Shown one piece after another: positions 1 to 34,665 of a DNA stretch of 34,665 nucleotides (the first letter of the stretch is position 1; the number at the start of each line of letters is the position of its first letter). A program made the translations under genes and the position numbers. This stretch comes from a bacterium (GTDB taxonomy: Bacteria; Patescibacteriota; Minisyncoccia; Moranbacterales; UBA2206), in the NCBI GenBank assembly GCA_021789395.1, contig JAJYJP010000001.1:1-34665 (forward strand), in the 5' to 3' direction. The notes under the pieces are model-generated. The model had not been told where the DNA came from and made no database searches. It saw nothing but the letters and a program-made list of their open reading frames with translations.

Positions 1-835
1 AGGCAAAGACCTGGGCTCCTCGGGCAAGGTGGCCCAAATCGCCAAATTTGAGCTTTCCGGGCATTATAATCTCTTTGGCAAAAGAGCTTTTCAGAGCTTT
101 TTCTATCGTCCCCTCGCTCAGCCAAGCCTTTTCACCAACCAAGACAAGCTGCAAATTCGTTCCAGCGTTTTTTATTCTTTCAAATGCCTCGATCAAAGTT
201 ATTAAATTTTTCCGTGGCTGAATCGCACCGATGTATAAAATATACGGTTTAATAATTTTCAAACGCGCTTTGATCCTTTTTTCTTTTTCTAAGTCACGCA
301 ACTGATCAAACACCTCCGGATCGAAACCATGATAGATGACTTTTATCTTTTCTTCTTTGACCTCCGGATAGAATTTCAAGATGTCTTTTTTGGTCGCTTC
401 GGAAATGGCGATGAGCTTCGTCGCATTCCTTATTGCGAAATCCGTGAATGAATTCAATTTTTTTAAATCATTCGTCGGGAAATGTTCCGGAAAATATTTG
501 AACGCCAGATCGTGGATCGTCACCACAGTTTTAAGACTTTTCCGGTGCAAGGCCGGCAAGGCGTGCATCGGCATCCAGAGCGCGTCGGGTTGATCTTTCC
601 AAATCTCAAGCGCAAAGCGCGTTTGCGTCCAAGCGAATGGAAAAGTTTTTTGCCTAATCTTATAATTGGAAAAATTCGGCGGCGTGAGTTCAGGATTGAA
701 ATTATTTTTGTGATAAATCAAAAATTCACTGGTCGGATCCAGCTTTCCGAAATACTTTAAAAGATTCAAGATATAAACCCGCGTGCCGTCGATGCGCGAA
801 GCATCGAGATCAGCCGCTTGGATGGCGATTTTCAT
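1..835 (-). CDS. Glycosyltransferase, GT4-like (N-terminal ~278 aa; ORF runs off the left edge of the window)
   Basis: Absent from the supplied ORF track because no stop lies inside the window. Manual reverse-strand translation from ATG (835-833) gives MKIAIQAADLDASRIDGTRVYILNLLKYFGKL...VVTIHDLAFKYFPEH...ILYIGAIQPRKNL...QLVLVGEKAW, with no stop down to position 1. The TIHD, PRKN and LVLVG segments are typical of GT-B/GT4 enzymes. Confidence 0.8.
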   Translation of the reverse strand, partial: MKIAIQAADLDASRIDGTRVYILNLLKYFGKLDPTSEFLIYHKNNFNPELTPPNFSNYKIRQKTFPFAWTQTRFALEIWKDQPDALWMPMHALPALHRKSLKTVVTIHDLAFKYFPEHFPTNDLKKLNSFTDFAIRNATKLIAISEATKKDILKFYPEVKEEKIKVIYHGFDPEVFDQLRDLEKEKRIKARLKIIKPYILYIGAIQPRKNLITLIEAFERIKNAGTNLQLVLVGEKAWLSEGTIEKALKSSFAKEIIMPGKLKFGDLGHLARGAQVFA

Positions 836-842
836 CTTTTTT

Positions 843-1709
843 TTATTTCAATTCTCCCAGAAATTTTTTTAATTTTTCTCCAATCTCCGGATGCTTTAGG
901 CCGAGTTTGATCGAAGCTTTCAAGAAATTGAATTTATCGCCAGTGTCGAGCCATTCGCCATCCAAAACTTTTCCGTAAAGCGGCCGGTTGTTGTTAAGCA
1001 TAATTTCAAACGCATCGGCCAATCTGATCTCGCCCGACTTGCCGTGTTTCATCGTACCCAAAACTTCCATCACTTCCGGCGTGATAACATATTTTCCAAC
1101 CGCCACCATATCCGATTTGGCATCTTCCGGTTTCGGCTTTTCGACAATATTCTTCACCTCGAAATTATTTTCTCCCAACGCAATTCCTTCAATTACCCCA
1201 AACTTGGAAACTTCTTCTTTTTCCACATGACTCAGTCCAATTACACTATCGCCGTACTTTTCATAAGTCTCAATCAACTGTTTTGCGGCCGGCACCTGGC
1301 TGTCATAGAGGCAATCTCCGAACAAAACCAAAACCGGTTCATTGTCGACGATATGGGCGGCTTGCAAAATCGCATGTCCGTCGCCCAACGGCATCGGCTG
1401 GCGGACGTAGGAAAATTTTGCCAGGCCGGAAATTGTCCGGACCGCTTCCAGAAGATCGTGCTTATTTTTCTCAACCAAAGTGTCTTCCAATTCATACGAA
1501 ACGTCGAAATGGTCTTCGATCGCCCGCTTGCCGCGGCCGGTCACGAAAATTATCTCTTCAATTCCCGATTCCACTGCCTCTTCGACCAGATATTGGATGA
1601 CCGGCTTATCGACGACTGGCAACATTTCTTTGGGCTGCGATTTGGTTGCTGGCAGAAATCTTGTTCCGAAACCCGCAACCGGCAAAATGGCTTTTTTTAT
1701 TTTTTTCAT
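843..1709 (-). CDS. galU: UTP--glucose-1-phosphate uridylyltransferase
   Basis: 288 aa. The N-terminal AILPVAGFGTRFLPATKSQPKEMLPVVDKPVIQY is the canonical GalU nucleotide-binding signature. VEKP and the rest of the length also fit GalU. Confidence 0.9.
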   Translation of the reverse strand: MKKIKKAILPVAGFGTRFLPATKSQPKEMLPVVDKPVIQYLVEEAVESGIEEIIFVTGRGKRAIEDHFDVSYELEDTLVEKNKHDLLEAVRTISGLAKFSYVRQPMPLGDGHAILQAAHIVDNEPVLVLFGDCLYDSQVPAAKQLIETYEKYGDSVIGLSHVEKEEVSKFGVIEGIALGENNFEVKNIVEKPKPEDAKSDMVAVGKYVITPEVMEVLGTMKHGKSGEIRLADAFEIMLNNNRPLYGKVLDGEWLDTGDKFNFLKASIKLGLKHPEIGEKLKKFLGELK

Positions 1710-1726
1710 CTATTTGTCCGTTAGTT

Positions 1727-1759
1727 TTAAAAAATTCAACCCTGACCGAAATCAGGGTT
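1727..1759 (-). terminator. Intrinsic terminator downstream of rfbA
   Basis: The minus strand reads AACCCTGA-TTTCGG-TCAGGGTT (8-bp stem, 1738-1759) followed by GAATTTTTTAAAA. It lies 9 nt after the rfbA stop. Confidence 0.7.
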
Positions 1760-1767
1760 GGTTGAAA

Positions 1768-2565
1768 TTACAAAAGCCTCTTTTTGGCCAGAGCTTTTAG
1801 CTCGGCATTGAACTCTTCGACGGCCGCGTCGATCAGCGGATCGAAATTCTTGTAAATCTCTTTTTCTTTGACGATCCGCCCGGCTTCCAAAAGCGTGTCG
1901 AACGTTCCCGCGTCCAGCCATTCGCCGTCAAAAGTGCTGACTTTTAGTTCGTTTCGTTCAAGATAATAGTTATGGAGCGATGTTATTTCAATTTCTCCCC
2001 GCTCGGACGGCTTGGTATTTTTAGCCGCTTCGATCACGCGATTATCATAAATGTATAGGCCAGTCACTGCGTAATCACTGATCCACTCTTGCGGTTTTTC
2101 CACAATTTTAACCGCATTACCGGTTTCATCAAATTTCACCACTCCGAATCTCTCTGGGTCGGAAACTTTCTTGGCAAAGACGTGTCCGCCCGATTGAAAA
2201 TTTTTAATCGCTTCCGAAAAATCGTCTTCGAAGATGTTGTCGCCCAGAATCATGGTAACATTATCTTTTCCGATGAATCCTTCGCCCATGATGAAAGCGT
2301 CGGCCAATCCGCGCGGGACTTTCTGTACTTCAAAAATAATACGGATGCCGTACTTTTTGAACTCCGCACCGAGCAAATTCATATACTGCCCGCTGTGTTC
2401 CGGAGTGACGATGATTAGAATGTCTTTGATGCCCGCTTTGATCAAAGTGTTCAGCGGATAAAAGATCATCTGCTTGTTGTAGACCGGCAACAACTGCTTG
2501 GAGGTCGTGGCGGTCAGCGGAAAAAGTCGCGTCGCCGTCCCGCCGGATAAAATTATTCCTTTCAT
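1768..2565 (-). CDS. rfbA: Glucose-1-phosphate thymidylyltransferase (short RmlA-type)
   Basis: MKGIILSGGTATRLFPLT...KQLLPVYNKQMIFYPL... matches the RmlA G-x-G-T-R-L signature. I chose the second ATG (2565) because AAGGAG lies 9 nt upstream. The ORF track starts 7 codons earlier, at 2586. Confidence 0.9.
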   Translation of the reverse strand: MKGIILSGGTATRLFPLTATTSKQLLPVYNKQMIFYPLNTLIKAGIKDILIIVTPEHSGQYMNLLGAEFKKYGIRIIFEVQKVPRGLADAFIMGEGFIGKDNVTMILGDNIFEDDFSEAIKNFQSGGHVFAKKVSDPERFGVVKFDETGNAVKIVEKPQEWISDYAVTGLYIYDNRVIEAAKNTKPSERGEIEITSLHNYYLERNELKVSTFDGEWLDAGTFDTLLEAGRIVKEKEIYKNFDPLIDAAVEEFNAELKALAKKRLL

Positions 2566-2648
2566 CTTTTTATCTCCTTTGCTCATATTTTTCTAGAAAG
2601 AACAGTAGGGATATTTTAACAAATATTATTCCTCTGTCCAATTATTTT

Positions 2649-3899
2649 TTATCTTAAATTTTTGTATATCGGAAACTTTTTGCAAAGACCGATGACCGCC
2701 CGATGGATCTCTTTCAGCACTTTATCGTTATCATGACTTTCGATAGCGGCGTTAATCCAGTTGGCAATCATTTTCACTTCTTTTTCTTTCATTCCGCGCG
2801 TCGTAATGGCCGGAACGCCGATACGCACGCCGCTTGGATCCATCGGCTTCCGCGGATCGTCCGGAATCATATTCTTATTGACCGTGATGCCAATCTTGTC
2901 CAACGCCTTCTCCGCTTCTTTGCCGGAGACGCCTTTCGAACCGAAAACATCGACCAAAACCATATGATTGTCCGTGCCGCCGAACATGATCTTGAATCCA
3001 TATTTCATCAACTCGACTTCCAAAACTTTGGCGTTTTTGATCACCTGTTTGGCATAAGTCTTGAAGCTCGGCTTCAGCGCTTCCCCCAATGCCACCGCCT
3101 TGGCTGCAACATTGTTCATGTGCGGTCCGCCCTGGAATCCCGGGAAGGCCGCCTTGTCGATCGCCTCAGCGTATTTTTTCTTGCAAAGGATCATGCCGCC
3201 GCGCGGTCCGCGCAAAGTTTTGTGCGTCGTTGTGGTGACAATGTCAAAATACGGCACCGGATTCGGAACAGCTTGGCCGGCGATCAATCCCGCAATGTGA
3301 GCGATATCGATCATCGTGATCGCGCCGACTTTTTTCGCGATCTGTTGAAATTTTTTGTAATCCAACTGCCGCGTGTAGGCGGAAAATCCCGCCAGAATCA
3401 TCTGCGGTTTTTCTTTAATCGCCATTTCTTCCAATTGTTTGTAGTCGATTTTTCCAGAGGCATCGGTTTTATAACGAACAAAATTATAAACCTTGGCCGA
3501 AAGCGTCACCGGATGGCCGTGTGTCAGATGGCCGCCGTGCGAAAGATCCATTCCCAAAACTTTGTCACCCGGTTTCAGAACGGCACTGTAGGCAATCATG
3601 TTAGCCGGCGCGCCGGAAAGCGGCTGGACGTTCACATGTTCCGCGCCGAAAAGTTTCTTCGTCCGCTCGATCGCCAAAGTTTCCACAACATCAGTATATT
3701 CCTGTCCGCCATAATATCTCCGGCCGGGATAACCTTCCGAATATTTGTTGGTAAAGACCGTTCCCAATGCTTCTAAAACCGCTTCCGAAACATAATTTTC
3801 CGACGCAATCAACTCCATGCCTTCTTGTTGCCTTTTGATCTCCCCCAGTACCGCCTTGTACACTTGCGGATCTTGTTTTTTTAAATTTTTCATATTCAA
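2649..3899 (-). CDS. glyA: Serine hydroxymethyltransferase
   Basis: 416 aa. It has ELIASENY, GYPGRRYYGG and the PLP-lysine motif TTTTHKTLRGPRGG. Confidence 0.97.
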   Translation of the reverse strand: MNMKNLKKQDPQVYKAVLGEIKRQQEGMELIASENYVSEAVLEALGTVFTNKYSEGYPGRRYYGGQEYTDVVETLAIERTKKLFGAEHVNVQPLSGAPANMIAYSAVLKPGDKVLGMDLSHGGHLTHGHPVTLSAKVYNFVRYKTDASGKIDYKQLEEMAIKEKPQMILAGFSAYTRQLDYKKFQQIAKKVGAITMIDIAHIAGLIAGQAVPNPVPYFDIVTTTTHKTLRGPRGGMILCKKKYAEAIDKAAFPGFQGGPHMNNVAAKAVALGEALKPSFKTYAKQVIKNAKVLEVELMKYGFKIMFGGTDNHMVLVDVFGSKGVSGKEAEKALDKIGITVNKNMIPDDPRKPMDPSGVRIGVPAITTRGMKEKEVKMIANWINAAIESHDNDKVLKEIHRAVIGLCKKFPIYKNLR

Positions 3900-3967
3900 A
3901 AATTAGATTTAAATTATTAAAATTAAAAACAAGAAAAAAATCAGATCATAAAATTGGAATTTTAAAT

Positions 3968-4903
3968 TTATTTTACCGCCTTGAGATAGTCTTTGAGCGC
4001 CTCTTTCCAACTGCGCATCGGATTTAATTTTGTATTAATGAGGGCCGAATAGTACGGACGTTCCGCCGGACGAGGAAATTCAGTCGAACTTACCGGAACC
4101 ACTTTCGCTTTGATTTTGGCTTGTTTATACAATTCTAGAACAGCCTCGTACCAAGTGCAAGGTTCGCTATTCGTAACATGATAAGTGCCATACGGCTTTT
4201 TTGCCTCAATAATTTCTTTGGTCTTTTTGGCCAGATCCGGAGCATAAGTGAAACAGCTGGTTTCCTCGTCCACCACTTTGACTTCCTTATTCTTTTTACC
4301 CGCTTCCAGCATCACATCAAAAAAACTTCGCTTGGCCGTTTCCGATTTGGCCGGTTTGCCGAAAAGTTTGGACAAGCGGATGATGTAATATTTCTTACCG
4401 TTCTTTTTTACTTCTTTCTCGCCTAGTATTTTTGATTTGCCGTAATTGGATAGCGGGTTGGTTTTCGCGTTTTCATCAAAGCCGATCTCTGGAATAAAAT
4501 TCTCATGGAGCGCGCAAGTTCCGCAAGAATGGGTGCAGCCGGTCGGTTCCGGAATTTCTGGCTGACCGTCAAAAACATAATCGGTAGAATAATTTACAAA
4601 AGTGGCTTTCAATTTTGTTGCAATTTTCGCCAAATTTCCCGGCGTTTTGCCGTTCAATTTTTTAGCCAGCAAAAATTCTTTCGGATCTTCCGCTTTGTCA
4701 ACCGCATTATAACCAGTCGCATTGATTATTATTTTCGGTTTAAGTTTGGTGATCTTAGAATTAGCCTCTTTATCGTTCGTGATATCAATTTCTTCCCGAT
4801 CCCAGCCAAAAACTTCATAATCTTTATCTTTTTTAAAAACTCTCACCAATTCCTGTCCAAGCATTCCCTTGGCGCCGATTATCAAAACTTTATTTTTCTC
4901 CAT
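3968..4903 (-). CDS. rfbD: dTDP-4-dehydrorhamnose reductase with an internal Cys-containing insertion
   Basis: Rossmann N-terminus VLIIGAKGMLG, then YSTDYVFDG ... YGKSKILGE (the catalytic Y-x3-K region of RmlD). About 23 extra residues lie between these blocks (see findings). The gene overlaps the rfbB stop by 14 nt. Confidence 0.85.
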   Translation of the reverse strand: MEKNKVLIIGAKGMLGQELVRVFKKDKDYEVFGWDREEIDITNDKEANSKITKLKPKIIINATGYNAVDKAEDPKEFLLAKKLNGKTPGNLAKIATKLKATFVNYSTDYVFDGQPEIPEPTGCTHSCGTCALHENFIPEIGFDENAKTNPLSNYGKSKILGEKEVKKNGKKYYIIRLSKLFGKPAKSETAKRSFFDVMLEAGKKNKEVKVVDEETSCFTYAPDLAKKTKEIIEAKKPYGTYHVTNSEPCTWYEAVLELYKQAKIKAKVVPVSSTEFPRPAERPYYSALINTKLNPMRSWKEALKDYLKAVK

Positions 4904-5897
4904 ATTGTTTTGCGTAATAATTTTTATAATCCCCGTTCTTGATGTTTTTCCACCACGCTTCGTTATTCTTAAACCATTCGATCGTCTTTTGCAGGCCTTC
5001 CTCGAATGAAACGCTCGGTTCCCATCCTAATTCATTTTTGATCTTGGAAAAATCGATCGCGTAGCGTTTGTCATGGCCCGGCCGATCTTTCACGAATTCA
5101 ATCGAACCTTCATCCTTGCCCATCAGTTCCAGAATTTTGTAAGTAATTTCCTTATTGGTTTTTTCTGACGCACCGCCGACGCAGTACGTTTCACCAATCC
5201 TGCCGCCGTGGATGATCAAATCAATTGCCTGACAATGGTCTTCAACATAAAGCCAGTCGCGGATATTCATTCCGTCTCCATAGAGCGGAACTTTTTTATC
5301 TTCAATTAAATTAGTCACGAAAAGCGGAATTAGTTTTTCCGGGAAGTGATACGGTCCGTAATTGTTGGAACAGTTGGAAATCGTCACGGGCAAACCGTAG
5401 GTGTGATAATAGGCGCGGACCAGATGATCGGACGAAGCTTTGGAAGCGCTGTACGGACTTCTTGGATCGTAGGGTGTGTTTTCATTGAAAGCCGGATCAT
5501 TCGGACCGAGCGAACCGAAAACTTCATCGGTCGAAACATGATGGAATCTTTTGTTGCCGTTGTTTTTGGCCGCCTCCAAAAGATTATGCGTGCCGACAAC
5601 GTTGGTATGGATGAAGGCGCTGGAATCCAAAATCGACCGATCGACATGTGACTCGGCCGCAAAATGGACGATCACATCCACATCTTTTGCTAAATCGTTT
5701 ACCAAATCCTTGTCCGCAATATCGCCTTTCACAAATTTATAATTCGGATTTCCCTCGAGCGCTTTCAGATTTTCCAAATTGCCGGCATAAGTCAAAAGAT
5801 CCAAATTGGTGATCTGGTAATCCGGATATTTCTTGGCGATGTAATGGACGAAATTGCTTCCGATAAATCCAGCTCCGCCGGTGACAAGTAATTTCAT
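4890..5897 (-). CDS. rfbB: dTDP-glucose 4,6-dehydratase
   Basis: 335 aa. It has KLLVTGGAGFIGSNF, HFAAESHVDRS, YSASKASSDHL and RPGHDKRYAID, the classical RmlB motifs. Confidence 0.95.
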   Translation of the reverse strand: MKLLVTGGAGFIGSNFVHYIAKKYPDYQITNLDLLTYAGNLENLKALEGNPNYKFVKGDIADKDLVNDLAKDVDVIVHFAAESHVDRSILDSSAFIHTNVVGTHNLLEAAKNNGNKRFHHVSTDEVFGSLGPNDPAFNENTPYDPRSPYSASKASSDHLVRAYYHTYGLPVTISNCSNNYGPYHFPEKLIPLFVTNLIEDKKVPLYGDGMNIRDWLYVEDHCQAIDLIIHGGRIGETYCVGGASEKTNKEITYKILELMGKDEGSIEFVKDRPGHDKRYAIDFSKIKNELGWEPSVSFEEGLQKTIEWFKNNEAWWKNIKNGDYKNYYAKQYGEK

Positions 5898-5906
5898 AGA
5901 TTAAAA

Positions 5907-6458
5907 TTAAAAAGGATTATTTTTTATAAATTCTTCGAACGTTTGCGCTTTCTGATCTTTTTCCGACAGAATCGGATTTTCAATCGGCCAATTGATTTTC
6001 AATGTCGGATCGTTCCAGATAAGTCCGCTATCGCTCTGCGGCGCGTAAAAATTATCAGTCTTATATAGAAATTCCGTATTGTCTTCCAAAGTGCAAAAAG
6101 CGTGCGCGAAACCGCGTGGAACATAGAGCATCTGGAAATTTTCCGCCGACAAGTTGAAGCCTTCCCACTTCCCGAACGTCGGCGAATCTTTACGCAGATC
6201 GACGATGACATCATAAACCGAGCCTTTCACGACGCGCACAAATTTCGCCTGTGTGTGCGGCGACAACTGAAAATGCAAGCCGCGCAAAACGCCCTTGTTC
6301 ACCGACATAGAATGATTGTCCTGGACAAAATCAGCCTTGATTCCGGCTTGCTCGAATTCTTTTTGGGAATAGGACTCCAGAAAAAATCCTCGCTCATCCT
6401 GGAAGACTTTAGGTTTGATCAAATAGGCGTCTTTTAGGGTTGTTTTTTGAAATTCCAT
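5907..6458 (-). CDS. rfbC: dTDP-4-dehydrorhamnose 3,5-epimerase
   Basis: 183 aa. FQDERGFF.E, RGLHFQ, KFVRVV.G...DVIVDLR and VPRGFAHAF are RmlC hallmarks. Confidence 0.93.
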   Translation of the reverse strand: MEFQKTTLKDAYLIKPKVFQDERGFFLESYSQKEFEQAGIKADFVQDNHSMSVNKGVLRGLHFQLSPHTQAKFVRVVKGSVYDVIVDLRKDSPTFGKWEGFNLSAENFQMLYVPRGFAHAFCTLEDNTEFLYKTDNFYAPQSDSGLIWNDPTLKINWPIENPILSEKDQKAQTFEEFIKNNPF

Positions 6459-6486
6459 AGTATTCCTATGATAGTATATTTTTGAA

Positions 6487-6512
6487 CAAAATAAAAGGGC
6501 GGGTTTACGCCC
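6487..6512 (-). terminator. Intrinsic terminator after the Wzz-like gene
   Basis: The minus strand reads GGGCG-TAAACC-CGCCC followed by TTTTATTTTGTTC. It lies 24 nt after the stop at 6536 and upstream of the rfbC start. Confidence 0.65.
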
Positions 6513-6535
6513 ACTCTTTTATATATAAGAAAAGT

Positions 6536-7504
6536 CTATAAATTGCCTTTTAAAAGCTTATTCAATCTTTCTTTGACCTCTTCCGGAGTCGCCTCACGAA
6601 GATGGTCGGCTTTTACCTCTTTTCCTTCACCCGGCGCAAAACTTACTGCTCCCTCAAGCATCGGGCCTTCGCCGATCGGCAGATTGGAAGGCGCTACCGA
6701 TTTCTTTTCTCTCGCAACCGGTTGCGACGGTTTTTTCCCAATCTTTTTTTCTTTAGTTTCAAGTTTTTCAAGAATAACTTTTTTTTCATCCTCCGCTGGA
6801 ACCGGACGGATAGTTTCAGAAATGTCCGATTGGATAATTTCTTCAGCTTCCGGTTCAGGCTCAAACTTCTTTCCCGCCTCTTCCGGCTTGAATATCGATC
6901 CAAATTCTTTCCGAGAAATAATCCCGCGTTTTTTTCGGATTGAAAATATGATGTTGGCAATAGCGACTCCCAGAACCAAACCCAATATGCTGCTGATTGC
7001 AATCGAACTTGTCCAGAAATCCCCTCTTTGCGTGAGGCTCACGATCGGTTCTTCAATAATACGGACACTGAGATCGGTCTGGATATTATAATAATGGCTC
7101 ATGACAACGGCAATATCGTTTGCCGCCTGCTGAGTAATGATATCGGCCTGCGCCGGATTTTTATCGAAAACAGAAATGTCCAAAATGCTGCTGTGTCCGA
7201 TGCGACGAATATCAATTTTAGAATCCCAATAACTTTTTCTTTGGACATCAGGCAGATTGGCAGCGCCGTCCACTATGTCATGATTTTCGGCAAGCATACC
7301 ATTATAAAAAGAAAGAGATTTGGGAATTTCCTGAACATTGCCGATGATTTGTTCGATATTCCCGGCCGTCATCGTGTTTTCCGGCAAAATCAGAATCCGC
7401 GACTCGCCCACATAAGTCTTATTGGCATTATAAAGCACGGTAAAGATTATAGCGGCAGCAATGATGCTTGCGGTCCAGAACAATTTTGATTTCAGCGTTT
7501 GCAT
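6536..7504 (-). CDS. Wzz/polysaccharide co-polymerase-like bitopic membrane protein with a long charged C-terminal tail
   Basis: 322 aa. It has an N-terminal TM (LFWTASIIAAAIIFTVLY), an extracytoplasmic domain with ILDISVFDKNPAQADIITQQAANDIAVVM (PCP-like), a second TM (ISSILGLVLGVAIANIIFSI), RKKRG, and then ~130 aa of E/K/P-rich low complexity. Confidence 0.55.
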   Translation of the reverse strand: MQTLKSKLFWTASIIAAAIIFTVLYNANKTYVGESRILILPENTMTAGNIEQIIGNVQEIPKSLSFYNGMLAENHDIVDGAANLPDVQRKSYWDSKIDIRRIGHSSILDISVFDKNPAQADIITQQAANDIAVVMSHYYNIQTDLSVRIIEEPIVSLTQRGDFWTSSIAISSILGLVLGVAIANIIFSIRKKRGIISRKEFGSIFKPEEAGKKFEPEPEAEEIIQSDISETIRPVPAEDEKKVILEKLETKEKKIGKKPSQPVAREKKSVAPSNLPIGEGPMLEGAVSFAPGEGKEVKADHLREATPEEVKERLNKLLKGNL

Positions 7505-7644
7505 AGGATTATTTTACGTAATTTATGGGCACTTGGCGTTATTCAATAGATAGGCTATTTTTGACCACTCGTCAAGTATTCCAGACTATCATCCATTCCG
7601 CGGCAAGTCAATGGATGGGAGGATTTTTCGTGTCTCGTCGTATC

Positions 7645-7917
7645 TTATGTATTACTATCCTGAATCTTGCCTCTTTCTGCAAATTTAAAGAGTGTCCATA
7701 GTTTTATGCAACACTCTTTTATATGATCCGGAGTTTTCCGGTTGTTTTCAGTTTCATGTTCCCGCCCAGATTTGGCACGGATTTTTTCGGACCCCAATTG
7801 GGCATCCGTTGGCTGTTCGCATTTGCGCAACAGTTTCAGAATCTCGTTTGAGCATTCTGAAAAAATAAATAAGCGCGCTTCTTCTTGCTTGGCCTTGGCC
7901 GACGACATAGAAATCAT
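7645..7917 (-). CDS. Hypothetical 90-aa protein (doubtful)
   Basis: This is the longest ORF in an otherwise non-coding 476-bp gap and is co-directional with its neighbours. It has no Shine-Dalgarno upstream (TTTTTAAATCTTCATG), no recognisable motifs, and it overlaps hairpins. Confidence 0.25.
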   Translation of the reverse strand: MISMSSAKAKQEEARLFIFSECSNEILKLLRKCEQPTDAQLGSEKIRAKSGREHETENNRKTPDHIKECCIKLWTLFKFAERGKIQDSNT

Positions 7918-7980
7918 GAAGATTTAAAAAGCCGGAGGAAGCCCAAACACTGAAGAGGCCTGGACTTCCCCATACGTGTC

Positions 7981-8820
7981 TCACCCGATGATGTCGATTC
8001 CGGAAAGTTCTCCGCTTCTGATGGCATGTTCAATAACCCTGGCCTGCAAACTTGCGGGATTGAATTGCTTGGCACAATAGAGAGCCAACGTTTTAGCGAC
8101 AGATGCTTTCATCTCGGTAAGTTTTGCCTTGGCAACCCTGGGGATCGAAGTCGGATCGGGAAATTCCCCTTTTACATCGCCCGGCACGTGCAACGAACGC
8201 CGCTTACCTTCAATCAGCGGCGGCCGGTACACAATGTTATCGCGTCCGCAGATATTAGTTAGGGAAATTTCCGACATTTCCATCAGCGCTGCCGTCTTGC
8301 CAGAAACTTCGTCGATTTTCTTCTCGACGACCGGCAATTGGTTTTTGAGCGTCGTTGTGACATCGTTGAGGTGGCACACATGATCCGTTGCCAATTTATC
8401 GACATATTTTTTGTTCCTGCGCAGACTGAAGAGCACAACAGCCACGATGATGATCGCTGTCGCGGCCAGTCCCACCAGAATTGCAATCATCGAACCGGAG
8501 ACAGTGCGATTGCTTTTCTTGATGCCATTATCAATGTCTTTCAGCTTGCTTTTTTCACCGTTGAGCCTGGCGAGTTCGGCGTTAAGTTGCTCCAGTGTTT
8601 TTTCCGTCGCCGCATCTCTTTTTTTCAACATCCGTTCATTCAACCAGCCGATGCTGCGGATGGTTCTGATACGTTCATAGCGCGCAATTTCTCTTGCCTG
8701 TTTAGAAGACAGCGTGGCAGGCGGAACAACTTCTTCCTTTCCCGCATAAGTAAATGCTTGCGCCGTCGACACAAATCCGAACGTAGCCGCAAGCAGCAAT
8801 ATGAACACGAGCTTCCTCAT
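7981..8820 (-). CDS. Cassette gene C: type-I bitopic membrane protein (signal peptide, extracellular coiled coil, TM, ~135-aa cytoplasmic domain), unknown function
   Basis: I set the start at ATG 8820 (MRKLVFILLLAATFGFVSTAQA|FTY) because GGGAGG lies 7 nt upstream. The track's 22-codon extension has no such support. A heptad-like segment (EKTLEQLNAELARLNGEKSKLKD) is followed by the TM GSMIAILVGLAATAIIIVAVVLFSL and then RRNKK. Confidence 0.75.
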   Translation of the reverse strand: MRKLVFILLLAATFGFVSTAQAFTYAGKEEVVPPATLSSKQAREIARYERIRTIRSIGWLNERMLKKRDAATEKTLEQLNAELARLNGEKSKLKDIDNGIKKSNRTVSGSMIAILVGLAATAIIIVAVVLFSLRRNKKYVDKLATDHVCHLNDVTTTLKNQLPVVEKKIDEVSGKTAALMEMSEISLTNICGRDNIVYRPPLIEGKRRSLHVPGDVKGEFPDPTSIPRVAKAKLTEMKASVAKTLALYCAKQFNPASLQARVIEHAIRSGELSGIDIIG

Positions 8821-8836
8821 AAACAACCTCCCTTTT

Positions 8837-10117
8837 TCATTGTGCAAAATCCGTGTGATATGTTCTGATATCATGATCCTGGGCAAAGCGATCCGCTGTC
8901 GTTCTGCCGTAGACGATGCAAATAGCCGTCGTCCACGCTTCGTAAGCCTGGATCATTTCCAATTTGGCTTCGGATCTCCGTTCCCCTTTCAGATACTTGA
9001 GATTTTTCTCAGCCTGCCGGAAATGTCCGATCGCTCCTCGGTACACTTTTCCGGTTTTTTCGATTTTGTATGTCTGCCTTAGAAAAGTTTTATCTTTAGT
9101 GCAAGCATACATATCGATATCAAGAAACGCGATCCGGAGATGCTTTTCGAAGTTTTGGAGATTCAGGTTGGGACAAAATATATTTTCTTCCGTCGCAATC
9201 TTTTTTGATATCTCAGTTGCCTCTTCCTTGCTGCAGACCGATTTCCGCACTTTTGGTTTCGGTCTTTCTTCCACTCGCGGCGGATGGAGAAACGTTTCCA
9301 AATTTTCTGCGTGAAAAAGAAGGAAAGTTACTTCTGCATCTCCCCGCATGACAGTTTTCTGCTGGCTTTTTTCGATTTGGCCGCCTGCGGAAATTCCGAA
9401 GAGCGAACCTATTTCTTGCAGAAAACCCACGGAAGCGCCTACGCCTTTTGTCGTTCCACTGGGTGTTATATAGGCGCGAAAAGCGTCGACTGGAATTGCC
9501 ACATTGGCCCCGTACTGAAGCGCTTGGTACCCGCCGAACAAGAACAGGTCCTGCCGCATGGCCAACTGCCCGAAATCGCCTTCTTTTCCCAGAAATTTTG
9601 AATCCAACGTCAACGTTCCGACCCTCTTCAATTCTCGAATATCTCGCCCGTCCAGCTTTGCGATGAAACATATTCTCTCTGAAGCAGGAAAAGTAAATTG
9701 GACATCCGGATGATAGATTACGCTTTTTTCGAGTTCGTCGAAAAATTTTTCGCCCCGCTCTGATATCATCATCCGTTTGAACGTCTTGAAACTGTTTGGT
9801 GTCACTTCATCGATAGCCAACAAAATATCTCCTGATTTCAAGTCATTTACTTGCCGCTCGTATCCGGGAAAATAATTTGGCGGAAAAAAACCCGTGTTGC
9901 CCGGAACGAACGGAAATTCCGACGCGATGTTATCGCCGTGCTGTGAAAAATCCAGGTGGATCGAGTTCTGGTTCTGACCGCCTAAATCGACTGACTGATT
10001 TTGACCTTGGTTGTTGTTATTCGTATTGCTGTTGTCAAAATCCTTTCCGGCAAGAGCGATGCTCGCTGACAACAACAAAGCCATCATTATGATCAAAACG
10101 CCCGCTACCTTCTTCAT
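8837..10117 (-). CDS. Cassette gene B: large secreted protein with an N/Q-rich N-terminus, unknown function
   Basis: ATG at 10117 (MKKVAGVLIIMMALLLSASIALA|GKD) is preceded by AAGGGAG. The track start at 10126 is a TTG. The mature protein begins DNSNTNNNNQGQNQSVDLGGQNQNS, followed by an aromatic/Pro-rich stretch, a ~230-aa central region and a helical 4-Cys C-terminal region. Its stop lies 16 nt before gene C. Confidence 0.8.
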   Translation of the reverse strand: MKKVAGVLIIMMALLLSASIALAGKDFDNSNTNNNNQGQNQSVDLGGQNQNSIHLDFSQHGDNIASEFPFVPGNTGFFPPNYFPGYERQVNDLKSGDILLAIDEVTPNSFKTFKRMMISERGEKFFDELEKSVIYHPDVQFTFPASERICFIAKLDGRDIRELKRVGTLTLDSKFLGKEGDFGQLAMRQDLFLFGGYQALQYGANVAIPVDAFRAYITPSGTTKGVGASVGFLQEIGSLFGISAGGQIEKSQQKTVMRGDAEVTFLLFHAENLETFLHPPRVEERPKPKVRKSVCSKEEATEISKKIATEENIFCPNLNLQNFEKHLRIAFLDIDMYACTKDKTFLRQTYKIEKTGKVYRGAIGHFRQAEKNLKYLKGERRSEAKLEMIQAYEAWTTAICIVYGRTTADRFAQDHDIRTYHTDFAQ

Positions 10118-10247
10118 GGCAACCAACTCCCTTCTCTTTGAATTTCTATGTCAATTTTTAGTTTTTAAAGACCCTTCTTCCTCTATTCTCACAGGACTTA
10201 TTGATAATATTTCAATCAATCCTGAATCGAATTTCGGAATTATTTTT

Positions 10248-10281
10248 CCGGGAGGAGGAAAGATTATCTCCTCTCTCCCGG
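10248..10281 (-). promoter_or_regulatory. GC-rich stem-loop 6 nt after the stop of cassette gene A (mRNA 3' stabiliser or partial terminator)
   Basis: The minus strand reads CCGGGAG-A-GAGGAGA TAAT(C) TTTCCTC-CTCCCGG, giving about 12-14 bp with one bulged A. It is followed by AAAAATAATT rather than a U tract. Confidence 0.55.
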
Positions 10282-10287
10282 TGGGCG

Positions 10288-10626
10288 CTAGTTGGCGCCG
10301 CCTTTTACATTGCCGTATTGCATGCCCCACTGTGTTTGGTGGCCGTTTGACGATGACTGTTCCTGGTTATATCCGCTCTTGTACCCGAAGTTACCGGACA
10401 CGTCACGTCCCTTCAGACTCAGATCGGTTTCCCCGTCCTGTTTGGCCGACATGCCCATCTCAAAACTGTGGTGACCGAAATTTTTGAACATATCTGTTTG
10501 TGTGTTAGTGTATGTTTCTCCGTCGACTTTGCCGAAAGTTTTAAAGCCTCCGCCAGCCAGTGCCACGGCCGCGGACGAAAACAAGAACGACAGTGCCAGA
10601 AAAATCACCGTTACTTTTCGCATCAT
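10288..10626 (-). CDS. Cassette gene A: small secreted Gly/Asn/Gln/Ser/Thr-rich protein (mature ~87 aa), unknown function
   Basis: Signal peptide MMRKVTVIFLALSFLFSSAAVALA|GGG. The mature part contains two ~20-aa repeats (KVDGETYTNTQTDMFKNFG and KQDGETDLSLKGRDVSGNFG) and a tail YNQEQSSSNGHQTQWGMQYGNVKGGAN. GTGAGGT lies upstream of the ATG. Confidence 0.75.
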   Translation of the reverse strand: MMRKVTVIFLALSFLFSSAAVALAGGGFKTFGKVDGETYTNTQTDMFKNFGHHSFEMGMSAKQDGETDLSLKGRDVSGNFGYKSGYNQEQSSSNGHQTQWGMQYGNVKGGAN

Positions 10627-10751
10627 CTCAACCTCACTTCTGATTTCTAAGTTTTTACCGTAGTTTTAAAGAACTAAAGGAACCCAAAACCTCCTTTCTG
10701 ACCGAATTAATTTATTACCAAATAACTGATCTATAAATTTCGTCTGTCCCG

Positions 10752-10777
10752 ATAAAAAAAGACGCGCATTGCGTCTT
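10752..10777 (-). terminator. Intrinsic terminator after the proteostasis operon
   Basis: The minus strand reads AAGACGC-AATGC-GCGTCTT followed by TTTTTTATC. It lies 30 nt after the stop at 10808 and separates that operon from the secreted cassette. Confidence 0.75.
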
Positions 10778-10807
10778 ATTACAATTCAGATCAAATTTTA
10801 TTCCGAG

Positions 10808-11941
10808 CTAGAGCTGGACCGGAATCTTCATCATCTGACCATTCCGATCGACTGTCAGCTTGATTTTATCGCCCGTTTTAAATGCGTACAACAAATCTGG
10901 CAAACTATGGCTAAGATCAATGTCGGTTCCGTTGACTGCGGTTATTATGTCGTTCATCTTGAGTCCCGCCTTTTGCGCCGATGAGTCATAAATAATCGCC
11001 AATCCTTGTTGTCCGGAAGCGGAATAAATCATCGCCCCGCCGTTCACATTGAGATTATTTGCCAGGGCAAAAGTCTTGGTGATGGGAACATAATAGATTC
11101 CCAAAACCGGATCACTGCCGATTTCTTTATCAATCGCCTTATTGACGACCGCCTCCACCTTATCGGCCGGAATGACAAAATATTCCTGAGAATCATTTAC
11201 ATTGATCGAACCGAGAATTCCGATCGTTTGACCGCTGAAATCGACGACTGGACCGCCAACATAATCGGCCGGATTGCCAAAATCGGTGTCATACACGCCT
11301 TCCATTTTTTCAGAACTAGAAACGGTGCCGCCACCCAGATTGAAAGTCGGCATGTAGACGGTTAGCATTCCCAGGTCATATGAATCGAGATATGATCCGG
11401 AAGCATTCCCGATGGCGACCACTTTTTCACCCGGCTCAATGCTGCTTGAATCTCCAAAAGAAATCACCGGAAGATTGCTGGCATCAATTTTCAGAAAAGT
11501 CAAATTACTGTACGCATCCACCCCGACAAAAGTAGCGTCATCCACACTGCCATCATAAAGCAACACTTTATATTTCGAATTAGCCGTCAGGTCGGGCGCG
11601 TAGGTCATGATCAAACCGTCGCTTGTCACGATTTCCCCAGTAATATTTTCCACTGCCGCAGTGGGTTGTCCGGCGCCCGGCAACACTATGATATTTACGA
11701 CCGACGAAGCGGCCTGATTGGCGATATCAGCCATCGAGGTTGTTTCTTTGACAGTAACTTGTTCGGTCCGATTGATGACTGTTACATCCTCGGTAGATTT
11801 TTTCAAAAAGGGCACGTTGGCAAAAAGACTAGTCATGCTGAGGTACGGAAAAAGGTAACGGTCCATAATGATGCCGCCCAGCCCGCCCAGGATTACTATG
11901 CCCAGGATGATAAAAATTTTTTTAACAATTTTCTTTGTCAT
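10808..11941 (-). CDS. HtrA/DegP-like protein with PDZ domain but no catalytic triad (predicted pseudoprotease)
   Basis: 377 aa with an N-terminal TM. It is colinear with the active paralog at 15329-16315, but TNKHVV becomes [14 protein letters not shown] becomes SNLTFLKI, and GNSGGPLL becomes DYVGGPVV. The C-terminal PDZ-like region reads GLKMNDIITAVNGTDI...GDKIKLTVDRNG. Confidence 0.8.
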   Translation of the reverse strand: MTKKIVKKIFIILGIVILGGLGGIIMDRYLFPYLSMTSLFANVPFLKKSTEDVTVINRTEQVTVKETTSMADIANQAASSVVNIIVLPGAGQPTAAVENITGEIVTSDGLIMTYAPDLTANSKYKVLLYDGSVDDATFVGVDAYSNLTFLKIDASNLPVISFGDSSSIEPGEKVVAIGNASGSYLDSYDLGMLTVYMPTFNLGGGTVSSSEKMEGVYDTDFGNPADYVGGPVVDFSGQTIGILGSINVNDSQEYFVIPADKVEAVVNKAIDKEIGSDPVLGIYYVPITKTFALANNLNVNGGAMIYSASGQQGLAIIYDSSAQKAGLKMNDIITAVNGTDIDLSHSLPDLLYAFKTGDKIKLTVDRNGQMMKIPVQL

Positions 11942-11952
11942 AAACTATTTGT

Positions 11953-12690
11953 TCATACTGTCGGAAGCCATTTGGAACTGAGCAGCACTAAAATTACCAA
12001 AACCGAAAAAAATACCATGTTCGCCACGACCCGTTTCCGGCTCAATAAGTTAAGAAAATAGCTCTGCACCAGATCCCATAAAACATAGTACAGTATAAGA
12101 GCAATCACTCCAGTCGTCAAATATCCGAACGGCCAAAAATTCATTGTCCAAATCAGTTCCGCCATTATCAAGGCCAGCAAAAAGCTGTAGATCCAGACCG
12201 TTCTTTTGTTTTCATTTATGAGGCGAAAATACTGGTAACTTACCAGGAGGGAAACAATCAGATAAATTATCATCAAAAAATATAATGGCACGAAAAAATT
12301 AAGATAAAAACCATATGCCGCTGTGAAAGCAAAAAAAATAGTTACCATGGAAGCCGCCATGATCATTCCCCTCGCCGTCAAGTCACTTTGGTATTCCTTG
12401 AGACGAAAAGCACCCAAGCAGGTCAGGTAGTACACGAAAGAAGTGAGTAGAATGAAAATCTGCTGTTCGGCAAAATCAGAAATGAGATAAATAAGCGCGA
12501 TAGAAAAAATGGTGAAAAATGCCGGCAATATGGAAAACAGCCAACGGCCTCCTAATTTTTTCCCGACAAAAAGCGAAACGAAAAAGAAAATAAATGCAAT
12601 CAAAAACAAAAAATCATTTCTGAAAGAAATAAATTCCAGGCCCAGAAAAAAAACTAAGCTATACAAGAAAGGTTTTAATCTAAAAAACAT
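11953..12690 (-). CDS. Polytopic membrane protein (about 8 TM segments), unknown function
   Basis: 245 aa, strongly hydrophobic and rich in F/L/I/Y. It is packed between clpB (41-nt gap) and the dead HtrA paralog (11-nt gap). Confidence 0.7.
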   Translation of the reverse strand: MFFRLKPFLYSLVFFLGLEFISFRNDFLFLIAFIFFFVSLFVGKKLGGRWLFSILPAFFTIFSIALIYLISDFAEQQIFILLTSFVYYLTCLGAFRLKEYQSDLTARGMIMAASMVTIFFAFTAAYGFYLNFFVPLYFLMIIYLIVSLLVSYQYFRLINENKRTVWIYSFLLALIMAELIWTMNFWPFGYLTTGVIALILYYVLWDLVQSYFLNLLSRKRVVANMVFFSVLVILVLLSSKWLPTV

Positions 12691-12731
12691 TTTATTGCAT
12701 TATGCGGATTGGCTCCAGTATATCACGCTGC

Positions 12732-15338
12732 TTATACAAAGACAATTTTGTTTTTTTGAGCATCGATTTTGACATTATCGCCTTCTTTTATTCTTCCTTC
12801 GATGACCCGCAGCGCCAGTTCATCCAAAATTTCATTTTGAATCACTCGCTTGAGCGGACGCGCTCCATAAGCGGGATCATAACCTTTCTGGCTAAGATAT
12901 TCCTTGGCCGCCGGGGTCAAAAATAAAGTGATATTTTTTTCATCAAGCCGTTCCCGCACCAAATCCAATTGCAGGTCAACGATTTTTTTGAGCATTTCGC
13001 GGCTAATAGGATGAAAAATAATGATTTCATCCAGCCGGTTTAAAAATTCCGGCTTGAAGTTTTCACGCAGCGCCTCCAAAACTTTTTCGCGCATATCCTC
13101 TTCGGTCATGACACCTTCGATTAAAGCTTCCTTAAAACCCAATTCGCTCCGGTAAATGATATCCGATCCTACATTGGAAGTCATAATGATGACTGTATTT
13201 TTGAAATTGATTTTCCGACCTTTGGCATCCGTCAGGATTCCGTCGTCCAGAATTTGAAGCATGATATTGAATACCTGCGGATGGGCCTTTTCTATCTCGT
13301 CAAAGAGGATGACGCTATATGGCTTCCTTCGAACGATCTCGGTAAGTTGTCCGCCCTCTTCATAGCCTACATAGCCCGGCGGCGATCCGATCATTTTAGC
13401 GGTCGAATGCGCTTCCATATACTCGCTCATATCGACCCGGATCATGGCCTGTTCGTCATTGAACAGGAATTGCGCCAGCGCTTTGGCCAATTCAGTCTTT
13501 CCCACGCCGGTCGGGCCCAAAAAAATGAACGAACCGATCGGCCGTTGCTTTTCTGAGATTCCGGCGCGCGACCTTCGGATCGCATTTGCGACAGATTGGA
13601 TGGCTTCTTTCTGCCCGACCACCCGTTTTTCAAGCTCGGCTTCCATATTTGCCAACTTTTTTGCTTCGCTTTCCAACATTTTAGAAACCGGGATATTGGT
13701 CCAGCGAGAAACCACCCTGGCCACATCTTCTTCGGTGATCTCTTCTTTCAGGATCGGATTCTTACTTTGGATATTATTCAATTTTTTCTTTTCCTCTTTG
13801 ATTTTTTTTTCCAATTCCGGAATTTTTCCATATCGGATCTCGGCGACTTTTTCCAGTTCCGATCTTCTTTCGGCAATTTCCGCTTCCGATTTCACTTTTT
13901 CAATCTCTGCGGTGTGCTTGCGGATATTGGTGATCAAATCTTTTTCCGTTTTCCATTGCAACGAGAGCTTTTCGAAATCTTTTTTCATCTCGAAAAGTTT
14001 TTTATCCAATTCTCCGATCCTTTTTTTAAAAGAAATGTCTTTTTCTTTTTCCAAAGCTTTCTTCTCGATTTCCATCCGGCGGATCGACCGCTCCATCTCG
14101 TCAATTTCTGCCGGCATCGAATCGATTTCCATCCGCAGCGCACTGCCTGCCTCATCGACAATATCGACCGCTTTATCCGGCAAAAACCGATCGGTAATGT
14201 ATCGGTCGGACAATCTCACCGCTTCTTGGATGGCGGCATCAGTAATTCTGACCCCGTGATGTACTTCGTATTTTTCTTTCAAGCCTCGGAGAATCGCAAT
14301 TGCATCTTCGGCCGAAGGCTCTTCGACAATGATCGGTTGAAAACGCCGTTCGAAAGCGGCGTCTTTTTCTATGTAACGCTGGTATTCTTTAGTTGTCGTC
14401 GCGCCGACCATCCGGATGCGTCCGCGCGCCAAAGCTGGCTTCAGCATATTGGAAGCATCCAACGCCCCTTCGGTCGCGCCGGCTCCCACTAGTGTATGGA
14501 TCTCATCGATGAACAGGATGTACCGGCCGGCCGCCCGATCGATTTCATTAATGATCGCTTTTAACCGTTCTTCGAATTCTCCCCGAAACTTCGTTCCAGC
14601 CAATAAAGATCCCAGATCGAGCGAGATGAGTTCCTTATTTTTTAACGTCTCCGGCACGTCTCCGTCGGCGATCCGCTGCGCCAATCCTTCCACGATCGCC
14701 GTTTTCCCCACTCCCGCTTCTCCGATCAGGACCGGATTATTTTTTGTCCGGCGGCTCAACACCTGCATCACCCGGCGTATTTCCGCATCTCTACCGATGA
14801 CCGGATCTAATTTTTTATTCCGAGCCAGTTCTGTCAGGTTGATCGTATATTTCTCCAGCACCTGAAACTTGCTCTCCGGTTCCGGAGTGTCCACGTGCTG
14901 CGAACCTCGTACTTGCGCCATAATTTTTAAGATATTGTCATAATTTATTTTATATTTTTCCAAAAAATTTTTAACTCGCGTCTTGGCAGTTAAAAAAGCC
15001 AGAAGCAGGTGTTCGGTAGAGATAAACTCGTCTCCGATAAGACGGGCTTCTTCTTCCGCCGCGTTCAAAATCACAACCAGCTCCGGCGTGACGAAAATCT
15101 GATTGTTTAGCCCGCCGATTTTCGGATAAGCGTCGACCTCGTCCATCACATTTGCCTTTAAAGTTTCGATGTCGACTTCGATCTTGCGCAAAATCACCGG
15201 CACGATCGAATCTTCTTGGGACAACAACGCGTAAAGCAAATGAAAAGTATCGACTTGCTGCTGGCCTTTCGAAATCACGATTTCTTGGGCATTACGCAAA
15301 GCCTCCTGGCTTTTGACTGTAAGTTTTCCTAGATCCAT
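12732..15338 (-). CDS. clpB: ATP-dependent chaperone/disaggregase ClpB
   Basis: 868 aa. It has the Clp N-domain repeats, Walker A motifs GEAGVGKT (NBD1) and GPTGVGKT (NBD2), a long coiled-coil M-domain between them, and GARPLKR near the C-terminus. Confidence 0.97.
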
Positions 15339-16315
15339 AATTTTCTTTTTGCCGCTTTTCCCATTACTTCTACCCGATCGACAACTTTCTTGACTTGATC
15401 GGCGGGCAAAGCGAATCCGATATCCTGCGCGCCTTGCGCCATGGCCACATTCACGCCGATCACATTGCCGTTGATATCCAAGAGAGGTCCGCCGGAATTT
15501 CCCAGATTGATCGCCGCATCGGTCTGAATGATGTCGTTAAGCTGCTCAGATTCGCCGAATCCTCCGGAAGCGGTCAGATTTCTTCCTAATCCGGAAATAA
15601 TGCCTTTGCTGACCGTATTGGAAAATTGTCCCAGTGAATTCCCAATCGCAATCACCGTTTGCCCAATTTCCAGAGAATCAGAATTGCCGATATTCAATAT
15701 CGGAAAATTATTTCCAGCAATTTTGATGACTGCAATATCATTAGCCGGATCGGTAGCTAAAATTTTAGCAAGATGTTCTTTACCATCGTTTGTTACGACA
15801 GTATATGTAGCGGTCGGATCGGAAACGACATGCTTGTTTGTCACAATGACTCCGCTGCTTGTCACAAAAAATCCTGAACCACCGGCAATCCGCTCTTGAC
15901 TCATGCCCCCTTGCACGTTATTGGTGTTGGAACTACCTTGATTCTGTTCATTGCCCTGCCCATCAGACGGGCTTGGAAAATTTTTCTTAACTCCCGCTCC
16001 GTTCACGCTTTTTGAAACAATGATGCTTACCACGGCGGGAGTCGCTTTTTTTACCACATTGATTACGGCCAAATCTTCCTGGACAACCGGATGGTTTGGC
16101 AAATTACCGTTAATTACTTGAGAAAAAAATCCTGAAAATTCTTGAGTTAGACTAGGTATTCCGCCAGCCATAAAACCAAAAACGGATCCGGCAATGGCTG
16201 ACACCAAGACCGTGATTATGATCAACCATCTCAAATTATATTTTTTTGGAACTAAAACCGCCGACCCATAAAGTTCGGTATCCGGCGAATCGGCATCACC
16301 CTTTTCAATTTCCAT
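15329..16315 (-). CDS. htrA: HtrA-family S1C serine protease, membrane-anchored, without PDZ domain
   Basis: The triad is intact: TNKHVV (His), NDIAVIKI (Asp), GNSGGPLL (Ser). The protein ends ~35 aa after the protease domain, so there is no PDZ. I set the start at ATG 16315; the track starts at a TTG at 16342. The stop overlaps the clpB ATG by 10 nt (TTATGGATCTAG). Confidence 0.9.
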
Positions 16316-16365
16316 ATTTTTTCCAGAACTCTTGCCGACCAAAAAAGCAACAAGGGTTACCTTAG

Positions 16366-16410
16366 GTTATTCTAATTAGCCAAGGAAATTTAATTCCTTA
16401 TAAGAATAAC
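16366..16410. promoter_or_regulatory. Nested inverted repeat upstream of htrA-clpB (candidate operator)
   Basis: GTTATTCT (16366-16373) pairs with AGAATAAC (16403-16410). These arms enclose AAGGAA-ATTTAA-TTCCTT (16382-16399). On the minus strand, the outer repeat at 16366-16373 (AGAATAAC) overlaps a TAGAAT -10-like hexamer. Confidence 0.3.
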
Positions 16411-16447
16411 AGGCAAAACTTGTTTTTATTGCACTCTTAAAAAGAGC

Positions 16448-16630
16448 TTACTGTAAAGAAATAGCGCTAACCGGGCAGCTATCAACGGCCTCTTGGCAAT
16501 TGCAATCTCCGCAATCTTCCGCAATTACATGAGATTTACCGTCCTCTTGGACCTTAAAAACTTTCGGGCAGATAGACTCGCAAGTTCCGCAGCCGATGCA
16601 TAAATCGTGATTAATGTTGGGTTTAGACAT
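16448..16630 (-). CDS. Small single-cluster [4Fe-4S] ferredoxin
   Basis: 60 aa. It has CIGCGTCESICP and a distal DSCP, a layout like Thermotoga/Pyrococcus-type monocluster ferredoxins. Confidence 0.85.
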   Translation of the reverse strand: MSKPNINHDLCIGCGTCESICPKVFKVQEDGKSHVIAEDCGDCNCQEAVDSCPVSAISLQ

Positions 16631-16691
16631 ATTTTTTTTAAATTAATTTATTAATAATTTTACCTGCTGAAAATAAATGGGACGAAAACGC

Positions 16692-17768
16692 CTAAAATAT
16701 CATCGACGGATCGTCAGGCGAATTTTTACTGAGATTGTCCTCGAAATTTTTCATCTGAGGATCCCTAAATTCCACCTGCGCCGTCCCGCTGTCCCAATAA
16801 AATTCTTTAAGAGGTATGAATATCTTAGCATTTTTTTCCTGGGCAAGCAACCAATCGGAAAAACTTTCGGTCCGGACAAAAATTTGCCGGATCTTTACTT
16901 GATTGACGCCATTTTCCGTCCGCTTATCTTCGATGTTGATGATATGATATCCGATCGAACTTTCGATCACATCGCTCGTGTCGCCCTTGTTCATGATGAA
17001 AGCGGCGGCTGCGACTTCGGGAAGCATCTGGTCGGCATCGAACCATCCCAATTCTCCGCCATTCTTGGCGCTGGCACCCTCGGAATATTTTTCAGCCACG
17101 GTGGCAAAATCCTGTCCGCTTTTCAGCGCGGCCTGAGCAGCGTCAATTTTCTTTTTGGCCGCAAGCGAAGTCGGATCCGAATCGCGGAATTTCTGATTCA
17201 AATCATCCTGGTAGAGATCCGGCTTAACGATGTGATTTTCAAAATCACTCAAATTCCAACCGTATAAGTGTTCCAAATTATTCAAAACATCGGCGTCCGA
17301 ATTTCCGTACTGGGCGATCTTATTGTTGACCTGGGCGGCAACCATTGCCGAAGTAATATTGATTCCCCGCTGCTTAGCCAATATCTCAATAATCTTATTT
17401 TCAATCAATTTGTCCAAAACTTCTCTTTTCTTTACTTCCAGTCGTTTCTGTCCGTTTGAAGAAGTAAAATTGACCTTCATTCCCAGACTGGAGAAATTCT
17501 GATTCGTATAAAATTGCTTGACGGCATCCAGATCATTTTCCATTTCATCATAAGTGATGACATGCGTGTAGTCGACAATGGCCGCCGGATAAGGAATGAC
17601 GCGCGCAGTTCCCCGAACGATTTCATTGTCCGCTCCAAAACCATAAATAAGCACCCCGATCACGATGATGTAGACCACAACAAGAATCAGCACCGAATAA
17701 ATGATCGTTGACAATCTGACTTTTTTTTCGCCATTGGTATTTTTTTCTGCGTTTTGTTTTTTTTTCAT
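16692..17768 (-). CDS. Membrane-anchored parvulin-type peptidyl-prolyl isomerase (PrsA/SurA-like)
   Basis: 358 aa. It has an N-terminal TM, a SurA-N-like helical region, and a parvulin core GGELGWFDADQMLPEVAAAAF...SSIGYHIINIEDKR. Confidence 0.85.
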   Translation of the reverse strand: MKKKQNAEKNTNGEKKVRLSTIIYSVLILVVVYIIVIGVLIYGFGADNEIVRGTARVIPYPAAIVDYTHVITYDEMENDLDAVKQFYTNQNFSSLGMKVNFTSSNGQKRLEVKKREVLDKLIENKIIEILAKQRGINITSAMVAAQVNNKIAQYGNSDADVLNNLEHLYGWNLSDFENHIVKPDLYQDDLNQKFRDSDPTSLAAKKKIDAAQAALKSGQDFATVAEKYSEGASAKNGGELGWFDADQMLPEVAAAAFIMNKGDTSDVIESSIGYHIINIEDKRTENGVNQVKIRQIFVRTESFSDWLLAQEKNAKIFIPLKEFYWDSGTAQVEFRDPQMKNFEDNLSKNSPDDPSMIF

Positions 17769-17777
17769 TTTTTATAT

Positions 17778-18203
17778 TTAAAAGAAATAATTCCACCACT
17801 TGGCCGGATTCGATGATTGCGCGGCCGGCGCTGCAGAAACATTATTTCGAGTCGGTTGCGACTGAGAATCATTAACACCTTCTTCAGCGGCACTTGGTTG
17901 CACAACGACGACATTTTCACCGGGACTCTGCAGGTCAAGCGCGTTTTTTGCTTCTTCTTTCTGATAATCCGGACTGCTTAAGTAAGCGATTTTATCCTGG
18001 AGAGAAGCGTTGTTTTTGTTTATCTTTGCCGCTTCTTGCTGGAGTTCCTCTATCTGTTGTTGGATCTGATTTCTTTGATAAATTTCCTTAGTGCCAGAAA
18101 TTATTATAAGGGTAAAAACGATCATTCCTATGATCAGGCTTGTTTTTACCCAGATCGGTTTTTTTTCCCGCCTGCCGGACGGATTTTTTTTATTTGTCCG
18201 CAT
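17778..18203 (-). CDS. Septum formation initiator family protein (FtsB/DivIC-like)
   Basis: 141 aa. It has a single TM followed by the coiled coil IYQRNQIQQQIEELQQEAAKINKNNASLQDKIAYLSSPDYQKEEAKN, typical of FtsB/DivIC. Confidence 0.7.
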   Translation of the reverse strand: MRTNKKNPSGRREKKPIWVKTSLIIGMIVFTLIIISGTKEIYQRNQIQQQIEELQQEAAKINKNNASLQDKIAYLSSPDYQKEEAKNALDLQSPGENVVVVQPSAAEEGVNDSQSQPTRNNVSAAPAAQSSNPAKWWNYFF

Positions 18204-18210
18204 TTTTGTT

Positions 18211-18324
18211 TTATCTATACATAAAAGCCGGCGCCAGCGTAAAAGCCAGCATCGCCAAAACTCCTATGACTGTGATCACAATCCAAATAGCATGCATTCT
18301 TTTTCTGTGTTTGCTGATATTCAT
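18211..18324 (-). CDS. Possible 37-aa single-TM membrane peptide upstream of the FtsB-like gene
   Basis: Manual translation gives MNISKHRKRMHAIWIVITVIGVLAMLAFTLAPAFMYR*. It has a basic N-terminus plus one TM. The stop is 7 nt before the FtsB-like ATG. No clear SD, and it is too short for the ORF track. Confidence 0.35.
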   Translation of the reverse strand: MNISKHRKRMHAIWIVITVIGVLAMLAFTLAPAFMYR

Positions 18325-18359
18325 AAGATCATTGTACTAAAGATCCGACATATTTTCAA

Positions 18360-20174
18360 TTATTTTTTCAACACCGCCAAAAAAGCTTCGGAGGGAATTT
18401 CTACCCGACCGATGCTTTTCATCTTTTTCTTACCTTTTTTCTGTTTTTCCAAAAGTTTTCTTTTGCGCGTCACATCTCCACCGTACAGTTTGGCTATGAC
18501 GTCTTTACGGAAAGCCTTGATCGTCTCGCGAGCAATTACTTTGCCGCCGATCGTCGCTTGCAACGCGATTTGAAAATTCTGGCGAGGAATCGAATCTTTC
18601 AATTTTTCCACCGTGCGCTTGCCTTCGCTAAAAGCTTTCTCTTTAGGCACGATTCTCGCGAACGCGTCCACTTTTTCTCCCGCCACCATTATATCCAGCT
18701 TTACCAAATCATACGGTTTATATTCTTTAATCTCGTAATTCATCGAGGCGTAACCGGACGAAGCGCTCTTCAGATCATCGTGCAGATTAGTGATGACATC
18801 GGTCAGCGGGCAATCAAAAGTTAGAATTATCCGCTCGGCATCTATGTATTCCGTGTTTATATATTCCGCCCGCGTATTTTTCATCACTTCCATAATTGCT
18901 CCGAGATAAGTGCTGGGCGAAATAATATCCAATTTCACGTATGGCTCGTAAATTTTCTCGATTGCGGCCGGATCAGGCATTTCAGTCGGAGAATAGATTT
19001 TTATCCGCCCGTTCTTGCCACGCAGTTCGATTTCGTAAACGACGCTTGGCGTTGTGATAGTCGGACTGATATCGAATTCGCGCTCTAGCCGGGATTGGAT
19101 AATTTCCAGATGGAGCATGCCCAAAAAACCGCAACGGAATCCGCGGCCCAGCGCAACATTGCTTTCCGGTTCGAAAGCGAATGCCGCGTCATTGAGCTTC
19201 AATTTGTCCAACGCATCGCGCATGAAATTATAATCGTCGCCTTCAATCGGATAAAAAGAAGCATAAACCATCGGAACGACTTGCTTATATCCCGGCAACG
19301 GTTTGACGGGGTTAGAAGCTTGCTCTTTGAAATCTGCAATTGTCACGGTATCACCAACCCGGCAATCCTCGACACCCTTAAACCCGGTCGCGATGTAGCC
19401 GATGTCGCCCGCCACCAATTTTTCAACTGCTTGCAGATCCGGTCGGAAAAATCCCACTTCTACTACGCCGCTTTCCGATCCGACCGCCATCATAGCAATC
19501 TTATCATCGCGTTTCACTGTGCCATCAACGATCCGGACATATGCTACCACGCCTTTGTATGTATCGTATTTGGAATCAAAAATGAGCGCCCGCAAAGGAT
19601 TTTCGACATCGCCTTTGGGTGCTGGAATCATTTCGACAATTTTTTCCAAAAGTTTTTCCACGCCCAGGCCGGTTTTTCCGGAAACTTCTAAAATTTCTTC
19701 TTCTTTGCATCCCAAAATATGAATAATTTCTTTTTTCGTCTTCGCAACATCGGCATTGGGCAGATCGATTTTATTGACCACCGGAATGATTTCCAAGCCT
19801 TGTTCGATCGCCAGATATAAATTGGAAAGCGTCTGCGCCTGTACGCCCTTAGTCGCATCCACCAGAAGCACCGCGCCCTCCACTGCCGCCAACGATCGAG
19901 AAACCTCGTAGTTAAAATCTACATGGCCTGGAGTATCAATAAGATTTAATGTATATTCTACGCCTTGTTGGTCATACTTCATCCTCACCGGCTGCAGTTT
20001 GATCGTAATTCCCCGCTCCCGCTCCAAATCCATCTGGTCAAGCAACTGCTCTTTCATTTTTCGCTGTTCCACCGTCTTGGTCAATTCCAAAAGACGGTCC
20101 GACAAAGTAGATTTTCCATGGTCAATATGCGCGATGATGCAGAAATTGCGTACGTTTTTCTGGTCCATATACAT
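18360..20174 (-). CDS. lepA: Translation elongation factor 4
   Basis: 604 aa. It has NFCIIAHIDHGKST, DTPGHVDF, NKIDL and the LepA-specific C-terminal domain (GGDVTRKRKLLEKQKKGKK). Confidence 0.97.
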   Translation of the reverse strand: MYMDQKNVRNFCIIAHIDHGKSTLSDRLLELTKTVEQRKMKEQLLDQMDLERERGITIKLQPVRMKYDQQGVEYTLNLIDTPGHVDFNYEVSRSLAAVEGAVLLVDATKGVQAQTLSNLYLAIEQGLEIIPVVNKIDLPNADVAKTKKEIIHILGCKEEEILEVSGKTGLGVEKLLEKIVEMIPAPKGDVENPLRALIFDSKYDTYKGVVAYVRIVDGTVKRDDKIAMMAVGSESGVVEVGFFRPDLQAVEKLVAGDIGYIATGFKGVEDCRVGDTVTIADFKEQASNPVKPLPGYKQVVPMVYASFYPIEGDDYNFMRDALDKLKLNDAAFAFEPESNVALGRGFRCGFLGMLHLEIIQSRLEREFDISPTITTPSVVYEIELRGKNGRIKIYSPTEMPDPAAIEKIYEPYVKLDIISPSTYLGAIMEVMKNTRAEYINTEYIDAERIILTFDCPLTDVITNLHDDLKSASSGYASMNYEIKEYKPYDLVKLDIMVAGEKVDAFARIVPKEKAFSEGKRTVEKLKDSIPRQNFQIALQATIGGKVIARETIKAFRKDVIAKLYGGDVTRKRKLLEKQKKGKKKMKSIGRVEIPSEAFLAVLKK

Positions 20175-20183
20175 TTAATTCTA

Positions 20184-20211
20184 TAATAAAAAGCTTGAAA
20201 TTTCAAGCTTT
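20184..20211 (-). terminator. Palindromic hairpin after murJ (possible terminator)
   Basis: A perfect 22-nt palindrome AAAGCTTGAAATTTCAAGCTTT (20190-20211) is followed on the minus strand by TTATTAT. The stem is AT-rich, so strength is uncertain. Confidence 0.5.
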
Positions 20212-20238
20212 GCCTGGAAAAATACTTACTTTGATTTT

Positions 20239-21888
20239 TTAAATGCCGCTCACATCATCCGTATTTTCTATGATGACTGCCGCCTGTCGGCTCTTGAGAA
20301 GTTTTTTGGTCAGGGAATTTTTAAAGACAAAAAATTCTTCCAGTCTCAGAAAATAACAGGCGGCAATAAAAATCACCAGTCCAACCAAACCTGAAACAGA
20401 CAGTTGAGAAAAAACGCCTAAAAATTTGTTCAGGTTAAACCAATTTCCGGTGAAATTTTTTGCAATTTGAATACCCAATCCGGCCGCGAAGGATGCGACA
20501 GAAACCTTAACCACCGATTTGATTATGTTTCGATCGTCCAGGCTGTCAAACCGCATCCGCAAAAAGAATAGCAAAGCCAACATTTGGAAAACACTGGCTA
20601 CCGAAAATGCGATTGCCAGACCCAGAACTTGATAACGATGGATCAAAAGTAAAACCGTTCCAATATTTACCGCCTCAGTGGCAACCGCCACGTAAAACGG
20701 CGTTTTGGAGTCGTGGATGGCATAAAAAGATCGCGTAAGGAGCGGCACGATGCTCTGTGCAAAAAGACTGATTGCAAAAATTCCTAAAGACTGAAAAGTT
20801 AGGATCGTATCGTTCCAATCAAATTTTCCCGCACCCAATATCACACGCACAATTTGTGCCCGCAGCACCAACATCACAACACTGGCAGGAATGACAAAAA
20901 ATAGAATCTGCCGGAAAGTTTCCGAAAAACTTCTTATATATTTATCGTGTTCGTTCCGCGCCGCGTAAGTGGAAAGGGTCGGAAACGCCGCCAACGCGAA
21001 AGATATCCCAAAAAGCGACAGCGGCACGCTCTGTAAGTTTTGAGAAAAATTAAAGATGGCCAGACTTCCAGCTGCCAGCGTCGAGGCAAATACGGTAATT
21101 ACCATCAGATTGAACTGACTGATGGCAATCCCGGTCATCCTTGGCAACATCAGCTTCATAACCTTTTTGACATCATGATTTTTCCAATACGTCCAGAGTC
21201 CCCACTGATGTTTGAAACCTAAATTCCGCGCCGCCAGATATTGCAATGACATATGCATAAAAGCGCCGAACACTACGCCCCAAGCTAACCCGACCGGACC
21301 CATGAATTTTACAAAAACTAAAATGCCGATGATGATTCCTAAATTATAAAGGAGCGGTGCGATCGAATAAATCAAAAAATTTTTAAACGAGGTCAGTATA
21401 CCGCCCATAATTCCGCTGAAGCCTAGGAACAACGGACTTAAAAACATAATGCGGGTAAACAGCACCACACGCGCCATCTTTTCCGGGGAAAATCCAGGCG
21501 TAATCAGTTTCATCAGAAACGGCGCGAAGATCGCAAAAATGATGGAAAAAATAATTATGAAAAAAATTGCCAAGTTCAATACCCCATTGGCCAGCTCCCA
21601 CGCTTCTTCGTCTTTTTCATTACTGACCAGACTGGTAAAAACCGGAATAAAGGCTGCGCTTAATGCTCCCAGGATCAGCAAATTATAAATCAGGTCGGGA
21701 ATTCGGAAAGCGGCGTAATAAACATCGAGCGTGTCTCCGGCGCCAAAGGTGGAGGCCAAAAGCCGGTCGCGAAAAAGTCCCATCAGGTTACTGACGATCC
21801 CGGCCATCGTAATGATGAAAGCGGCCGAAATTACTGATTGCGACGGCTTCGAGGAAAGAAATTTGTTTTTGAAGATTTTCTTGATCAC
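20239..21888 (-). CDS. murJ: Lipid II flippase MurJ (MviN, MOP superfamily)
   Basis: 549 aa and polytopic. The N-terminal GLFRDRLLASTFGAGDTLDVYYAAFRIPDLIYNLLILGALSAAFIPVF matches the MurJ signature. It has a GTG start. Confidence 0.9.
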   Translation of the reverse strand: MIKKIFKNKFLSSKPSQSVISAAFIITMAGIVSNLMGLFRDRLLASTFGAGDTLDVYYAAFRIPDLIYNLLILGALSAAFIPVFTSLVSNEKDEEAWELANGVLNLAIFFIIIFSIIFAIFAPFLMKLITPGFSPEKMARVVLFTRIMFLSPLFLGFSGIMGGILTSFKNFLIYSIAPLLYNLGIIIGILVFVKFMGPVGLAWGVVFGAFMHMSLQYLAARNLGFKHQWGLWTYWKNHDVKKVMKLMLPRMTGIAISQFNLMVITVFASTLAAGSLAIFNFSQNLQSVPLSLFGISFALAAFPTLSTYAARNEHDKYIRSFSETFRQILFFVIPASVVMLVLRAQIVRVILGAGKFDWNDTILTFQSLGIFAISLFAQSIVPLLTRSFYAIHDSKTPFYVAVATEAVNIGTVLLLIHRYQVLGLAIAFSVASVFQMLALLFFLRMRFDSLDDRNIIKSVVKVSVASFAAGLGIQIAKNFTGNWFNLNKFLGVFSQLSVSGLVGLVIFIAACYFLRLEEFFVFKNSLTKKLLKSRQAAVIIENTDDVSGI

Positions 21889-21896
21889 GATAAGGT

Positions 21897-24473
21897 TTAT
21901 TTCTTAGTAAAAGCCACTCCCCAAAATTTATCCGTCGTCAGATCAGAATCCAACTCTAGACTGTTTTCCGATTGCGTAACCGTGTCTGGATATTTCCAAA
22001 TCACATCGTAGTCGGACGGAAAAGTCAATTTGGAGGTAAATTTATCGCCCAGACTGCCGGATTGTTTCTGGGCCAACAAGGAATAGTTATCCGCCGGATC
22101 CGTACCGGACATCACAATTTTGAATGGTAGCAGATATTTATATTTTAGTACAACCGTTTCTTGCGGACTGACATAAGTCCAGTTAGCAAAAACCGTTTTA
22201 TTATTTTCATCATAGATCCGCGTTCCGGTCGTCGGATCGATCTTGGTCGAATCCTCTTCCATTTGGACCAGCGGATCGCGCGTAAATCCCAACGCATCGT
22301 AATCGAGCGGCGGAGAGTCGACTTCCCTGGTCTGGCCCTCGGCGGAAATCAGCTGTGACCCTTGCGGCACATAGACACGCACGTAATCAGCGTTGACTTT
22401 ATTATACCAATCATACGGCGTATTGCCACCGTTATGGTGCCGAGTGATCGTTACCGTATCAATGATCGATCCGTCCGGCTGGATCGCAGCACTGTGATTG
22501 ATCGTCTCATCAATCACGCCGTCGGTCTTATAGCCATTGATGTTGGTATTGATGACGCTCAGATAATCCTTGGGCGTATTCAAAATTGCTCCCGACCAAC
22601 CTGCCTGGGAGATTTCCTGTTCAATATCATAATTGGACGAATACAGCAAAATCTGTTTCTCATTCAAACTTTCAACCAGAGCATCGGCAATTTTGGAAAG
22701 CGTGGAAAGGTCTTTGGTAGCAAACAGTTTGTTCATTATTTTTGGAGCCAGGTCGGATAAAATTTGTTTGGGTTTGTTTGTAGTTTTATTGTAATCCACC
22801 TGGACTTCCTGCTGGATCAGATTAATAAAGTTATTCTGATCCACCGTTACGCCGTAATCCGGCATGCTGATCGGACCAGTGATTGCCAAAAGTTTTTGGA
22901 TCACTACCGGCGTCATAGTAATTACGCCGTCTACCGTCGGACCTCCATCTCTTTCGTAAAACTGTATCGCTTCCTGGGCCGAAGTCGGGAAATCGGGAAA
23001 CCAATTGCTGTCATGCAAGCTCCAGTTTGCGCTAATCTTTTGAATCGGAATTGGCGGCACGATCTTGTCTTTCATCTGACCGTCAGGATCATAAATTCCG
23101 TCCGTAAAAAATTTAGTCACCTGACCGTTAAAAATATCCAGCTCGCCATAAGTACCGATGAATCCTCCAGTTGCCCGCATTTCCTGATTGTTCTGGAAAA
23201 GAAACAGATATTTTCTCGGTCCGTCGCCACCCAAAATATCCGTAAAGATTTGGCTATTATTCACAAACCCGTCGACGAACGTTTCAATCTCCGGCAATTT
23301 ATTTTGAAGCATTATGAATGTGTCTCTTTGATTGGACGGAATATCATCCACGTTTACCCGAGATAAATCGTTCTGGATATCTTTTAATAAAGCATCGATT
23401 TGTTTGGCATTGGCTTCCGTGTTTTGAAAAGTTTTCAAAAGCGAGACCGGATTGGAATCACTGCCGCTGTTCGGCAGAGGATTATTAATCCTGTCTAACT
23501 GCCGTATGATTTGATCGGAAAGCACTCCAATCTGAGACACATCCTTTCCGGCCTGCGCCAAAGAGCTTCCCGTAGAAAGCTTGGACAGAAACGGCAAGTA
23601 TTGAGAGATATTGACCAGAACTTTACTCAAACTATTTATTTCCTCGGACATTTCGTTAAATTCGTCGTATGCTTCGCTAAAATCCGTCGCCGACTGCTGA
23701 AAATTCTGGCCGAGCATATTATCTTTAGCCTGCGCCAAAGCAACATAAGCCGCTTGCCCTTGTCCGATGACAGAATTTTTTATCAGCAATCCCTTCTTAA
23801 CCAAGCCAAAACCGAAAACCGCAACAAAGGCCGCCAGCGCAACACTTGCAAAAGAAAATATTAGTTTTTTCCGGTGACGAGAAGCGAATTCTTGCCGCCG
23901 CTTTCTCTTTTTCTCAAATCTAACCCTTTTTATCCTTTCTTTTTTTTGTTTTTCTTTCTTTTTTTCTTCCTCAAGTTTACTTTTTTGATTCTCCAAATAC
24001 CTCAGATTCCAAAATATTTCATCTTCGGTAGCTTGCTGGAAATAATCATCGTTCTTTAACGGGCTATTCGCCTCTTCAAGAGATTTTTCTCCTTTTTCTT
24101 TTTCAAAATAGCGAGATTGTTCTTTATTGCGAACGATTGAATGTCTGGCATGTGTCTTCACGGGCCGATCATTTTCCACTTCATACATGATCGGAACATT
24201 TTCATTCTTAAAAGCTCTTCCAAGTTGGTAAACTTTCGCTCTTTCTTCCAAGACCAAGCTTCTGAACCGCTCAATCTCCTCTTCGATGGCGTCCGGCAGC
24301 TTGATATCGTAAACATTGCCGGAAGGATCTGTTTTTTTCTCAACTTTTTTTTGCTCGAGCTTAAGAATTTTTTCGATTTTCTCGATTTTTTCCAGATCCA
24401 AATCGCCGGTTTCTGTCACCGGACGCACGTCAAACATCTGAGGAATAACTTTGTTTTTCTTTTTATTTTTCAT
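21897..24473 (-). CDS. DUF4012 domain membrane protein with a ~200-aa charged cytoplasmic N-terminal region
   Basis: 858 aa. The TM is at about residues 205-225 (LIFSFASVALAAFVAVFGFGLV). The extracytoplasmic part contains YLFLFQNNQEMRATGGFIGTYGELD, the characteristic DUF4012 block. Confidence 0.75.
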   Translation of the reverse strand: MKNKKKNKVIPQMFDVRPVTETGDLDLEKIEKIEKILKLEQKKVEKKTDPSGNVYDIKLPDAIEEEIERFRSLVLEERAKVYQLGRAFKNENVPIMYEVENDRPVKTHARHSIVRNKEQSRYFEKEKGEKSLEEANSPLKNDDYFQQATEDEIFWNLRYLENQKSKLEEEKKKEKQKKERIKRVRFEKKRKRRQEFASRHRKKLIFSFASVALAAFVAVFGFGLVKKGLLIKNSVIGQGQAAYVALAQAKDNMLGQNFQQSATDFSEAYDEFNEMSEEINSLSKVLVNISQYLPFLSKLSTGSSLAQAGKDVSQIGVLSDQIIRQLDRINNPLPNSGSDSNPVSLLKTFQNTEANAKQIDALLKDIQNDLSRVNVDDIPSNQRDTFIMLQNKLPEIETFVDGFVNNSQIFTDILGGDGPRKYLFLFQNNQEMRATGGFIGTYGELDIFNGQVTKFFTDGIYDPDGQMKDKIVPPIPIQKISANWSLHDSNWFPDFPTSAQEAIQFYERDGGPTVDGVITMTPVVIQKLLAITGPISMPDYGVTVDQNNFINLIQQEVQVDYNKTTNKPKQILSDLAPKIMNKLFATKDLSTLSKIADALVESLNEKQILLYSSNYDIEQEISQAGWSGAILNTPKDYLSVINTNINGYKTDGVIDETINHSAAIQPDGSIIDTVTITRHHNGGNTPYDWYNKVNADYVRVYVPQGSQLISAEGQTREVDSPPLDYDALGFTRDPLVQMEEDSTKIDPTTGTRIYDENNKTVFANWTYVSPQETVVLKYKYLLPFKIVMSGTDPADNYSLLAQKQSGSLGDKFTSKLTFPSDYDVIWKYPDTVTQSENSLELDSDLTTDKFWGVAFTKK

Positions 24474-24478
24474 TTCGA

Positions 24479-25603
24479 CTAGAGTTTTTTATAAATTTCC
24501 AGAGTCTGTTCCGCCATCTTCTTCCAACTGTATTTTTTGATTTGCTGGAATCCTTTTCTCATAAGCTCTGCGCGCAAATCTTGGTCATCCAGCACCTTGG
24601 AAATGGCTCCGGCCATCTTGTCCACATTTTTAGCGTCAAAATAATACGCACTGTCTTCCAAAATTTCCCGCATACACGGATGGTCAGAAGAAACCACCGG
24701 CGCGCCTTTGGCCATGGCTTCCAGCGGCGAAAGCCCGAAGCCTTCGTACAAAGAAGGCCAGACATAAACGGAAACGTTGTGGAAAAAAACATCCAGATCG
24801 TAATCCGGAACATAGCCGGTAAAAATCACGCTTTCAATATGCTCGTCTTCCACCATTTTTTTCAAGCGGACATAAAAATAATCCTCCTTCCCGACAAATA
24901 CCAACTTCAAATTATTTTTTCCCGGCTCTTTCCGAAGCCGGTCAAACGCACGCACCAACCGTTCCAAATTTTTGTGCGGATAGGCGTTGCCGACATACAT
25001 GATATATGGTTTTATTATACCATATCGCGCTAAAATTTTCTCATCCTTATTAGGGGTGAGCATGCAGAAATCTTCGCAAGCTTCATAAGTCACGGTGATT
25101 TTATCTTTCGAAACATGGTACTGCTTCAAGATATCCTCTTTGGTGAAATTAGAAACCGTTATCAATCTGTCCGCCCGAAAAATTGCCGAGCGGATGACAA
25201 TTTTATACATCAGATATTTGAACCAATAGATGATCGGATGAAGCGTAGTGCTGCGCCGGGTAGGAAAATAGATCAGGATAAGATCATGGATCGTTACGAT
25301 AAATTTACGGAAATAAAAAACCGGCACATTGAAATGTGGAAAATGCATCAGATCCAGCTTGTATTTGTTCAGAAGTTTTGGAAATTCCAGTTGTTCTTTC
25401 AACGAATACCACCGATAATCCGCCAATACTTTGGTGAAATTGGAATTTTTGGGCTCATATTCGTCGAAGTTGACTTTCTGAAGAAAAATAAAATACTGAT
25501 TGTCGAGATCAATCTTTTCCAAATTCTCGATTAATTTTTGAGTGTAGCGCCCCAGTCCCTTTCTTTTTACCCCAAAAAACCGGGCGTCGATGCCAATGCG
25601 CAT
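24479..25603 (-). CDS. Glycosyltransferase, GT4 family
   Basis: 374 aa. It has MRIGIDARFF...GLGRYT, TIHDLI, and a C-terminal EGFGLSPLEAMAKGAPVV (E-x7-E region). Confidence 0.85.
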   Translation of the reverse strand: MRIGIDARFFGVKRKGLGRYTQKLIENLEKIDLDNQYFIFLQKVNFDEYEPKNSNFTKVLADYRWYSLKEQLEFPKLLNKYKLDLMHFPHFNVPVFYFRKFIVTIHDLILIYFPTRRSTTLHPIIYWFKYLMYKIVIRSAIFRADRLITVSNFTKEDILKQYHVSKDKITVTYEACEDFCMLTPNKDEKILARYGIIKPYIMYVGNAYPHKNLERLVRAFDRLRKEPGKNNLKLVFVGKEDYFYVRLKKMVEDEHIESVIFTGYVPDYDLDVFFHNVSVYVWPSLYEGFGLSPLEAMAKGAPVVSSDHPCMREILEDSAYYFDAKNVDKMAGAISKVLDDQDLRAELMRKGFQQIKKYSWKKMAEQTLEIYKKL

Positions 25604-25687
25604 GGTTTATATCGTTTTAATACAAACTACGCTCTCATTATATCTGAATTTAACAAACAAAAAAAGCCCCGGAGCGTTTACCAATAA

Positions 25688-26848
25688 TTATCTTAGAACT
25701 TTAAAAAACGTCCTGGCCGTCTTTTCCCAATCGAAATTTTTGGCTTGTTCCAAACCTTTCGCAGACATTTTTTCTTTCAATTCGCGGTTGATTAAAATTT
25801 CTTTCATCGCTTGATAAATTTCTCCCGGCTTGTCCGGATCGATCAGAACGCCTGAATTTCCAACCATCTCGGGAAGCGAGGAATTATTGGAAACGATCAC
25901 CGGTACGCCACAACGCATCGCTTCCAGCGGCGGAAAGCCAAACCCCTCAAAAAAAGACGGGTAAACGAAAAGCGAGGCTAGGTTGAAAACATACTCTTTG
26001 TCTTCATCCGCAATGAAACTCGCCGCCATGATCTTGTCTTTGTGGACGCTCTTTTCAATTTCCATGAATATTTTTTCCGAAAGCCAGCCTTGCGATCCGG
26101 CAATCACCAGCTTATATTTGGAAATTTCTTCAGAATCATTTTTTTCGGCAAACTTCTGGAGCTGATCGAACGCCTGAATGATGCCGATGATATTTTTTCT
26201 CGGTTCGATCGTGCCCAAATACAAAATAAACTTATATGGCAAACCGTATTTCTCTTTCGTCCTGACCAGCTTCTCATCATTGCGACTGATGACCCGGAAC
26301 TTATCCGCTACGCCGCTGTAAATGATTTGGATCTTTTCTCCCGGAATCCCGTAAAACGATTCGAGATCATTTTTAGTCGATCCGGAAACGGCGATGATCT
26401 TATCTGCCCGGCGACAAATCTTTTTAGCATTGATAAAAATATGCCAGAGCCTTCTTTTCCAAGAAAAAGTCTGCGGATAGCGCTCGAATGAAAGGTCGTG
26501 AATCGTCAGAATCAACTTTGTCTTTCGACTGACACTGCCAAAGATGATGTTGGGCATAAAAAATATGTCCACACCACCGATCATCCTGTCAATCTTGGGC
26601 CAATCCAGATACCAGAACAAAAAGTTCAAAAGCTTGTTGGGAAAATGGAATTTTTTCAAGGTGACGTTGGAATATTTTTCCAGCCAAGAAAAATCCGCGC
26701 CGGAAGAACGGAAGGAATTAAAAAAAAGAACGTACTCGTTCTTGCGGTCGATTTCAAATAATTGCTTGAGCAAATTAAGCGTGTATTCTTCTACCCCCGT
26801 CCTGCGGCCCTCCGCCAAACATCTGATGTCGATTCCGATCTTTGCCAT
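25688..26848 (-). CDS. Glycosyltransferase, GT4 family
   Basis: 386 aa. It has MAKIGIDIRCL...RTGVEEYT, TIHDLSF and EGFGFPPLEAMRCGVPVI. Confidence 0.85.
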   Translation of the reverse strand: MAKIGIDIRCLAEGRRTGVEEYTLNLLKQLFEIDRKNEYVLFFNSFRSSGADFSWLEKYSNVTLKKFHFPNKLLNFLFWYLDWPKIDRMIGGVDIFFMPNIIFGSVSRKTKLILTIHDLSFERYPQTFSWKRRLWHIFINAKKICRRADKIIAVSGSTKNDLESFYGIPGEKIQIIYSGVADKFRVISRNDEKLVRTKEKYGLPYKFILYLGTIEPRKNIIGIIQAFDQLQKFAEKNDSEEISKYKLVIAGSQGWLSEKIFMEIEKSVHKDKIMAASFIADEDKEYVFNLASLFVYPSFFEGFGFPPLEAMRCGVPVIVSNNSSLPEMVGNSGVLIDPDKPGEIYQAMKEILINRELKEKMSAKGLEQAKNFDWEKTARTFFKVLR

Positions 26849-26859
26849 AAATTTCTACG

Positions 26860-27465
26860 TTATTCCAAATAATGAATGATGAGTACCAGCCAGAACGCCA
26901 CGAACAATCCCGCCAAAAATGAAGCCGCAAAGATTATAAGCGGACCGATCCGCCATTGGACGATGACCGGATCCTGAGCGACTATTTTGAACCAACTTTC
27001 TTCGTTTTGACTTTGGTTTAACATGTCAGTATTTTTTGAAATTTCTTTGACGATCGCGTCAGAAATTTTTCTCCCTTGGCTGGCGTTCGGAGTAGAAAAT
27101 GAAATAGAAACTATCTGCGAAGAAAGTTTTTCCGCGTCAAAACTTCCAGAGAGTTGTCTCATGGAAAATTTACTCGCGTCAATTCCGGCATCCGCATAAA
27201 TATTAGCCACCGTCCGCGGATCTTTCAGCCATTCCACCACCGTGTCGGCAAATTGATCATCGGCTTGCAGACGATAATAATCATCGTACCGATAAGCATC
27301 GGTTTTCTGCTCGCCCGTCCGGGTGATATTCAATGCGAGTGAGTTATCGTAAGAGATCGGCTTGGTTGCAAAATAAACAAAAGTTCCGGCTACGATCGCC
27401 ACAACCGTGATAATCACGACTCCAATATGCTTTTTGAAAATTTTCAGGTATTCTTTCAAATCCAT
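26860..27465 (-). CDS. Short Wzz/PCP-like bitopic membrane protein
   Basis: 201 aa. It has an N-terminal TM (GVVIITVVAIVAGTFVYF), an external domain with ISFSTPNASQGRKISDAIVKEISK, and a C-terminal TM (LIIFAASFLAGLFVAFWLVLII). Confidence 0.55.
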   Translation of the reverse strand: MDLKEYLKIFKKHIGVVIITVVAIVAGTFVYFATKPISYDNSLALNITRTGEQKTDAYRYDDYYRLQADDQFADTVVEWLKDPRTVANIYADAGIDASKFSMRQLSGSFDAEKLSSQIVSISFSTPNASQGRKISDAIVKEISKNTDMLNQSQNEESWFKIVAQDPVIVQWRIGPLIIFAASFLAGLFVAFWLVLIIHYLE

Positions 27466-27469
27466 AAAA

Positions 27470-28609
27470 TTAATTTTTAATTTCTGATTTCGAAATCAGA
27501 ATTTGAGATTTTGAGATTGCGAATTCCTGAAAGGAATTCGTGACATATTCCTTTATTTTAGCTTTGAAAATCTCTTTGTCAAATTTTTTCACTCGCTCCC
27601 GGATGTAAGCCGGATCAAATCGCAACTCGTTGAATTTCTCGACTGCTTCAACGATATCCTGATAATTTTGCCGATCAAAAAATATTCCCATCCGTCCTTC
27701 TTCCATGTGCTCCGGAATATCTCCGCCGCGGAAAGCGATGAGCGGCCGCCCGGAGGCCATCGCTTCGATCGCCACAATGCCAAAATCTTCCTCTTGCGGA
27801 AAAACAAACGCCCGACACTCGGCATAATAGTGCGCTAATTCTTCATCTGGCACACGGCCCAGAAATTCAATATTGGGTCCGGCCATTTTTTTAAGTCTTT
27901 TCATCTCCGGACCGCGTCCGATAATTTTCAGTTTCAACCCCAATTCATTGAATGCTTGAATCGCAATATCCACCCGCTTGTAAGCCAAGAGCCGGCCGAC
28001 AATCAAAAAATAATCCTTTGGCTTTTCGGCTATGTAAAATTTATCGATGTTGACGGGCGGATGGATGACAAGACTGCCCTTTTTATAATATTTTTTAATC
28101 CTTTTTGCGACAAAATTGGAATTGGCAATGAGGCAATCAATTCTTTCCGCACTCACCCGGTCCCAAACCCGGATGTAATTCATCGCGAGCGGAATAGTTT
28201 TTTTAATTAAACTGGGAAAACTGAAATCATGCGTATATTTCTGACAATCGTCCCAAGCGTAACGCATCGGAGTGTGCATGTAACAAACATGCAAGGTCTC
28301 CGGTCCGGTAATGACACCCTTGGCATAGCTGGAAGAATCTGAGAGGACGATGTCGTAATCGGAAAAATCAAACTGCTCAATACCCATCGGCATGAGCTGG
28401 GGAAAAAGCCGGTGATAATTTTTAGCAAATGGAATTTTTTGGATAAAAGAAGTTTTTATCTTCTTGTCTTCGAAAACTCCGTGCATCAATTTTTTATTAT
28501 AAACCAGAGTGTAAATCGGAGCATCGGGAAAAAGCTCCGTAAAACATTCCAGAACCCTTTCCGCTCCCCCGTTTTGAACCAAGTAATCGTGAACCAGCGC
28601 GATCCGCAT
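27470..28609 (-). CDS. Glycosyltransferase, GT4 family
   Basis: 379 aa. It has MRIALVHDYLVQNGGAERV, and EDFGIVAIEAMASGRPLIA in the C-terminal half. Confidence 0.85.
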   Translation of the reverse strand: MRIALVHDYLVQNGGAERVLECFTELFPDAPIYTLVYNKKLMHGVFEDKKIKTSFIQKIPFAKNYHRLFPQLMPMGIEQFDFSDYDIVLSDSSSYAKGVITGPETLHVCYMHTPMRYAWDDCQKYTHDFSFPSLIKKTIPLAMNYIRVWDRVSAERIDCLIANSNFVAKRIKKYYKKGSLVIHPPVNIDKFYIAEKPKDYFLIVGRLLAYKRVDIAIQAFNELGLKLKIIGRGPEMKRLKKMAGPNIEFLGRVPDEELAHYYAECRAFVFPQEEDFGIVAIEAMASGRPLIAFRGGDIPEHMEEGRMGIFFDRQNYQDIVEAVEKFNELRFDPAYIRERVKKFDKEIFKAKIKEYVTNSFQEFAISKSQILISKSEIKN

Positions 28610-28674
28610 TTTGTTTCAGTTTATTTTTTTATTTCTTCTTTATTTTACCTTTTTTGCCGGTCTTTTACAAACAA

Positions 28675-28706
28675 CAAACAAAAAGAGGAGTCCCGCAGGA
28701 CTCCCC
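28675..28706 (-). terminator. Intrinsic terminator after the priming transferase gene
   Basis: The minus strand reads GGGGAGTCC-TGCG-GGACTCCTC (9 bp including one G-U) followed by TTTTTGTTTG. It lies 17 nt after the stop at 28723. Confidence 0.75.
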
Positions 28707-28722
28707 GATTTTTACTACAAAC

Positions 28723-30138
28723 CTATAGGTTGTTTCTTTTTCGAAACACCACCCCGACCGTTTTCAAACAGATATGGATATCCATCCAGAGCGACCAGTT
28801 CTCGATGTAATAGAGATCCAGCTTATATTCGTCTTCGAAATCCAGATCTGACCGGCCGGAAACTTGCGCCATTCCTGTCACTCCCGGCTTGATCGTCAGG
28901 AGCCGCCGATGGTAATCCATATATTTTTCCACTTCCCGTTTCTGGTGCGGCCGTGGACCAACCAGACTCATCGATCCGAAAAGCACATTAAAGAATTGCG
29001 GCAGCTCATCGATTGAATATTTTTCAATAAAGTTTCCGACGCGCGTCTTGCGCGGATCATTCTTGATTTTATAAAGCGGCCCGCGGCGGACGCTTTGCTT
29101 CTCTATGAGCTCTTTTTCAAATTGAAGCGCTTCTTCCAGTTTGGGATTTTCTTTCGTAACGCAATATTTCCATTTCATATAACGAAACTTATAGACAAAA
29201 AATTTCTTTCCGTCATTGCCAACCCTTTCATTTTTATAAATGATCGGGCCCTCGCTCTCAATCCAAATCGCCAGTGCCGTTATCAACATTATCGGGGAGG
29301 TAATGACGATAGCAACAAAAGAAACGATGACATCGAAAACCCGCTTTAAGATTTTTCCCCAGCCGTCCAGGGGCGTGTGTTTAACTTCGATCAAAGGTTC
29401 GCCATTCAAAACCCCGACTTCATATTGAGAAGTCTGCAACGTGGTCGGAATATATTTATAATTGATACCGTTGATCGCGCAGTAATCTATGAGCTTCTCT
29501 TGTTCATCATCCGTCACAGACGGTTCGCATAAGATAATCTCATCAATACCCTTTTCCTGCTCTATGCCCTTAACCACTTTCAAATGGGCCGTTTCGATCT
29601 GATCGACGACCCGGTAACCCATGTTTTTATTCCGCTTGATCAGTCTCGAGATTGAATCGATTTTCCCGTTGTTTCCTATCAGCAAAACTCGATGGACACC
29701 AATTCCTCGGTAACGCAACAGCCATTTCTGCATCAGCTGTAAAACATAGCGGGCAATGACAACGTAGACAACCGCCAAACCCCAGGCGCTTAAAATGATA
29801 AAACGCGAAGAAAACCATTCGCGCTGTAAAAAGATGGCAACGATTATAATGACCAGCCCGATCGAAGTCGCATTGAATACCCGGAAAGTTTCTTTCCAAA
29901 ACTTTCTGGTAACCCGAATATCGTAAAGTCCTTCAAGGGCGTAAATGATTATGAAAAGCGGAACGACCGCCAGAACGACTTGGATATAAGCATGGAAAGG
30001 AAATTTGTACAAGATCGGCTTCAAAGCGATAATTTCCGGAACATTCCTGATTGAAAAAGCGGTGATCGCCGCCAGAACTATCATTACAAAATCAACGGGA
30101 ACTTGCAGCGCGCTAAAAAATAATTCGGATCTTTTCAT
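28723..30138 (-). CDS. Polyprenyl-phosphate sugar phosphotransferase (WbaP/EpsL-type priming glycosyltransferase)
   Basis: 471 aa. It has an N-terminal multi-TM block, a central Rossmann-like linker, and the C-terminal bacterial sugar transferase domain (KRVFDV...[22 protein letters not shown]...GMAQVSGR). Confidence 0.9.
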
Positions 30139-30144
30139 AAAATA

Positions 30145-30174
30145 ATTCTAGCATTAACCGAACAAAACGGGCAA
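30145..30174 (-). promoter_or_regulatory. Candidate promoter of the priming transferase gene, placed so that the mRNA would be leaderless or nearly so
   Basis: The minus strand reads TTGCCC-18 nt-TGC-TAGAAT, an extended -10. Only 6 nt (TATTTT) separate the hexamer from the ATG, and there is no SD. Confidence 0.3.
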
Positions 30175-30198
30175 CTGGATAAAATTTCTTTTCTAACA

Positions 30199-30570
30199 GC
30201 ATTGAATTTAAAATTTATCAAAGCAAATCTGTAAGCCGGATTTTGTCGAGGACAATCATTTATCTGGTCCTGTCATTACTGACAGGATCAAGCGGCACTT
30301 CTAGTGCTTCCTAGGGGAGAACTAGACACGACCTTGCATTCAGGTAAGGATTTAGCCGTTTCACTCCCGGCGTTTCCGTCGGGACTATCCCCGAAGGGAT
30401 CCGCAAGCCTTTCAACCCGCGGCGTCTCTGCTCGCACCTCTCGAGTTTCCTCGGACGGGCGTTACCCGCTACCTTTCCCCGCCTAACGGGGCGAATGTCC
30501 GGACTTTCCTCAATCCCGCAAGCGGAATTGTAATTGTCTAATTTGCTTTGACAAAGCCTAAATTCAATGC
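30199..30570 (-). ncRNA. rnpB: RNase P RNA (bacterial type A-like), including an extended closing helix
   Basis: The minus strand contains GAGGAAAGTCCGGAC (5' P4 strand) and ACAAAATCCGGCTTA (3' P4 strand), GGGTAACGCC, and a P2-like pairing GACAAT/ATTGTC. The core P1 pairs 30541-30551 with 30218-30228, and the helix extends to 30559-30570 with 30199-30210. The plus-strand ORF 30304-30486 lies inside it and is spurious. Confidence 0.88.
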
Positions 30571-30584
30571 GAAATAACTATTTT

Positions 30585-30613
30585 ATAATAGGTTATTTTG
30601 CAAGTTTTGTCAA
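30585..30613 (-). promoter_or_regulatory. Sigma-70-type promoter for rnpB
   Basis: The minus strand reads TTGACA (30613-30608), a 17-nt spacer, then TATTAT (30590-30585). This lies about 15 nt upstream of the start of the extended helix. Confidence 0.6.
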
Positions 30614-30691
30614 TCTGTTTTTGCGTTAAAAAATCGCGCCTAAATATGTCCGATTTTTAATTTTAGAGACTTGATGACCTAAATTCAACAT

Positions 30692-31792
30692 TTACTCGGC
30701 CTCCATCCGCTTCAACATATTCGCCAACCGTGATTCAGATAAGCATTGCGCTCCGGGCGGATCGGCTATTTTTTGCAAAATCATTTTTTTCTCACCATTG
30801 CTTTTGAAAAGTCCGAAATCATATTCCGGCGAAAAGGTCTTACCGATGATTTTTCCGAACCAATCTTCCGGCTCTTCGTCGGTCAGCTCGAAGAAACACA
30901 CTTCCGCCGGCAAGCGATCGCCTCTTTTTTTCAATTCTTCCAATATTTTGCGCAATGCCTTAAAAAAAGACTCGAAGAACTCCACTTGCTTTTTTTCATT
31001 CCCCCAAAATCCATTAGTCGGAAAGCCCACCTCGCCTATCTCGTATTCAACCTCCCAATTAGAGATCGTCTCAAAAACTTCCTGAAGTTTATCTAATTGC
31101 CCGAACCAGTTACTGCGTTGCCATCCTGCCTCCCGGATCGGCCAATGCCAAAGACCGGGAAAATAATTAAGACTCACGACATCGAAATTATCTCTGATTT
31201 TTTCAAATTCTTTGAGATAGTCGTCGATCCAGACGCCCAAACGGAAAATCGATGTCAAATTTCCCACCAGCAAAGATGCAACGATTTTAATATCAGGATT
31301 ATAGTCAAAAAAAATTTTCCGCGTAATCCGGCAGAGTCTGGGCAAATCTTCCGCATTGATCGGATTATAAACAAAATTGTTCAGTTCATTTAAGATTTGA
31401 ATTTTGCCAATTTTGTACCCAGGATCCGCTTCCAGATATTTTTTAACTTCTTCAATGTATCGCTCATAAGCCTCGAAAAATTTTATCCTATCTTTTTTGT
31501 AAAATTCGATTGCCCAACGGGGCGGATTGGAAAATATGATGGTTGGCGGGTTTAGCCCGCTTTTTTCCATTACGCCTTTGGCTGCCGCATAGCGATTGAG
31601 TTGATCATGGTCAAACTCCCCCGGTTCAGGTTCGATCTTTTTCCAATGCCAGTCATAATGTATCGCTTCAATCCCTTCTTTCGGAAGACTCGAGTAAATT
31701 TTCCGCAACCTTTCCGAATTCGCCAGAGTTACGTAATCCACGCTGTGATCAATAGCGGAAAATCTCAGGTTGAACTGCGGATCTTTGGCCAT
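30692..31792 (-). CDS. Putative TIM-barrel glycoside hydrolase (clan GH-A-like), no signal peptide
   Basis: 366 aa. WHWKKIEPEPGEFDHDQL resembles the W..iEP..G.y.. block of clan GH-A enzymes. IQILNELN is a candidate acid/base NE motif and YEIGEVGF a candidate nucleophile Glu. I cannot assign a family by eye. Confidence 0.5.
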   Translation of the reverse strand: MAKDPQFNLRFSAIDHSVDYVTLANSERLRKIYSSLPKEGIEAIHYDWHWKKIEPEPGEFDHDQLNRYAAAKGVMEKSGLNPPTIIFSNPPRWAIEFYKKDRIKFFEAYERYIEEVKKYLEADPGYKIGKIQILNELNNFVYNPINAEDLPRLCRITRKIFFDYNPDIKIVASLLVGNLTSIFRLGVWIDDYLKEFEKIRDNFDVVSLNYFPGLWHWPIREAGWQRSNWFGQLDKLQEVFETISNWEVEYEIGEVGFPTNGFWGNEKKQVEFFESFFKALRKILEELKKRGDRLPAEVCFFELTDEEPEDWFGKIIGKTFSPEYDFGLFKSNGEKKMILQKIADPPGAQCLSESRLANMLKRMEAE

Positions 31793-31924
31793 ACTTTTGA
31801 ATTATTGACTTTATCCATTTACTACAAAAAATCCGCCCGAATATTAAAATCGGATGTTTCAGGGTTTCTGCAGTTAAATGTCCGCTTGTTTGTATTAGGT
31901 TATACAAAAATAATAAGCGCCTCC

Positions 31925-32476
31925 ATGCTTCACAAACCAGACCTGAAAGAAAATTTATTTTTCCTGTTTTCCGGAATGGTCATCAGCGTTCCATTTCCCT
32001 TTCTCGTGGAAAATGTAACGGCCTATTTTTTTAGCACAAGACTGCCACCCACCATAGCGGACATTATTTTGGTCGCATTGATCGCGCCGGTCTTTGAAGA
32101 ATTTGCCAAGGCTTATCCGCTTTTTTACCGCCATAGCGAAACGGAAAGGAGCCTTTTTAAGATGGGACTCCTGACCGGACTGGGTTTTGGCATTGCCGAG
32201 ATGCTTTTTTATGTCATCGGCGCCGGCGTTCCGATCCTCGCCCGCTTGCCGGCCCTTATCTTTCACGCCACGAATACCTCGATCGTCGGTTACGGCGTCG
32301 CCAAGAAAAAAGATTTTGCTTTTTATTCGATCGCGGTCGGTCTCCATTTCCTGAACAATATCTCGGCAATGTTCGGAATGGCCTGGGTTTTTATCGGCAT
32401 TCCAGCCACTTTGGCCTCTTACTTTTTATCGATCTATCTTTACAATAAAACGACTGAACGAGTTAAAAGTTTTTAG
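31925..32476 (+). CDS. PrsW/CPBP-like intramembrane metalloprotease
   Basis: 183 aa counted from ATG 31925. The track's upstream extension (31601-31924) overlaps the convergent-looking GH gene and is not hydrophobic-coherent. Motifs are APVFEEFAKAYPL (EExxK), GFGIAEM and HFLNN, on a 5-6 TM scaffold. Confidence 0.6.
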   Translation: MLHKPDLKENLFFLFSGMVISVPFPFLVENVTAYFFSTRLPPTIADIILVALIAPVFEEFAKAYPLFYRHSETERSLFKMGLLTGLGFGIAEMLFYVIGAGVPILARLPALIFHATNTSIVGYGVAKKKDFAFYSIAVGLHFLNNISAMFGMAWVFIGIPATLASYFLSIYLYNKTTERVKSF

Positions 32477-32479
32477 GAA

Positions 32480-33661
32480 TTATTTTAAAGTTTTGTTTAA
32501 CATCGGAAAAAGTTGCGGATCAGAAGAACCGTCGATCTTGAACAGACTTATGCCCTCGATATGCAAAGTTTGCGCTATGGAAATTTTCTGTCGAATAGAT
32601 GCGGCGTCTTCAAAAGTCACCAGATGCTCGCCGTCAGACGCCAGATAAGTAAAGGAGAGTTCTCCGCCCGACGTTCTTTGCGGAACAACGTTGTGCGCCT
32701 TAGCTTCGGCTATCGCCGCCGGATAACTGATGCTGCCAATGTCAGTGTATTCGTAAGTGTTTGCGGTTTTTGTAACGTGAAATTCCCATCCGTATGTTGG
32801 AATCCCCAGAATTAATTTCTGCGGAGAAATATAACGCAGTGCATATTCCAGCACTTGCTTTACCCATTGATTATCGGCGTTGGGCGCGTACGGGCTGGAT
32901 GCCGTGTTTTCAAAACTCTGCGCCCGATAAACCTGAAAGACTTCGTCATAGGCCATCACCCGAACACTATCGCAATATTGGTCCAAGGCGGAAAAATCAT
33001 TGGCATAACTCATCGCCCGCGTACCGGTCCACCCGGTCGGCGGCAAATCTTGCGTGCGCGCTTCGACCGTACAATCCAGAGTTTTGCCCAAGGGCTGTAA
33101 TTTCTGATGGAGATCCTCGAGGAACGAGGAAAAATTATTCCGATCGGCAACATCCTTTCCTTCGTAATCAATATCGACGCCGGGAAAATTATTTTTCTTA
33201 AGCATGCTGACAATCGCATCGATATGATTATCCAAAAGCGTCGGATCAGTAAACACTTTGTGCATCGCCAGAGCGTCGGTCCACAGGATCGTCGGCACGA
33301 CTTGGACATTCGCAGCTTTAGCTTCTTGGAACAGCTGCGACCACGGCGCAGAATTTATTTGTGCCGTATCGATCAAACTGCCGTCCGGAGCAACGCTAAA
33401 AGCGAACGGATTGATTTCGCTGAAGAGATTTAAATTTCCCTGCAAAGAAGCCACACCTTCGGTTTTCCGCCAATACGGAATCCAGCCAGAAACAAAAAAC
33501 GAATTATCGCCAGGAGAAACTGCGGCTATTTTTTTCGCGTCGGATACTGCAGTTTTTTTCTGGTCAGGACTTTTTTTATTCGTGGAATAAAAAATTAGAC
33601 TTGTCGCCAAAAGCGCCAAAACAAAAGCAATTAGAACAACAAAATTAATTTTTCTTAACAT
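32480..33661 (-). CDS. Membrane-anchored glycoside hydrolase family 18 (chitinase/peptidoglycan-hydrolase-like)
   Basis: 393 aa with an N-terminal signal anchor. It has the catalytic motif FPGVDIDYEG (DxxDxDxE) and SGWIPYW at the start of the barrel. The overall layout resembles YdhD/YaaH-type GH18 proteins. Confidence 0.8.
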   Translation of the reverse strand: MLRKINFVVLIAFVLALLATSLIFYSTNKKSPDQKKTAVSDAKKIAAVSPGDNSFFVSGWIPYWRKTEGVASLQGNLNLFSEINPFAFSVAPDGSLIDTAQINSAPWSQLFQEAKAANVQVVPTILWTDALAMHKVFTDPTLLDNHIDAIVSMLKKNNFPGVDIDYEGKDVADRNNFSSFLEDLHQKLQPLGKTLDCTVEARTQDLPPTGWTGTRAMSYANDFSALDQYCDSVRVMAYDEVFQVYRAQSFENTASSPYAPNADNQWVKQVLEYALRYISPQKLILGIPTYGWEFHVTKTANTYEYTDIGSISYPAAIAEAKAHNVVPQRTSGGELSFTYLASDGEHLVTFEDAASIRQKISIAQTLHIEGISLFKIDGSSDPQLFPMLNKTLK

Positions 33662-33700
33662 GATTGCTTATTTTCCCATATCTCCCGATAAAAATCAATA

Positions 33701-34102
33701 CTACTTTTCAGTCGTTTTTCCGCCGAATTCATCTGTCATATCGGCCATGGCATCATTCTTTGTTTTGTGCACCACGCCGTCTCGATGTTCCGGTGGAGAG
33801 TAAATTGTGTAGATCTTCATCGGTTCTGCAGTTGAAGTGTTGATGATATTGTGTCTGGTTCCGGCCGGAATCACGATCGCATAACCGTCTGCAATAGCGT
33901 GCTCCGCGCCATCCAGAGCTGCTTTGCCCGCACCTTTTTCGATCCGGATAAATTGGTCAAGTGCGTGCACCTCCTCTCCAATCTCTTCGTTGGGTAAAAG
34001 GCTCATCACCACCAATTGGCTATGTTTGGCCGTATAGAGAACTTTGCGAAAATTGTCATTTTCTTCCGTCACTTTTTCTATATTTGCAATATATCCTTTC
34101 AT
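33701..34102 (-). CDS. Cupin domain protein
   Basis: 133 aa. GEEVHALDQFIRIEKG...YAIVIPAGTRHNIIN fits the two cupin motifs. Confidence 0.75.
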   Translation of the reverse strand: MKGYIANIEKVTEENDNFRKVLYTAKHSQLVVMSLLPNEEIGEEVHALDQFIRIEKGAGKAALDGAEHAIADGYAIVIPAGTRHNIINTSTAEPMKIYTIYSPPEHRDGVVHKTKNDAMADMTDEFGGKTTEK

Positions 34103-34130
34103 ATTTTTAATAATTTAGTTTATTTTATTC

Positions 34131-34161
34131 CGACAAAAGACCGGATCCTCCTTGTCCGGCC
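34131..34161 (-). terminator. Probable intrinsic terminator after the SPW-repeat gene
   Basis: The minus strand reads GGCCGGA-CAAGGAGGA-TCCGGTC (7 bp including one G-U) followed by TTTTGTCGG. Confidence 0.55.
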
Positions 34162-34181
34162 TTTTGCTTTTCAAAATTTCA

Positions 34182-34559
34182 TTATCTTCTTTCGTCTTTG
34201 TCCTTATCCTTATCATGACCAGCGTGAACCATTGCGGCAGAACCGCTCCAACCGCTAAAAACTATCACGAGAACACCGGTTATGATATCGCTCCACAATA
34301 GACCCGCGTTACTTCCGAACAAAAAAGGAGAAATTACAAGCCAGACACCCAAAATAATGTTGATCCAGGTGATCCCCCCTGTCGTTTCCGGCGTAAACGC
34401 CCGGATCAACGATACGATTGCGACAATGATACCGACAATCACAGCGTTAGTAGCCTGCCCTGCATTGGGAAAAATTATCACCAACGGCGAAATGATCAAC
34501 CATATTCCCAATATGATATTTATGATGCTCGCGGTTGTAGATTGAGTTCTATCAGCCAT
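34182..34559 (-). CDS. SPW-repeat-like small membrane protein
   Basis: 125 aa with four TM segments. Two copies of NIILG(I/V)WL(I/V)ISP(L/F) resemble the SPW repeat, with W replaced by L/F. A strong SD (GAAGGAGGTG) lies 5 nt before the ATG. The C-terminus is HAGHDKDKDKDERR. Confidence 0.6.
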   Translation of the reverse strand: MADRTQSTTASIINIILGIWLIISPLVIIFPNAGQATNAVIVGIIVAIVSLIRAFTPETTGGITWINIILGVWLVISPFLFGSNAGLLWSDIITGVLVIVFSGWSGSAAMVHAGHDKDKDKDERR

Positions 34560-34665
34560 AATATCACCTCCTTCTTTAGTTGATTTTAATTTATTAATTT
34601 ATTAAAAAATATGCAATTTTTATTACAAATCCTTTACTTCTTTATTTCTTTCTATTTCTATTTCA

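Follow-up and report, generated by a model that had tools for sequence, protein, structure and literature searches.

It is still a central question how ultra-small bacteria of the CPR/Patescibacteria build their envelope and make contact with other cells, and about half of the genes in these organisms have no annotation. CPR genomes commonly contain conserved hypothetical envelope genes, and the locus described here raises the question of what one such set, consisting of three adjacent genes for exported proteins, contributes to the cell surface. The genes, designated A, B and C, are located in a 34,665-nucleotide stretch of DNA (the window) from a Parcubacteria-like organism. Two of its relatives carry the name "Parcubacteria group bacterium", in keeping with the CPR-like cell assumed in the initial annotation.

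Organization of the Cassette

The three co-directional ORFs were found on the minus strand as originally described, and their features are summarized in Table 1. Signal peptides and the transmembrane (TM) helix of C were assigned by hydropathy (Kyte-Doolittle) and motif inspection. Each N-terminus carries K/R followed by a hydrophobic segment ending in AxA, with cleavage sites at ..VALA/GGG in A, ..IALA/GKD in B and ..TAQA/FTY in C, which bears out the Sec-type signal peptides proposed for all three proteins. Hydropathy windows above 1.6 occur at these N-termini and in one TM segment of C, and nowhere else. The proposal that C is a coiled-coil membrane anchor likewise holds, as it has a helical ectodomain, a single TM helix and a cytoplasmic part; the structure model of C (pLDDT 44.8) was used for secondary structure only.

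Table 1. Features of the A-B-C cassette and its surroundings in the window.
Feature	Position	Strand	Remarks
Gene A	10288-10626	-	112-aa precursor; signal peptide residues 1-24/25 (10552-10626); mature 87 aa
A repeats (two, weak)	10474-10530 and 10384-10443	-	within gene A
A C-terminal motif FGY.SGY.QEQ..Q.WG.QYG	10303-10392	-	conserved, aromatic/Gly/Gln
G+C-rich stem-loop after A (CCGGGAG.GAGGA...TCCTCCTCCCGG)	10248-10281	-	7 nt past A stop; no U-run
Gene B	8837-10117	-	426-aa secreted protein, anchorless
B signal peptide	10043-10117	-	hydropathy and motif
B Q/N-rich linker	9923-10042	-	within gene B
B conserved Pro/aromatic motif	9842-9922	-	within gene B
B alpha/beta domain	9503-9841	-	within gene B
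B beta-hairpin insertion	9308-9502	-	uncharged Gly/Ser/Ala/aromatic tip at 9380-9448
B Cys-containing helical (TPR-like) domain	8876-9235	-	within gene B
B-C spacer	8821-8836	-	16 nt; GGGAGG Shine-Dalgarno inside
Gene C	7981-8820	-	279-aa type-I bitopic protein
C signal peptide	8755-8820	-	hydropathy and motif
C helical/coiled-coil ectodomain	8491-8754	-	88 aa; conserved VPP motif near N-terminus
C TM helix	8422-8490	-	hydropathy, residues 111-133
C cytoplasmic domain	7984-8421	-	146 aa
Stem-loop then GGCUUUUUA	7925-7971	-	begins 10 nt past C stop; z = -2.15; 5/200 shuffles fold as well
Intrinsic terminator of htrA	10752-10777	-	7-bp stem, 4 G-C pairs, T-run; upstream cassette boundary
Gap between C and Wzz-like gene	7505-7980	.	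476 bp; downstream cassette boundary
Wzz-type gene	6536-7504		weak match
Second Wzz-type gene	26860-27465		separate from C

The terminator claimed upstream of the cassette was recovered by a terminator scan, which places it after htrA at 10777-10759 with a T-run. The gap past C is real as well. A gene caller predicts an 87-aa ORF inside it, but neither this ORF nor the gap itself is conserved in related loci. The stem-loop behind C is a plausible terminator of B-C transcription with weak statistical support, and it was not called by the consensus terminator scan. The three genes are real, and purifying selection acts on A and B, with a dN/dS of 0.15 in A and of 0.31 over the first 106 codons (5' part) of B, values near 1 having been named as the sign of spurious or decaying genes. 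Whatever is proposed below beyond this anatomy is inferred.

Conservation of the B-C Pair

A C-type gene is located directly downstream of B in 10 of 11 independent loci (the window, L001, L004, L009, L010, L011, L013, L015, L017 and the P0009 contig), the sole exception being L014, and A homologues are located upstream of B in five loci. Gene order is conserved over about 11 independent loci. The autonomous, extracytoplasmic three-gene cassette postulated at the outset is supported, and A-B-C is a conserved module so far found only in Parcubacteria-type ultra-small bacteria. The identity of B to the protein of the window drops to ~20-27% over these loci. The C-type proteins of distant loci are grouped by a common architecture, not by demonstrated homology: this architecture was also found downstream of B in eight sequenced related loci, the translated proteins showing a helical ectodomain, one TM helix and a tail of 9-153 aa, with a signal peptide in eight of nine. 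Two C-type proteins contain LysM above the Pfam cut-off.

The 16-nt distance between B and C and the GGGAGG within it were confirmed. Spacers of the relatives measure 3, 9, 11, 15 and 16 nt in five loci and 59, 65 and 94 nt in three, and a spacing of 3-16 nt occurs in six loci; the closely spaced pair is probably co-translated. The possibility that A, B and C are three independent hypothetical envelope genes, adjacent through inherited order and devoid of a joint function, is the least probable of the readings weighed here. It would fit the htrA-proximal position that is common to most loci, the separate transcript of A described below, and the lack of A in L001 and of C in L014; inheritance of gene order within one phylum could account for part of the conserved placement beside htrA and wall genes. 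However, the trio is intact in L004 between rplU and a radical-SAM gene, not behind htrA, and its retention in this unrelated neighborhood implies that it moves as a unit. In addition, the short B-C spacing persists at the low B identity given above, and a C-type gene follows B despite the differing surroundings in L015 and L017.

Gene A as a Probable Exchangeable Component

Mature A contains 16 Gly, 8 Ser and 7 residues each of Lys, Thr, Asn and Gln, a count that agrees with the ~87-aa G/N/Q/S/T-rich protein described initially and adds Lys to it; the share of Q+N is 16%. The two K.DGET...NFG repeats reported for A (residues 33-51 and 62-81) are present, although they are only weakly recognizable in the homologues (P0006, P0008, L011 with 125 aa and L015 with 139 aa). 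No Pfam, NCBIfam or PHROG family was assigned to A, with Pfam searched up to E 1 and, for four A homologues, up to E 0.01. The strong stem-loop noticed immediately behind A comprises 14 bp, and the 96-nt stretch folds with -28.6 kcal/mol (z = -3.4; 0/200 shuffles fold as well). A hairpin was also found after A in four of four other A-bearing loci (z = -3.7, -5.8, -7.6 and -4.4), and among the five loci a U-run follows it only in L015. The hairpin is probably a terminator or a stabilizer of the mRNA 3'-end that uncouples A from B-C, and on sequence grounds A appears as a transcription unit separate from B-C with its own stem-loop.

The close relative L001 lacks A and retains B-C in an unchanged genomic context. 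The A slot is occupied by a sortase gene in L013, L014 and L017, and in L014 and L017 additionally by an unrelated LPATG low-complexity protein. Since A appears to form its own transcription unit, is absent in L001 and occupies an exchangeable slot, the invariant core is B-C rather than A, and the absence of A beside B in L001 makes an obligatory three-part complex less likely. These observations also bear on a fiber or functional-amyloid module, in which A would be the abundant polymerizing subunit, B its nucleator or chaperone, and C the anchor. Such a module is unlikely, although the separate unit of A with its strong 3' hairpin fits a high A:B-C expression ratio, A is small, secreted, G/N/Q/aromatic-rich and endowed with a conserved C-terminal motif and a low dN/dS, and B combines a TPR-like domain with a Q/N-rich linker. 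Against it stand the persistence of B-C without A in L001, the sortase and LPATG proteins in the A slot, the weak and non-conserved internal repeats, the low Q+N share of mature A, and the lack of any curlin, TasA, Fap or pilin Pfam match among the A/B/C homologues tested.

Gene B Family and Predicted Structure

The B family consists of 89 clusters at 50% identity, of which 49 were detected with E <1e-10 and 10 with E <1e-30; neither B nor its 88 relatives received a Pfam or NCBIfam assignment. More generally, A, B and C have no recognizable family in Pfam, NCBIfam, PHROGs, PADLOC or PDB sequences, so that the statement to this effect in the initial annotation withstood profile and sequence searches as well as Foldseek searches against the PDB and BFVD. 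A signal-peptide-like N-terminus is present in 70 of 78 full-length members, none of which (0/78) contains a further TM helix, a lipobox or LPXTG. Both the N/Q run and the aromatic/Pro stretch noted in B are present: the median Q+N content of residues 26-80 is 25% in the full-length members, and the Pro/aromatic motif ranks among the best-conserved segments of B proteins, with P69, P79 and Y86 invariant in 12 sequences. The cysteines of the family cluster in the last 150 residues, and no conserved His/Asp/Ser/Cys set suggesting catalysis was found in the N-domain.

The AlphaFold model of B (pLDDT 78 overall, AF2 core >90) shows three parts: an alpha/beta domain, a beta-hairpin insertion that is uncharged and composed of Gly and aromatic residues, and a helical domain rich in Cys. 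Foldseek returned no significant match for it in the PDB or BFVD. The insertion (residues 218-255) sits between two confident strands and is drawn by AF2 as an extended hairpin of 28+30 residues, with a distal tip of pLDDT <50 that leaves its shape uncertain. Over 12 divergent members, this tip is composed of G/S/A plus W/F/L/I and contains almost no charged residues. The recurring beta-rich neighbors in Foldseek are the hairpins of NetB/NetF, CDTb, iota Ib, aerolysin, perforin-2 P2 and the TraT decamer only; these matches are non-significant (E at least 0.1, probability at most 0.3, TM at most 0.1) and cover the hairpin alone. For the C-terminal domain, the best-probability weak matches are the TPR proteins OGT, Ski3, SusD and Cpr7 (probability at most 0.66, E at least 0.46).

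The hairpin brings to mind a contact-dependent pore or docking device, in which B, carried on the C stalk, would oligomerize through its hairpins into a beta-barrel inserted into a membrane, that of the host in the case of an episymbiont. The extended hairpin, its nearly chargeless tip alternating G/S/A with W/F/L/I, the recurrence of pore-former hairpins as the only beta-rich matches and the lack of an anchor in B itself would agree with such a device. It is nevertheless quite unlikely, considering that all of these matches are non-significant, that the tip is modeled with low confidence, and that the alpha/beta and helical core of B differs from the beta-sandwich cores of known beta-PFTs. 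Moreover, the gene belongs to a housekeeping envelope core instead of a variable or virulence-type region, and these organisms have no established association with a host. A related idea is a long shot, namely that B founds a new class of ring- or pore-forming secreted proteins with a C-mounted beta-barrel through the outer layer or a partner membrane and with A or LPATG proteins as coat or adhesin; genome-reduced Parcubacteria would thereby gain a channel or a docking device for exchanges with a host.

Genomic Neighborhood

The neighbors of the cassette are envelope genes, namely those for a PpiC-type foldase, two HtrA proteins, DUF5656, sortase and wall polysaccharides, and the window in its entirety forms an island of polysaccharide and envelope genes. 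Behind B-C, L001, L011 and the P0009 contig encode a chitin-synthase-like GT2 and polysaccharide deacetylases, and a Wzz-like protein and RmlC/B/D are encoded downstream in the window and L013. These two arrangements, the island character of the entire window and the weak TPR matches of the C-terminal domain of B would fit an accessory scaffold that serves the export and assembly of wall polysaccharide or exopolysaccharide, with B and C guiding the polymer from neighboring glycosyltransferases through the wall. This role is considered doubtful: the trio of L004 has no polysaccharide neighbors, the GT2/deacetylase block is absent from the window, and searches gave no match to a TPR, Wzz, OPX or porin model. 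Furthermore, C has a cleaved signal peptide and one TM helix, unlike the two-TM PCP proteins, and Parcubacteria are regarded as having no outer membrane in which a porin would be needed.

A Proposed Role in the Envelope

The preferred reading, given a probability of roughly 40%, is that A-B-C is a lineage-restricted (Parcubacteria/CPR) structural envelope module without an enzymatic component, in which C may serve as the stalk and B as an anchorless head. C would be exported, lose its signal peptide and be held in the cytoplasmic membrane by its single C-terminal TM helix, with an alpha-helical (coiled-coil-like) stalk of ~80-230 residues reaching outward across the wall zone; in some lineages, a LysM peptidoglycan-binding domain sits on this stalk. 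As the secreted B has no TM helix, lipobox, LPXTG or wall-binding domain, something else must hold it at the surface: protein contacts, most probably with the C stalk, and/or its conserved uncharged Gly/aromatic hairpin, which could enter a membrane or, in a homo-oligomer, pack as a beta-collar. Candidate sites for the binding of partners are the conserved Pro/aromatic N-terminal motif and the Cys-rich TPR-like C-terminal domain. A may be an exchangeable third partner, replaced elsewhere by a sortase with or without a sortase-anchored low-complexity protein. The contact between B and C, the oligomerization or membrane insertion of B, the display or organization of A as a partner and the scaffold role itself are what we infer.

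The module provides a concrete candidate for a conserved pair of stalk and anchorless head in the envelope-biogenesis core of Parcubacteria. To this are added a fold, that of B, without a match in the PDB or BFVD, and a recurring link of the module to sortase and to peptidoglycan-binding (LysM) variants. As a scaffold, the module would define one component of the poorly characterized Parcubacteria cell surface; if B formed rings or pores, it would represent a new type of surface machine.

Comparison with Known Systems

The absence of likeness to curli, TasA, Fap and pilins, judged by eye at first, is sustained in that no Pfam or NCBIfam match supports membership in any of them. The cassette resembles curli in having a small secreted Gly/Asn/Gln/aromatic-rich protein beside larger exported ones, and the predicted long beta-hairpin of B recalls channel-forming subunits; in contrast to curli, B is not a lipoprotein, A is dispensable in L001, and organisms of this type are regarded as having no outer membrane. 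A and four homologues contain no curlin repeats (Pfam). For a CsgG channel with CsgE/CsgF, Pfam and NCBIfam yielded no consistent match among B and its 88 relatives, a lipobox occurs in 0/78, and Foldseek against the PDB returned no CsgG. TasA/TapA/SipW found no Pfam or NCBIfam match in A, B or C and no signal peptidase among the window genes scanned, and Fap no FapC-type repeats or FapF barrel by Pfam/NCBIfam. Type IV pilins are rejected by the Sec-type AxA peptides of A, B and C, which are not of class III (G before F/M..E), and by the lack of a pilin Pfam match.

Among beta-PFTs and ring lipoproteins (NetB/alpha-haemolysin, aerolysin, binary-toxin B, TraT decamer), the shared feature is a predicted long, Gly/Ser-rich and largely uncharged hairpin projecting from a globular domain, whereas B has an alpha/beta and helical-bundle core, a housekeeping context and a dedicated membrane-anchored partner. 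B has no leukocidin, aerolysin or MACPF Pfam match (Foldseek E at least 0.13, TM at most 0.1). TPR/porin and co-polymerase parts of Gram-negative systems bear a loose resemblance to B-C as an export device; no TPR or porin Pfam match to PgaA/BcsC/AlgK-AlgE/PelB was found in the 89 B members. In Wzz/PCP proteins, a periplasmic domain lies between two TM helices, and C, with its cleaved signal peptide, one TM helix and no Wzz match, is not one of them.

Sortase-assembled pili and LPXTG proteins were dismissed, as LPXTG is lacking in the three proteins encoded in the window and in all 78 B relatives (0/78). The Gram-positive zones of sortase/LPXTG and PrsA/HtrA genes are nonetheless similar in layout: relatives carry a sortase directly upstream of B, in two loci with an LPATG protein, and the trio of the window follows PpiC-type foldase and HtrA genes as in a PrsA/HtrA secretion-folding zone. 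The differences are that sorting signals are missing from A, B and C, that no sortase is among the called genes of the window, and that characterized sortase/pilus loci contain no counterpart of B or C. The weak match of C to TIGR04211 ("SH3_and_anchor", YgiM-type) is confined to the coiled-coil region, without an SH3 domain (E 0.0034; 17 bits against a cut-off of 65 bits), and does not establish membership; this family is not known to have an established function. Its architecture of signal peptide, binding domain, coiled coil and C-terminal TM anchor is the topology common to C and the C-type proteins, with LysM in the place of SH3 in two lineages.

Gene organization and genomic context

Genes A, B and C, which lie downstream of htrA and encode a small secreted Gly/Asn/Gln-rich protein, a large secreted protein and a coiled-coil membrane-anchored protein, respectively, are best read as a non-enzymatic structural module of the Parcubacteria envelope, at an estimated probability of about 40%. 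The three ORFs described in the initial annotation are all present on the minus strand. As proposed there, each product starts with a signal peptide in which a basic residue precedes a hydrophobic stretch and an AxA site, and the sole further hydrophobic segment is one predicted transmembrane (TM) helix in C (residues 111-133); these export and topology calls are based on hydropathy and motif inspection. The close spacing of B and C (16 nt) and the insulation of the cassette, by the htrA terminator with its T-run and by a genuine 476-bp gap downstream of C, were likewise borne out, as was the stem-loop directly after A, whose folding (z = -3.4) was equaled by none of 200 shuffles.

Upstream of A, a strong Shine-Dalgarno-like AAAGGAGG precedes a TTG-initiated mini-ORF, which may encode a leader peptide or have arisen by chance. 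A TTGACA is located approximately 35 nt ahead of the B start in the window, and related loci carry a second small hairpin between the A hairpin and B, around a TTAACA/TTGACA element, e.g., GCGCUGGUUAAUAAAAAUUAACAAGC (L004 7790-7840; L007 930-975; L011 5850-5885), which may overlap a B-C promoter.

Features of the A-B-C cassette and its surroundings (nucleotide positions in the window; residues for B)
Feature	Position	Strand	Remarks
Gene A	10288-10626	minus	112 aa
Gene B	8837-10117	minus	426 aa counted from ATG
Gene C	7981-8820	minus	279 aa, ATG placed behind GGGAGG
htrA terminator	10777-10759	minus	T-run (terminator scan)
Shine-Dalgarno-like element	10690-10697		upstream of A
Mini-ORF	10655-10687		10 codons
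Hairpin after A	10248-10281		14 bp, G+C-rich; starts 7 nt past A stop
Hairpin after C	7925-7971		followed by U-run; weaker than A hairpin
Gap 3' of C	7505-7980		476 bp
ORF in gap	7645-7917		87-90 aa, gene caller
ROSE_3 match	7752-7811		24 bits vs 43-bit gathering score, E 0.049
Wzz-like protein gene	6536-7504		322 aa
Class A RNase P RNA (bacterial)	30216-30549	minus	138.7 bits, E 9e-43
B alpha/beta domain	residues 95-205		AF2 model
B hairpin	residues 206-233 and 241-270		AF2 model; two very long strands
B helical domain	residues 297-414		AF2 model

Nearly all genes of the window (843-34559) are on the minus strand and form an island of envelope biogenesis and proteostasis. It contains genes for a Bac_transf priming sugar transferase, three GT4 glycosyltransferases, Wzz and DUF4012, and for LepA, DivIC, a PpiC foldase, ferredoxin, a trypsin-like protease without PDZ, ClpB, DUF5656 and HtrA, followed by A-B-C. 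Beyond the cassette lie genes for a Wzz-like protein, RmlC, RmlB, RmlD, SHMT and two nucleotidyl transferases, and at the far end of the window those for a GH18 protein, a cupin and an SPW-repeat protein. A 549-aa ORF is situated between LepA and DUF4012, and MurJ is encoded upstream of LepA in L001, a Parcubacteria locus. No tRNA gene was found anywhere in the window.

Related loci do not conserve the gap 3' of C and have no counterpart of the ORF called inside it; Rfam gave no match in and around the cassette except the sub-threshold ROSE_3 in the gap. At the corresponding position, L001, L011 and the P0009 contig carry chitin-synthase-like GT2 and polysaccharide deacetylase genes, suggesting that the window genome may have lost or never gained this block. 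The 322-aa Wzz-like protein matches a CspC-type polysaccharide chain-length determinant weakly (TIGR01006, E 0.011); its homologues are found near B-C, at varying distances, in L001, L011 and L013, and the L013 homologue ends similarly (..RLNDLLRGNL, compared with ..RLNKLLKGNL at the C-terminus of the window protein). Such neighboring genes fit a scaffold for polysaccharide export, but the L004 locus does not, and this explanation is distinctly unlikely.

Conservation and synteny

An indexed search returned only two relatives of B (approximately 40% identity, one labeled "Parcubacteria group bacterium"). When 1.8 billion cluster representatives were searched exhaustively with a profile, a family of 89 members emerged, mostly 370-480 aa in length, of which 49 have E < 1e-10 and 10 have E < 1e-30. 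Relatives of A are present in four loci besides the window. Scans of genome contigs (one) and metagenome contigs (two) gave a known Parcubacteria contig or nothing, and degenerate patterns reached close relatives only. For the closest pair, L004 and L007, dN/dS amounts to 0.15 in A and, over the first 106 codons, to 0.31 in B; these values lie below the ratio near 1 named in the initial annotation as a sign of spurious or decaying genes, and synonymous sites are saturated in more distant pairs. A, B and C are real and conserved genes.

Gene order around relatives of B (lengths of products and positions within each locus in brackets)
Locus	Gene order
Window, L006	PpiC-Fer4-HtrA-ClpB-DUF5656-HtrA-A-B-C
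L001 (Parcubacteria MAG)	HtrA-B-C, then chitin-synthase-like GT2 and deacetylases; A absent from 17 kb read
P0009 contig	ClpB-DUF5656-HtrA-(197 aa)-B-C-GT2-deacetylase
L011 (Parcubacteria)	HtrA-A(125 aa)-B-C-GT2-deacetylase
L004 (408-kb contig)	rplU, A-B-C, radical-SAM gene; neighborhood unlike window's
L007	A-B; B truncated by contig end
L009	B-C(151 aa)
L010	B-C(326 aa, LysM; 1421-2401)
L013	sortase(1-348)-B-C(169 aa)-Wzz-like-RmlC/B/D-SHMT; downstream genes as in window
L014	LPATG low-complexity protein-sortase-B-GT1; without C
L015	sortase(1616-2476)-A-like(139 aa)-B-C(273 aa, LysM; 4789-5610)-(1139 aa; 5826-9245)
L017	LPATG protein-sortase-B-C(330 aa)

Synteny across lineages, named in the initial annotation as support for a functional module, was observed for the B-C pair: in 10 of the 11 loci with a visible downstream gene, B is followed by a C-type gene, i.e., one encoding a protein with the architecture of C. 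Six loci have a B-C spacer of 3-16 nt, and in three others it measures 59-94 nt. As the C-type proteins also follow a common plan, B-C is the invariant core. The fixed A-B-C order did not hold in full, because A is absent from the 17 kb read of L001 and a sortase stands upstream of B elsewhere. A is a frequent but replaceable partner of B-C, and a hairpin lies 3' of its stop codon in all five loci having A. That A, B and C have no joint function is very unlikely, since A-B-C has been relocated as a unit and the B-C spacing stays tight at 20-27% identity.

The sortases upstream of B occur in more distant relatives, and their N-terminal region is faintly TSP3-like. In L014 (4262-5695) and L017 (106-1694), the sortase is preceded by a Ser/Ala/Gly/Asp-rich low-complexity protein whose end combines a stretch rich in His and Lys with an LPATG sorting signal; this protein sits in the slot that A fills in the window. 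For the 1139-aa protein encoded after B-C in L015, no Pfam family is recorded; a weak Pkinase-type gene follows further on.

Anatomy of the B and C-type proteins

Among 78 full-length B members, 70 have a signal-peptide-like N-terminus and none has a second TM segment, a lipobox or LPXTG; the median Gln+Asn content of residues 26-80 is 25%, and cysteines are concentrated within the last 150 residues. The AF2 model of B (89-sequence alignment) has a mean pLDDT of 78.4, with 230 residues at 90 or higher. Its N-terminal region is disordered, including a conserved FP.VPG..G..PPNY.PGY.RQVN motif, of which P69, P79 and Y86 did not vary among 12 sequences. In the C-terminal part, cysteine C315 is likewise invariant in these 12 and conservation of C339 reaches at least 90%; for C295, at least 90% holds over the full set of 89. 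No conserved catalytic-type residues were evident. The hairpin is confident only at its base (residues 218-255, pLDDT approximately 43-70), and its tip (224-246) alternates Gly/Ser/Ala with Trp/Phe/Leu/Ile/Val and is almost charge-free in 12 divergent members. The modeled hairpin may suggest a host-directed or envelope pore, but this evidence is of low confidence, and such a function is quite unlikely.

All nine translated C-type proteins combine an 81-233-aa helical ectodomain with one TM helix and a cytoplasmic tail of 9-153 aa, and eight carry a signal peptide. The cytoplasmic domain of the L017 protein was aligned to that of C. In L010 and L015, a LysM domain above cut-off (Pfam E 1.5e-10 and 1.7e-06, respectively) lies behind the signal peptide and ahead of the coiled coil, implying peptidoglycan binding in those lineages. 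The AF2 model of C, built from a 2-sequence alignment, was too low in confidence (pLDDT 44.8) to use.

Putative function

In the structural envelope module favored here, every mechanistic step past anatomy and synteny is one that we infer. C would serve as a membrane-anchored stalk, which may bind peptidoglycan in some lineages; B would form a head that lacks an anchor and is kept in place via C and/or its own hydrophobic hairpin; and the exchangeable partners would be low-complexity proteins, either secreted or sortase-anchored. The initial annotation had proposed a fibre, amyloid, matrix or adhesin assembly module; its observation was confirmed, and its interpretation is supported in part only, as a fibre or amyloid module is unlikely given that A is dispensable and replaceable and that no family match was obtained. 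A bacteriocin with its immunity protein was considered but not favored: purifying selection acts on A, which keeps a fixed housekeeping position, and neither B nor C looks like an immunity or ABC protein. As a reservation, CPR genomes commonly carry conserved envelope genes that are uncharacterized.

Comparison with known families and structures

Searches of Pfam, NCBIfam, PHROGs and PADLOC with A, B, C, the 89 B and four A relatives and six C-type proteins gave only the two LysM domains and coiled-coil noise, and a profile search of PDB sequences gave no match below E 0.08, consistent with the earlier view that the proteins belong to no recognizable family. No support was obtained for a phage or plasmid origin: B had no tblastn match among 50,697 phage or 72,556 plasmid records, and an IMG/VR scan was without relatives. 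Literature searches on DUF5656, on the envelope of Parcubacteria and on pore formers of Patescibacteria yielded nothing specific.

Structural comparison of the B model by Foldseek, recommended earlier as a check of novelty, gave no match at E <= 0.001 in PDB or BFVD. The top match, FvfA (5evf; E 0.039, rmsd 17 Å, TM 0.41 on a 105-residue target), was rejected as not meaningful, and a literature search found no paper on it. Other weak matches comprise the hairpins of beta-pore formers (NetB/NetF, CDTb, Ib, aerolysin, perforin-2 P2, TraT) and TPR-like helical proteins (OGT, Ski3, SusD, Cpr7); they reflect the two striking elements of the model and do not establish homology. The A-B-C module lies outside every characterized family or system tested.
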